Origin: Dehalococcoidia bacterium
GTDB lineage: Bacteria > Chloroflexota > Dehalococcoidia > Plut-88900
Direction of reading: 5' to 3'
Assembly (NCBI GenBank): GCA_965249275.1
Contig: CBDFLQ010000007.1
Span: forward strand, 704,001-768,000
Length of the DNA stretch: 64,000 nucleotides
A program made the position numbers and the translations under genes. This document shows positions 1 to 64,000 of the stretch, one piece after another; position 1 is the stretch's first letter; every line of letters starts with the position of its first letter. Under the pieces are notes generated by a model, which ran no database searches, was not told the origin of the DNA, and saw only the letters and a program-made list of their open reading frames with translations.

Positions 1-938
1 GATATCGGTTTGATAGCCACCCGTACCACGATGTCCTCACCATTGCTCATCCCTCCCTCGATACCCCCCGCCCGATTCGACATCCGCTTCCACTTCCGCT
101 CCCGTAACCCGTCGAAAGGTTCTATAACATCGTGCACCAGCGACCCCACCATCTGCGCCTGCTCGAACCCCGGCCCAATCTCGACGCCCTTCACCGCATT
201 GATGCTCATCATGGCCTGCGCCAGGTTGGCATCAAGCTTCCTGTCCCAGTGCACGTGGCTGCCCAGTCCTATCGGCGCCCCCGACGCCACCACCTGAAAC
301 ACCCCACCCACCGTGTCCCCCGACTCTTTTGCATCATCTATCGCCCCTATCATCCTCTGTTCAACATTCGGCTCATGGCACCGCACCACCGACTCCTCCA
401 CCACCCCCCAGTCCTCCGGCATCGGGTTCTTCACCCCGTGTCCGGCTATGGACAGCGTGTTGCTATGAATCTCAACCGAAAGCTCGCTCAGTAGAGCCCT
501 GCACACTGCGCCCACCGCCACCCGAGCCGCCGTCTCCCTGGCGCTGGCCCGTTCCAGGATGTTACGTACGTCGTTCTGCTTATACTTCAGGATGCCCGGC
601 ATGTCGGCGTGGCCCGGCCTCAGCCGCGTCACCTTCTTCACCTGCCAGTTTACAGCCTCGACCGCCATTACCTCTTGCCAATTCTCCCAGTCCCTGTTTT
701 GGATCCACAACCCTATCGGGCTACCCAGCGTCATCCCGTGCCTCACCCCCGACTTGATCAGCGCCCGATCCTTCTCTATCTTCATCCGACCCCCGCGCCC
801 GTACCCCTTCTGCCGACGCGCCAGGTCCTTCTGGATGTAGTCTTCACTCAGGGAAAGCCCTGCGGGTATCCCCTCAATAATGATCGAGAGTCCCTGTCCG
901 TGGGACTCTCCGCTGGTCAGAAACCTTATTTTGCTCAT
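1..938 (-). CDS. aroC: Chorismate synthase (3' end truncated by window edge)
   Basis: Absent from the ORF track. ATG at 938 overlaps the aroE stop (ATGA). Reads MSKIRFLTSGESHGQG...RRQKGYGRGGRMKIE...RPGHAD...LERASARETAAR, classic AroC motifs. Confidence 0.96.
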   Translation of the reverse strand, partial: MSKIRFLTSGESHGQGLSIIIEGIPAGLSLSEDYIQKDLARRQKGYGRGGRMKIEKDRALIKSGVRHGMTLGSPIGLWIQNRDWENWQEVMAVEAVNWQVKKVTRLRPGHADMPGILKYKQNDVRNILERASARETAARVAVGAVCRALLSELSVEIHSNTLSIAGHGVKNPMPEDWGVVEESVVRCHEPNVEQRMIGAIDDAKESGDTVGGVFQVVASGAPIGLGSHVHWDRKLDANLAQAMMSINAVKGVEIGPGFEQAQMVGSLVHDVIEPFDGLRERKWKRMSNRAGGIEGGMSNGEDIVVRVAIKPI

Positions 939-1777
939 CTATTTGCCATCGCTTCTCGCGCCGCCGAGAACATCACGCCCACCGGGGCCCAACGCCTGAG
1001 CCACAGCTCGAACGCCTCCGCCCCTTGAAATACCAGCATCGGCAGCCCGCCCAATGTCTGCGCCCCGGCCTCCTTGGCCTGCTTCAGCAGCACGGTCTCT
1101 TCAGGATTATATATCAGGTCGTATACCAGGGCTCCGGGCACGAGCCGGTCTTTACTCACCGGCGATGCATCCTCTACCGACGTGTGCCGCATCCCTACCG
1201 ACGTGCCGTTGACCAGTAAGTCGTACTTGTATCCTTCTGGTATCTCTCCCATCACCGACACTTTCACATCTGGATATGCCGCCGAAACCTCTTCCCCCAA
1301 CCTCTCAGCCCGGACAACAGTCCGATTCACCAGCATCATCGATGCAACCGTCTCCCCCGCCAATCCAAAGGCCACGGCCCTGCCCGCTCCCCCCGTCCCC
1401 ACCACTACCACGTCTTTGCCCCGTGGCTCGAATCCGCCGTTCTCCCTCAACCCTCGCAGAAAGCCCGGGGCATCAGTGTTGTGCCCCGTCAGCCTGCCCC
1501 CTCGCGAAACTATAGTGTTTACGCTGCCTATCTTCCTTGCCGTATCGCTTATCTCGTCCAGGAGAGGCATCACCGCCTCCTTGTGAGGGATGGTCACACT
1601 CGACCCGAGCACTCCATCGGAGCGGAAGCTTTCCAACCGCTTCTCTAGGTCCTCTGGTGCAGTCTCCCAACCCTCGTACCGGGCGTCGATTCCCAAGGCG
1701 TCCAGAGCCGCCTGCTGGAACACGGGAGAGATCGAATGCCCAAGTGGATACCCTATGATCCCGAGGGACTTGCTCAT
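935..1777 (-). CDS. aroE: Shikimate dehydrogenase
   Basis: GYPLGHSISP, VTIPHK, SVNT, GHNTD, GTGGAG, DLIYNP, GLPMLVFQG motifs; adjacent to aroC. Confidence 0.96.
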   Translation of the reverse strand: MSKSLGIIGYPLGHSISPVFQQAALDALGIDARYEGWETAPEDLEKRLESFRSDGVLGSSVTIPHKEAVMPLLDEISDTARKIGSVNTIVSRGGRLTGHNTDAPGFLRGLRENGGFEPRGKDVVVVGTGGAGRAVAFGLAGETVASMMLVNRTVVRAERLGEEVSAAYPDVKVSVMGEIPEGYKYDLLVNGTSVGMRHTSVEDASPVSKDRLVPGALVYDLIYNPEETVLLKQAKEAGAQTLGGLPMLVFQGAEAFELWLRRWAPVGVMFSAAREAMANR

Positions 1778-2217
1778 AGGCTATCAACCGGATGGGGGGC
1801 TCCCATGCTCCGTGTCCCCTGAAGATACTCCCGGAGAATTACCGCCGCCGCCACCGAGTCCCGCTTCCCCTTCTTCCGCCCTCGTTTCACACCCGACTCC
1901 CCCATTATCCTATCCGCCGCCGCTGACGAGTAGCTTTCGTCCCACATCCTCACCGGCTTCGATATCCGCTCAGCCAGCAGGTCCGTAAACGTTCGTATCT
2001 TCCGCGCCTGTGGCCCGACCTCCCCATCCAGCGAAACCGGCGTACCCACCACCACCTCCCCAACGCCTTCCAGTTCCACCAACTCCGCTATCTTCTCTAT
2101 CGCCGCTGCACGGGTCCCGGCCCTTATTGTGGTAAGCGGTTCTACTACGGTGCCCGTCGGATCGCTCACTGCCACACCAATCCTGACGTCCCCGACATCA
2201 AGACCCAGCGACCTCAC
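1774..2217 (-). CDS. ruvX: YqgF/RuvX pre-16S rRNA nuclease (Holliday junction resolvase-like)
   Basis: LGLDVGDVRIGVAVSD, WDESYSS, DSVAAAVIL; conserved alaS-yqgF synteny. Confidence 0.94.
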   Translation of the reverse strand: MRSLGLDVGDVRIGVAVSDPTGTVVEPLTTIRAGTRAAAIEKIAELVELEGVGEVVVGTPVSLDGEVGPQARKIRTFTDLLAERISKPVRMWDESYSSAAADRIMGESGVKRGRKKGKRDSVAAAVILREYLQGTRSMGAPHPVDSL

Positions 2218-2219
2218 CC

Positions 2220-4919
2220 TTAGTTCCCACCCTCTCTCACCAACCTCGCCACCTCATCCAACGCCGCCGACACCTTGCTCTTGTCCTTTCCCCCCGCCTG
2301 CGCCATCTCCGGGGTCCCACCCCCACCCCCTCCCGCTACCTTCGCCACCCTCTTCACGATATTCCCGGCGTGTAAACCCTTGGCCGCCAGGTCAGGCGTC
2401 GCCATGGCAACGAACATCGGCCTGTCGTTTATCACCGACGCCAGCACCACGAACACGCTCCCCAGCTTAGCCTTCAGAAAGTCGCCCATCTCCCGCATCG
2501 TCTCGACATTCGGCGCATCCACCCGGGCCGCGACCACCTGCGCCCCGTCCACATCCTGCACCCGGCCCAGCAGTCCCTCTGCCTCCCGACGCGCCGCATC
2601 CCGCTCCAGCCTGTCCGCCCGCCTGCGCTCCGCGTCTCGCTCTTCTACTAAGGCCGCGACCTTATCGACGATCTCTTCCGCCGGTGATTTCAGTTGTGCC
2701 GATAGCTCTTCAACGAGGTCGTAGCGCCGCACCAGCAGGTCCTGCACCGAGCCCCCAGTCACCGCTTCGATCCTCCTCAGCCCTGACCCTATGCTCCCCT
2801 CATCCGTTACCTGGAAGTTCCACACCTCTCCCGTACGGCCGACGTGCGTCCCTCCGCAAACCTCGAAGCTGAATCTGTCATCCCCATCCCCCATCGACAC
2901 CAGCCTGACCACGTCCGGATACTTGTCCCCGAAGAATGCCAGCGCGCCCCTGGAAATCGCCTCCGGATACGGGGCCTCGTCGTTGGTAATCTGAAGGTCG
3001 GAGCTAATCTTTTCATTCACCAGGTTTCGGATGTCGTGGAGGTCGGCTCTCCCCAGCCCGACCGGATGCGTGAAGTCGAACCTCAACCTGTCTGGCGCAA
3101 CCAGCGACCCCGCCTGCCTGACGTGCTGCCCGAGCACTTGCCTCAGAGCAGCGTGAAGCAAGTGCGTCGCCGTGTGGTTCCTCGCCGACTCCCTCCGGTG
3201 TCCCGGGTCCACTGTCATCGTCACCGGGTCCCCGACAACCATCTCTCCATCCACAACCCTCCCCCGATGCACGTAGAACCCCAACATCGTAGCCTGCGTG
3301 TCCTCGACAATAATCCGGCCGGCCGGCCCCGTGATCTCCCCCCTGTCCCCGACCTGCCCCCCACCCTCCGCGTAGAAGGGCGTCTCCATCGTCACCACTT
3401 CCAACTCCTCGCCTCCCCCAACCCTCTGCACCGACACCCCTTCCCTCAGCAGCCCCACCACCACCGACTCCCCAGCCAGCGTCTCATATCCTGTGAACCG
3501 TGTCGCACCTAGCCCCACCGCCGCATACGCCTCCGACATCTTGTCCTTGCGGAACGACTGGGCTGCCCTCCCCCGCTCCCTCTGCGCCTCCATCTCCCTC
3601 TCAAACCCCTCCATATCCACCGCGAACCCCTCTTCGGCCGCCACCTCTTCTGTGAGTTCCGGCGGGAACCCGTATGTGTCGTATAGCCTGAAAACGTCCC
3701 GTCCCCCGATAACTCGCTTCCCAACGTCATGTGGTTCCTCCTCAATCGGTGTCGGCGGGATTATCTCAACTTTGCCAAGTTTGATTTCTAACGTTCCTAC
3801 GTTGATTGTGAGATTCTTTACTTCGATCATCCCCGCGTCCAAAGTGTCGTGGAACCGAGATTCTTCCTGCTCAATCACATTCAAGATGAACTCCCGGTTC
3901 CTCTCCAGGTCCGGGTACGCCTCCCTCATATTCTCGATAACCGTCTCGGCTATAGTCACCAGCACCGGCTCCCGAACCCCGAGTTTCCGCGCAAACGTCA
4001 CGGCCCGACGCAATATCCTCCGTAGCACGTACCCCCGGCCCTCATTCCCCGGCACCACGCCGTCGCTGATCAGGAAAGTCGTCCCTCGGGCGTGCTCCGC
4101 CAGCACCCGCATCGCCGCATCCGTTTCCTTGTCCGACCCATACGTGCGCCCGGTCACCTCCGACACTTTCCCCATGATCGCCTGGAACCCGTCAGTCTCG
4201 TAGACGTTCGTAACGCCCTGCATTATCGCCGCCGTCCGCTCCAGCCCCATCCCCGTGTCGATGTTCCCGCTAGGCAGGGGTGTCCGATTGCCCTCCGTGT
4301 CCTGGTAGTACTCGGTGAGCACAAGGTTGTAGAACTCGGTGAACCGGTTGCAATCGCAGGCCGGGCCGCAGTCCGGCTTGCCGCACGAAAGCTCCTTCCC
4401 GAAATCGTAGTAGATCTCTGTGCACGGCCCGCACGGCCCCGAGTCCCCCGGCGGCCCCCACCAATTCTCGCTCTCGTCGTACCGTACTAGCCGTTCTTCC
4501 GGCACCCCCAGTTCCCGCCACAGCTCGTACGACTCGTCGTCACTCAGAAAAACGCTTACCCATAGCTTTTCCGGCGGCAGTTTCAGCCGCTTGGTCACCA
4601 GTTCCCACGCCCACTCTATCGCCTCCTTCTTGAAATAGTCCGCAACACTGAAGTTGCCCAGCATTTCGAAGAAGGTCAGGTGGTCTGCATCCCCCACGGA
4701 GTCGATGTCCGTGGTCCGGAAGCACTTCTGGCACGAGGCCAGCCGAGGCGCGGGGGCCTTGGCCTCCCCCGTGAAAAATGGCTTGACCTGCACCACCCCG
4801 GCGCTGGTCAACAGCAGAGTCGGGTCTCCAATGGGTATCAGGGACGAGCTTGGTATGACCAGGTGCCCCTTCGATTCATAAAAGGACAGGAATGCTCGCC
4901 TTAGCTCGTCGCTGTTCAA
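2220..4919 (-). CDS. alaS: Alanine--tRNA ligase
   Basis: DPTLLLTSAG, HLTFFEMLGNFS, IDTGMGLER, LYDTYGFP, HTATHLLH, CGGTH editing motif, C-terminal GGGGG...AQAGG; TTG start. Confidence 0.98.
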   Translation of the reverse strand: MNSDELRRAFLSFYESKGHLVIPSSSLIPIGDPTLLLTSAGVVQVKPFFTGEAKAPAPRLASCQKCFRTTDIDSVGDADHLTFFEMLGNFSVADYFKKEAIEWAWELVTKRLKLPPEKLWVSVFLSDDESYELWRELGVPEERLVRYDESENWWGPPGDSGPCGPCTEIYYDFGKELSCGKPDCGPACDCNRFTEFYNLVLTEYYQDTEGNRTPLPSGNIDTGMGLERTAAIMQGVTNVYETDGFQAIMGKVSEVTGRTYGSDKETDAAMRVLAEHARGTTFLISDGVVPGNEGRGYVLRRILRRAVTFARKLGVREPVLVTIAETVIENMREAYPDLERNREFILNVIEQEESRFHDTLDAGMIEVKNLTINVGTLEIKLGKVEIIPPTPIEEEPHDVGKRVIGGRDVFRLYDTYGFPPELTEEVAAEEGFAVDMEGFEREMEAQRERGRAAQSFRKDKMSEAYAAVGLGATRFTGYETLAGESVVVGLLREGVSVQRVGGGEELEVVTMETPFYAEGGGQVGDRGEITGPAGRIIVEDTQATMLGFYVHRGRVVDGEMVVGDPVTMTVDPGHRRESARNHTATHLLHAALRQVLGQHVRQAGSLVAPDRLRFDFTHPVGLGRADLHDIRNLVNEKISSDLQITNDEAPYPEAISRGALAFFGDKYPDVVRLVSMGDGDDRFSFEVCGGTHVGRTGEVWNFQVTDEGSIGSGLRRIEAVTGGSVQDLLVRRYDLVEELSAQLKSPAEEIVDKVAALVEERDAERRRADRLERDAARREAEGLLGRVQDVDGAQVVAARVDAPNVETMREMGDFLKAKLGSVFVVLASVINDRPMFVAMATPDLAAKGLHAGNIVKRVAKVAGGGGGGTPEMAQAGGKDKSKVSAALDEVARLVREGGN

Positions 4920-5082
4920 CTCTGCCCTTTTCCTTGGGTAGGACCCAATCCGACCTTTGTCTCGCCAATTTCAACTGCCTCACGATTGTAGGCAAACCCC
5001 ATACCTCAGTCAACGAACCCTTACATCTGCGTAATTCCCCCAAACCGGATTGCGAAGTACGCCATATCCAAGGGTGGGACAG

Positions 5083-5250
5083 CCCGCTCGTGCTGTCGCA
5101 GGTGGACCATGCGCCTGTAGAGGATCCGCTTCGGCGGGAACCTGCTGAAAGTGGACCATCCGCCTATGGAGGGTCCGCTTATAGAGGATCGAAGTATGAG
5201 CGGGGGGAGTGGGGCCGCTCGTGCTGAGCCCGTCGAAGTATGAGCGGGGA
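5083..5250. repeat. Nested REP-like palindrome cluster (CCGCTCGTGCTGAGC..TCGAAGTATGAGCGG family)
   Basis: Two copies of ccgctcgtgctg...tcgaagtatgagcgg; the first is interrupted by gtggaccat/ccgcc units. Related copies at ~16601, ~20151 and ~48685. Confidence 0.7.
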
Positions 5251-5327
5251 GGGGTACCGCACCCCATAAATACCAATCGACACCCCTAACCGTGTCATGG
5301 GGTAATGCAGCCACTCCCCGCACCCCA

Positions 5328-5336
5328 TGCTATAAT
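5328..5336 (+). promoter_or_regulatory. Extended -10 promoter (TGcTATAAT) of the ureohydrolase operon
   Basis: Perfect TGnTATAAT ~25 nt upstream of the GGAGG RBS and TTG start at 5361. Confidence 0.6.
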
Positions 5337-5360
5337 CCAAACCCTAAAAGGGAGGCGGCT

Positions 5361-6341
5361 TTGCCCTACCAACGAGACCTTCTGCCCTCGTTCGCCGGTA
5401 TCAACACCTTCGCCCGTGCCCCGCAGGCCGGATTCGAGGATGTCGGGCCCGGTTGCGTCGCCGTCTTAGGCGTCCCCCACGACGGCTCCTCCACCTCCCG
5501 CCAGGGCGTTAGGCAGGGCCCCCGGGCTATCCGGGAAGCCAGCGCCGACTTCATCTACGAACTCCAGGCCTCCGAGGCTGGTGCCCTCATCGACGTCATA
5601 TCAGGCCGGGTGCTCCACCTCCCCCAACCCTCGACCCTTCTCGACCTCGGAGACCTCACCCTTTCTCCTCTGGACCTTCCCGGCAACCTGGATGCTTGCC
5701 GATCCGCCTTCTCCCGCATCGCCGAAGCCGGTGCCTGCCCCGTCGCCCTCGGCGGCGACCGCTTTATCACATTCCCCCTCCTTGAGGGCGTGAAGGCCGG
5801 ATCGGGCCGCAGCCTCGGCCTGATACGCATCTCCGCTGAACTCTCCCTCGCCGACCCCGATTCCCAATACGGCCCCGATTGGTCCGGCGCTTCTATCCGC
5901 CGCATCCTGGACGCCGGCGGCGTCGAGGCCCGTAACACAGTATTAGTCGGGACCCAGGGCTATATACCCTACCGGGAGTGGGAGTACGCTCGCTCACAGG
6001 GCGTCACCGTAATAACCGCCGACTCAGTGAAAGCCGAGGGCCTCGAGGCAACAGTGCGCCGGGCGTTGGAAATCGCAGGACAGGACTGCGAAGCCGTCTA
6101 CCTCAGCCTCGACATCGGCGTTGTCGACTCCGGCTATGCATCCGGTACCGCCGAAGTTGTAGTCGGTGGCCTTATTCCCCGCGACCTGCTCGCTATCATG
6201 CGCGAGCTTTCCGCATTCCCCAGGGTCGCCGCCCTTGACGTAGTAGAGGTAGCCCCCGGTCTCGACGTCCGAGGACGCTCCGAACGCCTCGCTGCCCAGG
6301 CCATTATCGAACTTATTGCACCCCCCGTTTTCGGGGCGTAA
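5361..6341 (+). CDS. Ureohydrolase (agmatinase/arginase family) paralog 1; metal ligands degenerate
   Basis: GVPHDG, GPRAIREAS, DLGD, DVVEVAP. GGDH->GGDR, DAHxD->SAELS, DID->DIG. TTG start after GGAGG. Confidence 0.88.
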   Translation: MPYQRDLLPSFAGINTFARAPQAGFEDVGPGCVAVLGVPHDGSSTSRQGVRQGPRAIREASADFIYELQASEAGALIDVISGRVLHLPQPSTLLDLGDLTLSPLDLPGNLDACRSAFSRIAEAGACPVALGGDRFITFPLLEGVKAGSGRSLGLIRISAELSLADPDSQYGPDWSGASIRRILDAGGVEARNTVLVGTQGYIPYREWEYARSQGVTVITADSVKAEGLEATVRRALEIAGQDCEAVYLSLDIGVVDSGYASGTAEVVVGGLIPRDLLAIMRELSAFPRVAALDVVEVAPGLDVRGRSERLAAQAIIELIAPPVFGA

Positions 6342-6354
6342 CCCCGAGACCCTT

Positions 6355-7338
6355 ATGACCACACAGTCGGCCCCCGTATCCACACCCGGCATTTCCACCT
6401 TCATGGACCTGCCCCGAGGCGACTTGGAGCACCTCAAAGAAGGTATGGCTGCAATCTGCGGCGTCTCCTATGACCTGTCCTGCACTACTAAGATTGGGTC
6501 GAGGTTTGGCCCACGAGCCATCCGGGATAGCTCCGGTTATTACGCCGGCGCATTCTCCCGCTCCGACCTCGTTGAAATCACTACCGGCGACCGCATGAGC
6601 GGCGACCGTCGCTCCCAAATTCTTGACCTCGGCGACTTCAACGCCTACCCCCTCGACTGGCCCCGCACAGAAAAAGAGCTCCGACGCTCCCTCTACGAAG
6701 TGTCCGCCACCGGTGCGACCCCCGTGATTCTCGGTGGCGATCACTTCGTCTCCTATCCCCTATGCCTCGGCTACGCCGACGCCATCCGCGAGCGCACCGG
6801 CCGCGGCATCGGCTACGTCCAACTTTCCAGCCGACTTGATCTCGGCACCCGAGACCCGGTCTGGGGAGACGTATGGCGTGGCGCAACCGCCCGGCGCATC
6901 CTGGACTCTGGGGCCGTTGCCCCGAAGAACATGGTCTGGATTGGCGTTAACGGCTACCTCCGCCGAGAGGAGTGGGACTTCGCCCAGGAAAGAGAGTTGT
7001 CCGTATTCACTCTCGAAGACGTGCGCCGCCGAGGCCTGCAGAACGTGGTCGAAAACGCAATGGAAATTGCAGGAGACGGATGCGACTCCGTCTACGTCAG
7101 CATCGACTTTGATGTGATGGACGGCGGTATCGTCGCCGCCACCTCAGACCCGTGCTTCGACGGCCTCACCAACGTCCAGCTTCTCAAAGCCGTCGACATC
7201 CTCCGCCGAAAGAAGGCCGGGGCCCTGGACCTTGTTGGCATGAATCCCACGGTGAATATGATTTCCGCCACCGGCCCCCGACTCGGGGCATGGATCGTCA
7301 TCCGGTTCCTCGCTGGAGAGGCCCTCGCCTATCCCTAG
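6355..7338 (+). CDS. Ureohydrolase paralog 2; DAHxD motif degenerate
   Basis: GSRFGPRAIR, GGDHFVS, QLSSRLDLG in place of DAHxD, SIDFDVMD. Confidence 0.88.
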   Translation: MTTQSAPVSTPGISTFMDLPRGDLEHLKEGMAAICGVSYDLSCTTKIGSRFGPRAIRDSSGYYAGAFSRSDLVEITTGDRMSGDRRSQILDLGDFNAYPLDWPRTEKELRRSLYEVSATGATPVILGGDHFVSYPLCLGYADAIRERTGRGIGYVQLSSRLDLGTRDPVWGDVWRGATARRILDSGAVAPKNMVWIGVNGYLRREEWDFAQERELSVFTLEDVRRRGLQNVVENAMEIAGDGCDSVYVSIDFDVMDGGIVAATSDPCFDGLTNVQLLKAVDILRRKKAGALDLVGMNPTVNMISATGPRLGAWIVIRFLAGEALAYP

Positions 7339-7352
7339 GCCATGACTTAACT

Positions 7353-8324
7353 ATGCAAAACTACGCGTACACATCGTCCCCCACCTTCATGGGCGCCCCC
7401 CTTGTAGGCCTCTCCGATGTCCAGCCGGGCATGACGGTGATCAGCGGCGCTCCGCATAGCCTCCGAGACCGCTTCGGCGAGAGGTACGGCCCCCGAGGCA
7501 TCCGCGAGCACTCCCTGCCCCTTGCCCAGAGTTTCGACCGCGCCGAAGAGGGTTTGATCGACGTGTCCACCGGGCGCACCCTCATCCGCCCCACCCAATC
7601 CCCCCTCGTAGACGTCGGCGACTTCAACAGTTACCCCTCCGACGTCATGAAAGCCACCGAGGGCATTGCCGGCGGCGTTTCGGAGGTGGTGATGAGGGGC
7701 GGATTCTCCGTCTGCCTGGGCGGCGACCACTACGTCGGTTACCCATCCTGCCTCGGATACACACGGGCCCTAAGCCAAATCAGGCCCAACGCCCGGGTCG
7801 GCTACATCCACATCGACGGCCACCTCGACTTCGCCGACTCCTACGGCCCCTACGGCAAGTACATGAATGGCACCAACGCCCGCCGAATCTCGGAGCTGGA
7901 CGCCATGGAACCCGCCAACATGGTTTTCATAGGCATCCAGGGCCCCTGCTACCTGGACCAGGTCGAGCTCATCCGCCGCTACGGAGGCACGATTTTCACC
8001 AGCGAGGACGTGGAGGAGATGGGCCCCGAGACCGTCGGACGCCGCGCCGCCGAGCTGGCCCTCAAGGGCTGTGACTCTATCTACATGAGCTTCGACATCG
8101 ACGTCATAGACGCCGGCTTCTCTGACGGCACAGGCTCAGTCACTATGGGGGCCATGACGGCATCCACCCTATTCCGCATCCTCGGGCCCCTGTCCGAATA
8201 TCCCATCGGCGCAATGGACCTTGTGGAGACCTCCCCACCCCTCGACGCCGGCAGCCGCACCCCCCGGTTCGCCGCCGAGGCCCTCGTCAAGCTAATCGCT
8301 CCAAGAATATTTGATATCTATTGA
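7353..8324 (+). CDS. Ureohydrolase paralog 3; intact binuclear metal site
   Basis: GGDHYVG, HIDGHLD, SFDIDVID, DLVETSP; ATG at 7353. Confidence 0.9.
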   Translation: MQNYAYTSSPTFMGAPLVGLSDVQPGMTVISGAPHSLRDRFGERYGPRGIREHSLPLAQSFDRAEEGLIDVSTGRTLIRPTQSPLVDVGDFNSYPSDVMKATEGIAGGVSEVVMRGGFSVCLGGDHYVGYPSCLGYTRALSQIRPNARVGYIHIDGHLDFADSYGPYGKYMNGTNARRISELDAMEPANMVFIGIQGPCYLDQVELIRRYGGTIFTSEDVEEMGPETVGRRAAELALKGCDSIYMSFDIDVIDAGFSDGTGSVTMGAMTASTLFRILGPLSEYPIGAMDLVETSPPLDAGSRTPRFAAEALVKLIAPRIFDIY

Positions 8325-8342
8325 GAACACGACCGACTCGGC

Positions 8343-8555
8343 ATGAAGAAGAGCGTAATCACTTGGCCCATGCTCCTGACGGGGTTAGTCCTGTTTTTCA
8401 TCGCGGGAATCGCGTTGTGGTTTCTCCACGACCTCTTCCACGACAGCATAGGCATATCCCTGTTATTGCTGTGGGTGGTGGCGGTCGTGGCATTTTGGGC
8501 TACCGTCCTGCTAATTGTGCTCAAGCTATTCAAGCAGATTTGGCAGAGAGTCTGA
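8343..8555 (+). CDS. Small two-TM membrane protein
   Basis: 70 aa with two hydrophobic stretches; fills the gap between paralogs 3 and 4 on the same strand. Confidence 0.65.
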   Translation: MKKSVITWPMLLTGLVLFFIAGIALWFLHDLFHDSIGISLLLLWVVAVVAFWATVLLIVLKLFKQIWQRV

Positions 8556-8577
8556 TGCTTAGAGTGACGAGGCCGTA

Positions 8578-9573
8578 ATGCCAATCCGCAGAGGCCCCAC
8601 ACCCAAGACCGGTGGGTTGCTCACCTTCATCGGTGCCCCGACGGGGACTATCGAGGAGCTGACACCCGGCATGTTCGGCGTATTCGGCGTGCCCTACGAT
8701 GTATCCGCCCCCGACCAGCTCGGCCCCCGACTCGCGCCCAAGGCCTATCGGGAAACCTCCACCTACTTCCAGATGATGACCGCCCAGGACGCGACTCTCG
8801 TCGAGATCAACTCCCGCCTTCCAACCGACACCAACCTCGTCCGCGACCGTGTCCGTGACCTGGGTGACCTCCCCGTATCCCACGTCGATTGGGAGATACT
8901 GTCTTTCACCCTTCGGGACGCAGCAAAACGCATCAGCAGCCAGGGCGCCGTGCCCATTGCCCTGGGCGGCGACCACTTCATCGCCTCCGCCTTGGCCCAG
9001 GGCTACCGGAAAGCAACCGGCGGACATATCGGTTATATCCAGCTCTCCAGCCGCCTGGACCTCGGCCTCCGAGACCCCGCTTGGGGAGACGTATGGCGCG
9101 GAGCCACAGTTCGCCGCCTCCTGGACTCGGGGACCGTCCACCCGAAGAACTTGGTATGGATCGGCGCAAACGGCTACATACCGCTCGACCAGTGGCAGAT
9201 TGCAAACAGACTGCCGGCTACTATGATCGACGCAGAGCAAGTCCGCCGCCGCGGCATCCCCAATGTAATAACCGAAGCCCTGGAACGGGCCTCCGACGGC
9301 TGCTCCGGCGTCTTCGTGGGCGTTGACATAGATGTCATGGACGGCGGTTACGTAGCCATGACCGGAACTCCCCGCTTCGACGGCCTCCGAAACGTGGACC
9401 TCTTCGAAGCTCTCACCCTCCTGGCCCGAGGCCCGGTTGGCGGCGTCAGCCTATGTGGCTTAAACCCTCTCATCGAGACCATGAGCCTGGCCAAAACAGG
9501 TCAGCGCTGCGGTGCAGAGATGCTGGTCCGTTTCATCGACGAGAAAATCAGAGTAGCCGAGGCCGCCAAGTGA
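8578..9573 (+). CDS. Ureohydrolase paralog 4; DAHxD motif degenerate (close to paralog 2)
   Basis: GGDHFIA, QLSSRLDLGLRDPAWGDVWRGAT shared with paralog 2, GVDIDVMD. Confidence 0.88.
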   Translation: MPIRRGPTPKTGGLLTFIGAPTGTIEELTPGMFGVFGVPYDVSAPDQLGPRLAPKAYRETSTYFQMMTAQDATLVEINSRLPTDTNLVRDRVRDLGDLPVSHVDWEILSFTLRDAAKRISSQGAVPIALGGDHFIASALAQGYRKATGGHIGYIQLSSRLDLGLRDPAWGDVWRGATVRRLLDSGTVHPKNLVWIGANGYIPLDQWQIANRLPATMIDAEQVRRRGIPNVITEALERASDGCSGVFVGVDIDVMDGGYVAMTGTPRFDGLRNVDLFEALTLLARGPVGGVSLCGLNPLIETMSLAKTGQRCGAEMLVRFIDEKIRVAEAAK

Positions 9574-10571
9574 GTGAATTGCTGGAACACGTAGAAGACA
9601 TCGGCGCAGCCACCTTCCTTGGCTCGCCCTACGTTGCCCTGGACAAAGTTGAGCGCGGGATGGTCGTCATCGGCGGAGCCCCCCACGACAGCACCCACAC
9701 CAGCCGCTTCGGCACCAGAATGGGCCCCCGAGGCATCAGGGAAGGCTCCCTCGCCATGGCCGACCGCATAAGCAGCGCAGGCCCCGACGGCATCCTTGAA
9801 GTCACATCCGGCAACCGGCTCACCACCCCCGCTTCCAACCGACTCGTAGACGTAGGCGACTACAACGTCTACCCATCCGACGTGATGAAGTCCACCGAGG
9901 GCATAGCCGGTGGAGTGGCAGAGGTGGTGCGTCGGGGCGGCTTTTCCGTCTGCCTGGGCGGCGACCACTACGTCGGCTACCCATCCTGTCTAGGCTACAC
10001 CCGAGCCGTCTCCGAGATGTCTCCGAAACCCAAGATTGGCTACATCCACATCGACGGCCACCTCGACTTCCGAGACGACACCCCCGTCTGGGGCAAGTAC
10101 AACCACGGCACCAACGCCCGCCGCATATCCGAGCTCGACCTCGTCAGCCCTTCCAACATGGTCTGGATCGGCATTCAGGGCTGGTCGGACGAGGAGCCCA
10201 TCAGTGCTATCGACTCCCAGGGAGGCCTCATCTTCACCGCCGCCGACGTTCTAAGGATTGGCCCCGAAGAGGTAGCCCGACGCGCAGGCGAGCGCGCTGC
10301 CGCCGGATGCGACTTCATCTATATGTCCGTCGACATCGACTTTATAGACACTGGCTTCTTCCCAGCCACCGGCTCCGTGGTCAACGACGCCATCACCCCC
10401 GACATCATGGCTACTATCCTTCGCGTCCTCTCTGCCTACCCAATAGGCGCCATGGATCTCGTCGAGGTATCTCCCCGCATCGACCCCTCAGGCCGTTCCA
10501 TGATTATGTCCACCGACCTCCTTCTCGCCCACGTGGCCCCCCGCATCTTCGACATTGCGCCAATGGGCTGA
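9570..10571 (+). CDS. Ureohydrolase paralog 5; intact metal site (close to paralog 3)
   Basis: GTG start overlaps the paralog 4 stop (GTGA); GGDHYVG, HIDGHLD, SVDIDFID, DLVEVSP. Confidence 0.9.
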   Translation: MSELLEHVEDIGAATFLGSPYVALDKVERGMVVIGGAPHDSTHTSRFGTRMGPRGIREGSLAMADRISSAGPDGILEVTSGNRLTTPASNRLVDVGDYNVYPSDVMKSTEGIAGGVAEVVRRGGFSVCLGGDHYVGYPSCLGYTRAVSEMSPKPKIGYIHIDGHLDFRDDTPVWGKYNHGTNARRISELDLVSPSNMVWIGIQGWSDEEPISAIDSQGGLIFTAADVLRIGPEEVARRAGERAAAGCDFIYMSVDIDFIDTGFFPATGSVVNDAITPDIMATILRVLSAYPIGAMDLVEVSPRIDPSGRSMIMSTDLLLAHVAPRIFDIAPMG

Positions 10572-10592
10572 CTCGCGTTAGGCCTCTTTTTT

Positions 10593-11270
10593 ATGGGTAT
10601 CCTTGATAAAATCCGGGGCCTCAGTTGGGTTGTAGGCTCCCGAAAGGGCGAAAAAGCCGTCAAAGAGGGGCGCTGGGAAGATGCCCTGGTTCACCTTGAT
10701 GAAGCCCTCGCCCTTAACTCAAAGGATGCCCACGCCTACTTCTACCGAGGTCTCGCCCACGGCGGGCTCGGCAACCTGAACGCCGCAATCCGGGACCTGA
10801 ACTCGGCCAAAAAGTTCGGCCCGCAAGACAGCGCTCTCCTCAGCAACCTCGGCACCTGCTACCTCAGGAAAGGGCATTTTTCCGCCGCGCTCAAGGAATA
10901 CAAGAAGGCCCTGAAAATAAATCCAAAGGACGCCCGAGCCCTGCTTAACGTAGGAATCGTCTATGCCAAACAGGCGGAAACAGCTCCGCCCAGGTCCGAG
11001 CCAAGGCTCACCGCCCGAGCCCTCGAGTCCCTGGACAAGGCCATTATCAGCGATCCAAATCTCCCGGAGGCCTACCACGAGAGGGCACTGCTCCTCGCCG
11101 ACAAAGACCGTCTGAACGAGGCCATAGAAGACCTAACTCGCGCAATCAACATGGACAATTCCTACACCGAAGCCTACCAAGACCGTGAAAGTCTTTACCG
11201 CCGGCTCGACAAGAGTGAAAAGGCGGGTGCGGACAAATCCACCCCTCGGGAGTTGGACCCCGGAACTTAG
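10593..11270 (+). CDS. Tetratricopeptide repeat protein
   Basis: Repeated AYFYRG/LSNLG/A..Y.KAL.INP TPR patterns. Confidence 0.88.
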   Translation: MGILDKIRGLSWVVGSRKGEKAVKEGRWEDALVHLDEALALNSKDAHAYFYRGLAHGGLGNLNAAIRDLNSAKKFGPQDSALLSNLGTCYLRKGHFSAALKEYKKALKINPKDARALLNVGIVYAKQAETAPPRSEPRLTARALESLDKAIISDPNLPEAYHERALLLADKDRLNEAIEDLTRAINMDNSYTEAYQDRESLYRRLDKSEKAGADKSTPRELDPGT

Positions 11271-11288
11271 CCGAGGCTCACCCGACCC

Positions 11289-12842
11289 CTACGCCTTCCC
11301 GTACTCCTCCCTTAACACACGCTTCAGCACTTTCCCCAATGGGTTACGGGGCAGCGAGTCGACGAAAATCACCGATTCCGGCTTCTTGAAGCTGGCCAGC
11401 TGGCCTCTGCAATGCTCGATTATGTCTGCTTCGGAGGCCTGAGCCCCGGCCTTTAGTGCCACTATCGCACGGACCGTTTCACCCCACTGCGGATCGGGCA
11501 CCCCGATAACCGCCGCCTCGTCGATGGCCGGATGCGAGTGCAGTGTCGCCTCCACCTGCTCCGGTGAGATGTTCTCCCCGGCCCGGATGATGATGTCTTT
11601 CGCCCGACCCGACAAGAAGATATACCCGGCCTCGTCCATGTAACCGATGTCCCCGGTATACAACCAGCCGTTACGGATTGTGTTGTTAGTTGCCTCGTCA
11701 GCCTTCCAGTAGCCCTTCATAACCCTCGGCCCCCGAGCCACGATCTCCCCAACCTCGTCCACCGGCTGCTCGCTCCCGTCCTCGTCGAATATCTTCACTT
11801 CCGTGTCACCCAGTGCTCGCCCTATGGACCCCAGCCTCTTCAGTTTGATCGCCCTCTCCCCCGGCGAACCCTCGATAACGTGGTCCTCCGGAGTCAGCAT
11901 CGTAATCGTAGACGCCGATTCCGTCTGCCCAAAGGCATTGATAAACCTCGTGCCGGGAAACACCTCGATAGCTTTTGTTATCACTTCCACGGGCATGGGG
12001 GCCGCGCCGTAGGTGATGACTTGCAAGCTGCTCAGGTTACGCTCGGGGAATTCTTCGTGTTCCATTAGCTGCTTAAGCATGGTCGGCACCATCATGGCCC
12101 GGGTCACGCTCTCCGACTCCACCAGCGTCATCCAGTCGCTCGGCTCAAACTGTCGCTGTACGACCAGGGTCCGGCCTCCATACACTGCGGCCAGCACCGC
12201 CTGCATTCCTGCTATGTGATACAAGGGCACGGTGAGAATGTTCTTCTCTTCGATATCCGGGTCGGCGGGGCTCACGTTGTTTAGCACGTAGGTCGCCAGG
12301 TTGTCGTGGGTCAACATCACACCTTTGGGCTGACCCGTAGTACCGGCGGTAAACATCAGGATGGAAGTGTCGTTGTCGTCTATGTCCGTGAACACCTCTT
12401 CGGGGTCCGCCTCGGCGATGACCGACTCATAGTCCAGCATTCCTTCCGCCGGCCCCTCCACCGATACCAAATTCTTCATTCCCGGAATCTGTTCTCGCAT
12501 CGAATTAATCATTTTGACGTAGCGCTGCCCCAAAAATAGCGCCGAGGCTTCCGAGAAATTGATCATGAACTCCAGCTCTTCGGCCCTGGCGCGGAAGTTG
12601 AGGGGCACGTAAGTCGCTCCCAGCTTCGCCGTTGCGAAGTAGACCTCAATGCATTCGTTGCAGTTGACCTGCAGCATTCCCACCTTGTCTCCCTGCCCCA
12701 CACCCATCCCCGCAAGCGCATTGGCCAGCCGGTTAGACCGATCAGCCAGGTCTGAGAAACTCCACCTGTTCCCTTCGAATATGATCGCTTCCCGGTCGGG
12801 ACATATGGAACTGGAGATAAGAAGAAATTCAGGCGTGTTCAT
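11289..12842 (-). CDS. Long-chain acyl-CoA ligase (AMP-binding, FadD-like)
   Basis: FTAGTTGQPKG, FGQTE, TGDIG, GRAKD, LPRNPLGKVLK. Confidence 0.93.
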   Translation of the reverse strand: MNTPEFLLISSSICPDREAIIFEGNRWSFSDLADRSNRLANALAGMGVGQGDKVGMLQVNCNECIEVYFATAKLGATYVPLNFRARAEELEFMINFSEASALFLGQRYVKMINSMREQIPGMKNLVSVEGPAEGMLDYESVIAEADPEEVFTDIDDNDTSILMFTAGTTGQPKGVMLTHDNLATYVLNNVSPADPDIEEKNILTVPLYHIAGMQAVLAAVYGGRTLVVQRQFEPSDWMTLVESESVTRAMMVPTMLKQLMEHEEFPERNLSSLQVITYGAAPMPVEVITKAIEVFPGTRFINAFGQTESASTITMLTPEDHVIEGSPGERAIKLKRLGSIGRALGDTEVKIFDEDGSEQPVDEVGEIVARGPRVMKGYWKADEATNNTIRNGWLYTGDIGYMDEAGYIFLSGRAKDIIIRAGENISPEQVEATLHSHPAIDEAAVIGVPDPQWGETVRAIVALKAGAQASEADIIEHCRGQLASFKKPESVIFVDSLPRNPLGKVLKRVLREEYGKA

Positions 12843-12900
12843 TCAAGCGTTCCCCTGTTTTCTAGGCTATGGGCCAATATTCTATCGCGCCCTTCAAGGA

Positions 12901-13647
12901 TTATCTATCGTTGACTCGCAGCAGCTCTCGGGCCAGCCCGACTTCCACCCCCAACCCCTCCCATAACGGCATGTCTAAACCCCGACGCATGGCTGCCTTC
13001 GCCGACCCAAGAGCCTCGGCCCCCGAGTTTAAGAACCCCAGGACCATCTCCTCACATCGCGCCGAAAGCCCGCCCTCCGGCGTAATTTCGCTGATTAGGC
13101 CCATCGAAAGGGCCCGCGTCGCGTTCATCCGCTCCGCTGTTAGTAAGGCCCATAGCGCCGCCCCCGAGCCCACGGTTCTTGGCAGAGTCTGAGTCGCCCC
13201 CGCCGCCGGGATGAACCCCAGCGAAGTCTCGGGCAATCCGAATATCGCATTCGGCGCCGCAATTCTTATGTCGCAGCAAAGAGCAAGCTCCAGCCCGGAC
13301 CCAAAAACGTACCCATGAAGAGCGGCTATCGTCGGTATTGGCAGGTCCATCAGCAACCCCCACACGTCCCGCTCCCACCGCACCTGCCGCGCAATCCTCT
13401 GCGACGGCGCAGTCCCGAACTCCGTGAGGTCCGCCCCCGCACAGAACGCCCTATCCCCCGCCCCCGAGATTACCAGTGCCCTCACATCCGGGTCGAGAGA
13501 GACCGCGGTCAACGCCTCGTACACGTCGTCCCGCATCTGCACATTGTACGCGTTAAGGACCCGTGGCCTGTTCAGCACGATCCGGGCCAAGGGCCCCTGC
13601 CTTTCGTAGATTACAGTCTCGAAGCTGCTCATGGAGTCGCTATTCAC
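12901..13647 (-). CDS. Enoyl-CoA hydratase/isomerase family protein
   Basis: LNRP, AFCAGADL, GSGLELALCCD, PETSLG. Confidence 0.92.
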   Translation of the reverse strand: MNSDSMSSFETVIYERQGPLARIVLNRPRVLNAYNVQMRDDVYEALTAVSLDPDVRALVISGAGDRAFCAGADLTEFGTAPSQRIARQVRWERDVWGLLMDLPIPTIAALHGYVFGSGLELALCCDIRIAAPNAIFGLPETSLGFIPAAGATQTLPRTVGSGAALWALLTAERMNATRALSMGLISEITPEGGLSARCEEMVLGFLNSGAEALGSAKAAMRRGLDMPLWEGLGVEVGLARELLRVNDR

Positions 13648-14404
13648 CGTGGAACTCGGGCTTTCGCTTCTCCAGGAACGACCTTATCCCCTCGGCCCGG
13701 TCCGCCGTCGACTGCAGGATTACCGTCAGGTCCTGCTCCAGCCTGAGGCCTTGGTCCAGAGTCATGTCCATGCCCTTGCCTATGGTTTCCTTGGCATATT
13801 CCAGCGCCACCGGAGCATGTCCCGCTATCTTATGCGCTAGGCCCAGGGCCTCGTCTTGGAGAGTGTCTTTAGCGAACACGGCATGTACCAGTCCCATGCC
13901 GAGGGCCTCCTCGGCTCCCACCGTCATCCCTGTCAAAACCATCGCCGCCCCCCGCCCCCTCCCGACCAGCCTTGGAAGCCGCTGCGTTCCCCCGTCCCAG
14001 GGCATCATCCCAAACCGGATCTGGTCCATTGCAATTACTGCCTCGTCGGATGCCACACGCAGATCGCATGCAAGAGCCAGCTCCAGCCCCAAACCTGATG
14101 CGTCCCCGTTTATCGCCGCGATGACCGGCATCGGCAGCCGAGCAATATGCCCCGAAGCTCCGATCATCCCCTCCCCACCCCCCTCTCGCAACTCCCTCAC
14201 CGCCTCTTCCGTCCCTCCGGAGAACATTGACCCCTCCCCCCTCACCACCACCACCCGAACGCTTCCCCCATCCACAATAGATTCACATGCCGCGCTCAAG
14301 TCCTCGGACATCTGCGCGTTCACGCGGTTCGACGCATCGTCCCCCTTCAATGTAACTAGGGCGACGGAGCCATTTAGTTGGAGGTTTATGTAACGGTATC
14401 GCAT
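13640..14404 (-). CDS. Enoyl-CoA hydratase/isomerase family protein
   Basis: IAAING..GLGLELALACD, GGTQRLPRLVG, EKRKPEF. Confidence 0.9.
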   Translation of the reverse strand: MRYRYINLQLNGSVALVTLKGDDASNRVNAQMSEDLSAACESIVDGGSVRVVVVRGEGSMFSGGTEEAVRELREGGGEGMIGASGHIARLPMPVIAAINGDASGLGLELALACDLRVASDEAVIAMDQIRFGMMPWDGGTQRLPRLVGRGRGAAMVLTGMTVGAEEALGMGLVHAVFAKDTLQDEALGLAHKIAGHAPVALEYAKETIGKGMDMTLDQGLRLEQDLTVILQSTADRAEGIRSFLEKRKPEFHGE

Positions 14405-14559
14405 CCTGAGAGCTCCAGCAGTTCGATGCCGGATGGATTGGGCGATTTTAGCACAGGGCTCGGGCCCAATGGCCTCGTTTCACCATCACTCTTCATTCAT
14501 GGACGCAAATATCCGGCTATGCTAAGCTTGACCTTCCAAAAGACCAGTAAACAGGGGGT

Positions 14560-15720
14560 GTGCCCTTGCAATTCGGATATTTTTCCGTTCTAGATAACCC
14601 TAGACTTGAAATTCCCTATAACCAGATCCTGACCGAGCTTTCCGAACAGACCCAAGCCGTCGAGCAGGCTGGATTCAACGGCGTGTGGCTCGGAGAACAT
14701 CACTTCGGAGGAGAGGGATATGACTGCATCCCCAACCCGCTGATGATTCTCTCCCACCTCGCTGCTCAGACCACCACCATCCGGCTGGGCCTTGCCGCCG
14801 TAATAGTACCCCAGTGGCACCCTCTCCGAATCGCCGAAGATGTCGCCATGCTCGACCAGCTAAGCGGCGGCCGCGTCGAGTGCGGTGTCGGACGAGGCAT
14901 CTTCCCCAGGGAACTCACCAACCTCAACATCGACGCCGACCGCCGCAATGACGCGAAGAACTGGCGTCTCTTCACCGAAACCGTAGAGATCATGAAACGG
15001 GCCTGGACCGAAGACCCCTTCACCTGGGACGGGGAGTTTTACAAGTTCCCCCATACCGGCGTCCAGGACAGCCACTCCTGGCTTCCCAGGGACCCGAGAT
15101 ACCGCTCCAAGACGGGCGAGTACATAGGCATGTCGATTCAGCCCAAACCCCTCCAGACTCCCACCCCTCCACTCTGGAACGTAGTCGACAAGACTCCCGG
15201 TTTTGTCGTCGCCGCCGAGCTCGGACTCAAGCCCATGACCTGGCTCCGCGCCCGCAACGGTCTCCGAGAGGCCTTCTCCACCTACCAGGAGGCCGCGACA
15301 CGCATCAACGGCCGGCCCATGGCTCTCGGTGAAGACTGCGCCCTTCTCCGCACCACCTTCGTCGCCGAGACCATGGAAGAGGCCCGCAGAATCGCCGAAG
15401 GACCTCTCAACCAGCTCTGCAAATATGTAGGGGGCGTCCGTGCCCGTTCCATCTACCTGGACCCGGGCGAAGAGCTTACCGACGAAGACAAAGCCAAGCC
15501 GTGGTTCGACTTCCTGATGGACAAGGACCACATTCTCATCGGCGACCCGGAGTTCGTCGCCGAGAAGATCCGGGGCATTGGGCGGGAGTACCAGCTTGAG
15601 AGCCTGTTAACCCTCATGGCTATGCCCGGCCTGGACCATCGCGACGTGATGCGCTCCATTGAGCTCTTCGCCGAGAAGGTCATTCCCCTCGTCGAGGCTC
15701 CACAGGCCGCCGTAGGTTAG
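14560..15720 (+). CDS. Luciferase-like (LLM class) flavin-dependent monooxygenase
   Basis: WLGEHHF, HPLRIAEDVAMLDQLSGGRVECGVGRG, PKPLQ. Confidence 0.93.
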   Translation: MPLQFGYFSVLDNPRLEIPYNQILTELSEQTQAVEQAGFNGVWLGEHHFGGEGYDCIPNPLMILSHLAAQTTTIRLGLAAVIVPQWHPLRIAEDVAMLDQLSGGRVECGVGRGIFPRELTNLNIDADRRNDAKNWRLFTETVEIMKRAWTEDPFTWDGEFYKFPHTGVQDSHSWLPRDPRYRSKTGEYIGMSIQPKPLQTPTPPLWNVVDKTPGFVVAAELGLKPMTWLRARNGLREAFSTYQEAATRINGRPMALGEDCALLRTTFVAETMEEARRIAEGPLNQLCKYVGGVRARSIYLDPGEELTDEDKAKPWFDFLMDKDHILIGDPEFVAEKIRGIGREYQLESLLTLMAMPGLDHRDVMRSIELFAEKVIPLVEAPQAAVG

Positions 15721-15730
15721 TGCGGCCGCG

Positions 15731-16441
15731 TTAGCCGAGCATCTCCAGCGCTTCCACGTGGCTCATGGATACGCACGTAAAAATAGGCGTGTCGCTAAGG
15801 GTGTAGGAGCTTGCCTCCGTCCCGCGCAGCTCCATCACTAGGTCCAGAAAGTCGGAGGGGCTGTCTGTTTCGAAGGACACCATGAACTCCTGGTCGTCCA
15901 GCCCGAAGGAATAGCTGGTATTTATCTTCACCGAAGGGTACTTGTGTCCCATGGTGATGTGGGAGTCCATCATCCGCTGCCGCGTTGCCTTCTCCAGGGC
16001 GTACCAGGCCCGAGTCTTCACGAACGGATAGACGAACAGGTACTTCGCCTCAGTCGGCCTGATCCTTAGCCTGCTTCCCTCTTGTCCCGGGTGCCGGTGC
16101 TTATCCGAGTATATCGACTTCCGGGTCATCGCAAGGTAGGAATACGGCGTCTCCAGGTGGCAACCCAGGCCCGTCGAAAGTAATGCCGAGGTCAGCTGCT
16201 GAATCGGCTCCAGCTGATCGCATGCGTTCCAGATCAGCAGGTCTGCATCTCCCCTGGTCCCGACGGTGCTGTAGCTCTTCACCATCATCCTGTCCGAAAA
16301 CTCGTCGAGAATCGCCAGGAACTGTCCCCTGCCCTGTGACTTTTCACCATCGGAAAGCCCGCGCCAAGACCTGTCGGCCTTGAAGAACGTGTATTTAACA
16401 TACGATCTGCCGCTATTACTATCGCTCACAATATCTCCCAT
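15731..16441 (-). CDS. Chlorite dismutase / coproheme decarboxylase (HemQ/ChdC) family protein
   Basis: YPFVKTRAWY, proximal His in HITMGH, SFGLDDQEF, DTPIFT. Confidence 0.88.
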   Translation of the reverse strand: MGDIVSDSNSGRSYVKYTFFKADRSWRGLSDGEKSQGRGQFLAILDEFSDRMMVKSYSTVGTRGDADLLIWNACDQLEPIQQLTSALLSTGLGCHLETPYSYLAMTRKSIYSDKHRHPGQEGSRLRIRPTEAKYLFVYPFVKTRAWYALEKATRQRMMDSHITMGHKYPSVKINTSYSFGLDDQEFMVSFETDSPSDFLDLVMELRGTEASSYTLSDTPIFTCVSMSHVEALEMLG

Positions 16442-16465
16442 CTATCTGTGCTGGCCCTCTCCCCC

Positions 16466-16557
16466 GTAGGGGCGGTTCGCGAACCGCCCGATGTCCCGCA
16501 CTGACGCTGCGCGAACCACCCGACTAGCCCCCCGTAGGGGCGGTTCGTGAACCGCCC
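16466..16557. repeat. Pair of GTAG-type REP palindromes (GTAGGGGCGGTTCGyGAACCGCCC)
   Basis: Direct copies at 16466-16489 and 16534-16557, each GTAG plus a hairpin. Confidence 0.8.
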
Positions 16558-16600
16558 GACGCCCCACTCTCACCCTGTCTAAGGGTTGTGTGGCGGTGGG

Positions 16601-16636
16601 GCCGCTCACCCTGAGGCCCTCGAAGGGTCGAGCGGT
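16601..16636. repeat. REP-like palindrome (CCGCTCACCCTGAG..TCGAAGGGTCGAGCGG)
   Basis: Same family as copies at ~20151 and ~48685 (inverted). Confidence 0.7.
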
Positions 16637-16755
16637 GGGGGATCGCTTTGTGTTGAGCGTCGCGCGCCTCACCCGCTGACAACGTTCGCAAAATGCCCTC
16701 ATTACTACCCGCAATTCTACACATCTCACCGCCCCCCGACCAAACCATCCCCGGC

Positions 16756-18972
16756 TCACAAATGCGGCCTCCCCACCCCAAACGCCTCCCCAATCACCCG
16801 TTCCAGCAAAACCCTGTCCCTCGCTCCGGATATTGCCGACACCGCCTCCCGCAACGTCTCCCGGTAGGCGTTCAGAAAGTCCCCGTCGACGTTTCCCATC
16901 AAGACTTCTATCCGGTACTTCTCGATTGCTCCATTCATCATCCTGCTCAATCTCCAGGCCCCATTTCTGCTGAGCAGACCAATAAGAAACTCCCCGTCTT
17001 GCTCTAATGAAATCCTCTGGTTCGGATACTCCCGAGACCTTTCCAGATCGTAGGCGAAGTAGGCCACCGACTCATACACCACCTCGTCCTCCCCCCGAGC
17101 CCTCAGCCCAGATACTATCTCCGCAGCAAGATCGGCATCAAAGTAGGAGATCCAATATATAAGCCGAGCCGGTGGCACCCGCACAGGCCCCGACTCCAAC
17201 ACTAGGTCCAACGTCGTCTCCATGTCTGCGCTCAGAATCTCCAACGCCTCCTCCGGCTTGTACGCTATAAACTCCGACACCCGCGGCTTCACTTCCCTGA
17301 TAATCGCCAGCGTTCCCTCCGGGTCACTTGACCCCCTTGCCGCTACTCTCTCATACGCCTCTTCATTCGCAGCCTTGTCGATTACAAAGTTCCCCGAGCT
17401 GTTTTCAAAAAGCGTCCTGAGTCCATCCGTGAACTCCCCCGACCCCGCGTCTCCCTTAATCCCCAGCGCATCGACAAGCTTCGCGGGCCGCAACCTCTGC
17501 CGAGCCTGGGCCGGGCTCAATTGGAGGAAATCCACCACGGCCTCATCACTTATGTTTTCCAGAATTGCCTCCGCTGCCTGCCTGTCGGTGCTGAAAAGCA
17601 GTTCCAGGATCGTATCCACATTCTGCTGCAATTTTGTCGGGTCGCTCAGCCCCAGCGATCTCACATGCTGCTCCAACGCCCGTGCCCCTGCACCCGGGTC
17701 CCCCTCCCCCGCCTCGAGGATCATCTCAACGTCACCAATATGATGACGCAGCTCCTCCACAAACGCTCCAGCTCCCTTCGGCAGGGCGTGTGATGCGACG
17801 TCTTCCTCCTCCGGTTCCAGAACCGCCAACAGCAGTCGATTGTCCAGGACCGGCAGGAAGTTGTAGAGGAAAGAGTCCTCTTCAAGTTGCTCGGTCAGAT
17901 ACTCAACCGCGTCGCCATGCCCCCGCCCCATCGCCGACTCCAGCGCCTCGAATGCAACCGCTATTGAGTCTTCAGTCCCGGCGCTCTCGTATTCCTCGAC
18001 CAAGCCCGGGTGCCGCTTGTGGATTGCGAACATCTCCCGCAGGTAGCTTCTCCAGAATGGAAAACCCCGGTCCACGTTTACCGCGTCCCTCAGGCTGTCA
18101 TCGTCGCTGAGCACTAAGTCAAACTGCTCTACGAAGTCGATTAGCCGTTGCCTCTCCTCCCCGACAAGTATGTCCCTCACCTTTTCGTCCAACCCCGACC
18201 CCTCACCCCTCCCCACCCCCGAGTATGCGGCCGTAGGTATGTGCGCAATCTGAAGATAGCCATCGGTTAGCCGTTTGTCCTCGGGATCCAGACCTGCGTA
18301 CCATCCCATCAAATCGGCCCATGTCCCATACCCTCCGTCAGACATGTATTGGTCGAAGTACTTCCTTAGAATGGGAGGGACCAAGCCCAGGTCTCCTGTC
18401 GTGAGCCTCGGAATGTCAGCTTCACCCGCGTGGGTCAGGTCCGGCAGCCGACCCTGGTTTAGGTTGGGAAAATTCCTGAATCGCTCCCTCAGGGGCTCGT
18501 ACCTGTCCGGGGGTTGGAGCATGAAGCGCCGCAAATCTTCGTGATACCGCGCCATCGCCGACGGTAAAGTTTCCCCTTCAGCCACTTCCCACGACAGCTC
18601 AGGGTGCCCGGTTACAGGAAATGCTCCCCAATAGGCGTGACCCAACTCATGCGCCACTACATCCGGCCTCGCCTGCCCCACCCCCGTGAAACCCCGGTAC
18701 CCCGTGCTCCCGTACCACGCCGGCTGCCCCTCCATCCGGCGAACGTCCAGGGAAGCAATCACGTCCCGACCCTCGGGTGTGATATTAAACAGCGTGAAGT
18801 ATGCGTCCAGCCGAGCCTGGACCCAGTCCGGCTCGTTATCCGTAGCCGCTACTGGTTGCCCACATGCTATAGACGCGGCCAGCACCAATGCCAGCGCCAG
18901 CAGCGCTGATGCTGTGAGGAGCGTCCTTGGCCCGGACCCCGACTTCGGACCGCGCCCGCGGCCTTTGGTCAA
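16756..18972 (-). CDS. Putative lipoprotein with HExxH zinc-metallopeptidase motif
   Basis: Basic N-terminus, hydrophobic stretch and IAC lipobox-like site; VAHELGHAYW; long acidic helical C-terminal region. Confidence 0.75.
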   Translation of the reverse strand: MTKGRGRGPKSGSGPRTLLTASALLALALVLAASIACGQPVAATDNEPDWVQARLDAYFTLFNITPEGRDVIASLDVRRMEGQPAWYGSTGYRGFTGVGQARPDVVAHELGHAYWGAFPVTGHPELSWEVAEGETLPSAMARYHEDLRRFMLQPPDRYEPLRERFRNFPNLNQGRLPDLTHAGEADIPRLTTGDLGLVPPILRKYFDQYMSDGGYGTWADLMGWYAGLDPEDKRLTDGYLQIAHIPTAAYSGVGRGEGSGLDEKVRDILVGEERQRLIDFVEQFDLVLSDDDSLRDAVNVDRGFPFWRSYLREMFAIHKRHPGLVEEYESAGTEDSIAVAFEALESAMGRGHGDAVEYLTEQLEEDSFLYNFLPVLDNRLLLAVLEPEEEDVASHALPKGAGAFVEELRHHIGDVEMILEAGEGDPGAGARALEQHVRSLGLSDPTKLQQNVDTILELLFSTDRQAAEAILENISDEAVVDFLQLSPAQARQRLRPAKLVDALGIKGDAGSGEFTDGLRTLFENSSGNFVIDKAANEEAYERVAARGSSDPEGTLAIIREVKPRVSEFIAYKPEEALEILSADMETTLDLVLESGPVRVPPARLIYWISYFDADLAAEIVSGLRARGEDEVVYESVAYFAYDLERSREYPNQRISLEQDGEFLIGLLSRNGAWRLSRMMNGAIEKYRIEVLMGNVDGDFLNAYRETLREAVSAISGARDRVLLERVIGEAFGVGRPHL

Positions 18973-18977
18973 CCCAT

Positions 18978-19967
18978 CTACGCCTTTGCGCCCCGGACTT
19001 CGGGGTTGGGCGTGTTCGGCAGCGGCTCCCCATTCAGGCCCGCCATCAAGTTGTCGACGGCCATCAGGGACATTTTGGTGCGCGTCACCACGCTCCCGCT
19101 CGCAATGTGCGGAGCAATGATCACGTTCTCCAGGGTAAGCAGTGGGTCATCCATCGAGATAGGCTCTACCTCCGTCACATCCAGCCCCGCCGCTCCTATC
19201 GTCCCATCCTTCAGCGCATGGTATAGCGCCGTCTGATCGACAACCGGGCCCCTCGAAGTGTTCACCAGCACCGCCGTCGACTTCATCCCCGCAAGGGTGT
19301 CTGCATTTATAAGGTGCCGAGTCTCGGGAGTGAGGTTCACATGAATGCTTACGAAGTCGGACTGAGCAAGGAGTTCCTTAACGTCCGAGCAGTATGTCGC
19401 CCCGTACTCTTTTTCCCTCTCCTCGTTGCGAATCACGTCGTAGTAGACGATGTTCATCCCGAACCCCTTGGCCCGCTTCGCCATCTCCACCCCTATCCGC
19501 CCAAACCCGATTATCCCCAGCGTAGACCCGTGGATGTCCTGCCCCAGCAGCACCATCGGGCCCCAGGTCTTCCAGTTTCCGGCTCTCGTGTACCTGTCTC
19601 CTTCCGACACCCGGCGGCCAGCCGCCATAAGCAACGCAAAGGCGAAGTCCGCAGTCGTCTCGGTCAGAACTCCCGGCGTGTTCCCCACCGGGATACCCCG
19701 CTTGGTCGCCTCAGCTACGTCAATGTTGTCGAATCCGACAGCCATGTTGCTCACAACCCGCAGATTGGGCGCGGCATCAAAAAGCTCTGCGTCAATCTTC
19801 TCGGTCAGCAGGCAGAACAACCCGTCTATGTCCTGGACTTCCCGAAGAAGTTCCTCCCGAGAGGGCGGCATCTCCGAGTCCCAGTATTTCATGTCGGTCG
19901 CCTCTCTTAGACGGTCGACAGCCTCATCGAATATCTGTCTTGTAACGTAAATCTTGGGTTTGGCCAT
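18978..19967 (-). CDS. gyaR: Glyoxylate/hydroxypyruvate reductase (D-glycerate dehydrogenase)
   Basis: [42 protein letters not shown]; ATG at 19967 after GGAGG. Confidence 0.88.
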
Positions 19968-20039
19968 CAATGACCTCCGGCGAAAGTATTGGGCTATTCT
20001 ACCTTTCGCCATTCCCCTTTGCTACCACCCACCCCCGAG

Positions 20040-20380
20040 GGAAGCCTGTCCGCCTTAGGCGGATCATTCCGGCCGCCGAGAGCCGGTCGAAGATGCTGAA
20101 AGTGCGCCTTTGGCGTGCGCCGAGGCGTGAATCCATCCCCCGGCCGATGGCCCGCTCACCCTGAGCCTGCTGTAAGTCCGCTGAGGCGGATCGAAGGGTC
20201 GAGCGGGGGGCGGCCCCCGACTGCCAATCCGTCACCCCCGCCGTCATCCCAACCAAGCCCCCCTACCCTGTCATTCCGAGGCCCCGCGAGGAATCTGGGG
20301 GGCGGAGTCCTATCCCCTCTCCCTTTGACGGGAGAGGGCTAGAGCCTGCCCCGAGTCCCCCCGAGGGGGTGAGGGTGATC
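20040..20380. repeat. Cluster of several REP-like palindrome families
   Basis: ccgccttaggcgg; ccgctcaccctgag..gagcgg; gtcattccgag..gaatct (inverse at 47760-47800); ccctctccc..gggagaggg..gggtgaggg (inverse at ~48535). Confidence 0.75.
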
Positions 20381-20390
20381 CCCCCCAAAA

Positions 20391-20434
20391 GTGACACCAG
20401 CCCCTTGACCCGATATGAACATATGTACTATATT
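20391..20434 (+). promoter_or_regulatory. Sigma70-type promoter with LexA-like box (copy A)
   Basis: GTGACACCAGCCCC-TTGACC-N18-TATATT with GAACATATGTAC (20417-20428) in the spacer; homologous promoters at 32122-32164 and 48473-48516. Confidence 0.7.
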
Positions 20435-20439
20435 CTCCC

Positions 20440-21235
20440 CCAGGCCCCGACACCAAACATCGGGCCCAATCAGGAAAGGACCAAAGGAGTCCCATGAGTC
20501 GCACAAGCCTTCATAGGCCCCGTCGACACCGAGCGGTATGCCACCGCCCGGCCACCGGCACGCGCCTCCTCCCCAGCCCCTTCCCACCCACCATCCTTCA
20601 CATCAACACCCACTACAAGCGCTGCCCAAAGGCCCTACGCCTACGCCTTCGCAGCGATCAGTCACCGTCCCGCCCCCTGTATGGAAGGTCCCCGGACAAA
20701 TCACGGCACGCCCTTTCCAAGGACCACTGCCAAGTGCGCGCCCCACTCACCCGGCGCATCCGTTTCGCCTCCTCAGGCGACGCCCTGGAGCACGGCGTCA
20801 TGTCGCTCCCTCGGGCCATAGCGCCCCCTTGGGCCATAGCGCCCTCTTCGGACTCCCCCGGCGTAGACCTTGCCGGCCAGTCCGAACAGTCGGACAACCC
20901 CCGACTCAAAACAAACGCACCATTTAAGGATTCCACCGTCGTCACAACCGGAGAACACCCGACTACGAACGGCGGTCACGGGTCCCCGCTCCCATCCCAT
21001 AGGGTGGTCGAGCACTTCTGGTGGACGGGACTGCCCCACGCCGAGAATTTCTCGGGTCTCGTTCACATCCCCTCAGAAGTTAGGGGCTGTCGCAGAGCCG
21101 TCCCCGATGTGGAACATCCGCTGGAGCGGACGCCAAGCATCGGTACAGGCGTAGACGCCTTCTCGCGCAACCGTCCGGGACCTTCCATCACCCTCCCATC
21201 CCCCACCCACAACCCCACATATCCCTCACCGACCA
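20440..21235 (+). ncRNA. Candidate large structured ncRNA, copy A (divergent family member)
   Basis: Domain 20681-21188 closed by ATGGAAGGTCC(C)CGGAC / GTCCGGGACCTTCCAT; many internal hairpins; C/A-rich leader and tail as in copies B and C. Confidence 0.5.
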
Positions 21236-21248
21236 TTGGAGGCCGCCC

Positions 21249-21551
21249 ATGCCTAGAGGAGGCCGCCGGCCCGGCGCCGGCGCACCCAAAGGAAACTACA
21301 ACGCTTTCAAGCACGGCAAGAACTCCCGCCGCCTGCGGGAGCTCGCCGCCATCCTTGCCCTCGTACCCCGCACCCGCCGCCCTGCCCAGGGTGACCCCCA
21401 GAAAGCCCGGCTCGCTTCCGCCCTCGCACTCTCCTCCTTTATGGACCGCCTTTCCCTCCACTCTTTGCAACTCACCGACCCCGCCATGCAAAACCTCCAT
21501 CGTGCCGTCAAAGCCCTTCAACCTCCCAAACCTAAGCGCTCAAGGGAATAG
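21249..21551 (+). CDS. Small basic protein with GAPKGNxNAxKHG motif (phage terminase-small-subunit-like motif)
   Basis: GGAGG RBS before the ATG; MPRGGRRPGAGAPKGNYNAFKHG. Confidence 0.65.
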   Translation: MPRGGRRPGAGAPKGNYNAFKHGKNSRRLRELAAILALVPRTRRPAQGDPQKARLASALALSSFMDRLSLHSLQLTDPAMQNLHRAVKALQPPKPKRSRE

Positions 21552-21748
21552 CCCGCTCTTGGCACGGACTAAGCCAAAAACCCCTCGGAATTTAAGGGGA
21601 TTTTCCGAAAACAATCAGAATTTACGCCTGAGTGCGCACATCAATCAAAAACCCCCACCCACCGGCCCCCCTTGCCCCCTCATCCCCCCATCCCCGATAA
21701 TGACCCTCAAGCCGCCGCCTTAATGCATATCTTGGGAGGAGAGACGCT

Positions 21749-23137
21749 ATGAGGGCCACCGACGCCGCAATCGACTTTATCCATCGCACGCAACTTGATG
21801 ACATCCCCGCCGATGTCCAGCATCTCGGCAAGCGGGCGATTCTGGACACCGTGGGAGTCTCTCTAGCAGCAGCCAAGGATGAGGCCGTTGCCATCCTCGC
21901 AGAGACCCTCGCCGGTCGCGAGGGCAATTCGGCCGCCACTGTCATAGGCCGCAGCCACCGTACCGACTCCCTTTCCGCCGCTCTCATCAACGGCGTCCTG
22001 GCCCACGCCCTCGACTTTGATGATGTAAACGACTCCTGTATGGGCCATCCAAGCGCACCCCTGGTCCCCGCCGTTCTGGCTCTTGGCGAGGAACTGGGAG
22101 CATCCGGCGCCCGGGTGCTGGAGGCTTTCCTAATCGGCTTCGAGCTGGAGTGCAAGCTCGGTCTTGCTATCGGCAACGCCCACTACGCCAAGGGCTGGCA
22201 CGCCACCGCAACTACCGGAACAATGGCTGCTGCGGCCGCGTGCGCCAAGCTGCTCGGACTGGACCGTGAGCGCCTAGGCATGGCCCTCGGCATCGCCGCA
22301 TCCTCCTCCGCCGGAATGAGGATCAACTTCGGCACCATGACCAAGCCCTTCCACGTTGGCCAAGCGGCCCGTGGCGGCCTCATGGCTGCCCTCCTGGCCT
22401 CCAACGGCTTTACTGCCACCGCCGACATCCTGGACCACCCTATCGACTACACCCGCGTCTTCGCCGACAAGGGCGAGGCCGATGCCTCCCGTATCGTCGG
22501 TACCCTGGGTAGCCCCTGGGACATCGCATCCCCCGGCCTGGTAGTCAAGAAGTACCCCTGCTGCAACAGCACCCACCGGACCATCGACGCGACCCTGAGC
22601 CTCGTCTCCGAGCACAGTCCCTCGCCCTCCGAGATCGAAAGCATTGTTATAACTATGCCCCCCGGCGAGGACATTCCCCTGATCTACAGCCGAGCCTCCA
22701 CCGGCCTAGAGGGCAAGTTCTCCATGCAGTACTGCATCGCATCCGCCATCCTCGACGGTCGAGTCGACCTCAATACCTTCGACCAGACCAGCGTCGACAG
22801 GCCCGAAGTGCAGCGGCTGACGGGCCTCGTCAAACTGGAGTACGACGACACTCAGGATCCCGTCGTCGTCAATGCCGGCGGCCACGTCGACGTCACTATT
22901 AACATGTCAGCTGGGAGCTCGGTAACTACCCGCATCGAACAGGCCGGCGGCACCCCCGAGTATCCCCTGAGTGACGAGGAACTAAACCAGAAGTTCACCT
23001 CCTGCGCCAGCAGGACCTTGAACTCCTCGCAAGTAGACCAGGCGCTTTCCCAGGTCTACGCCCTCCAGGACATGCCTGACATCGGGGAGCTTATGTCCAC
23101 TATAGCCGCCCCTGTCATGGCTCCGAGCGTGGGCTAA
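21749..23137 (+). CDS. MmgE/PrpD family protein
   Basis: AHALDFDD, HPS, GWHATAT, FGTMTKPFH, KKYPCC, KFSMQY. Confidence 0.93.
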   Translation: MRATDAAIDFIHRTQLDDIPADVQHLGKRAILDTVGVSLAAAKDEAVAILAETLAGREGNSAATVIGRSHRTDSLSAALINGVLAHALDFDDVNDSCMGHPSAPLVPAVLALGEELGASGARVLEAFLIGFELECKLGLAIGNAHYAKGWHATATTGTMAAAAACAKLLGLDRERLGMALGIAASSSAGMRINFGTMTKPFHVGQAARGGLMAALLASNGFTATADILDHPIDYTRVFADKGEADASRIVGTLGSPWDIASPGLVVKKYPCCNSTHRTIDATLSLVSEHSPSPSEIESIVITMPPGEDIPLIYSRASTGLEGKFSMQYCIASAILDGRVDLNTFDQTSVDRPEVQRLTGLVKLEYDDTQDPVVVNAGGHVDVTINMSAGSSVTTRIEQAGGTPEYPLSDEELNQKFTSCASRTLNSSQVDQALSQVYALQDMPDIGELMSTIAAPVMAPSVG

Positions 23138-23236
23138 AGGCCAGCTGTCCTAACCTGGGACTCTAGCCTCCTCCGGTCAGCTTCAGCGTGTCGCAAACTC
23201 GCAAGCGCTGAGGTGAGTTGGCACGGGTACATCGGC

Positions 23237-23265
23237 TTGACTAAGGTAGGTGCCCGTGTTAGATT
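23237..23265 (+). promoter_or_regulatory. rRNA promoter
   Basis: TTGACT-N17-TAGATT, followed by a boxA-like GCACCTTAACAA at ~23281. Confidence 0.7.
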
Positions 23266-23338
23266 ACCCCTTGCACATTTGCACCTTAACAACTGAATAG
23301 TGGAAGGAAGCCAATAGCTAGGTAAGAAAAAGATAAAC

Positions 23339-24939
<1,601 letters not shown>

Positions 24940-25067
24940 GGGAGTATTTCTCACACCCACGTGGTGCGGAGACATCTCCTAGGTCGGTCTCTCCGGTTCG
25001 CCGGGGAGCATTTCCTCCCACTGGGAGGACTCGGCTTCCTTTCACTATTAAGTTGTTAAGGCCTTTT

Positions 25068-25105
25068 AAAGAGGCGGTCCGGTTAATCCGGACCGCCTCT
25101 TTTTT
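25068..25105 (+). terminator. Intrinsic terminator after 16S
   Basis: AAAGAGGCGGTCCGG-TTAAT-CCGGACCGCCTC-TTTTTT. Confidence 0.9.
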
Positions 25106-25149
25106 GATCTAGAGAATCAGTGTGCAAGAATGACCCTAGGGAGGTGAGT

Positions 25150-25362
25150 ATGCGGAATGTTCAAGTGGTACTGTATCGGGAGGGGGACCTGTGGTTCGCC
25201 CATGCATTAAACGTGGACGTGTCGTCATTTGCAGACACTCGAGAAGAGGCGCGGTCCGCCATTCAAGAGGCGTTGATACTGTATTGCGAGGACGCACAGG
25301 ACGGGGAGGTTACAGAAGTCTCCGACGTGATGGTGGAGACGGTCAGCTTTGCAGTTTCATAG
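25150..25362 (+). CDS. HicB-like antitoxin (short form)
   Basis: GGAGGTG RBS; YREGDLWFAHALNVDVSSFADTREEARSAIQEALILY matches the HicB-like N-domain pattern. Confidence 0.8.
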   Translation: MRNVQVVLYREGDLWFAHALNVDVSSFADTREEARSAIQEALILYCEDAQDGEVTEVSDVMVETVSFAVS

Positions 25363-25569
25363 TACTCGCGAGGCATTGCAAACATTAGATCGTCTCGGGT
25401 TTTGGAGCGTGCCCCAGCGTAGGACCAGCCTTAACTGCGACTACAAACGCCGGGAATTACTCGAACTGTTTTAGCCAAGATGGGATCGAGCGAGGCACCC
25501 TCACGGACAATGGCTTGGATCCTTGACGAGGCCAACCTCTACAGCGTCGAGCTTCAGTTAGAAGTGTGA
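25349..25569 (+). pseudogene. Frameshifted HicA-like toxin remnant
   Basis: LQFHSTREALQTLDRLGFWSVPQRRT, then after a frameshift RLQTPGITRTVLAKM...RTMAWILDEANL; the GSH motif is absent. Confidence 0.6.
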
Positions 25570-25603
25570 GGACATTGGCGCATTGAGAGAGGGCTGGGGG
25601 GCC

Positions 25604-27661
25604 TTACTCCTCCAACGACTCCGCCAGAATCTCCACCAGGTCCTTGGCCACGATCTTCCCCTCCTGCTCCTTCACCCGGATCCCGTCTTCGAACATCTGT
25701 AGACAGAACGGGCACGACGTCCCGACCACCTCGGCCCCCGTCTCCAGCGCGTGTTCGGTTCGAACGTGGTTGATCCTCTTCCCCTTGGACGACTCTTCGA
25801 TCCACATGTGACCGCCACCTGCGCCACAGCAGAAGGCTCGGCTCCTGTTCCGAGCCATTTCCAATGTCTTGATCCCGGGGATCTTCTTCAACATCCGTCG
25901 GGGCTCTTCGTAGACGCCGTTGTGCCGACCCAGGTAGCAAGAGTCGTGGTAGGCAACTTTCTTGTCTATGGGCTTCTTCGGCTTAATCTTGCCCTGCTCC
26001 ATGAGCTCGTCGATGAACTGGTTGTGGTGCATCACTTCGAAGTTGCCGCCAAACTGGGGGTACTCGTTCTTCATCGTGTTGAAGCAGTGGGGGCAGGCGG
26101 TAACGATGCGGTTGATACCGTACTTCTTGAGAGTCTCGATGTTCTGCTCGGCCAATAGCTGGAACAAGTACTCGTTGCCCATCCGGCGGGCCGGATCTCC
26201 GTTGCACGTCTCCTCGTCACCGAGAATCGAGAAGTTGACCCCAGCCGTGTTCAGCACCGAGGCCAAAGACTTCGCTATCCCCTGGCTCCTCTCTTCCAGT
26301 GCCGGTGTGCACCCGACCCAGAAAAGCACGTCCGGGTGGGGGTTATCGGCGATCAGTTTAACGTCGACTCCTTCGGTCCAGTCGGTACGTCCAAACTTGG
26401 TGCCCGCCCACGGATGACCTCGCGTCTCCATGCTGCGAAGGGCGTTCTGGCCGCTCTCCGGCATCTTGCCCTCTTCCAGAACCAGGTGTCGGCGCATGTC
26501 TACTATGCTGTCGATATGCTCGATCGCGACGGGGCATTCCTGTTCGCAGGCGCCACAAGTGACACAGTCCCAGATGGCCTCCTCGCTGACGATGTTGCCA
26601 ATGACTGGGAGCGCCGCGCCGTTACCGTTGCCATCCCCGCCTTTGGCCAGCATGGGCCCGACATCCAGGAGGTGGTCCTTGATTCCCTCAATGACGTGCA
26701 TGGGTGACAACACCTTACCGGTAAGGTTCGCTGGGCAGGCGTCGGAGCAGCGGCCGCAGACGGCGCAAGCGTAGCCGTCCAACAGCTCTTTCCAGGTGAA
26801 CTCCTGAACAAAGTTTGCCCCGAAGCTCTCGGCTGTCTCCATGTCCTTAATGGGGTGGAGGGTGCCTCTGGGGTTAATGTCGTGAAGGAAGGCGTTGATT
26901 GGAGCCCCTATCATGTGCATGTGCTTGGAGAAGGGGATGTACATGCTGAACCCAATGATAAGAGCTACGTGGGCCCACCAGAAGATACCGTGAAGCGTGT
27001 TTACAACTTCGAAGCTCGCCCCGTCAAAGAGCTTCCCTAGAGCCGTGCCGACCGGAGAGGCTACGTGAGGACTGGGCTCGGCGAATACGCCCTGACTGGC
27101 CATCGCGTTGTAGAAACCTTCCACCAGGAAGGTGAATATCATCAGGCCGGCAATCGCGCCTACGATGATTACGGCATCGGAGCTGCGGGTTAGGTCGAAG
27201 CTCAGGCGCCGAGGCTTGGCCAGCCATCTCCGTACCAGCGCCCATGTAAGGGAAGTGAGGATGGCAAGCCCGAGGGCATCGAGCACGAAGACGTAGACTT
27301 TAACGCCAGTGTCGGTGAGGATGGTCTCGGATATATTGGGGTTTATCGAGTCCAGAAAGACGAATAGAACATAGCTAAGGGCGAAGCATAGGAATCCCCA
27401 GAAGACGAACACGTGCCCCAACCCAGCCTTGTCTTTCAGGGACACCCGTTGAAGCACCTTCCTTTGAGCCAATACGACCACCAAGGCGTTTAAGCTTCGC
27501 TTCAGAGGTTGATCGAAGCGGTTCTCGCTCTTGCCAAGCATGATCAGACGGAATACCCGGGAATAGACCACATAACCGGCAAATCCGAATCCAAGGACAG
27601 CGAACGCGAACACGCCAATCCAGATGGGAATCACGCCAAAGATTTCGCCTGGTGGGACCAT
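25604..27661 (-). CDS. FadF/HdrF-like membrane Fe-S oxidoreductase (NarI-like TM + 2x[4Fe-4S] + 2 CCG domains)
   Basis: TM N-terminus with His ligands; CAVCGRCSDACP, CVTCGACEQECP, YHDSCYLGR, CCGAGGG, CPFC. Confidence 0.9.
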   Translation of the reverse strand: MVPPGEIFGVIPIWIGVFAFAVLGFGFAGYVVYSRVFRLIMLGKSENRFDQPLKRSLNALVVVLAQRKVLQRVSLKDKAGLGHVFVFWGFLCFALSYVLFVFLDSINPNISETILTDTGVKVYVFVLDALGLAILTSLTWALVRRWLAKPRRLSFDLTRSSDAVIIVGAIAGLMIFTFLVEGFYNAMASQGVFAEPSPHVASPVGTALGKLFDGASFEVVNTLHGIFWWAHVALIIGFSMYIPFSKHMHMIGAPINAFLHDINPRGTLHPIKDMETAESFGANFVQEFTWKELLDGYACAVCGRCSDACPANLTGKVLSPMHVIEGIKDHLLDVGPMLAKGGDGNGNGAALPVIGNIVSEEAIWDCVTCGACEQECPVAIEHIDSIVDMRRHLVLEEGKMPESGQNALRSMETRGHPWAGTKFGRTDWTEGVDVKLIADNPHPDVLFWVGCTPALEERSQGIAKSLASVLNTAGVNFSILGDEETCNGDPARRMGNEYLFQLLAEQNIETLKKYGINRIVTACPHCFNTMKNEYPQFGGNFEVMHHNQFIDELMEQGKIKPKKPIDKKVAYHDSCYLGRHNGVYEEPRRMLKKIPGIKTLEMARNRSRAFCCGAGGGHMWIEESSKGKRINHVRTEHALETGAEVVGTSCPFCLQMFEDGIRVKEQEGKIVAKDLVEILAESLEE

Positions 27662-27742
27662 GTTTCCTGTGTCTCCTGAGGAGTAAAGCTATGGGATAAC
27701 CGGTGCGCGAGTGTAGCATGGGCCTGTCGGCAGCGACAAGCG

Positions 27743-27782
27743 AAGGGGTCGGCCCGCCGATGGCGGAGCCGACCCCTTTTTT
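27743..27782. terminator. Intrinsic terminator-like hairpin
   Basis: AAGGGGTCGGC..CCGCC..GGCGG..GCCGACCCCTTTTTT between the hdrB-like and fadF-like genes; the T-tract is on the + strand. Confidence 0.55.
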
Positions 27783-27811
27783 GGTTCAGCTAGAAGCAAC
27801 AAGACCGAGGG

Positions 27812-28696
27812 TTACACTTTGGCCTTCTTCTTGGCCTTGGCCTCCACCGGCGAGGTGGAAACAAGGTGCCGCTGCATCTCCATCTCCTTGGGGGTGAAGC
27901 CCAAGGCCAGACCCACAAGCTGGGGCAGATGCAGCACTGGCAGGTTGATCTTCCTGCCCTTATGGGCTTCGGCACGACTCTGCGTCCCATCCAATTCTAG
28001 ATGGCAGAGGGGGCAGGGGGTAACCATGGCATCCGCGCCCTTGTCCTTCGCCTCTATGGTGTGGTTGCCGCACATCTCCAGCGAGTTTTCCTCGTTGGGG
28101 TATAGGATGGGAAAACCACAGCACTTGCCCTTGCCCTTCGTCACGACCACTTGCCCACCTAGGGCTGTAATAGTGCCCTCCAGGGCAGTTTTCCTGCTCT
28201 CCTTGCCCTTCGGCACAACGACTTCAGGAGGACGGCGGAGGTAGCATCCGTAGAAGGGAGCGACCTTAAGTTCCTCCAGCGGGTTCACCACCAACTCTTT
28301 CAGCTTGTCCAGCCCAAAGTCCTCCTCCAGCACCCACAGGAAGTGCTTCACGTCCGTGGTGCCCTTGTACTCCAGGCCTTCTTCGTCCAGGTATTCGTGG
28401 TTGATCCTGGCACGGTATTCAGGGTCGGTGGTAAGTCGGTGGTTTGCCTGCATAAGGCACCCTTGGCAAGTGCTGCAGATGGTCATAATGGGGAGGCCCA
28501 TAGCCTCGGCCTTGGCGAGAGTCCGAGCATTGATGGGGTCGGAGACCTCCCGACTAAGGACGCCCGCGCCGGTACAACCGACATCTTCCATCTCCACCAG
28601 CTCAATGCCGAGCCTGTCGGCAACCTTTACGGCGGCGGGGTAAAGCTCGGGGCATCCGCCTTTGGCGACGCAACCCGGATAGAATGCATATCTCAT
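27812..28696 (-). CDS. CCG-domain HdrB/SdhE-like anchor subunit (type-E succinate dehydrogenase)
   Basis: YAFYPGC, GCTGAG, CSTC, PFYGCY, CCGFP, TPCPLC; ATGA overlap with sdhB. Confidence 0.88.
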
Positions 28697-29649
28697 TTGC
28701 CGTCTCCCTCCCATTTTTCAAATATACGCTTGATCCGCTTGGCCCCGGGCCGTTTCTTATGGAGGTATGGCAGGGGCGCTTTGCGGTGTGCCATCGCCTT
28801 GGCAGCCGTAGGCACTAGGTGCATCAGGCCGCCTATATTGGTTAATCCCTCGCTCTCGATGGCGAGACGGGCTTCGTCCAGCCAACCACTGGATTTGATG
28901 GACTTAGCGAAGCTGTCGTTGTGGCGCACCACCCGCGGTGTGCCAATGCCCCGCTTAATTGCCTCATCCCTCAACGATAGTATCCTGTCCGTCGGGTCGA
29001 TCCCCTTTGGGCAATGCTCCGTCGCCTCGAAACAGTGGACGCAGTCCCACATCCCACCTTTTTGGCTAAGCTCGTTTAGCCGCCTCACAGTCACCCGGTC
29101 CCGAGGGTCGGCTACCGACTTAAAAGCCTTGGTGAGAGCCGCAGGCCCCAGGAACGTCTTGTCTATGACCAGCACCGTACAGCCTTCGTCGCACATCCCA
29201 CAGAGGGTGCAACTGGAAGCTTCCTGTAGTTCCCTGGTTTTCTTCTGGGAGACGATGTGCTCTTCCGTCGGGCTGGGCGGTGAGGATTCGATCCAGGGTT
29301 TTACGGCAGCGTACTTGTCTAGCAGAAACTCGTCCTGGTCATATATCAGGTCCTTGACCCCCTTGACCAACCGGGGCGGGCCCAGGGTTATCTCGCCTTT
29401 GACCTGGGCCTTCGCCACCGGCATCCGGCAGGCCCACTTGGCCTTGCCGTTGACACCCATCGTACAGTCGCCACAGAAACCCGTGCGGCAGGAGCCGCGG
29501 AAAGATAGGGTGGCGTCCTGTTCGTCACGGACCTGGATTAAGGCGTCCAATACCGAGCTTTGCTCGTCCACCTCGACGGAGTAAGTCTGGTGGCTGCCGT
29601 TACCGTTGGACACGGGATCGTAGCGGCGTACCTTCAGATTAACCTGCAT
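28693..29649 (-). CDS. sdhB: Succinate dehydrogenase/fumarate reductase iron-sulfur subunit
   Basis: [40 protein letters not shown]; extended C-terminus typical of type-E operons. Confidence 0.9.
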
Positions 29650-31308
29650 CTAGCTGCTCCCTTCCGGTTTCCAGCGAGTTACCGTCACGGGTTCATATTC
29701 CAATTGAGGCCCGTTACCCGAGGCCCGTGCCACGGTATGTTTGAGCCAGTTTTCATCGTCTCTATTGGGGAAGTCCAGGCGGGAGTGAGAACCTCGGCTC
29801 TCTTCTCGGGCTAAGGCGGATGCTACGGTAACCTGGGCTATGTCCAGCATGTTGCCCAGCTCGATTATCGAAGCAACCTCCGTGTTGTAACCTGTTGCAG
29901 GGCCCTGGATTCCGACAGCGTCACACCGCTCGCGCAATTCTGAGAGCTTTTCTACAGCTGCATTGAGGCCGGAGGCGTCCCGGTATATGCCCACGTTGTC
30001 CTGCATCAGAGAGGCTAGTTCCCGTCTTATCACACCGGCAGACTCGACTCCCTTTTCCCTGGCCGATATTCCCGCTATTCTCCTCTCCTCGTCTGCCTGC
30101 TGGACAGACAGGTCGGGCGCGGGACCTGCGATTCCTGCGACACCCGCCGCTGACGCTCCTGCGCGCCGCCCTACGGCCACGCTCTCCAGCAAAGAGTTGC
30201 CTCCAAGCCGGTTGGCGCCGTTCAGGCCCGAGTTCGCACACTCACCCGCGGCGAAAAGTCCGGCAACCTGGGAAGCCCCGGATGCATCTATCTTGATACC
30301 ACCGATGGGGCGATGCATGGCCGGTTGAACTGGTACCGGGTCCTTGGTTATGTCAATGCCTGTTAGGTCTTTGACGAGGAGGCGGGTCTCGGGAAGCCGT
30401 TGGGCCAGCCGATCAGAGTCAAGGCTGCGGAAGTCAAGGAAGATGGCCGCACTGGCAATTTCATCAGCCACGGCTCGGGTGACTACATCATTGGAAGATA
30501 GCGCAATGGCAGCGCCCGCATCGCCGGATGCGATAGGTCCGTCGTCGGAGCGGACCAGAATTGCCCCTTCACCCCTCGCGGCCGCAGTGATCAAGAGGCC
30601 ATTGGGCGCCAGGGCCGTTGGAGCGAACTGGACCATCTCCATGTCCCGCAGGGGGGCGCCAGCCCGGTAAGCCATAGCAGGCCCGTCGGCAGTGGAAGCC
30701 GTCGAGCCCGTGCTGTTGCGGTACATTCGGCCCATCCCTCCGGTTGCCAGTACCACTGCCCCGGAGGAATAGGCAGCCAATGTGCCGTCCTTCAGGTTGC
30801 GGGCAAACACACCCTGGCAGGAACCGTCATCCATAGTAATCAAGGATACGGCGGACCATTCGTAAAAGAGAGGTATCTGCATCCTGAGGACCTGTTCGAA
30901 AAGGGAGTTCAGGATGTTGTGACCCGTGGCGTCGGCACAGTAGCAGGTCCGAGCCTCGGAGGAAGCGGGAAAGCGGGTCTGGTGTATGCGTCCTTCGGCA
31001 TTACGGTCAAATGGGACGCCCATGTGCTCGAGTCCTATGACTCGGGCGGGAGCCTCCTGGCAGACGGCTTCAACCACGTCCTGGTCGGAGAGGTATGCGC
31101 CCGCCTTCACGGTGTCGAGACCATGAGACTCCCAGGCATTGTCACCCCTGAGGCCCGCGTTTATACCGCTATGAGCCCCCGACGAGTGGCTGCGGAGCGG
31201 GTGTTGCTTGGAAAGTATGCAGACGTTGGCTCCATGCTCCCGGGCCGACAGGGCGGCGCTCATTCCGGCGAAGCCTCCGCCAACTACTACTACGTCATAT
31301 CGAGGCAA
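29650..31308 (-). CDS. sdhA: SdhA/FrdA-family flavoprotein with non-canonical active site
   Basis: GGGFAG, RSHS (FAD His), LATGG, GANRLGGNSL, ESRGSH. QFHPT->QFAPT, TE->TA, PRD->SND. Confidence 0.8.
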   Translation of the reverse strand: MPRYDVVVVGGGFAGMSAALSAREHGANVCILSKQHPLRSHSSGAHSGINAGLRGDNAWESHGLDTVKAGAYLSDQDVVEAVCQEAPARVIGLEHMGVPFDRNAEGRIHQTRFPASSEARTCYCADATGHNILNSLFEQVLRMQIPLFYEWSAVSLITMDDGSCQGVFARNLKDGTLAAYSSGAVVLATGGMGRMYRNSTGSTASTADGPAMAYRAGAPLRDMEMVQFAPTALAPNGLLITAAARGEGAILVRSDDGPIASGDAGAAIALSSNDVVTRAVADEIASAAIFLDFRSLDSDRLAQRLPETRLLVKDLTGIDITKDPVPVQPAMHRPIGGIKIDASGASQVAGLFAAGECANSGLNGANRLGGNSLLESVAVGRRAGASAAGVAGIAGPAPDLSVQQADEERRIAGISAREKGVESAGVIRRELASLMQDNVGIYRDASGLNAAVEKLSELRERCDAVGIQGPATGYNTEVASIIELGNMLDIAQVTVASALAREESRGSHSRLDFPNRDDENWLKHTVARASGNGPQLEYEPVTVTRWKPEGSS

Positions 31309-31394
31309 TGGCTCCTCCTGTTTGGAAATAGAACGCGGCTATCAGGGCTGTGGCCGCGGCGCGATTATATTTAATGGCTGGGGCGGGTGTCAAA

Positions 31395-32115
31395 AGGATG
31401 TACTCGTTCGGTAGGTTAGCGACACACCGGCCTTTTCTTCAGTCCTCCAGAGGCGGATCCTCCAGAGGCGGATGTTCCATCTTCGATTGTGGGGTTTCGG
31501 TTTCCGTTCTGTCTGTTGGGTTTTGGGAAGGCGATGGAAGACGCTTGCTGGATTCGGCTCCCTATTTTTAGATAATGCGGGCTTGGAGGCGTCCCGGGAA
31601 CGTGGGGACGGGTCTCCGCCGCCGCCTAGACCTGGAAGTATGGTCGGACGTACGGGTCCGTCATCCGTCATAGGCTCCGATGCAGGGTTGGCTGCGCTGT
31701 CCGCCGCAGGCGGGTGCAGGAAGGGGAAAGTCCAGGGTCAGTTCCCCTCGCAGGAGTACGGGGTATCCAGTTCGCCGCCTGTAGCCCGGAGCCGGGAGAC
31801 GGCGGCAGCCCAGTTTATTTGGTAAGCGGACGGAGAGCCGAGCGGGCCTCGGCTACGGGCTGCCCCGTTCCGCTCCATGGGACGAGAGCTCCGAAAGGAG
31901 CCATAGGGACAATTACGGTCCAGGGCGTCTTCCATCGCCTGATGGTCAGGGAAGGGATAGCCGGGGCCCTGGGTAGAGGAGATGGCGGCGTTCGCTTGTG
32001 CCGTGGGGCGGCGTGTGGGCCGCCCTTTGGGATGGGCTTGGACGTTGAGTCCTCGGGGCCGGGTGGGCTTCCCTAGTTTTTGGTACCTCCTTAAGGTGGG
32101 TGTCGGGTCTAGACT
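31395..32115 (-). ncRNA. Candidate large structured ncRNA, copy B
   Basis: Closely homologous to 47800-48465 over ~530 nt; 16-bp perfect IR AGGCGATGGAAGACGC (31529-31544) / 31925-31940; no ORF conserved between the copies. Confidence 0.6.
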
Positions 32116-32121
32116 GGCCCC

Positions 32122-32164
32122 ATAATAGAACAAATGTCTTAAGCGGTCAAGGGGGTGATGTCAC
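32122..32164 (-). promoter_or_regulatory. Sigma70-type promoter with LexA-like box (copy B)
   Basis: Minus strand GTGACATCACCCCC-TTGACC-N17-TATTAT; box GAACAAATGTCT at 32128-32139. Confidence 0.65.
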
Positions 32165-32271
32165 CCTCTATGTGAACGGGATAAAAGCATGTACGGCCAT
32201 AACCTCGTGATATCATGTCCTAAGTTCCGCACTACATCGTTGCACTCAATTACAAATGGAGGTCTACGCGC

Positions 32272-33552
32272 ATGGTCTTGGGCTGGCTAACGGTGGAGGA
32301 AGCCCTCGAAAAGATTCTTGGTTACGTCGACCTGCTTGAGGTAGAGGAAAAGCCACTTTTGGACTGCCTGGGACAGGTGTTGGTTGAGGACGCGGTCTCC
32401 GAGTTCTCCATCCCGCCAAGGGATAACACCGCCATGGACGGTTACGCTGTCCGATGGGATGACATCCAGCGCGCAAGCCCCGAGTCTCCAATCACTCTGA
32501 AAGTAATCGAGGAACTGCCCGCTGGCAAGATCGCCGAGAAATCTGTTTCCGAGGGTCTTGCCGTCAGGATCATGACCGGCGCCGCCATGCCTGACGGCGC
32601 CGACACCATAGTCCCCTTCGAGGACACTGACGAGGAAGACCAGAAGTCGGCATCCGGGAGGGGAGGCGTAGAGCATATCGATATACGCAAGGCGTGGAGC
32701 ATCGGCTCCAACATCCGGCGTGCAGGGGAGGACGTGGTGCCGGGCACAGTGATAGTCAAGGCCGGCGCAACCCTAAGGCCTGCAGAAATAGGGGTTCTCG
32801 CCTCGTTGGGCAAGCCCACGGCAAAGGTGTATCGAAAGCCGGTGGTCTCCGTCCTGGCCACGGGAGACGAACTGCTGGAAGTCGGAGAGCCCCTTGTCCC
32901 GGGCAAGATCTACAACAGCAACAACTACAGCGTGGCATCTCTGGTGCTGCGCTATGGCGGCGTGCCCAAGGTGCTCGGAATTGCACAGGACAACATGGAG
33001 TCGCTGAAGTCCAAGATAGCCGAGGGCGTGAACGCCGATATGGTGATCACCTCGGCGGGAGTGTCCAAAGGCGACTACGACATCGTAAAGGACGTCCTGG
33101 CACAGGAAGGCGAGATCGCCTTCTGGATGGTGAAGATGAAACCCGCCCGACCCCTGGCCTTTGGCTTGCTAAAGACCCGGGACACGTCGGGGCGGATGCG
33201 GCAGGTGCCTCATCTGGGCCTGCCGGGCAATCCCGTCAGCTCCATGATCGCGTTCGAGCAGTTCGGTAGACCCGCGTTGCTGAAGATGCAGGGCAAGAAG
33301 GACCTCGACAAGCCCACGGTGGACGCTGTCATGGAAGACTCAATCGTAAACACTGACGCACGTCGGATTTTCGCCCGGGCAGTAGTCACCCGGCGGGATG
33401 GGCAATACTACGCCCGGACCACTGGCCCCCAGGGCTCCGGCATCCTGACTTCGATGTCCTTGGCCAACGGCTTGGCCATAGTGCCCGAGGATGTGGAGTC
33501 CGTAGACAAAGGTGACGTAGTTAAAGTGCAGATGCTGGACTGGGGGCTGTAA
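32272..33552 (+). CDS. moeA: Molybdopterin molybdenumtransferase
   Basis: AMDGYAV, RIMTGA, NIRRAGED, ATGDEL, GVSKGDYD, LPGNPVS, QGSGILTS. Confidence 0.96.
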   Translation: MVLGWLTVEEALEKILGYVDLLEVEEKPLLDCLGQVLVEDAVSEFSIPPRDNTAMDGYAVRWDDIQRASPESPITLKVIEELPAGKIAEKSVSEGLAVRIMTGAAMPDGADTIVPFEDTDEEDQKSASGRGGVEHIDIRKAWSIGSNIRRAGEDVVPGTVIVKAGATLRPAEIGVLASLGKPTAKVYRKPVVSVLATGDELLEVGEPLVPGKIYNSNNYSVASLVLRYGGVPKVLGIAQDNMESLKSKIAEGVNADMVITSAGVSKGDYDIVKDVLAQEGEIAFWMVKMKPARPLAFGLLKTRDTSGRMRQVPHLGLPGNPVSSMIAFEQFGRPALLKMQGKKDLDKPTVDAVMEDSIVNTDARRIFARAVVTRRDGQYYARTTGPQGSGILTSMSLANGLAIVPEDVESVDKGDVVKVQMLDWGL

Positions 33553-33564
33553 ATACTCCCGTCG

Positions 33565-33858
33565 TTATCCCACCCGGAACCCATAATAGGTACCCTTGGC
33601 AGGGGACCAGGAGACTTCTACTGCGTCTACCATTGCATCCGGCGGCCCGACGTGAAGTTGGCATAAAAGGACTTCCAAATCAGATCTGGCCCCTTCAGCA
33701 ACGACTTCCACAGATCGACCATCGCCACGATTGTAGGCATATCCGGTCAATCCCAACTCATTAGCCGCCTCTTGAACGAAGTAACGGAAGAACACCCCCT
33801 GCACCCGACCCCTGACAATGGCAGTAAGCCTTGCACTCTCTCCAGGTTTCTCATCCAT
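33565..33858 (-). CDS. acyP: Acylphosphatase
   Basis: VRGRVQGVFFR, GYAYN..DG.SVEVVAEG, GPP. Confidence 0.93.
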   Translation of the reverse strand: MDEKPGESARLTAIVRGRVQGVFFRYFVQEAANELGLTGYAYNRGDGRSVEVVAEGARSDLEVLLCQLHVGPPDAMVDAVEVSWSPAKGTYYGFRVG

Positions 33859-33991
33859 AGAGATAGTCTAGCTGCCAGCGTGCAGGTGCGTGTAGGGGCC
33901 GGGTCAAGTATGGAACACCGCATCCACAAATCGCCTTGCGTGCCTAAAAAGGCCAAGTCTATAATTGGGCTTGTCGGCGGAGGGGGGACAA

Positions 33992-34579
33992 GTGAAGCGA
34001 CAACGCCTTACGGCTGATCGGTTCGAGCGCCTGGGCACCGACAAGCTGGGCGACGACGTACTTCGGAGAAAGGTCCGATCTCATCATCCGCTTAGGCTAA
34101 GACCTAGGCTGCCAGGGGTGCTGAATTTTTGGAAGGTGGTTTTCACCGAGACCCCCTTGCTACTTTCCTTGTCCGTCGTTGCTTTCCTAGCAGGTTTGGT
34201 GGCTACGCTGATTTACTTCCTGGAGAGAGACAGCAACGCCAACGTAGATGGATTCGTGGACGCACTGTGGTGGGCAATCTTCACTATGCAGACCCACGGC
34301 AACAACTGGAGACCCGACACTTTCTGGGGAAGCGTAGTAGGGGGCGCATGGTCGATCATCGGTACCATAATCTTTTACGGAGCAATCATCGCCAGCGTGA
34401 CGGTATTCTTCATGCGCAGGCGGGAGCGCACGGAAGTTGAACTGATAACCACAATCAAGCGAAACTTGGAAGACCTTGACAAACTAAGTATGGAGGAACT
34501 GGAACTCCTCCGGGAGTCAACCAACAACCTGGTGGGGCTGCACATTGAGCAGTTGAAAATGCGCAACCCGAACAGGTGA
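33992..34579 (+). CDS. KcsA-like 2-TM ion channel with atypical selectivity filter
   Basis: TM1, DALWWAIFTMQTHGNN pore helix/filter, P.TFWG, TM2, C-terminal coiled coil; GTG start after GGAGG. Confidence 0.8.
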   Translation: MKRQRLTADRFERLGTDKLGDDVLRRKVRSHHPLRLRPRLPGVLNFWKVVFTETPLLLSLSVVAFLAGLVATLIYFLERDSNANVDGFVDALWWAIFTMQTHGNNWRPDTFWGSVVGGAWSIIGTIIFYGAIIASVTVFFMRRRERTEVELITTIKRNLEDLDKLSMEELELLRESTNNLVGLHIEQLKMRNPNR

Positions 34580-34623
34580 TGAGGGCGCCACCTAAGTGGC
34601 TCTGCGAGTTAAAATAGCAAGCA

Positions 34624-35058
34624 ATGATATATAGACGAATCATGGTAGCGGTGGACGGCAATACCGCCGACGAGGAGGCCATTGCACTGGCGTGCAGCTT
34701 CGCACAGGAGAGCAACGGCGCAGTGTTCGTCCTATACGTCATTGAGGTGCCCTGGTCCTATCCCCTGGACGCCGAGATGGGGCTGGAGGTGCGCAAAGCC
34801 GAGGCCGTACTGGACTATATGGAGAGCGTGGCCAAAAGCCAGCACACCTCCGTCCAGACCGAGGTTGTGCAAGCACGAAACGCCGGGCTGGGGGTGGTCA
34901 AGGCCGCCAGCGACAGGCGAATCGACCTCGTCGTGATGAACACCCTATATGAAAGAAAGTATGGCGAGTTCACACTCGGCAGTGCCGCGCCCTACGTGCT
35001 GGAGAACGCCACGTGCCACGTGTGGCTTTACCGTGGCCCTATGAACGGGGCAGGGTAG
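34624..35058 (+). CDS. Universal stress protein
   Basis: YRRIMVAVDG, DLVVM, LGSAAPYVLENATCHV. Confidence 0.9.
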   Translation: MIYRRIMVAVDGNTADEEAIALACSFAQESNGAVFVLYVIEVPWSYPLDAEMGLEVRKAEAVLDYMESVAKSQHTSVQTEVVQARNAGLGVVKAASDRRIDLVVMNTLYERKYGEFTLGSAAPYVLENATCHVWLYRGPMNGAG

Positions 35059-35115
35059 CAGGGCGCCCGGGTCCTGCCTCAGCCCACAAAGTAGGATCGC
35101 AATGAACCTTGGGAA

Positions 35116-35520
35116 TTGGACATGAATGTAGTTATCGTCGGGTGCGGCAGAGTCGGAGGAAGGCTGGGAACGGTCCTGGATGCCGAGGGGCATAAGGTTA
35201 CGGTCATGGATGTTGACGAGGACAGTTTCCGTTTTCTGGGGCCCGGATTTCGCGGTAACGCTTTAATCGGGGACGGGACCGACGACGACGATCTGGCGCG
35301 GGCAGACATTGATGATACGGATGTTTTCGTCGCCGCCACCCGGGAGGACAATTGCAACCTGCTGGCGTCCCAAAAGGCGAAGACTCAATTCAAAGTCCCC
35401 AAGGTGGTGTGCAGGCTGCATGACCCGATCCAGAAAGACCTGTTCCGGGATTTGGGCCTCGAGACTATCAGCCCGACCACGGTGACCGTGGAACTCCTCA
35501 GAGACGCCATAGAGAGGTAG
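35116..35520 (+). CDS. trkA: TrkA-family RCK-N-only protein
   Basis: IVGCGRVG, GDGTD, T.EDNCNL. Confidence 0.85.
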   Translation: MDMNVVIVGCGRVGGRLGTVLDAEGHKVTVMDVDEDSFRFLGPGFRGNALIGDGTDDDDLARADIDDTDVFVAATREDNCNLLASQKAKTQFKVPKVVCRLHDPIQKDLFRDLGLETISPTTVTVELLRDAIER

Positions 35521-35530
35521 GCCCGTAGAG

Positions 35531-36211
35531 TTGTACATCTTGCTGGTCGGAGGGAGTTCGGTCGCATACCATTTGGCCAAGAACCTGCTCGCACGGTCCC
35601 ATGAGGTGCTGATAATAGAACAGGAACGGGAACGCAGCGCTGAGCTCGGTAGAGATCTGGGGGACGTGGTGTTGCGGGGGGACGGGTGCGAGGCGACTGT
35701 GTTGGAGGCCGCCGGCGCATCTCGTGCAGATACCCTGATCGCCACAACCGGCCAGGACAAGGATAACCTCACGGCTTGTCAGGTTGCCAAGACCAGGTTC
35801 CGGGTATCTCGCACAATTGCGATAGTTAACGACCCGCGTAATGAGTCCCTATTCAAGAAACTGGGCGTGGACGTCACCATCAGCATAACTCGCCTGATAC
35901 TCTCATACATAGAACACCAGCTTCCTGATCAGGCCTCCGTACCGCTGTTGGACTTTGACGCTTCGGGAGCTGCACTTGTGTCTGTAAAGATACCAAGCGA
36001 CCTCGACATCCAAAGTAGACGTATCGGGGATCTCAACCTTCCATCAGGGACGTTCATATCCTTGATCATAAACAAAGAGGGTGTGCCGATGGCGCCGAGT
36101 CCCGATCTGGTGCTCAACGAGCATGACGAGGTTATCGCGGTAACTGCGACGGAAGACGAGGAGATGCTGCGTTCAGCTCTCTTCGGGGATAATTCCTCGG
36201 ATGGCGTATGA
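35531..36211 (+). CDS. trkA: TrkA-family RCK-N + RCK-C protein
   Basis: GDGCE, TTGQDKDNL, VNDPRN..LF.KLGVD; C-terminal RCK-C domain. Confidence 0.85.
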   Translation: MYILLVGGSSVAYHLAKNLLARSHEVLIIEQERERSAELGRDLGDVVLRGDGCEATVLEAAGASRADTLIATTGQDKDNLTACQVAKTRFRVSRTIAIVNDPRNESLFKKLGVDVTISITRLILSYIEHQLPDQASVPLLDFDASGAALVSVKIPSDLDIQSRRIGDLNLPSGTFISLIINKEGVPMAPSPDLVLNEHDEVIAVTATEDEEMLRSALFGDNSSDGV

Positions 36212-37035
36212 GTAAGCGTCTGGGTTACCTGGGCCCCCGAGGCACCTTCACCGAGGAGGCTGCCATCCTATATGACCCTCACGCCAACTTTGTGCCACTG
36301 CCATCGATATCAGCCGTGGGATCGGCTGTGGTATCAGGAATGGTCGAAGAAGGAGTGGTTGCCATCGAGAACAGTATCGAGGGCTCGGTGACCGACACAC
36401 TGGACCTGCTCATTCATGGCTCTCAACTGGCCATAAGATATGAGCTAGTTCTTCCCATACGCCACTGTTTGCTGGTGCTTCCCGGCGCCCAGGCCAACGA
36501 CATCAAGGTGGTCTATTCCCATCCGCAAGCGCTCGGTCAGAGCCGGGGATTCCTGGAGAGGTGCTTTCCCAAAGCCCAGATGGAAGCGGCCCTCAGCACT
36601 GCCGCAGGCGTTGAGGAAGTTAAGAAGAGCGACGGATCTGTGGCTGCTGTAGCCACAAGACGAGCGGCAGACATTTACGGCGTCCACGTGCTTGCTTCGG
36701 ACATTCAGGAGACGATGAACAACGAGACGCGGTTCGTGGTGCTGGCGTCGGGAGATAATTCTCCTACCGGGTCGGACCGCACGTCCCTCTGTTTCTCGTT
36801 CGATGAGGACAGGCCGGGGGCCTTGGTGGAGGTGCTGAGTGAGTTCGCCCAAAGGGACATCAATCTAAGCAAGATCCATTCCCGCCCCTCCAAGGATGCG
36901 CTTGGCCGCTACATCTTCCTGGTGGACCTGTACGGACACAGGGAGGACACGCTGGTGTCCGAGGCGTTAGATCGGGTGGAACGGATAACTTCCCGGTTCA
37001 GAGTGTTCGGCTCTTACCCACGTTTCTCTGAATAG
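36208..37035 (+). CDS. pheA: Prephenate dehydratase
   Basis: YLGPRGTFTE, IENSIEGSV, SHPQALGQ, NETRF, ACT domain INLSKIHSRP. Confidence 0.96.
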   Translation: MSKRLGYLGPRGTFTEEAAILYDPHANFVPLPSISAVGSAVVSGMVEEGVVAIENSIEGSVTDTLDLLIHGSQLAIRYELVLPIRHCLLVLPGAQANDIKVVYSHPQALGQSRGFLERCFPKAQMEAALSTAAGVEEVKKSDGSVAAVATRRAADIYGVHVLASDIQETMNNETRFVVLASGDNSPTGSDRTSLCFSFDEDRPGALVEVLSEFAQRDINLSKIHSRPSKDALGRYIFLVDLYGHREDTLVSEALDRVERITSRFRVFGSYPRFSE

Positions 37036-37093
37036 GCTCGACTTGCCTGCATGCTAGGCAAGTACCGCTATACACCAAAAGGGAAACTCCGGG

Positions 37094-37351
37094 TCATTCC
37101 TGCTCCTCAGGCACTGCTCCCCTGCGACGTTTCACCATCTCATCCAGCTCGGAAACCTTCTCGGCTGCAGCCTTCTTTCCAACAGTGATGGCCCCGTCGA
37201 TGCGCGCCTTGAGCTCCTTCTGGAAGGTTGGGCCCGAGGCCTCGGGGGCCTGACCGTTTTCTCCCTGGTGTTGGAACTGTGGCGCTGTCGCTAAGACAAT
37301 CGTAGCTCCAGCTGCGCCACCCATTAAGAAACCTATGATGAAAGCAAACAT
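37094..37351 (-). CDS. YtxH-like small membrane-anchored protein
   Basis: FIIGFLMGGAAGA..L..AP N-terminus; adjacent to a DUF948-like gene. Confidence 0.65.
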   Translation of the reverse strand: MFAFIIGFLMGGAAGATIVLATAPQFQHQGENGQAPEASGPTFQKELKARIDGAITVGKKAAAEKVSELDEMVKRRRGAVPEEQE

Positions 37352-37447
37352 GACAATAACCTCTTTTGCTTTAGAGAAAATGCCGGGACGCGGTTCCCTG
37401 TGGACCAATTGAAGGCGGCATAGTTCGCCGTAGTCGGTCCAGCGCTA

Positions 37448-37744
37448 TTACCTGGAAAACTTGCTGAGAAAGGACAACGCCTTTTTGGCGCCTGCAGCCA
37501 TGCCCCACGTCTTGATGAGTGGTTTCACCACCGCATCCGTGATCATGGTGGATGTAGCGGCGACGTTTCCCAAGGTGACCCGGGTATTTTCCAAGTTACC
37601 CTTGGCAGACTCTATCAATCCACCCATCTTGCGGTAGAAGAGGAAGGCAATCAGGATCAAGAGAACGACGAGCAAGGTTCCAATACCAAAAAAGACGATT
37701 AAAACTACGTCCCTGATCGCGCCCAGAACTAGCAGGTCCAGCAA
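37448..37744 (-). CDS. Single-TM hypothetical protein (DUF948-like)
   Basis: AGGAGG RBS and TTG start; long TM helix followed by an amphipathic helix. Confidence 0.7.
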   Translation of the reverse strand: MLDLLVLGAIRDVVLIVFFGIGTLLVVLLILIAFLFYRKMGGLIESAKGNLENTRVTLGNVAATSTMITDAVVKPLIKTWGMAAGAKKALSFLSKFSR

Positions 37745-38364
37745 CTATGTCCTCCTTAGATGCTCGGCGAGATGGTAGCACACGCCTATAGGCGCCGCAA
37801 TCTGGGCCTTTTGTCATGGAAAAGATTTATTCTCATTGTTGAGCAATGCAGCACACTGATAGACATTTGAGAGCATCAGATGGGAGGTTTTCCGATCCCC
37901 AATAGCATTTGAGGCGCAGGAAGGCTCGACGGTTGCTATGTCTCCTGTCAAAAGCCGGCTGTACCACATAAACCAATCAAGCCGTTAGAAGCAGGCAACC
38001 AAAATGCGCTACTGCCTTTAGTGCCGCCCCAAAACACCGATAGTGTCAAAAGGGCTACTAATGAACCAGCGCATTGAAGTGTGCATATGAATAACGCAAT
38101 TTATCAGGAGATACACCTGACGAGTCGAATGCGCCGAATCAATTGACGTTACGCTATTGGTTTGCAGGGAGCCCGACTACGAGTTAATAGTCCGCCCGGC
38201 AACCAAGTCAGCAAAACAAGGGCTCCGTGGCGTGCCAGGAGATGCGCCCAAGAGTTAGTGCGCAAGGGCACTGCCTGCTAGGCTTCGATTAACCCGCGTT
38301 TATCAACATTTTGACATCGCGGGTGATCGGGCCAGGTGTGTTTACGGTTGCCGAAGGATAGACC

Positions 38365-38574
38365 CTAGCGGACTCTAGGCATGTGACCTACGCCACTGCC
38401 AATGGGCTCGTTGATGAATACGTCGCCGTTGCGGATCTTCAGGTTATATCCACACTTGGGATTGCTGCATACCCATGCTTTATAGCGTATGGGAGCGCCC
38501 TGTCCACCGAAATCCGAAAGCGGCAACAGGTCGCCGCTATTGCATGCTTGACAAGTAGGAAATGATTCAGACAC
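38365..38574 (-). CDS. Small zinc-ribbon-like protein
   Basis: CQAC...LLPLSD.G..GAPIRYKAWVCSNPKCG; purine-rich RBS and GTG start. Confidence 0.75.
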   Translation of the reverse strand: MSESFPTCQACNSGDLLPLSDFGGQGAPIRYKAWVCSNPKCGYNLKIRNGDVFINEPIGSGVGHMPRVR

Positions 38575-38787
38575 CTCTCTCCCCCTCCACATTGTTAATT
38601 TTTTTACAAAGTGCTGTGACCCAAATATAACACCTGCCTAGGCAGTTTTCAAGCTAGTTAGGGGATGGGCACATCTCCCTCCCATTCAATACTGGAAGAA
38701 GGAATCGGCAACAGACAGTAGAGCGCTCTTATTCAGTACCGAGGGAATAACAGCCGACCAAGCGTTATGGTTAACCCAAGAGAGGCC

Positions 38788-39366
38788 CTAGGCCCGCGGA
38801 GGAGTGCGTGCGATGGCGTCCCGGACTTCGGGGTAAGCGTGCTTGGTCATACGAGCCGGGAGCTTAGGCTTGGGGCCATCGTCATCTACTTTGAGGCAGA
38901 CCAGGGTCGGGCCCGGTTTCTCCAGAATTTCTGGCAGCGCGAGGGAGAACTCCTCCACCCCGTCGAACTCGAAGACGTTAGGGTAGCCCGCAGCCTTCGC
39001 CAAGCCCGTGAAGGAGAATTTCTCTGCACCCGGAAGGGGCTGCGCCCCGCTCAGGCCATAGACGTTGTTCTGGTATACGAAGTGAATAAAGTTCGGGGGG
39101 GCCATGTTGGCTATCGTAACCAGAGACCCGAGATTCATCAAAAGGCTGCCATCCGAGTCAACTACCTGCACCTTAAGGTCCGGCCTCCCCAACGCCACGC
39201 CGAGACCTATGGAGGACGCCTTGCTCATCGAGTTGATCAGGGGCAGGTGGAACTCCCGCCGGTCTGATATCGAGTCCCAGATAGTGAAAGGTGTCTCCGT
39301 AGTGATCATCACGGAGTCGCCCTGGTGACGGGAAATTATTTTGAGGGCCTCTATGCCGGGGATCAT
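38788..39366 (-). CDS. TPP-dependent decarboxylase beta subunit (ComE / sulfo- or phosphonopyruvate decarboxylase-like)
   Basis: SMSKASSIGLGVAL, DSDGSLLMNLG...NN TPP motif. Confidence 0.85.
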   Translation of the reverse strand: MIPGIEALKIISRHQGDSVMITTETPFTIWDSISDRREFHLPLINSMSKASSIGLGVALGRPDLKVQVVDSDGSLLMNLGSLVTIANMAPPNFIHFVYQNNVYGLSGAQPLPGAEKFSFTGLAKAAGYPNVFEFDGVEEFSLALPEILEKPGPTLVCLKVDDDGPKPKLPARMTKHAYPEVRDAIARTPPRA

Positions 39367-39872
39367 CCCTGTTGGTACTCCGCTCCAATGAGCACGGCCA
39401 CGGGCATCGATCTTTCCTGGGTCTCCGCATAGGCCTGGGATATTCGGCTCACGTCTTCGTCCGTCTCGATCAAATGGTAGTCAATACCCCAAGCTCCCAG
39501 TACCGGTTCCAGGTAGGTGGCTGCGGAGTCAACTATGGGACCCTCCCGCTTGAACCCTCGGTAGCCAATGAATATGAGGAGAGGGAGGCCGACGTCCAAG
39601 GCCAGACCACGCACCGCGTCGCCCGACTCGTAGAAGCCGGTGCTCTGGATCATGCACACAGGTTTCTGCCCGCCAAGGATAAGGCCCATAGCAATTGGTA
39701 TCGCCTCGCCCTCTCGACAGACGGGCACTAGCTTGATGTCGGGGTCCGAGGATACGGCATCGTAGAGGAATCGGCTCTCGGTGTCGGGGAGCCAGACTAC
39801 GTGGCTGACACCCAGTTTCTTGAGCTCGCCGAGGATGGCGGCTGGGGTAAGCGTCTTCTCGGTAATAATCAT
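39363..39872 (-). CDS. TPP-dependent decarboxylase alpha subunit (ComD-like)
   Basis: VWLPD, VCREGEAI, MIQSTG, IGYRG; overlaps the beta subunit gene (ATGA). Confidence 0.85.
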   Translation of the reverse strand: MIITEKTLTPAAILGELKKLGVSHVVWLPDTESRFLYDAVSSDPDIKLVPVCREGEAIPIAMGLILGGQKPVCMIQSTGFYESGDAVRGLALDVGLPLLIFIGYRGFKREGPIVDSAATYLEPVLGAWGIDYHLIETDEDVSRISQAYAETQERSMPVAVLIGAEYQQG

Positions 39873-39908
39873 AGCAGCAGAGATGTTAACACACGTAGAA
39901 GTTGGGCC

Positions 39909-40277
39909 CTAGCCCGAGGAAATGATGGCCCGTCTGTGGGAGGCAACCCCGATCTTCTTGTCGCCTTCAGAGGCTTCGATGGAATAGGTAAGCTTATTCT
40001 TATCGACCCCTGTGAGCTCGGCGCGGACAGTGACCTTCCCGCCAATCAACGTGGGTGCGATGTGCCGGAGCCCGTCCACTGCGAAGCCGACGGTAGTGAA
40101 TCCCTTGGGCAGCATGTGGTCAGTGGCCTTGATGCTGGTGTCCTCCATCAAGCCGAGAAGCGCGGGAGTGGAAAGGACATCCGCTCCCTCCTTGCCGGTG
40201 CGGTTGGTAGTCATCTCCTTGTCAACGGTAATGACCTGTTCAGCGCTCAGGCCGGGTTGTAGCATGCTCGTGTCCAT
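39909..40277 (-). CDS. Fluoroacetyl-CoA thioesterase-like hot-dog protein
   Basis: VLSTPALLGLME, TTVG, RHIAPT, H.RAI. Confidence 0.85.
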   Translation of the reverse strand: MDTSMLQPGLSAEQVITVDKEMTTNRTGKEGADVLSTPALLGLMEDTSIKATDHMLPKGFTTVGFAVDGLRHIAPTLIGGKVTVRAELTGVDKNKLTYSIEASEGDKKIGVASHRRAIISSG

Positions 40278-40345
40278 AGTGTTGCTCAGTCTCCCTGGGG
40301 GTTATTTGGCCCGACGGCTATATTACAACACGCGGGCCTCGTTCC

Positions 40346-40546
40346 CTAACCGCCGCTATCCCACCTACGCCGGTAAAACAGGTATGCGGCAATCAATGAC
40401 ACGGGGATGAGCAAAATGATGGCTCCGAGTCCAAGCACCGCCGGCCATCCATCTATGCCGAACATGGTGTCGAGGCGGTGCAAGATGGCTTCCAGGAGGT
40501 CGGGGTCTATGGCGCCTTCGTGATGTGCCAGAATGATCGAGAGCAT
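40346..40546 (-). CDS. Small membrane protein
   Basis: 66 aa with a C-terminal TM helix; co-oriented in the operon. Confidence 0.6.
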   Translation of the reverse strand: MLSIILAHHEGAIDPDLLEAILHRLDTMFGIDGWPAVLGLGAIILLIPVSLIAAYLFYRRRWDSGG

Positions 40547-40559
40547 TGAGAGAGGGTTA

Positions 40560-41885
40560 CTACGGAGGGGATAGCGTGGGGCTCGGGGTCTGATATTTAA
40601 TTGAGTATTTCTTTTCCTGGATGGTTAAGGAAGACAGTGCGGCGGGAATCAGCAACAGGCCGACAATGCTGAAGGGAATAAAGTAATTGCCGGTTATATC
40701 GTGCATTACCCCTGCGAACTGGACACTGGCTGCGCTTCCGATCTGATGGGCCAGGAAGGCGATGCTGCTGATAGTGCCCAGCCTCTTGACGCCGTACACG
40801 TCGGCAGTGAGGGAGGTGGTGAGTGGCGCGGTTGCCCACCATGAAAAGCCTGCTATCCCCACAAAACTCCACAAGCCCCAGCCCCCCGGGACCAGCAAGA
40901 GCACGGCGTATCCGAGTCCCCGACCAGCGTATACCAGGCCCAGCAAGTTCTTTCTTCCCATCTTATCGGAGATAAGGCTTATCCCCACCACGCCCACTAT
41001 GTTCAGCCCATTCATAATTCCGAAGGCCAGGGCGGCGGTTGACTCCGTGAAACCCTTGTCCACGGCGTAAGGGACAAAGTGGGTGCCCATGATCGCGGTG
41101 GTAGCGCCGCATACGAAATAGGCGCCGCACATTTGCCAGATAGGAGCGGAGCGGAAGGCGCTGGCCCAGGACTCCGTTTCCAACGGGCCCTTAGCCGGTT
41201 CTGCAGCCGGTTGGCTGCTCTTCCCCACCTCGCGAATTGGGGTGGCCTCACCGTCGGGTAGGAGACCCATCTTTTCGGGGTTCTCCCTGATAATGAGGAA
41301 GGCCGCCGGCAGGGCAAAGACGAGGACCAAGGCGCCCAGCACTGCCCACGCGGTTCTCCAATTAGTTATTTCTATAAGGTATTGAGTGAAGGGCACCAGC
41401 AGCATTCCACCAATGGATGCACCAGCCATGCTAATGCCCAGGACGGTGGCGCGATGCCGACGGAACCACTTGGCCAGCATCGCCCCGGTTATCGGGTCTC
41501 CTACACCGCTGGTGGCAACAGACGTAACTATGCCGAAAAGGGCGATGAGGAACAGGATGTGGAAGGTCTGCATGAGCAGAACAGTGGCCACACCCAGGAC
41601 GAGAAGGCTGGGGATCACGATTTTCCGGGCGCCGTACCGGTCGTAGAGTCTGCCGACGAAGGGCTGGGTAAGGCCGTTGACCAGCAGACCGATTGACGCA
41701 GCGAGCGAGATTTCGCTTCGGGACCAGCCGAAGTCGTCGCTCATGGGTATAACAAAGACAGTGAAACTGCTGCGCCCACCCAGAGCAACGAAGTTGATGA
41801 ACAGGCACAACCCTACAATCAGCCACCCATAGAACAGAGGACTGCGAGAGGACCGGCCTGCCTGGAGGCCAACTGGATCAGCCAT
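40560..41885 (-). CDS. MFS transporter
   Basis: FYGW N-terminus, GRLYDRYGAR motif A, ~12 TM segments. Confidence 0.93.
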   Translation of the reverse strand: MADPVGLQAGRSSRSPLFYGWLIVGLCLFINFVALGGRSSFTVFVIPMSDDFGWSRSEISLAASIGLLVNGLTQPFVGRLYDRYGARKIVIPSLLVLGVATVLLMQTFHILFLIALFGIVTSVATSGVGDPITGAMLAKWFRRHRATVLGISMAGASIGGMLLVPFTQYLIEITNWRTAWAVLGALVLVFALPAAFLIIRENPEKMGLLPDGEATPIREVGKSSQPAAEPAKGPLETESWASAFRSAPIWQMCGAYFVCGATTAIMGTHFVPYAVDKGFTESTAALAFGIMNGLNIVGVVGISLISDKMGRKNLLGLVYAGRGLGYAVLLLVPGGWGLWSFVGIAGFSWWATAPLTTSLTADVYGVKRLGTISSIAFLAHQIGSAASVQFAGVMHDITGNYFIPFSIVGLLLIPAALSSLTIQEKKYSIKYQTPSPTLSPP

Positions 41886-42043
41886 GATGAGATCCGAGGG
41901 CTGTAGTTCGCGGGGCTAGAGCGTCAGCGTAACACTAATGTGCGAAGGTTGGCAAAGCAGCTTGACACTTGTGCGCCGTGTTAATCTAGCGCTTGGATCA
42001 CCATTCGCCTTTTCTCTACTTATCATGTGACGGAGGCACACCG

Positions 42044-43390
42044 ATGCCAAGTTCAAAAGCGACCTTTCTTACCGAGACCTATTCCGGCTATTTGCACAGA
42101 GACGTACCCACGGAGGATGTGGACCTTACGCACGTCGGGCCCGGGACCCCGACAGGCGAGTATTTGCGGCGGTTCTGGCAACCCGTGGCCCACTCCGACG
42201 AGCTGAGTGACCTGCCTGTCAGAATATGCATTCTCGGGGAGGACCTGGTTGCTTTCCGGGATGAGTCCGGGAGGGCGGGGCTGCTGGAGCTCCACTGCTG
42301 CCATCGAGGCACGTCCCTGGAGTACGGCAAGATCGAAGACGGCGGCATCCGGTGCTGCTACCACGGCTGGCTCTTCGACATCAGCGGCAAGATACTGGAG
42401 ACGCCGGGTGAGCCTGATACCAGCACTCTCAAGGACCGGCTCTACCACGGCGCCTACCCGGTCCACGAGTTCAATGGCCTCGTCTTCGCCTACATGGGCC
42501 CCCCGGACAAAATCTATCCCTTCCCGATGTACGATGCATTCACTGCACCCGGAATGAGCCTCGCCGTCGGGACGAAGAACATCAAGCACTGTAACTGGCT
42601 ACAGGTGATGGACAACGTTGTAGACCCGGTGCACGAGGCATTTCTCCACGCAGGCATAAGCAATGTTCAATTCACGGACTCTGCGGGACAGCCGATCGAG
42701 GCCCTGCTGGATGTGGGTGCGTTTGAGGTGCTGGAGTCGCCGATCGGGTTGATGTGCTGTGTAACCCGGCGGATTGACGGTCACATCTGGTCGCATAACG
42801 TCGAGTACATCGCCCCGAACATCGGCCACATCCCCCTGCCACCCGATTTGCCGCCTCAGTACAACGAGGGGCAGGACCAGGTCTGCTTCTATCCGACCCT
42901 GTTCCGGTGGCGCGTGCCCCAGGACGACACCAATACGCTGGAATTCACCTTCACCCGGACGCCGGAGGGCGAGGAAGACGCCTATACCAACAACCCCGAG
43001 TTCGCAACGATGGCACAACTAGCGGGAACTGCCAGACCCTACGAGGACAGGCAACGCTTCCCCGCCGACTACGACGCGCAGGTCGGGCAGCGGGACATCG
43101 CCGTCCACGACCTGGAGCACCTTGCAACGACAGACCGGGGAGTCATCATGATGCGCCGCATGATCCGAGACGGCATCCAGGCAATGGACTGTGGAGAGGA
43201 CCCGGTCGGCGTCTTCCGTGAGCCGATAACCGACCCCATCCCCACCTACGGCTACGAGACCTCGGCCAAGGTTCCACCTGCCCCAACCCCGGAGGAGGAC
43301 GAGAAACTGGTACGGGACACGGGGCTCCAGTTTGCGAAGGGTTACTTGTCAGAGCCACCGGCACAATCTCCGTATTTGAGGATCAAGTGA
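42044..43390 (+). CDS. Rieske non-heme iron oxygenase alpha subunit (phthalate 4,5-dioxygenase-like)
   Basis: CCHRG...CCYHGW Rieske motif; DNVVDPVHEAFLH; EHLATTDRGV. Confidence 0.92.
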   Translation: MPSSKATFLTETYSGYLHRDVPTEDVDLTHVGPGTPTGEYLRRFWQPVAHSDELSDLPVRICILGEDLVAFRDESGRAGLLELHCCHRGTSLEYGKIEDGGIRCCYHGWLFDISGKILETPGEPDTSTLKDRLYHGAYPVHEFNGLVFAYMGPPDKIYPFPMYDAFTAPGMSLAVGTKNIKHCNWLQVMDNVVDPVHEAFLHAGISNVQFTDSAGQPIEALLDVGAFEVLESPIGLMCCVTRRIDGHIWSHNVEYIAPNIGHIPLPPDLPPQYNEGQDQVCFYPTLFRWRVPQDDTNTLEFTFTRTPEGEEDAYTNNPEFATMAQLAGTARPYEDRQRFPADYDAQVGQRDIAVHDLEHLATTDRGVIMMRRMIRDGIQAMDCGEDPVGVFREPITDPIPTYGYETSAKVPPAPTPEEDEKLVRDTGLQFAKGYLSEPPAQSPYLRIK

Positions 43391-43447
43391 GCGGGCTAGT
43401 TATGAAGGTAGTCGGGAGGAATACTCGAGACCATTCCAGAGGGGCGC

Positions 43448-44668
43448 TTGTCTAGCCACAGGTTCGATATTGCTATCGTGGGGGGAGGGGTGGTTGGGTT
43501 GGCGACTGCCCTGCAGTTGTCACGACGCTTCCCATCGGCGCGGTGTGTAGTCTTGGAGAAGGAGGACGGTCTCGGGAGGCACCAAACCGGGCATAACAAC
43601 TGCGTAATTCACACCGGCATCTACTATCGCACCGGCTCCCTGAAAGCGAGAAACTGCGTGCGCGGCGCCCGGATGCTGAAAGCCTTCTGCGACGAGAACG
43701 GTGTCGAATACGAAGACTGCGGCAAGGTCATCGTGGCTACCAACCCGGAAGAGGTCCCGGCCCTGGAGGAGTTGTACCGCCGTGGAACGGCCAACGGTGT
43801 ATCTGGCCTAGAGGTTATCGGCCCCGAGAGGCTGCGGGAGATCGAGCCCCACACCAACGGGGTGAAGGCGATCCACTCTCCGGAGACGGCAATTGTGGAC
43901 TACAACGCAGTCACGGATGCTTACGCACGGCTGTTCAGGGAGTCGGGTGGGGAGGTGTGGACGGGTGCGCGGGTCAGCGGAATAGGGTCTCGGGTGGAAG
44001 GGCTTGAGATCGACACCGAGCGTGGCTCGGTTTCCACCCGATACCTCGTCAATTGCGCAGGGCTCCATGCAGACCACATCGCAGCGATGGCGGGCGTCAA
44101 GACCAACGTCCGACTCATCCCTTTCCGCGGTGAGTTCTACGCTCTCAAGCCTGCTGCCAAGGGATACGTGCGCAACCTGATCTACCCGGTCCCCGACCCC
44201 CGCTTCCCGTTCCTGGGAGCGACATTCGGGAGGATAAAGGGAGGTGTCATCAGGAGCGGGCCCAACGCCATGGTTGCAGGGTCACGGGAGGGCTACTCCA
44301 TCACCGACTTAGACCCAAAGGAAGCGTGGACTATCCTATCAATGCCGGCGTTCTGGAGGATGGCGATGCGCTACTGGCGGACGGGCCTGCAGGAGATCTA
44401 TTTCTCGCTGAGCAAGAAGGCTTATGTGAAGTCGATGCAGAAGCTAGTGCCAAGCGTTGGTGTGGAGGACCTGGAGAAGTGGGGGAGCGGGGTCCGGGCC
44501 CAGGCAGTGATGCCGGACGGGAACATGGTCGACGACTTCGTGATTAAGGAAACACGGAACGCGGTTCACGTGATCAATGCGCCGTCTCCAGGGGCCACGT
44601 CCTCCCTTTCGATTGGCGAGTACGTCACGGACAGAGCCGCTTCCATTTTTGATCTGCCCACCGCTTGA
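43448..44668 (+). CDS. L-2-hydroxyglutarate oxidase-like FAD oxidoreductase (divergent paralog)
   Basis: GGGVVG, HQTGHNNCVIHTGIYY, IYPVPDP.FPFLG, GVRAQA, NAPSPGAT. Confidence 0.88.
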   Translation: MSSHRFDIAIVGGGVVGLATALQLSRRFPSARCVVLEKEDGLGRHQTGHNNCVIHTGIYYRTGSLKARNCVRGARMLKAFCDENGVEYEDCGKVIVATNPEEVPALEELYRRGTANGVSGLEVIGPERLREIEPHTNGVKAIHSPETAIVDYNAVTDAYARLFRESGGEVWTGARVSGIGSRVEGLEIDTERGSVSTRYLVNCAGLHADHIAAMAGVKTNVRLIPFRGEFYALKPAAKGYVRNLIYPVPDPRFPFLGATFGRIKGGVIRSGPNAMVAGSREGYSITDLDPKEAWTILSMPAFWRMAMRYWRTGLQEIYFSLSKKAYVKSMQKLVPSVGVEDLEKWGSGVRAQAVMPDGNMVDDFVIKETRNAVHVINAPSPGATSSLSIGEYVTDRAASIFDLPTA

Positions 44669-44702
44669 ATGGGATATCAGTCTCCGATTGGGCCTTGCAC
44701 CT

Positions 44703-45464
44703 CTACTTCTTCACCCCCCAGCACCATGCGGCAGGCGTGCCCACACCCCTCACCCCGACTACCCTACCTCCACGAGACTCTACCCACTCCTCAACTTCTT
44801 CGCCGGTGAGAGGAGCGCCATCCCAGGTCTTACCCGCCTCCCGGGTGTCTATCCCGAAGAGGCGCGGGAGCAGAGGAATACGCCACCGATCGAGGATCCC
44901 CCAGATCAGCCGTCCCCTCCACCCGACCTTCCGTCGGGTCTCGCCGTTGTACTGGAATAGGAACCCACCTCCGGGCCTTAGGACTCGGAGCATCTCGGCG
45001 ACGTTGTGGAGGACAATCTCTTCATGCGGCACGTGCTGGAAAACGAGGAAGCTGAAGGCGAAGTGAAGGGCCACGTCCGGGATGGTGGTTAGGTCGAAGC
45101 CGTCAGAGACTTCCCAGGTTACATTGTTCAGCTCGGGGCAAAGGGATTGGCCTTGCTCGACCATCTCGGGGGAGACGTCGGTTGCATAGACGGAGCGGAA
45201 GCGACGGGCGAGCGCCTTGGTCATCCGCCCCACCCCACACCCCAACTCCAGCATTGCCGATTCTCGGGCATCTATTCCAAGATTCTTGAGTATCGGGTCT
45301 ACGAAGAGCTCACAGTCCCTGTCTCCGGAGTTGAAGAACTCGTCGGGGTCCCACTTGTGCCCGACCTTCCAAGTCGAGTAGTAGAAAGCGTCGGCGTGGG
45401 CGCGTTCGTCCCAATCCCGCCTCATTCGCGGGCCCCACGTTTCTCTTATGTTGCGATCATCCAT
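44703..45464 (-). CDS. Class I SAM-dependent methyltransferase
   Basis: MLELGCGVGR, DVSPEM, VFQH, RVLRPGG. Confidence 0.9.
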   Translation of the reverse strand: MDDRNIRETWGPRMRRDWDERAHADAFYYSTWKVGHKWDPDEFFNSGDRDCELFVDPILKNLGIDARESAMLELGCGVGRMTKALARRFRSVYATDVSPEMVEQGQSLCPELNNVTWEVSDGFDLTTIPDVALHFAFSFLVFQHVPHEEIVLHNVAEMLRVLRPGGGFLFQYNGETRRKVGWRGRLIWGILDRWRIPLLPRLFGIDTREAGKTWDGAPLTGEEVEEWVESRGGRVVGVRGVGTPAAWCWGVKK

Positions 45465-45615
45465 CGGAGATGGGCCATAGTAGCGGAAATGCCGGGATGA
45501 TGTGCAAGTCGGGGGAGGGAGGCGGAAAGACGAGGAAGGGAGCCGGGCGGTAGAATGGCCGGTACCGGCTTTGCCAATTGCCGGACTCTCAACACAAGGG
45601 AAAGTGAAAGATCCA

Positions 45616-46473
45616 ATGATTCGACGAGTGGCAATTATCGGCGCGGGTGGGTTCGGGGAGGTTATGTTGGCCGCAATGACCGGGCCCGAGGAACGAGCAC
45701 AGGGAGTCGAGTTGGTCGCCTCCCACAGACGGCCGGAGCGTTGTGCAGAGCTCCGAGAGAAATACGGCATCACCGTCTACTCCGACAACCGGGAGGCATG
45801 CGAAGGAGCCGACGTAATCTACCCGCTTGTCAGGCCCGATCAGATGGGGGTTCTGATGGAGGAGATCGGTCCGGGGATCGGGGACGGGCAGATAGTCGCT
45901 GCGGGCGCTGCATCGCTTCCCCTGTCATTTTACCGCCGGTATCTGTCTTCCAAATGCACCCTCGCCTGGGTCTTTCCGACATCGTATATGTCACTGAGGC
46001 TTGGCTACCTGGCCCTCTGCCCCGAACCGGGTTCGGACCCGGAGCGTATCCGAGACCTGGAATCCTATTGGGGCCGCTTCTGCGAACATGTCATCACCAT
46101 CCGGGAGGAGGCGATGGACACGTTCGTGTTGCTCCACGCGGCGGGTCAAACGTTTATATGGCCGGTGCTCAAGGCCTTCGTAGAGTTCGGGTCGGCCAAC
46201 GGGTTTACCAATGCGGAAGCGCAGGCGATAACGCTAAGCACCCTGGAGTCGATGGCGAGATGCCTGAAGACACAGGACGCCAGCCCCATAGCACTGGAAG
46301 GGATGATGGAAGAATACTCTGTCCCCAGGAGCTTGACGGAATCGGGGATTGCGGTGCTCAGGCGTAACTACGTGGAGTCGATCTACGCCCAAACTTTGGA
46401 GGCGGGGATGACACAGGCGCGGGTCAATCGGGAAGAAGCGACCCGTTCCTACAATCCCCAAAACACTGCCTAA
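45616..46473 (+). CDS. Pyrroline-5-carboxylate reductase-like NAD(P)-dependent reductase (divergent)
   Basis: IIGAGGFG, ADVI...VRP; ProC-like length and organisation but signature motifs are altered. Confidence 0.75.
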   Translation: MIRRVAIIGAGGFGEVMLAAMTGPEERAQGVELVASHRRPERCAELREKYGITVYSDNREACEGADVIYPLVRPDQMGVLMEEIGPGIGDGQIVAAGAASLPLSFYRRYLSSKCTLAWVFPTSYMSLRLGYLALCPEPGSDPERIRDLESYWGRFCEHVITIREEAMDTFVLLHAAGQTFIWPVLKAFVEFGSANGFTNAEAQAITLSTLESMARCLKTQDASPIALEGMMEEYSVPRSLTESGIAVLRRNYVESIYAQTLEAGMTQARVNREEATRSYNPQNTA

Positions 46474-46492
46474 AGACAGGTGAAAGGACCGG

Positions 46493-47746
46493 ATTGAGGG
46501 TGTTCCAATAAATCCTAGACCGAGGCTGTTTTACGGATGGTGGATCGTCATCGGCTCAATTCCGGTGTCGATCATAACGGGGGCATTCTTCTACGGATTC
46601 TCGGCACTGTTCGACCCGATTATCGAGGAGTTCGGGTGGTCGAGAGCCCTGACCTCCGTGGCCTTTGCGTTGCAGCAAGGGGAGAGCGGGGTAGCTGCGC
46701 CGGTGGTGGGCGTGCTGGTCGACAAGCTGGGCCCGAGGCGGGTCATCATGGTGGGTGGGGTTATCTACGGGGTCGGGTTTCTCCTTCTGGGCTACATAGA
46801 TGGGCTTTGGATGTTCTACATGATGTTCCTGGTCATCTCCGTAGGGTCCAGCGGGTGCAACCCAATCGTTACATACATTGCTGCGGCCCAGTGGTTTCGC
46901 CGAAAGAGAGGCCGGAGCATGGGGATAATCTCGCTGGGCTCGGCGTTCAGCGGGATCATGGTGTACCTGCTCGTGGTGCTTATTTCCCAGTTTGGGTGGC
47001 GGACCACGGTACAGGTGTTGGGTATTGCATCATGGGCGGTCATCCTGCCGCTAGCCCTGGTATTCAGGCATCGGCCTGAGCAATATGGACTCCTGCCCGA
47101 CGGCGACGTGGCAGGGACTGATTCCCCCGTCTACTCCAGACGCACGGAGGTCGACTTTCGTTTCAAGGAGGCTGTATCCACGCGGACATTCTGGTACCTG
47201 GGGGCTGTGTTTACGCTGTGGACGCTGGTCCACGGGGCGGTAATCTCCCAGTTGATCTCTGCACTGAAGCTGGATGGAAACGTATCGTTGACCGTGGCGG
47301 GCGCAGCGGCCGCGGGGGTACCGCTATTCAGCGTGATAGGTCGGCTGGGGATGGGATCGCTGTCAGATTTCGTCGACAAAAAGGCTGTAGTGGTGGTCAG
47401 TCTGGCAATCCAAGCGATGGGGTTGGTGCTGTTAGCCAACCTTGCGACACCTTTGCTTGCTATAGCAGGGTCATTTTTCTATGGGGTGGGGTCGGGTGGG
47501 GTGATTCCCGTGCGGTCGGCGCTGCAGGCCGACCTGTTCGGGGCCCGGAACTTCGGCACGATACAGGGCGGGCTCCGGCTTCTGTCCACGGCGGGAGGGG
47601 TAGCCGGCCCGATCATGGCCGGGGGAATAGCCGACGCGCAGGACTCCTACCGGCTGTTCTACTACATATGCGTTGGGGCACTGGTGGCAACGGCGGTATT
47701 TGTGATGCTGCTGAGACAGCCTCGGGTCCCGGGTAGCCGGGGTTAG
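46493..47746 (+). CDS. MFS transporter (start uncertain; first canonical start at 46565)
   Basis: In-frame RPRLFYGWWIV lies upstream of 46565; GVLVDKLGPR motif A. Confidence 0.88.
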   Translation: MEGVPINPRPRLFYGWWIVIGSIPVSIITGAFFYGFSALFDPIIEEFGWSRALTSVAFALQQGESGVAAPVVGVLVDKLGPRRVIMVGGVIYGVGFLLLGYIDGLWMFYMMFLVISVGSSGCNPIVTYIAAAQWFRRKRGRSMGIISLGSAFSGIMVYLLVVLISQFGWRTTVQVLGIASWAVILPLALVFRHRPEQYGLLPDGDVAGTDSPVYSRRTEVDFRFKEAVSTRTFWYLGAVFTLWTLVHGAVISQLISALKLDGNVSLTVAGAAAAGVPLFSVIGRLGMGSLSDFVDKKAVVVVSLAIQAMGLVLLANLATPLLAIAGSFFYGVGSGGVIPVRSALQADLFGARNFGTIQGGLRLLSTAGGVAGPIMAGGIADAQDSYRLFYYICVGALVATAVFVMLLRQPRVPGSRG

Positions 47747-47757
47747 GGGGCAGGGAG

Positions 47758-47800
47758 GGGAGTCCCCGCCCCAGATTCCTCGCGGAGCCTCGGAATGACG
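47758..47800. repeat. REP-like palindrome (AGATTCCTCGCGG..CCTCGGAATGAC)
   Basis: Inverse of 20270-20310; related copy near 48598-48625. Confidence 0.75.
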
Positions 47801-48465
47801 AGGGAGCAGGCGGTGGTTATTCAGTTGGGATTCGAGGGTTTGGTTTCTTGGTTTTGGTTGGTGGGGTGGCGATGGAAGACGCTCGCTGGATTAGGCTCCC
47901 TATATTTAGATAATGCGGGCATGGAGGCGTCCCGGGAACGTGGGACGGGGCTCCGCCGCCGCCTAGACCTGGAAGTATGGTCGGACGTACGGGTCCGTCA
48001 TCCGTCATAGGCTCCAATGAGGGTTGGCTGCGCTGTCCGCCGTAGGCGGGTGCAGGAAGGGGAAAGTCCAGGGTCAGTTCCCCTCGCAGGAGTAGTGGAT
48101 ATCCGGTTCGCCGCCTGTATCCAGGAGCCCGGAGTGGCGGACAGTCCAGTTTTATTTGAGGAAGCGGACGGAGAGCCGAGCGGGCCTCGGCTACGGGCCG
48201 CCCCGTTCCGCTCCATGGGACGGGTTGCTCCGTGAGGAGACTTTTAAGTACGGTCCAGGGCGTCTTCCATCGCGGGGATCAGGGTAAGGGATAGCCGGGG
48301 CCCTTGGTAGAGGAGATGGCGGCGTTCGCTTGAGCCGCGGGACGGCTTGTGGGCCGCCCTTTGGGATGGGCTTAGACGTTGAGTCCTCCATTACGTGGGT
48401 CGGGGCTGGGTTTCCCCCCTGGGTTTTGTTACCTCCTTGGGTTTGGGGTGGGTGACGGATCAGTC
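47800..48465 (-). ncRNA. Candidate large structured ncRNA, copy C
   Basis: Homologous to copy B; 14-bp perfect IR GCGATGGAAGACGC (47869-47882) / 48260-48273. Confidence 0.6.
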
Positions 48466-48472
48466 GTGGGTG

Positions 48473-48516
48473 AATATAGTACATGTGTACTTATTGAGTC
48501 AAGGGGCTGGTGTCAC
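48473..48516 (-). promoter_or_regulatory. Sigma70-type promoter with LexA-like box (copy C)
   Basis: Minus strand GTGACACCAGCCCC-TTGACT-N18-TATATT; palindromic GTAC-N4-GTAC at 48479-48490. Confidence 0.7.
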
Positions 48517-48532
48517 TTTTTGCCAATAAGGA

Positions 48533-48790
48533 TCACCCTCACCCTAGCCCTCTCCCATCAAAGGGAGAGGGGACAGGACCGGTACAGACCCCGCACCGGA
48601 TTCCCCGCGGGACCTCGGGATGACAGGGGGGCTGCGGTGAAGGTGCAGGGTGAGCGCGATATATTGTCAGAACTGGGCCGCCCCCCGCTCGACCCTTCGA
48701 GGGCCTCCCGCCTGAGGCGGATCTTCGACAGGGTGAGCAGCCACTCTCAGGGATGGGTTCCCGTGTCGGGGCACGGGAATGATGGGGGAT
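48533..48790. repeat. Cluster of REP-like palindromes
   Basis: ccctcaccctagccctctccc..gggagaggg; gattccccgcgggacctcgggatgac; ccgctcgacccttcga..gggtgagc; ttcccgtgtcggggcacgggaatga. Confidence 0.75.
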
Positions 48791-48832
48791 AGGTATGGCT
48801 CCTCATGGGAAAGGCGGGTAAAGGAAGAGTCG

Positions 48833-49948
48833 TTAGTCAGAAGGGACAGATGGGAAAACCCTATCAAGTCTGTATTTCCCCACGGCCCCCGACTCCTTCC
48901 CCCGCCCCACCTCCTCCGCCACGGTTCGTCCAACTATCGCAGCTAGTGTTATGCCGCTGTGCATGACCGCGGCATAGACGCCCTCCACTCCGGGGACTGG
49001 GCCGATTAGCGGGAGACCGTCGGAGGGCAAGGGCCGTAGGCCGATGCGGAATTCTTCGATTGGGAGGGAACCGAGCCCGGAGATGTCCTGGGCTGCGACG
49101 TCCCGGAGGCCGTAGAGCCATGAGGGCGGCTTCGAAGTATCACTATCCTGGTCGGCCATGATGTCGAAATCGTCGCTACCAATCATGACCCCGCCTCCCT
49201 CAGTGGGTCGGCAGTGGTATTTGCCGGGGTATACGACGCCGTTAAGCAGTGGGGTCGGGGGACGAAACTTGGCTAAGACGCCAACGGAGCGACCTAATGG
49301 AAGCTGGTAGCCCAAGGGGGCCAGAATCCCCACGCTCGACACCCCAGCCGCCACGACGATCTGGTCTCCAGCCACGAACCCTAGGCTGGTATCAACCCCT
49401 GTGGCCCGTCCACCAGAAGTGACTATCTCGATGACGGAGCATGAGTCCATGAGCCGGGCGCCCATATCGACGGCCCTGTCACATAGAGTGCGGGCCAGGG
49501 TCTCGCCTTCTACCCAACGCTCGTTGGGGAGATAGAGGACAGGACCGGAGTGGTCTTTAACTCGGACGTTGGGCTCAATCTTGGAAGCCTGGTCAGAAGA
49601 AAGGACCTCATGGGGATATTCCCACTCCTCAAGCTCCGCGAGGGTGCGATCAAACGCCCGCAGACCACCGGGCATCGACCCAGGCCAGTGGAGCGCTCCC
49701 CGGGACCCGATTCCGCTGTCGGGCCCCAGCTCTTCTTCCAGTTGTTCGTATGCCTCGACACCCAGACGGCTGAAGCGGTGATAATGCTCGGGCCGCTTTA
49801 GTACGGCGTTCACGTAGGCTGTCGAAGTCCCCGAAGTCCCTCCACCCGGCCTGCCACGCTCGATCACGGTGACGCGTGCGCCCGCCGCGCTGAGATAGTA
49901 AGCTATTGAAGCGCCGATCACGCCGGCGCCTATTACTATTGCGTGCAA
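48833..49948 (-). CDS. FAD-dependent oxidoreductase (DadA/glycine oxidase family)
   Basis: IGAGVIG, GLRPLPSDGLPLIG, MHSGITLA. Confidence 0.9.
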   Translation of the reverse strand: MHAIVIGAGVIGASIAYYLSAAGARVTVIERGRPGGGTSGTSTAYVNAVLKRPEHYHRFSRLGVEAYEQLEEELGPDSGIGSRGALHWPGSMPGGLRAFDRTLAELEEWEYPHEVLSSDQASKIEPNVRVKDHSGPVLYLPNERWVEGETLARTLCDRAVDMGARLMDSCSVIEIVTSGGRATGVDTSLGFVAGDQIVVAAGVSSVGILAPLGYQLPLGRSVGVLAKFRPPTPLLNGVVYPGKYHCRPTEGGGVMIGSDDFDIMADQDSDTSKPPSWLYGLRDVAAQDISGLGSLPIEEFRIGLRPLPSDGLPLIGPVPGVEGVYAAVMHSGITLAAIVGRTVAEEVGRGKESGAVGKYRLDRVFPSVPSD

Positions 49949-50026
49949 AGTTCCACCGGCGGTGATGATACTGAGAGTCGAGTCTATGGGCAACCGAAAC
50001 GAAATCAGGAGCCGAGTCGAATAACT

Positions 50027-50812
50027 ATGAGCAGCGAATCCCTCACTCTACAAGCACTGAATATCGCTCCCGTAAAATCGCTGGGATTGTGCCACCCACA
50101 AACGGTGCACGTTAGTGAGGAAGGAATCATAGAAGACCGGCGGTTCCACGTCATCGACGCGGCTGGACGGCTAATGACTCAGCGTCAGATCAGCAGGATG
50201 GTGCAGGTCAAAGCCGAGTACCAGCTCGACCCTGAGCGGTTGTCCCTGACCTTTCCCGACGGCTCCATCATCGAAGGTAAGCCCGAGCCGGAGGACACGG
50301 TGAAGACGTTCATATTCGGACGCATGGTCGGGGGCCGGGTGGTGGGGGGCGGGTTCGGCGAGGCTCTGTCACACTTTTGCGGCGCCGACCTCCGGCTGAT
50401 AAAGTCCGACAAGCCCGGCCAATGCCAGGACACATACCCGATTTCCATACTGTCTCAGGCATCGCTGGACTTCCTGGGAGGGCAGGAAGGGGTGTCGAAG
50501 CCCATGGACAACCGGAGATTCCGCCCGAACTTCCTCATCGAGAACTCGATGCCCCACGAGGAAGATTTGTGGGTGGGGGAAGAGGTGGCTGTCGGGCCGG
50601 AGGTGCTTGTAAAGGTCGTGGCCAGGGACCCGAGGTGCGCCATAACCACCCATGACCCTGACACGGGGGAGCGTGACATGAACACCCTACGCGTAATCCT
50701 AAGCTACCGCCCCGACCCGCAAGCCGCCTACTTCGGTGTCTACGGTACCGTTTCGAGAACCGGAATGGTCAGTGTCGGGGATGGGGTGGGGGTGGTCAAC
50801 CTTGGCGGCTAA
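50027..50812 (+). CDS. MOSC domain protein (Moco-dependent, YcbX/mARC-like)
   Basis: PVKSLG, DRRF, RFRPNF, RCAITT.DP, FGVYG. Confidence 0.92.
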   Translation: MSSESLTLQALNIAPVKSLGLCHPQTVHVSEEGIIEDRRFHVIDAAGRLMTQRQISRMVQVKAEYQLDPERLSLTFPDGSIIEGKPEPEDTVKTFIFGRMVGGRVVGGGFGEALSHFCGADLRLIKSDKPGQCQDTYPISILSQASLDFLGGQEGVSKPMDNRRFRPNFLIENSMPHEEDLWVGEEVAVGPEVLVKVVARDPRCAITTHDPDTGERDMNTLRVILSYRPDPQAAYFGVYGTVSRTGMVSVGDGVGVVNLGG

Positions 50813-51557
50813 AGCAAGCTAGGCAAGAACAGAGCGAGTCCGTAGTCAAATGGGCTAGCCCGTGCAGCACGCCGGAGTCTCTATCGAATTTATGAGCTAT
50901 TCGTTGAAAGTCTCTTGAGAGTCCGCTGTTGTAGTTCCCATAAATGGCATTAGCGCAGAAATCCGCATACTGCAAGAGCCTGGTATCCCGTGCAGGCGCG
51001 AACAGCGGAATGTCAGCGATATTGTGAAGAGCACCCCATCGAGTTCCTTGCTGTCTCACTCGTTGGGCCAAAAGGGCTATAGTTCGTTGATAGTTCGAAT
51101 CGGCTAAGACAACCAAACCTCTTTGTTGCTCTCGATCATCGAGACTAGCCTGACGGTTTACGCGACCTAGAAACATGTCGAACCTACTACTCAGATCCTC
51201 AAAAGCCAGTTCATACGGATCTTCATTGCGTATTGATGCTAGTCTCTTCTCCACAGCACAGGCAAACAAAACTGCTTTGCGGTTACGGATAATTTCATAT
51301 ACGCGGTCCTTTAGATTACGACGCTGGTCCACAGTCAACTGTTTCCAGGGTTCTGGCAAATGAGCGCGGTTGCCTCCCCTAAGTGCGGAAGCATGGAAGA
51401 AAATAGGATCGCGCTCGCCGGGAAGGAATTCCTTTTGCAAGGAATCCAAGTCTTGGCTGAACCAATGAATTTCTCGCTCGAAAACTGCAAGGCCAGCAAG
51501 AATGAAATAGTTAGCCTCGCCATGATTTCCAGATTCGTCAAGGTAGAGAATGTACAT
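50796..51557 (-). CDS. DUF3800 family protein (RNase H-like fold)
   Basis: MYILYLDESG...FHAS...LQYADFCA signature; lower GC than its neighbours. Confidence 0.88.
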   Translation of the reverse strand: MYILYLDESGNHGEANYFILAGLAVFEREIHWFSQDLDSLQKEFLPGERDPIFFHASALRGGNRAHLPEPWKQLTVDQRRNLKDRVYEIIRNRKAVLFACAVEKRLASIRNEDPYELAFEDLSSRFDMFLGRVNRQASLDDREQQRGLVVLADSNYQRTIALLAQRVRQQGTRWGALHNIADIPLFAPARDTRLLQYADFCANAIYGNYNSGLSRDFQRIAHKFDRDSGVLHGLAHLTTDSLCSCLACFSRQG

Positions 51558-51568
51558 ACAAAAAGAGA

Positions 51569-51617
51569 AGTCGGCTGAAGAAAACTTCAACGGGCTTAGC
51601 TAGTAGCCCTGCCGACT
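51569..51617 (-). ncRNA. Three-way-junction RNA in the DUF3800 5' leader (DUF3800-motif-like)
   Basis: Minus strand AGTCGGC-A-GGGCT(N8)AGCCC-GT-TGAAG(TTTT)CTTCA-GCCGACT, then TCTCTTTTT. Confidence 0.65.
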
Positions 51618-51623
51618 AACAGA

Positions 51624-51652
51624 ATCGTATCAATTCTCTAAATAGATGTCAA
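51624..51652 (-). promoter_or_regulatory. Sigma70 promoter for the DUF3800 RNA and gene
   Basis: TTGACA-N17-TACGAT; predicted TSS ~51617 coincides with the 5' end of the RNA stem. Confidence 0.75.
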
Positions 51653-51721
51653 ATCAACATACGAGGCCCTACTCCCCACGCAGGCGTCGGGGATGGGGTG
51701 GGGGTGGTGGGGTAGAGAGGC

Positions 51722-52357
51722 CTACTCCTGCCCCGGGACCCAGAGGCCCTGCTTGCGGCGGTCCTGGTCTATGCGCTGCATGACCTGCTGAAACACTTTG
51801 TAGGGCTGGGCGCCCGAGATCAGATGGCGGTCCAGGATGAAGGCGGGTACGCCTGAAATGCCGTAGGCCCGGGCCTGCATCAGTTGGTTTGCCACTGTGG
51901 GCCGGTACTGCTCTCCACCTCCCGACGCCTCGTATTCATCCCAGTCCATGCCGCACTCTTCGAAGATTTCCTTGAGGACATCATCAACACCGATGTTGCG
52001 GCCCTCTTCCCAGAAGGCTTTGAACACTGCCTTGTGGAAGTCGTCGAAGCGGTCCTGTTCCTTGGCAAACTCGCTGGCCTCAAAGGCGGGGATAGTGTAG
52101 GGAGTGACCTGTTGTCGGCGCATCTTGGTAAGGCCCGCCTCCTCGGCGGAGTCCTTCATGTGGCCTCGGAGGTCGGAAGTCTCACCTTCCTTGAAGGGTC
52201 GAGGTGTGCCCTCGGGCGGGGTGCCGGGCACCAGTTCGAAGGCCAGCCACTCGACATCAACGTCGTATTCCTCAGCCAATCTTTCGGTCCGTTCCAGGCC
52301 GATGTAGCACCAGGGTCAGATGTAGTCCGAAAAGATCTGTACTTTAACGGGTTCCAT
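51722..52357 (-). CDS. DsbA/FrnE-family thiol-disulfide oxidoreductase, probable selenoprotein (UxxC)
   Basis: MEPVKVQIFSDYI-U(TGA 52316-52318)-PWCYIG, in frame with the downstream ...GISGVPAF...ISGAQP; AGGTG RBS. Confidence 0.85.
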
Positions 52358-52455
52358 GTCTATTCACCTGCCTGTTACCGGGTCAATGATGTCCGAAGGC
52401 CGTCCAGAGACGAGTGTAAGAGTGAGAGAGCGAGGGTGTCAACGACGGACCATGG

Positions 52456-53439
52456 TCAAAGCTTAGGCAGCACGTCCTCGGCTAGGATGTGACTATGCTC
52501 TGTAGGGTCGTATACGGGGTTGAGCATGAGCATGTCCAGGTCCTCCTCTACCACGCTAGCAAGCTCTTCAATCACCTGCTCAACGGGCCCATACACTGCC
52601 ACCCGATCCGCAAGCTCGGAGTTGTGGTAATACTCTCCGAACCACTGGCGCATCTTCCGGCCCACCGACTCCCTGTCTGGTCCAATGCCGATGAATATCC
52701 GCTTCGATATCGGGAAATGGGCTGGGTCCCGACCCTCCTTTTCCAAGAGCCCGCGCACGAAGACGATTTGGTCTTTGAAATCGGCGATAGTAGACGCTCC
52801 CGCACCCATCCATGCATCGGCGTACTTCACGGCTCGTACCAATGCCAGCCTGGCGTGGCCTCCGATCCATATCGGGGCGCGGGGCTGTTGGAGAGGCTTC
52901 GGGGCGATAGTTACCCCGTCCAGGTCCAGGAACCTACCTTTAAAAGTAACCTCCGGCTGGGTCCAGAGTGCCTTGATCACCTCGATTTGTTCCTCGAAGC
53001 GGGTGGCACGGGCCTCGGGGGTGATGCCAAATGCGGGGTAGACCTCGGTATCGCTGCCGATTCCAAGGCCCATGATGAACCGCCCACCGCTGATCTGGTC
53101 AAGGCTCGCGCCGCTCTTTGCGAGATGTACGGGACTGCGGTAGGGGGTCACGATAACCGATATCCCGAGCTTTACTTTGGTCGTGTGCCGGGCGGCGTAG
53201 GCAAGCAGGACGAATGGGTCAAGAGTCTGGATGGTGCCTATGGCCTGGTCGTGGGTCCACACGCTGTCGAAGCCCAGGGACTCGACCAGCCTGAGATTTT
53301 CCCCGATTACGGATATGTCGAAAGGACCATCGGGGAAGGTCTGGGGGACTGCTATTCCGACCTTGGTCCGTTTCCCAATGACTATGCTAATGGTGCAACT
53401 CCAAGTGCAGTATGGAGTCATTTTAGCAGGGGGAGCCAC
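52456..53439 (-). CDS. LLM class flavin/F420-dependent oxidoreductase (true start probably ~53391)
   Basis: GFDSVWTHD, LDPFVLL, LDQISGGRF, PKPLQQP..PIWIGG. Confidence 0.9.
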   Translation of the reverse strand: MAPPAKMTPYCTWSCTISIVIGKRTKVGIAVPQTFPDGPFDISVIGENLRLVESLGFDSVWTHDQAIGTIQTLDPFVLLAYAARHTTKVKLGISVIVTPYRSPVHLAKSGASLDQISGGRFIMGLGIGSDTEVYPAFGITPEARATRFEEQIEVIKALWTQPEVTFKGRFLDLDGVTIAPKPLQQPRAPIWIGGHARLALVRAVKYADAWMGAGASTIADFKDQIVFVRGLLEKEGRDPAHFPISKRIFIGIGPDRESVGRKMRQWFGEYYHNSELADRVAVYGPVEQVIEELASVVEEDLDMLMLNPVYDPTEHSHILAEDVLPKL

Positions 53440-53498
53440 GGATGGGGAAAGCGGCCCGCATGTGGACTAGCCCCGATGTTGGAGTTAACCTTACTACC

Positions 53499-54941
53499 AT
53501 GGCCGAGACCTCTGCAGAAAGCCAAGAGCCAGGGCTTCTCCCAGGCCCGGGCCCCTCACTGGCAAAAGGGGCAGGTCCGGGGGCCGAAACAGCAATCAGA
53601 AGACCAAGAATCTTCTATGGCTGGTACATGGTCGTCTGCGGATGGGTCTCACTTACCCTCGGCTACGGTATCCTCTTCTCTGCACCCCTCATTTTCTTCG
53701 AGTCCTGGTCCGACACCTTTGGCTGGGGCCGCGGCACCATCTCCAACGCGTTTTCACTTAGCCTTCTGGCTGTGGCTCTAGCCTCGCCGGGTGCAGGCAA
53801 GATTACCGACAAGTACGGCTCGCAGCCCGTTATGTTGTTCGGGGGAGTAATGTTGGGGGTGGGGGTGTTCCTGCTCCGCTGGATCTCTGAGCCCTGGGAA
53901 CTGTATGCGGCGCTGATGATCGCTGCCCTGGGGTTCGCGTTTTCCGTGGCCGTACCGGTCAACGTACTCATAGCCCGATGGTTCGAGCGTAGGCGTAGTC
54001 TTGCGATAGCGATTACGTATACGGGCATCGGAGCCGGGGGACTGATCACCATTCCTTTGGCCACAGCCTTCATAGAACTGTACGGGTGGCAGACTACCAC
54101 CACCATATTGGCCATTACAGTGTTGGCTCTGCAAATTCCCCTGAGCATATTCGTAGTCCGCAGAGATCCGCAGTCCATGGGTCTGCGCCCCGACGGCGAC
54201 CCGGAAGTTAGTGCCCCGAGCGAAGGAAGACCTTCACGATCGGGTACCCTTTCATCCACCTCGATCCCCGGGGTTACGTTGAGCCAGGCAGCCAAAACGC
54301 TGAAGTTCTGGGTAATCGGTGTGCTGTTCTTCGTGGCGTTATGCAGCTCCTTCGGGACCTTCACCCAGACCCAGCCTTTCCTGGGAGACCTCGGCTATGT
54401 ACCTGAGGTGGCATCGGCTCTTCTTGCGGCCAACGGTGGGATGGTGATCTTCAGCAAGTTCTTGTACGCGTACCTTAGCGACAAGGTCCCCATCAAGGCT
54501 ATCCTGGGCACGGCCACCATCGGAGCTATGATGGCCCCGACTGTGATGTTCAGTGTGGTCTTCCTGGATGCGCCGAGATTCATGGGATTATTGATACCCC
54601 TTATCCTGGCCAGTGCGGGAACGGCGTTCAGCGCCATAGTTCCGATAGTGGCAGCCTCGAATTTCGGAATAAGGAACGTGGGAGCGATATCGGGTGCATT
54701 GGGCAGCTTTGCGCTTTTCGGGATGGCAGCGGGTCCGACCATAATCGGCAATATGTATGAATTGAACGATAGCTATGCTTTGCCTTCCGGGATGTTTATG
54801 GTCTGCATGTTCGGGGCCTTTCTGATGCTCATGAGGGGGCCGGCGCTGGGGGGAGGCAGCGGGCAATTCGCACGCCGATTTTTGCGAAGGCGGGGCTCCG
54901 GTGAGAGGGAACTGGGTGCACAGTCGGGAGACAACGGTTGA
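53499..54941 (+). CDS. MFS transporter
   Basis: RPRIFYGWY, GKITDKYGS motif A, ~12 TM segments. Confidence 0.92.
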   Translation: MAETSAESQEPGLLPGPGPSLAKGAGPGAETAIRRPRIFYGWYMVVCGWVSLTLGYGILFSAPLIFFESWSDTFGWGRGTISNAFSLSLLAVALASPGAGKITDKYGSQPVMLFGGVMLGVGVFLLRWISEPWELYAALMIAALGFAFSVAVPVNVLIARWFERRRSLAIAITYTGIGAGGLITIPLATAFIELYGWQTTTTILAITVLALQIPLSIFVVRRDPQSMGLRPDGDPEVSAPSEGRPSRSGTLSSTSIPGVTLSQAAKTLKFWVIGVLFFVALCSSFGTFTQTQPFLGDLGYVPEVASALLAANGGMVIFSKFLYAYLSDKVPIKAILGTATIGAMMAPTVMFSVVFLDAPRFMGLLIPLILASAGTAFSAIVPIVAASNFGIRNVGAISGALGSFALFGMAAGPTIIGNMYELNDSYALPSGMFMVCMFGAFLMLMRGPALGGGSGQFARRFLRRRGSGERELGAQSGDNG

Positions 54942-56155
54942 GCTTCGACTTTGACGTGGGGGTGATAGGCGGGGGGATACTCGGGCTCTCAGCGGCGCGG
55001 GAGTTGGGGCTCAGGTTCCCGGGTCTCGGCATTGTTGTCATCGAGAAAGAGAAAGAATTAGCCCGGCACCAGACGGGACACAACAGCGGCGTTATCCACT
55101 CCGGCATCTACTATAAGCCCGGCTCATTGAAGGCGCACAACTGCGTTACCGGGGCCCGGATGCTTACCCAGTTCTGCGACGACCACGGCATACCCTACGA
55201 AAAATGCGGCAAGGTAATCGTCGCGGTGAACGATTCGGAGATTCCGGCCCTGGAGGAACTACACCGTCGGGGAACGGCGAACGGAGTCCCGGGCCTTCGA
55301 AGGGTCGGGCCGGCTGAGCTAAAGGAGCTTGAACCCCACGCCCGAGGCGTCGCCGCCCTACACTCCCCCGAGACCGGGATAATCGACTACACCCAGGTGG
55401 CCAAGGCCTACGCCTCAGATTTCAAAGAGTCGGGGGGCCGAGTCTCCTTGGGGACAGCGTTGCTGAGCATCAATCCCTTACCCAGAGGAATGGAACTTAT
55501 CACGTCAGGCGGCAGCCTGCGCGTGAAGCATCTTATCAACTGTGCGGGGCTCTACGCTGACGTCGTCTCCGAAATGACGTCGCCCGACCGCGACGTTCGC
55601 ATAGTCCCCTTTCGCGGGGACTATTACACACTATCACCACGGGCCGAGGGTCTTGTGCGCGGCCTCATCTATCCCGTCCCCGATCCCGCTTTCCCCTTTC
55701 TGGGCGTACACTTCACCAAGACCGTGCGGGGGTACACTGAAGCGGGACCCAATGCAGTTCTAGCTTTCGCCAGAGAGGGATACACTATCGGGAAGGTCAA
55801 CGGAGGTGAGCTTCTGAGGACCCTGTACTTTCCGGGGTTCTGGCTGCTGACTCGGCAATATTGGCGCATGGGAATGCAGGAATTCTTTAGGTCGGTGAGT
55901 AAGCAGGCGTTTCTCAAGGCAGCGCGCAGACTGGTACCCGAAATCCAGAAGGAAGACCTGGTGGAGCGAGGGGCAGGGGTGAGGGCACAGGCGGTCGACC
56001 GTAAGGGCCGGTTGCTGGATGACTTTCTGATAAGCAGCAGTAATAATGCGGTACACGTGAGGAATGCGCCTTCTCCGGGGGCAACGGCATCAATTGCCAT
56101 AGGTCGGCATGTCGTAGACGCAGCAGAGAAGGCCTTCGGATTGGACATGGGCTAG
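54938..56155 (+). CDS. lhgO: L-2-hydroxyglutarate oxidase
   Basis: HQTGHNSGVIHSGIYY.PGSLKA, FPFLGVHFT, GPNAV, GVRAQA, NAPSPGAT. Confidence 0.88.
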   Translation: MSFDFDVGVIGGGILGLSAARELGLRFPGLGIVVIEKEKELARHQTGHNSGVIHSGIYYKPGSLKAHNCVTGARMLTQFCDDHGIPYEKCGKVIVAVNDSEIPALEELHRRGTANGVPGLRRVGPAELKELEPHARGVAALHSPETGIIDYTQVAKAYASDFKESGGRVSLGTALLSINPLPRGMELITSGGSLRVKHLINCAGLYADVVSEMTSPDRDVRIVPFRGDYYTLSPRAEGLVRGLIYPVPDPAFPFLGVHFTKTVRGYTEAGPNAVLAFAREGYTIGKVNGGELLRTLYFPGFWLLTRQYWRMGMQEFFRSVSKQAFLKAARRLVPEIQKEDLVERGAGVRAQAVDRKGRLLDDFLISSSNNAVHVRNAPSPGATASIAIGRHVVDAAEKAFGLDMG

Positions 56156-56169
56156 AAAGGGATGACAAG

Positions 56170-57117
56170 ATGGCAAACCCTCTATTGGTGGACACGCACC
56201 TGCACATATACAGGTCCCGTGAGTGGGGCATCAGACGCCTGGCCACCTACAGCATTGGCGAATACGGAGAGAAGGAAAACGTAACCTCCCCCTCCTCCAA
56301 CGGCAGCGCTGAGGAGGCTATCCAGGACATAGCCAACGCCGGCTTCTACCGTGCAGTCGTCGCCAACATGTTCGTCGAGGACCAGGCCCGGGACTATGCC
56401 ATATTCAACCTCGACACTAACCTGACCGAGCCCCAGCGCGCCGCAGCCATAACCGAGATCGAGTCATCCTCTCCAGCCATGCTCCGGGAGTTTAACTACT
56501 GGGCCTGCGACCTTGCGGCTGAAAACGAGAGCCTCGTCCCCTTCGTAGCCGTGGACCCCAATGCCCTGCCCGGTGAGGAAGGTGCGGCGCATCTAAGAGA
56601 GTTGGTGGAGGGGCGGGGGGCCAAGGGGGTAAAGGTCCATCCGGCACTTCAAAAGTTCGAGATGACGGACCCGCGAATGTGGCCCATCTACCGAGTTTGC
56701 CAGGAGTTGGGTGTGACTTTTCTCAGCCATTCCGGGCCGTCGTCCGACGGGATGCCCTATGCCGAGCCCCGGTCATTTGCACCAGTGCTGGAAGCATTCC
56801 CGAATCTCAAGTTCATCATCGCCCATATGGGCGGGGCTACGTGGGAACAAGCCCTCGATATCGGCAAGGCCTTTCCCAACGCCTACTTCGACAGCTGCGA
56901 GGTAATAGAGTGGACAGGCGCCCCCAAGGCCCCGACGGACGAGCAACTAGCGCAGCTCATCCGTGACATAGGCCCGAGTCGCATCATGATGGGCTCAGAC
57001 TACCCGTGGTACGGCCTAACCCGCAGCGTGGAGCGGATAATGGAGTTGCCCATCCTCACGGACGGCGAAAAAGAAGCGATACTGGGGGCCAATGCCATTG
57101 AAATACTGGGGCTTTAG
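56170..57117 (+). CDS. Amidohydrolase_2 family protein
   Basis: DTHLH, GVKVHP, HSG, IAHMGG, MGSDYP. Confidence 0.9.
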   Translation: MANPLLVDTHLHIYRSREWGIRRLATYSIGEYGEKENVTSPSSNGSAEEAIQDIANAGFYRAVVANMFVEDQARDYAIFNLDTNLTEPQRAAAITEIESSSPAMLREFNYWACDLAAENESLVPFVAVDPNALPGEEGAAHLRELVEGRGAKGVKVHPALQKFEMTDPRMWPIYRVCQELGVTFLSHSGPSSDGMPYAEPRSFAPVLEAFPNLKFIIAHMGGATWEQALDIGKAFPNAYFDSCEVIEWTGAPKAPTDEQLAQLIRDIGPSRIMMGSDYPWYGLTRSVERIMELPILTDGEKEAILGANAIEILGL

Positions 57118-57155
57118 GCCTGCCGTTCAATCGGGTTGAAGGAGATTCGGAGAGT

Positions 57156-57806
57156 TTGAACGGGGTAGATAAGAAGTCGGGGCCAGTGGTGCTGGTAATC
57201 GACTACGGGGCGAGCAATCTGAGGAGCGTGCAGAAAGCATTCGCCAAACTGGGCTACGAGGCCCGGGTGTCGGGGGAGGCGGGGGATATCGCTGCAGCGG
57301 ATGCGCTGGTACTGCCCGGTCAGGGAGCGGCAAAGCCTACGATGGAGGGGCTAAGGGAACGAGGACTTATCGAGCCAGTTTTGCACTCAATTTCCGAAGG
57401 CCGACCCTTCTTCGGAGTATGTATGGGGTTGCAGGTCCTGTTCGACTTCTCGGCAGAGGGAGACCAGGAGTGCCTCGGGGTCCTGCCGGGGTCAGTCGAG
57501 CGGCTGCCCAAAGGAGTCAAGCAGCCCCACATGGGTTGGAACAATGTGGAACAGAGCCACTCAAGTCCCCTCTTCAACGGCATTCCGGACCGCTCCTACT
57601 TCTATTTCGTTCACAGCTATCACCCCGTGCCACGGGACCCGGACCTGATGCTGGCCACCACCGACTACGGCCGCACGTTCTGCTGTGCCGCATCCCGGGA
57701 CAACGTGGTAGCAACGCTATTCCACCCGGAGAAGAGCGGTACCCTGGGTCTCAGGATGTACGAAAATTTCATGCAGAACTGGGTTCTGGACCAGACATGG
57801 AAGTAA
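57156..57806 (+). CDS. hisH: Imidazole glycerol phosphate synthase glutaminase subunit
   Basis: IDYGASNLRSV, LPGQG, GVCMG, PHMGWN, YFVHSY, FHPEKSG. Confidence 0.96.
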   Translation: MNGVDKKSGPVVLVIDYGASNLRSVQKAFAKLGYEARVSGEAGDIAAADALVLPGQGAAKPTMEGLRERGLIEPVLHSISEGRPFFGVCMGLQVLFDFSAEGDQECLGVLPGSVERLPKGVKQPHMGWNNVEQSHSSPLFNGIPDRSYFYFVHSYHPVPRDPDLMLATTDYGRTFCCAASRDNVVATLFHPEKSGTLGLRMYENFMQNWVLDQTWK

Positions 57807-58510
57807 TCCCGGCTATCGACCTGAAAGGCGGGCGCTGCGTCCGTCTTCTCCAGGGTGATTTCGATAAGGAGACCGTATTCTCGACGGACCCGGGAGCCGT
57901 GGCTCGGGGTTGGGAGCAGGCCGGCGCGCCGAGAATCCACGTAGTCGATCTGGAGGGGGCTGCCTCAGGCCGACCCGAAAACGCAGAGGCCGTGGCCCGC
58001 ATCCTTGAAAGTGTGGATATCCCCGTCCAGCTCGGCGGTGGGGTCCGAAACATGGAAACGCTGGAAAGCTGGTTGGACAAAGGCGTCCAGAGGGTGGTGT
58101 TAGGCACTGCGGCGGTGGAAGACCCGGACTTCCTGCAAGAGGCGTTGCGAAGATTTGGGGGGAGTGTAGTAGTTGGCATAGACGCAAGGGATGGACGAGT
58201 GGCAGCCTCGGGGTGGAAGAGGACAACGGAGGTCGACGCAATCGAACTGATCGAACGGATGAAGGGATTTGGGGTCCGGCGCATCATCTACACGGACATA
58301 TCACGAGACGGGATGCTATCAGGGCCGAACCTGGAGTCCGTGCGCCAGGTGGTGTCGAAAACTAAGGTGCCGGTTATCGCGTCGGGAGGCGTCTCGACCA
58401 TCGAACATTTGAAGTCACTGAAAGAGCTGGGCGTTGAGGGTGTGATAGTCGGCAGAGCCCTTTACACAGGTGATGTGAATCTGAGAGAAGCTATACAGAC
58501 AGTGGGCTAG
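57797..58510 (+). CDS. hisA: ProFAR isomerase
   Basis: IPAIDLKGGRCVRLLQGD, QLGGGVR, YTDISRDGML, IASGGV; ATG at 57797. Confidence 0.97.
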   Translation: MEVIPAIDLKGGRCVRLLQGDFDKETVFSTDPGAVARGWEQAGAPRIHVVDLEGAASGRPENAEAVARILESVDIPVQLGGGVRNMETLESWLDKGVQRVVLGTAAVEDPDFLQEALRRFGGSVVVGIDARDGRVAASGWKRTTEVDAIELIERMKGFGVRRIIYTDISRDGMLSGPNLESVRQVVSKTKVPVIASGGVSTIEHLKSLKELGVEGVIVGRALYTGDVNLREAIQTVG

Positions 58511-58525
58511 GCAGGAGTCTTATAC

Positions 58526-58810
58526 ATGACTGCAGAACGAGCCAAATCAACCATATTCATCGACAACGATAGGGTGAGGGTCCTGGAGTGGCGCTTCGCG
58601 CCGGGGGCGGAGGTGGGGCATCACGTCCACGGGCTGGACTACGTTGTGGTCCCGATCATGGACGGGAACCTCAGGGCGGTGACCTCCAAGGGGGAGTCGG
58701 TCAATCAACTCAAGGTCGGCCAGCCTTACTTCAGAAACGCCGGCGTAGAGCACAACGTCATAAATGCGAACGAGGGTGAGTTCGCGTTTATCGAGGTGGA
58801 GATAAAATAG
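58526..58810 (+). CDS. Cupin domain protein
   Basis: HVHGLDYVVVP...GVEHNVIN. Confidence 0.88.
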   Translation: MTAERAKSTIFIDNDRVRVLEWRFAPGAEVGHHVHGLDYVVVPIMDGNLRAVTSKGESVNQLKVGQPYFRNAGVEHNVINANEGEFAFIEVEIK

Positions 58811-58830
58811 AGGCCAGCAGGCCTATTCTT

Positions 58831-59142
58831 CTATCGCCAGTTTTCGTCTGAGGGGTAGATGTTGGTGCCGAGGGTGCGGGAGTAGGGCTTGGCAAGCCAG
58901 TTCTTGGTGGTGTCCCGCCACTTGACGAAGTGGGGGGCTTCCCTGTGAGCCGCAATCGCAGCGTCGTCTTTGTAGACTTCATACAGGTGGACTCGGTTGG
59001 GGTCTTCATTGTCCTGGAGGACGTCGAACCGCAGGCAGCCGGGCTCGTCATCATTGGCGCCCTTCGCGTCCAGAAGCAGCTCTTCCATGAATCGTTCCTT
59101 GAACTCGGACTGGATGTCGATGGTAACCAGCAGCGCTATCAT
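58831..59142 (-). CDS. Antibiotic biosynthesis monooxygenase / LsrG-like protein
   Basis: EPGCLRFDV, YEVY, AHREAPHF. Confidence 0.9.
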   Translation of the reverse strand: MIALLVTIDIQSEFKERFMEELLLDAKGANDDEPGCLRFDVLQDNEDPNRVHLYEVYKDDAAIAAHREAPHFVKWRDTTKNWLAKPYSRTLGTNIYPSDENWR

Positions 59143-59180
59143 AAGTTTCTCCTAAATCTAAGCTGTATTGGAGCCTTGCC

Positions 59181-60221
59181 CTAGAGAGGCAGGGTCACGG
59201 CCTTCCGCATCTGTGCACTTCGGGTGACGGCCTCAGTGAACTCCATGTACTTGACCCCGTCTTCGAACGAGGTCAGTTTGATCTTCTCCTGCCCTCGTAT
59301 GGCGCCGATGAACTCGTCTTCCACCCGCCAGCTCCCGCGCTTTTCCGGGGCTATGGCTATCTCCTTCAACTCGGAATCGCCCTTACGACCTCCCATGAGA
59401 GTCTGCCCTGTCTTGTCGATGAACAGGCTCCCCTCCGAGCCGTTTATCCAGATGCCCGACTCCTGCCCTAGCCCGATAACCGAGCTAATCCTTATCCGGG
59501 CCTGGCCCCCGATGGCCATGCGGCAAAGCACGTCCGCATGATCGGGTACGGTGATGAAGGCTGGGTTGCCGTCTTCGTCATGGCGCACGGGAACGTTCAC
59601 GGAGGTCATCGCGATGACTTCCGAGGCTGGGCCGACCCACCGCAAAAGGGCCTCGTACCAGATACCCATGTGCATTATGTTGAGCCCGCTGAGCCCCATG
59701 TCCTGCCTCCAGGATATGGGAGCTTCCCGTTCCAGGAACTGGTTGCCGTTCACGTTCATGTCGATGGCCACTAAATCCCCGAGATAACCATCTGCCACCA
59801 GGGAACTAATGGTCTCATCAAGAGCAAAGGTGAAGGGAGAGGGAACGATCTGGGTCACGAGTCCGGGGCTGGCGTTGGCAGCATCCAGCATGTCATGGGC
59901 CTCGCCGGCATTCATGGCCATGCGCGCCTCAGTCATAACATGTTTTTCGTTGTCCAAAGAGGCCAAGGTCATTGGACAGTGCAGGTACGGCCAGGTGCCG
60001 ATGCAGACGGCGTCAATATCGTCGTCCGCAACGAGGTCTTGCCAGTTCTCAATGACTTTGGGGATGCCGAACTGGTCGGCTACCCTCTGGCTGGATTCCA
60101 GGGACTGGTTGCAAACACTGACCACCTCGACGCCGTCGATGGCCTGGAAGCCGGGGATGTGTCGGTCCCTCGTGTTCTTCCCTGCCCCGATCAGGCCGAT
60201 TCTTATCGAACTCGCTGCCAT
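59181..60221 (-). CDS. Gfo/Idh/MocA family oxidoreductase
   Basis: IGLIGAG, IDAVCIGTWPYLH, KHVMTEARMA. Confidence 0.9.
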   Translation of the reverse strand: MAASSIRIGLIGAGKNTRDRHIPGFQAIDGVEVVSVCNQSLESSQRVADQFGIPKVIENWQDLVADDDIDAVCIGTWPYLHCPMTLASLDNEKHVMTEARMAMNAGEAHDMLDAANASPGLVTQIVPSPFTFALDETISSLVADGYLGDLVAIDMNVNGNQFLEREAPISWRQDMGLSGLNIMHMGIWYEALLRWVGPASEVIAMTSVNVPVRHDEDGNPAFITVPDHADVLCRMAIGGQARIRISSVIGLGQESGIWINGSEGSLFIDKTGQTLMGGRKGDSELKEIAIAPEKRGSWRVEDEFIGAIRGQEKIKLTSFEDGVKYMEFTEAVTRSAQMRKAVTLPL

Positions 60222-60416
60222 AATAGGTTTCCTCCAGGGGACAAATAGACGGGTTTGCCCGCTAGCGCAGGCGGGCCGATTATAGCACGGGCCCTACTCT
60301 GTTTTACCTGTGTAGGTACATGTGTATGAATGGTCTTTGGCATGAGGGATTGTTAGACTGTGAGGACTTCGTGGCCGGCAAACTTTAGGCCGCTGAAGCA
60401 AAGGTGGAAAGCACAC

Positions 60417-60878
60417 ATGAGTTTGCAATTCGCAACGAAGAACGTCGAGGCTCAGCCCATTTTGGGGATACGCACATCGGTGAAGATGGAAGAGATCGGC
60501 CAAGTGTTGGGCTCTCTTTTCGGGGAAGTGTATGGATATATAAAAGAGAAAGGTCAGGAACCGGCCGGCATGCCCCATTCGATCTATTATTCGATGGATG
60601 GCGACAGCATTGACCTCCAATGCGGTATGCCGGTGCAGTCTCCGATAGAGAGAGGGGACCGCATCCAAGCCGGCGAACTTCCAGCGGGTACCGTTGCGAC
60701 AGTCACACATGCGGGCCCCTACGAGGGACTTCCCAAAACATGGCAAGCGCTCGTGGAGTGGATAGGCTCGCAGGGGCTCCAGCCTACGGGTGCACCATGG
60801 GAAGTGTACGTAACCGATCCCGGGGCAGAGCCAGATCAGTCCAAATGGCGAACCGACCTCTACTTTCCAGTGAGCTGA
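60417..60878 (+). CDS. GyrI-like small-molecule-binding protein
   Basis: HAGPYEGL, PWEVYVTDP, WRTDLYFP. Confidence 0.88.
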   Translation: MSLQFATKNVEAQPILGIRTSVKMEEIGQVLGSLFGEVYGYIKEKGQEPAGMPHSIYYSMDGDSIDLQCGMPVQSPIERGDRIQAGELPAGTVATVTHAGPYEGLPKTWQALVEWIGSQGLQPTGAPWEVYVTDPGAEPDQSKWRTDLYFPVS

Positions 60879-60991
60879 TCAGCGTTAAGCCAAGACTGCC
60901 AGGGGTGAACTCAACTTCTTTTGCTGGTATCCACCCACACCTGATGGCCTCTTCACGCAAGGAATAAGACAACCCGAAGCACCTTATTGCA

Positions 60992-61192
60992 ATGGAAATT
61001 TCCAGGGGAGCAGTAGCTCTCTTTGTCTTACTAGTCGCCTGGGTCCTGTGCGGAATACTCTGGACTATTGGAGTAGCCGTGGTTATCTACGGCGTGCTTT
61101 GGTGGGGAATCGGGTACCTCGGCCTGGGACTGCTCTTAGCAGTGGCTGGTTCGATATGGGCCTACAGGATCAACAGAGGGCCCAGTAAGTAA
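60992..61192 (+). CDS. Small membrane protein
   Basis: 66 aa, almost entirely hydrophobic (two TM segments). Confidence 0.65.
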   Translation: MEISRGAVALFVLLVAWVLCGILWTIGVAVVIYGVLWWGIGYLGLGLLLAVAGSIWAYRINRGPSK

Positions 61193-61280
61193 GTCTTGCA
61201 AGGGATCGAAGCGTGCCTACATTCCCCATTTTGTTAGAATATACATAAGGCGTCCCATCCATGAATTAGGAGGAATCTCA

Positions 61281-61400
61281 ATGGCTACTACACAATGTGC
61301 GGCTTGCAATAGAAAGTTTGAAGCGCAATTGATGCAGTTGAACAACCAGATGTATTGCGTCGACTGCTTCAACGCGGTTAAGGCCAAGGAGAAATCGTAG
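61281..61400 (+). CDS. 39-aa CxxC-x16-CxxC zinc-finger microprotein
   Basis: AGGAGG RBS; MATTQCAACNRKFEAQLMQLNNQMYCVDCFNAVKAKEKS; followed by its own terminator; below the ORF-track cutoff. Confidence 0.8.
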   Translation: MATTQCAACNRKFEAQLMQLNNQMYCVDCFNAVKAKEKS

Positions 61401-61436
61401 TAAAACAATAGAACGGAAACGTTCTACAAGCCCATT

Positions 61437-61477
61437 ATCAGCCGGTGGTTGTCAATGACAACCACCGGCTGATTTGT
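61437..61477 (+). terminator. Intrinsic terminator
   Basis: ATCAGCCGGTGGTTGTCA-A-TGACAACCACCGGCTGAT, followed by TTG. Confidence 0.75.
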
Positions 61478-61589
61478 ATTTGCAAATATTAGGTTTTCAT
61501 CCTAGTTTTTGACAGATTATTGACGAATTCTTGAACCGAATCTAAAATTGCCATAGGTATTCTTTCTTTTATCAGTCTCGTAAAGGGGG

Positions 61590-63077
61590 TTGCAGGTGGA
61601 AAAGATAGTAGATGTCCAAATCAACAAGACCAATGCCCTTATCACCCTTGGCTCCATGTACCGGAGCGCTGCGGATGCCATAAAGGAGTACGTCAGCAAC
61701 GCCTTGGACGAATGGGCAATAGCCCGCTCCGAGGGCCGTGGCGAGGAGCAGTGCCGGGTCGTCTTCACACTCGAAAAGAAGGCCATCACCATCGACTACA
61801 ACGCTCCCGGCATGGACGCCGAAGGCTTTGAGAATGCTCTGAGACATGTGGTCGACTCGGCGAAAAGGGGCTCCAGCATCCCGCAAATCGGGCGGCTTGG
61901 CATAGGGCTTTGGGCTTTCAACCAGGTCGGGACCAAGGCAACGTTCCTGAGCAAGCGTTCAGCGGAATCTCCAACCCTCAAGGTCATCCTGTCCCGAGAT
62001 TCAGCCGAGGCTCAAATCGCCGACCCGGGCCCCGGTGAACAACGCTCCAGGCCCGGCATGACAATCGAAATCACCGGCCTTTTCCAAGACCCGACCCGCC
62101 GCTACGGACCACTTTCCCAAGCCCGGCTCAAGCACGTTTTGGCAGACAGGTTTGACGTGTACCTCAGGACCGGGCATCTAACGATCACCATCAAGACGGC
62201 CAAGGGAGACTCAGAGGTGACTCCGGTTCAACTGGACTTACCGGAGATCGGGAATAAGTTCCAGGAGATGCACCTTCCCGGCGAGCCCGACAAGGTCTTC
62301 AGGACCCGCTTCTGGTTCGACCCTTCGGGTCAGGGGCGGGTGGCCATGCGCCACACGGGTGTCGTAATCATCGAAGACATACGGGAACTGTACGAGTATG
62401 AGATGAAAGGCAGCATCCTGGTAAGCGGCCTGATCAAGGGCTTCGTGGACGCCGAGTTCCTGTCTCCCCTCCCCGCTCGGGCCCAGTTCTTCGAAGATGA
62501 TAGCCTGACCAAGTTGTTGGACTCCCTCCAGGGGATCGGCGCCGAGCTGGACAAGGAGATCACGGGATTCCGGGACGAAGCGGACAACGCACGGGTCCAG
62601 GCCCTTTTCGGTCGGGCGACGCGCCTGGCCCGGGAGATCTTTAGCCAGGAAGAGTTCCTGGATCTCGAGCTTATCGATGGCCTGCGCAGAGTCAGCAATC
62701 CGAAGGGAGATGACCACGTAGTGAATGGGGACGCAGCCAAGGAGGCTGAAGCCAACGGAAACGGGACCAATGGTCACAAGGGGCACGGCGGCAACGGGCA
62801 CAGCCGCAGGGCCGCTCGGGCCATAATCCGCCGCTCCGATTTCGGCGGGGACGTTCGACACCGCAGCCGGCTCAACGACGGCGCCATCGAGATCAATATC
62901 AACAACCCCGACTTCCTGGCCCTCTCCCGGGTGCCTCGTTCCCACCAAATAGCCTACGTAGCCATGCTCCTGGGCAAGGAGATAATCGCCTACAACGACT
63001 CCAGCCGCGCCAGTGACGAGGCCCTGGAGAAAATGGCAGCCTACGGGACTCGGGTCCTGTCCAAGGTGTGGAAGTAG
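61590..63077 (+). CDS. GHKL (MORC/HATPase_c_3-like) ATPase
   Basis: AIKEYVSNALD, APGM, IGRLGIG, GMTIEI motifs, plus a C-terminal IEINxNNPDF domain. Confidence 0.8.
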   Translation: MQVEKIVDVQINKTNALITLGSMYRSAADAIKEYVSNALDEWAIARSEGRGEEQCRVVFTLEKKAITIDYNAPGMDAEGFENALRHVVDSAKRGSSIPQIGRLGIGLWAFNQVGTKATFLSKRSAESPTLKVILSRDSAEAQIADPGPGEQRSRPGMTIEITGLFQDPTRRYGPLSQARLKHVLADRFDVYLRTGHLTITIKTAKGDSEVTPVQLDLPEIGNKFQEMHLPGEPDKVFRTRFWFDPSGQGRVAMRHTGVVIIEDIRELYEYEMKGSILVSGLIKGFVDAEFLSPLPARAQFFEDDSLTKLLDSLQGIGAELDKEITGFRDEADNARVQALFGRATRLAREIFSQEEFLDLELIDGLRRVSNPKGDDHVVNGDAAKEAEANGNGTNGHKGHGGNGHSRRAARAIIRRSDFGGDVRHRSRLNDGAIEININNPDFLALSRVPRSHQIAYVAMLLGKEIIAYNDSSRASDEALEKMAAYGTRVLSKVWK

Positions 63078-63167
63078 CGCCCTGGACGGGGCTGCCCTAT
63101 CGCCCCAAAAAGAAAACATCGCTGCGGTTAGATTAGCCGACCGCAGCGATGTTAGTTTAAGTCCCCT

Positions 63168-63620
63168 TTACTTGCCTTTGGTCTGGGAAAGGCTTGAAGC
63201 CCAGGACTCGACCAGGTCCAGTCTGGACTGGACGAGATCGTGGTCCAGGTCTCGGGCGACGTTGGAATATCCGGCGCGGACGAGCATAGGCACCATGCGG
63301 CTGCGCAGCTTATTGAGGGCCCAGGGTATGGGCGCACCGTCAGCCGTGCAGTCGAGAAAAAGGCGTTCGTCCCGGCCGTCGGGGCCGTAGTGGTAGTGGG
63401 GCGCATCGACGAAACAGTCGAACCTGAGCAACTCGGTGCGCTTGCCTTCCAGGTCGGCGTAGACGTGGATGGCGACGCCCTCGTCCCCTGCAAAGTGCCG
63501 GTAGTCGAGTCCGAAGTCTATGCTCCCCGCGGTGATGGTCTCCATCTCACCGACTACAAATTCCTGGTCCATGTGTTGGTCTGCTACTTCTTGCATCGGC
63601 CCTACCTCCATCGGAATCAT
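63168..63620 (-). CDS. Conserved hypothetical protein
   Basis: 150-aa ORF with ELLRFDCF...PHYHY; normal codon usage. Confidence 0.75.
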   Translation of the reverse strand: MIPMEVGPMQEVADQHMDQEFVVGEMETITAGSIDFGLDYRHFAGDEGVAIHVYADLEGKRTELLRFDCFVDAPHYHYGPDGRDERLFLDCTADGAPIPWALNKLRSRMVPMLVRAGYSNVARDLDHDLVQSRLDLVESWASSLSQTKGK

Positions 63621-63692
63621 GATTGCCTGGGACGCCCAGTCAAATGATGCACCAGCATAATTTCTCAGTCAAGGAAAAGAAAGAGGACGGGA

Positions 63693-64000
63693 CTAGAACC
63701 CCTTGCGTTTGTCTATAACTCCCGTGAGCGATCGACCTTCCAGATACCGGGTCAAATTATCGCAAAAGACGTCCACTATGCGTGCAACTCGGACCGGAGA
63801 CCCGCCCGCTGTGTGGGGAGTGACCACCACGTTCTCCATGTTCCACAGAGGATGGTCGTCGGAGAGGGGTTCGCCGGGGGACGTGTCGAGGCCCGCGCCC
63901 CCTATTGCACCATTCTCCAGCGCTTCCAGCAACGACGGCCCATCGACTATGTTGCCCCGGGTCACGTTTATAAGCAGGGCATGATTGCGCATGTGAGAAA
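63693..64000 (-). CDS. D-2-hydroxyacid dehydrogenase (5' end truncated by window edge)
   Basis: INVTRG, GAGLD..EPL..HPLW, VTPHTAG. Confidence 0.9.
   Translation of the reverse strand, partial: SHMRNHALLINVTRGNIVDGPSLLEALENGAIGGAGLDTSPGEPLSDDHPLWNMENVVVTPHTAGGSPVRVARIVDVFCDNLTRYLEGRSLTGVIDKRKGF

Follow-up and report, generated by a model that had tools for sequence, protein, structure and literature searches.

Copy C, a probable short-form member of a mobile element family encoding a structured RNA in a sponge-associated Dehalococcoidia bacterium

On the minus strand of a 64-kb window (the whole stretch of DNA that was analysed) from a sponge-associated Dehalococcoidia bacterium, a segment of about 0.7 kb, copy C (window positions 47817–48516), lies convergent to an MFS gene, facing its 3′ end. 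An earlier sequence-only reading had grouped it with copies A and B of the same window as a family of non-coding RNAs, in which hairpins persist despite substitutions and a perfect Shine–Dalgarno (SD) motif leads to no start codon, and the question raised by this locus is what kind of genetic unit combines these features. The analysis described here suggests that copy C is probably a short form within a family of non-autonomous mobile elements that is restricted to one genus, numbers about 50 copies of 0.65–0.9 kb and encodes a structured RNA. Each element is, by prediction, a self-contained transcription unit, comprising a strong sigma-70 promoter and a C-rich non-coding RNA of about 600–650 nt. 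The RNA strand of copy C is the minus strand, along which the element and its immediate flanks are laid out as follows:

48531–48575, minus strand: REP1, a flanking short repeat (CCCUCUCCC..GGGAGAGGG hairpin plus GGGUGAGGGUGAUCC) directly upstream of copy C and outside the element proper
48511–48516, minus strand: GTGACA box, at about −45 from the inferred transcription start, conserved in nearly all 52 aligned copies
48473–48502, minus strand: sigma-70-type promoter, with −35 TTGACT (48502–48497), an 18-nt spacer and −10 TATATT (48478–48473)
48431–48438, minus strand: SD-like AAGGAGGT, complementary to the 16S rRNA 3′ end ...CACCUCCUUUCU
48309–48389, minus strand: conserved core of the 5′ domain, with GGAGGACUCAACG..AGCCCAUCCCAA before and GCGGCUCAAGCGAACGCCGCCAUCUCCUC after a variable hairpin (48360–48339)
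48253–48273, minus strand: 5′ arm of the closing helix, GCGAUGGAAGACGCCCUGGAC, pairing with 47868–47890
47891–48252, minus strand: exchangeable core of type 1, shared with copy B, a multi-helix domain of about 360 nt that includes the hairpins at 48228–48239 and 48037–48049
47868–47890, minus strand: 3′ arm of the closing helix, UCCAGCGAGCGUCUUCCAUCGCC, pairing with GCGAUGGAAGACGCCCUGGAC
47817–47867, minus strand: C/A-rich, G-poor unpaired tail of about 50 nt ending ...CCCAACUGAAUAA, where family homology stops
47774–47799, minus strand: REP2, a flanking short repeat (GUCAUUCCGAGGCUCCGCGAGGAAUC) outside the element

Family homology begins, on the upstream side, at the GTGACA box (48516–48511). 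The promoter matches the consensus at 10 of 12 positions, the alignment of 52 copies shows both of its boxes (−35 and −10) to be conserved, and the scanned region holds two promoter-like sites where shuffled sequences lead one to expect 0.2. The 16S 3′ end to which the SD-like motif is complementary (CACCUCCUUUCU) lies in the same 64-kb window. At the other end of the element the tail is unpaired in the minimum-energy fold and conserved in composition across copies, and a scan for terminator-like sites found no intrinsic terminator on the minus strand of the copy C region. The genome is rich in other short repeats and in active insertion sequences (ISs). Copy C is a short form, devoid of inverted-repeat ends and of any recognisable duplication, and it is bounded by two unrelated short repeats. 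REP2, the insertion target of an IS481-like IS, occupies the place in which long-form copies carry their right inverted repeat, and a second IS (1.35 kb, 8 copies) inserts in REP1. This second IS was considered as a partner of the element, often being found just upstream of elements, yet it was rejected, its target being REP1 and not the element.

Copies of the 5′ module number 53 in the 2.9-Mb genome (87% complete), about 1% of which is occupied by the family, and a covariance model built from 94 copies from several species finds 54. The same model matches 23–69 times per genome in nine of nine genomes of the genus, and in none of three genomes from other genera of the same family and order, and BLAST against another 32 genomes from this family and class returned no match. 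No Rfam family accounts for these copies: Rfam 15 gave no match at gathering score within the window except 16S rRNA, and at permissive thresholds it gave only chance-level matches (E up to 10 for copy C, and up to 1 for 11 representatives of the other core types), so that OLE, GOLLD, ROOL, HEARO, raiA and ribozymes were all discarded as identities, none of their covariance models having matched. A scan with an 18-base motif produced, among the matches listed, four outside Dehalococcoidia, which lacked every other family motif and were set aside as chance.

A single layout is common to all copies, namely promoter, 5′ domain with AAGGAGG, closing helix, exchangeable core and C/A-rich tail. The cores, 355–540 nt in length, fall into ten sequence types with 13, 11, 10, 6, 4, 3, 2, 2, 1 and 1 copies (type 1 being the one with 11), and copies within a core type are 91–93% identical. 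A 3′ arm of the CCAUCGCC type follows the 5′ arm by 355–540 nt in 53/53 copies. In core types 1, 2, 3, 7 and 9 the closing helix is GACGC/GCGUC, and in types 0, 4, 5, 6 and 8 it is GGUCC/GGACC; the types within each of these groups have motifs in common and are thus deeply diverged versions of two architectures. The blocks GGACUCAACG, AGCCCAUCCCAA, CAAGC and CGCCAUCUCCUC are invariant and unpaired, the blocks of the 5′ domain are invariant or nearly so in 94 aligned copies from several species, and in one species the 5′-domain unit is tandemly duplicated. C makes up 38% of the RNA strand and U 15%.

Sequence of this kind is present in RNA libraries labelled as sponge metagenome. Contigs from four runs of four different studies cover positions 47873–48388 with few differences and leave the adjacent MFS gene uncovered; having been assembled from a multi-copy family, they allow neither strand, ends nor level to be read, and their depth ratios are compatible with copy number. 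The gaps in these contigs and their breaks at 48388 likewise coincide with branch points of the repeat family, and are uninformative as to the RNA ends.

Whether the RNA is shaped by selection can be judged from the variation between copies. BLAST aligns copy C with copy B (positions 31516–32164 of the window) over about 660 nt at 85% identity, and the two hairpins to which the sequence-only reading had drawn attention are indeed retained between them, the first as ctccGTGAggag in C (plus-strand positions 48228–48239) and ctccGAAAggag in B, the second as ccgccGTAggcgg in C (48037–48049) and ccgccGCAggcgg in B. Copy C RNA folds with a predicted energy of −231.9 kcal/mol, compared with −211.1 ± 7.3 for shuffled sequences (z = −2.84), none of 20 shuffles being as good. 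An alignment of 28 type-1 cores (B and C with 22 close copies and four divergent ones from three other species) yielded an RNAalifold consensus of 125 pairs in 20 helices, in which 95.3% of cells are paired, as against 35–44% when partners are slid. Pairs changed on both sides number 16, compared with 3.0 ± 1.4 in shuffles (0 of 500 reaching the observed count) and 4–8 in slid controls. This covariation is solid but not overwhelming, because the very sequences tested also served to derive the structure, and a few divergent rows supply much of the signal. In the 5′ domain, RNAalifold applied to the MAFFT alignment found invariant pairs only, and no compensatory change; the hairpin at 48360–48339 of copy C, which MAFFT misaligns, differs in sequence between copies and, by eye, keeps its self-complementarity. 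With compensatory changes in the core, a closing helix that covaries between subfamilies and the absence of a coding signal (see below), the earlier proposal that selection acts on RNA structure is borne out, and structure in the C-type RNA is under selection.

These observations bear directly on the notion that the family is selfish repeat DNA, with hairpins incidental to GC-rich sequence and an RNA that, if made at all, is functionless. Such an origin would suit a genome full of other short repeats and active ISs, and the 91–93% identity within core types means that conservation partly reflects recent common descent. However, compensatory changes exceed both controls, the closing helix has been rebuilt with other sequence in other subfamilies, and the promoter, the SD and the unpaired motifs remain the same between species with flank identities of only 70–80%, making this explanation extremely unlikely.

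A protein-coding role for the C/B subfamily was examined and rejected. No start codon lies within 40 nt of the SD in any of its 53 copies, the three frames of copy C contain 3, 3 and 8 stops, and type 1 cores have stops in all frames. Substitutions are spread evenly over codon phases (42/49/33 in type 0, 26/20/32 in type 1 with p = 0.25, and 35/36/32 in type 2), and indels within core types are mostly of 1–2 nt and do not come in threes. Type 0 and type 5 cores contain long open frames, which were dismissed as coding sequence as well, in that they shift between copies, show no periodicity, and are often open two at a time. Another candidate, a sponge of the CsrB/RsmZ type, was also abandoned: no CsrA was found, and GGA occurs 15.3 times per element compared with 11.5 in shuffles, a mild excess.

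The SD-like motif itself, defined for searching as AAGGAGG or AAAGGAG, was matched in 53/53 copies, and across 76 copies of other species it is almost without variation. On the minus strand copy C reads AAGGAGGT-AACAAAA (from 48438–48431 onward) and copy B AAGGAGGT-ACCAAAA, neither being followed by a start codon, and the description of the motif as an orphan holds for the entire subfamily, with ATG, GTG or TTG occurring within 40 nt in 0/53 copies. In the C subfamily this SD would be unable to start translation. A different arrangement is found in the third copy of the window:

20367–21245, plus strand: copy A, of a divergent subfamily that shares the promoter/upstream module and the AUGGAAGGUCC...GGACCUUCCAU closing helix and has a different 5′ domain

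In copy A, just as the sequence-only reading had it, an SD is retained together with a start codon (AAAGGAG-TCCC-ATG, that is, AAAGGAG-N4-ATG), followed by a stop-free frame (ORF 20494–21723). The genome contains ten A-type copies, in all of which the ATG column reads ATG. The SD-ATG motif was locatable in nine of these, and there the reading frame that begins at the ATG is free of stops for at least 246–264 codons, and the other two frames contain 1–7 stops. Substitutions in the A type fall about equally on the three codon phases (165/162/151), and the pN/pS of 0.77 compares with 0.10 in a transposase control. The ORFs, of 262–409 aa, run past the element into unrelated flanks and have arbitrary C-termini; they have no Pfam match, and they resemble 446 database ORFs of 224–716 aa. 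Beyond the promoter module and the closing helix, the A type also shares core segments with the C-type family. Thus, the A-type frame is kept open with almost no constraint on its amino acids.

Copy C might then be a decayed unit of the A type, once translated from an SD, an ATG and an ORF, that has lost its start codon and kept its SD as a relic, as had been proposed among the earlier suggestions for the motif. The A-type arrangement, (A)AGGAG-N4-5-ATG with a frame stop-free in 9/9 copies, lends this proposal real substance, as do the 446 matching database ORFs and the promoter module, closing helix and core segments common to the two types. Against it, a motif present in 53/53 C-type copies and nearly invariant in 76 others does not behave like a relic. 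Moreover, the two subfamilies differ in the sequence of their 5′ domains, the A type is itself flat over codon phases with a pN/pS of 0.77, and its ORFs run off the element without matching Pfam. Descent by decay is consequently quite improbable as an account of copy C, although the A subfamily does look translated, so that translated ancestry or function of the family as a whole stays in play as a minority reading. Both subfamilies may have ribosome loading as their common theme.

In the C-type RNA the motif most likely has one of two roles. By analogy with STAB-SD elements, the AAGGAGG, situated about 30 nt from the inferred 5′ end, would hold a 30S subunit or ribosome as a putative 5′ protector against RNase J, an enzyme that the host encodes. 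Alternatively, an invariant CUCCU located some 120 nt further downstream may be its pairing partner, an interaction that would close the 5′ domain. RNAalifold predicts this pairing of AGGAG with CUCCU (48313–48309), and the single-sequence fold pairs the motif otherwise; as both sides are invariant, the pairing offers no covariation. At the 3′ end, Rho probably ends transcription in the C-rich tail, a putative loading site, which would shield an adjoining host promoter. Rho is present in five of five closed genomes of the genus, and was not found in the present genome, which is 87% complete. The presence of RNase J and Rho makes both a ribosome-binding 5′ stabiliser and Rho termination plausible.

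The case for mobility comes from the long-form copies, of which copy B is an example:

31399–32184, minus strand: copy B, long form with core type 1, 786 bp, from TTATCCCGTTCAC to CGAACGAGTACA, flanked by TGCTT/TCCTT (identical at 4/5 positions)

Long forms extend from TGATCCCGTTCAC to CCGAACGAGTACA over 739–902 bp, and their ends are imperfect TG...CA inverted repeats (TGATCCCGTTCAC... and ...GAACGAGTACA), which are missing in copy C and in about 38 of the 53 copies. Exact 5-bp direct repeats bracket 10 of 14 long-form copies; under a stricter definition of the ends the count is 9 of 13, with two more matching at 4/5 positions. At locus L042 the empty site has a single copy of TTTCG. The flanks of 75 elements from other species, retained for having a recognisable 3′ arm, were mapped onto this genome, and many loci proved to be common to the species; several are empty here, such as L054 and L120, which are filled in relatives with flanks 95–97% identical. 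The locus of copy C is filled in one or two relatives, bears another core with the same 5′ and 3′ modules in one, and is empty in two, in which the flanks lie 30 and 142 bp apart. For copy C itself mobility is deduced from its membership of the family and from these empty sites in two relatives.

The same data allow a rival account to be weighed, that of an ordinary family of cellular ncRNA genes which duplication and recombination have amplified and which is kept for a host function, such as that of a scaffold RNA binding a protein or the ribosome, with the inverted-repeat form arising by secondary capture. Conservation of sequence and structure well above the needs of transposition argues for it, as do the many loci common to species, the roughly 38 of 53 copies without inverted-repeat ends and the swapping of cores at a syntenic locus. 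It is harder to reconcile with exact 5-bp duplications and clean empty sites between flanks of 95–97% identity, with a fixed spacing to −35 hexamers (described below), or with 23–69 copies per genome next to none in three sister genera; nor does the RNA have a CsrA partner, GGA being only mildly enriched. A host gene family is thus considered unlikely, and the non-autonomous mobile element remains the preferred identity.

Non-autonomous elements would be moved by a DDE-type transposase supplied in trans. Neither a long ORF or transposase between the long-form ends nor an autonomous element with the same ends was found in this genome. Readings of the family as a retroelement, an omega RNA, a bridge RNA or a RAYT-associated repeat were likewise rejected on finding no gene for a reverse transcriptase (RT), TnpB, IS110 or Y1 transposase (no match to PF07282, PF01548, PF01797 or PF00078 in the 87% complete genome). 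The IS481-like IS that targets REP2 is 1,056 bp long, with 12 intact copies, an rve transposase, a 5-bp duplication and TGTA... tips, and 9–10 of its first 13 nt are, by eye, identical to the right end of the element. It inserts in the ATTCC of REP2 and not beside promoters, and its transposase (at E ≤ 1e-30) was not found in four of the nine element-bearing genomes and is broken by two stops in a fifth; at 189.7 bits it also scores below the NCBIfam IS481 cut-off of 224. This IS is at best a candidate for the mobiliser of the elements.

Long forms lie in a single orientation relative to host promoters, with the right end exactly 5 bp upstream of a host −35 hexamer, as exemplified by copy B, whose right end is followed 5 bp later by the host promoter TTGACA (31393–31388), an 18-nt spacer and TATAAT (31369–31364). 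A TTG begins exactly 6 nt past the right end at 14 of 23 sites in this genome and at 13 of 20 in other genomes, other offsets giving 0–1, and a TANNNT box at a spacing of 16–18 nt is found at 11/23 and 12/20 sites, as compared with fractions of about 0.08 and 0.00 at control offsets. Since empty sites already hold TTGA..., the promoter belongs to the host. Downstream genes are co-oriented with the element at 35 of 52 copies and upstream genes divergent at 35 of 52, and promoter-directed insertion fits the bias of the former. A shared function of the downstream genes was sought among the 52 neighbours and discounted, these being diverse housekeeping enzymes with no theme. In the part of the literature reached by a search, no published description of the family or of −35-directed insertion was found, which does not prove that none exists.

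Proximity to promoters invites the suggestion that the element is a cis-acting leader or mobile promoter cassette that drives or modulates a downstream host gene. The prevailing orientation of the neighbouring genes (35/52 co-oriented downstream, 35/52 divergent upstream) would agree with this, and so would the absence of an intrinsic terminator and the fact that long forms, in matching orientation, are placed 5 bp ahead of host −35 hexamers. Copy C, however, faces the 3′ end of the MFS gene and has no gene to drive, co-orientation with the downstream gene is missing in 17 of 52 cases, the adjoining host promoters remain intact, and the downstream genes have no function in common, all of which renders a cassette very unlikely. 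A more elaborate version of the mobile element reading is advanced only tentatively, being rather unlikely as a whole: a new kind of transposon, with a promoter-driven, modular structured RNA of about 600 nt as cargo in place of a protein gene, would home in one orientation to a point 5 bp upstream of sigma-70 −35 hexamers, and its RNA would exist in two states, one with an orphan SD that engages ribosomes and is untranslated, the other translated through a stop-free frame free of amino-acid constraint, with ribosome loading as the selected property. On this proposal the fixed distance to the −35 hexamer would point to targeting via promoter-bound RNA polymerase or sigma factor, and ribosome loading might, for example, control Rho and read-through at host promoters.

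Should the mobile, RNA-encoding nature of the family be upheld, it would constitute a class of large structured RNA absent from databases and abundant in uncultured sponge symbionts, whose natural core-swap variants would make the RNA domains easy to dissect. The occurrence of an SD with no start codon alongside a sister SD-ATG lineage would amount to a natural experiment on ribosome binding and on RNA protection or anti-termination. The 5-bp, single-orientation rule, if it holds, would be unusually precise promoter-directed insertion for a bacterial transposon, and would be relevant to the ways in which mobile DNA reaches safe sites and brings about the rewiring of promoters.

Several known systems share part of this combination of features. 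The Correia elements of Neisseria are promoter-carrying, transcribed bacterial MITEs with inverted-repeat ends, a short target duplication and RNA structure. The present elements resemble MITEs of this type in being non-autonomous, multi-copy and intergenic, with inverted-repeat ends, a short duplication, a promoter and a structured RNA, but they are 5–8 times longer, encode a multi-domain RNA of about 600 nt with exchangeable cores and a covarying long-range helix, and insert in one orientation at a fixed distance from the −35 hexamer, most copies being devoid of ends. With the IS481 family, represented here by the 12-copy IS, they have in common a 5-bp duplication and TG(T)A...(T)ACA tips, whereas the IS encodes an rve transposase, targets ATTCC, and is patchily distributed among element-bearing genomes. 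The ornate ncRNAs (OLE, GOLLD, ROOL, raiA and HEARO) are similar in their length of about 600 nt, many helices and conserved unpaired blocks; those RNAs, however, occur in one or few copies or are associated with a nuclease gene, unlike the present family with its 23–69 copies, own promoters, swappable cores and transposon ends. Guide-RNA transposons, exemplified by the bridge or seek RNA of IS110 and the omega RNA of IS200/IS605, also contain a structured ncRNA within a mobile element that inserts site-selectively and in a specific orientation, yet no IS110, TnpB, Y1 or RT gene was found in the present genome, and the present elements generate 5-bp duplications and have a degenerate promoter motif as target. 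Finally, a STAB-SD is an SD-like sequence with no start codon near the 5′ end of an mRNA, as in Bacillus cryIIIA. The C-type RNA parallels such 5′ stabilisers in its perfect SD near the 5′ end, lacking a start codon, and in the RNase J of its host, though its motif may instead pair with the downstream CUCCU.

Two insertion sequences (IS) recognize short repeats that border copy C, a short form of the RNA element (47817–48516, minus strand), and the sequences concerned are as follows.

Contig C7 of the genome under study (G000), 510013–511067, and 11 other places: IS481-like IS, 1,056 bp
Window 47774–47799 and about 48595–48625: target repeat of the IS481-like IS
C7:459478–460828 and seven other places: second IS, about 1.35 kb
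Window about 48531–48575: target repeat of the second IS

The 12 copies of the IS481-like IS share 90–100% mutual identity, encode a 320-aa rve transposase and are inserted at ATTCC within the repeat GTCATTCCGAGGCTCCGCGAGGAATC, with formation of a 5-bp duplication. The eight copies of the second IS are 99.3–100% identical and lie within the repeat CCCTCTCCC..GGGAGAGGGCTAGGGTGAGGGTGA, which explains the frequent position of this IS directly upstream of RNA elements.

The sister subfamily represented by copy A is distinguished by an open frame.

Window 20494–21723, plus strand: copy A ORF; the same type occurs at nine other loci (L206–L214)
Window 21249–21551, plus strand: basic 100-aa ORF immediately 3′ of copy A

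This subfamily retains AGGAG-N4-5-ATG, and a stop-free frame spans the entire element in 9 of 9 copies, with a pN/pS of 0.77 and C-termini that are arbitrary and derived from the flanks. Databases hold 446 ‘proteins’ resembling the copy A ORF (224–716 aa), deposited by gene callers. The 100-aa ORF has a GGAGG-N7-ATG start and no Pfam match; copy A's run-on frame overlaps it in a different reading frame.

The rRNA genes look unlinked, since a complete 16S gene is present but neither 23S nor 5S is matched anywhere in the 64 kb window.

Window 23339–24936, plus strand: 16S rRNA gene, complete

Positions 5810–7500 of C4, a small contig of the same genome, match C7:584500–586300, so that an RNA element and both its flanks, including an Lgt gene, appear on both contigs; the repeated stretch is probably a strain variant or was duplicated in assembly.

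Smaller modules recur inside the elements. One is a mini-hairpin (GGAACAUCCGCCUCUGGAGGA and variants, about 22 nt), present at L075, at L078, at C7:805xxx and in many copies' 3′ extensions. Long forms have it once or twice in their 3′ part, and in single copies it is also inserted at two different places within the 5′ domain. In one other species, several copies have a tandem duplication, with a spacing of 87–135 nt, of the conserved 5′ unit (GGACUCAACG ... CAUCUCCUC), suggesting that this unit is a self-contained structural module.

Loci L035, L063, L096, L111 and L119, all of that species: tandem 5′ unit copies

A comparison of the short-form 5′ flank with the long-form right end shows a further similarity. 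What precedes each element's own -35 (GTGACACGAACCCC-TTGAC) looks like a right end in shortened form followed by the target, GTGTCAC..CGAAC..-N5-TTGAC, a hint that the element's promoter region may itself descend from an old insertion junction.
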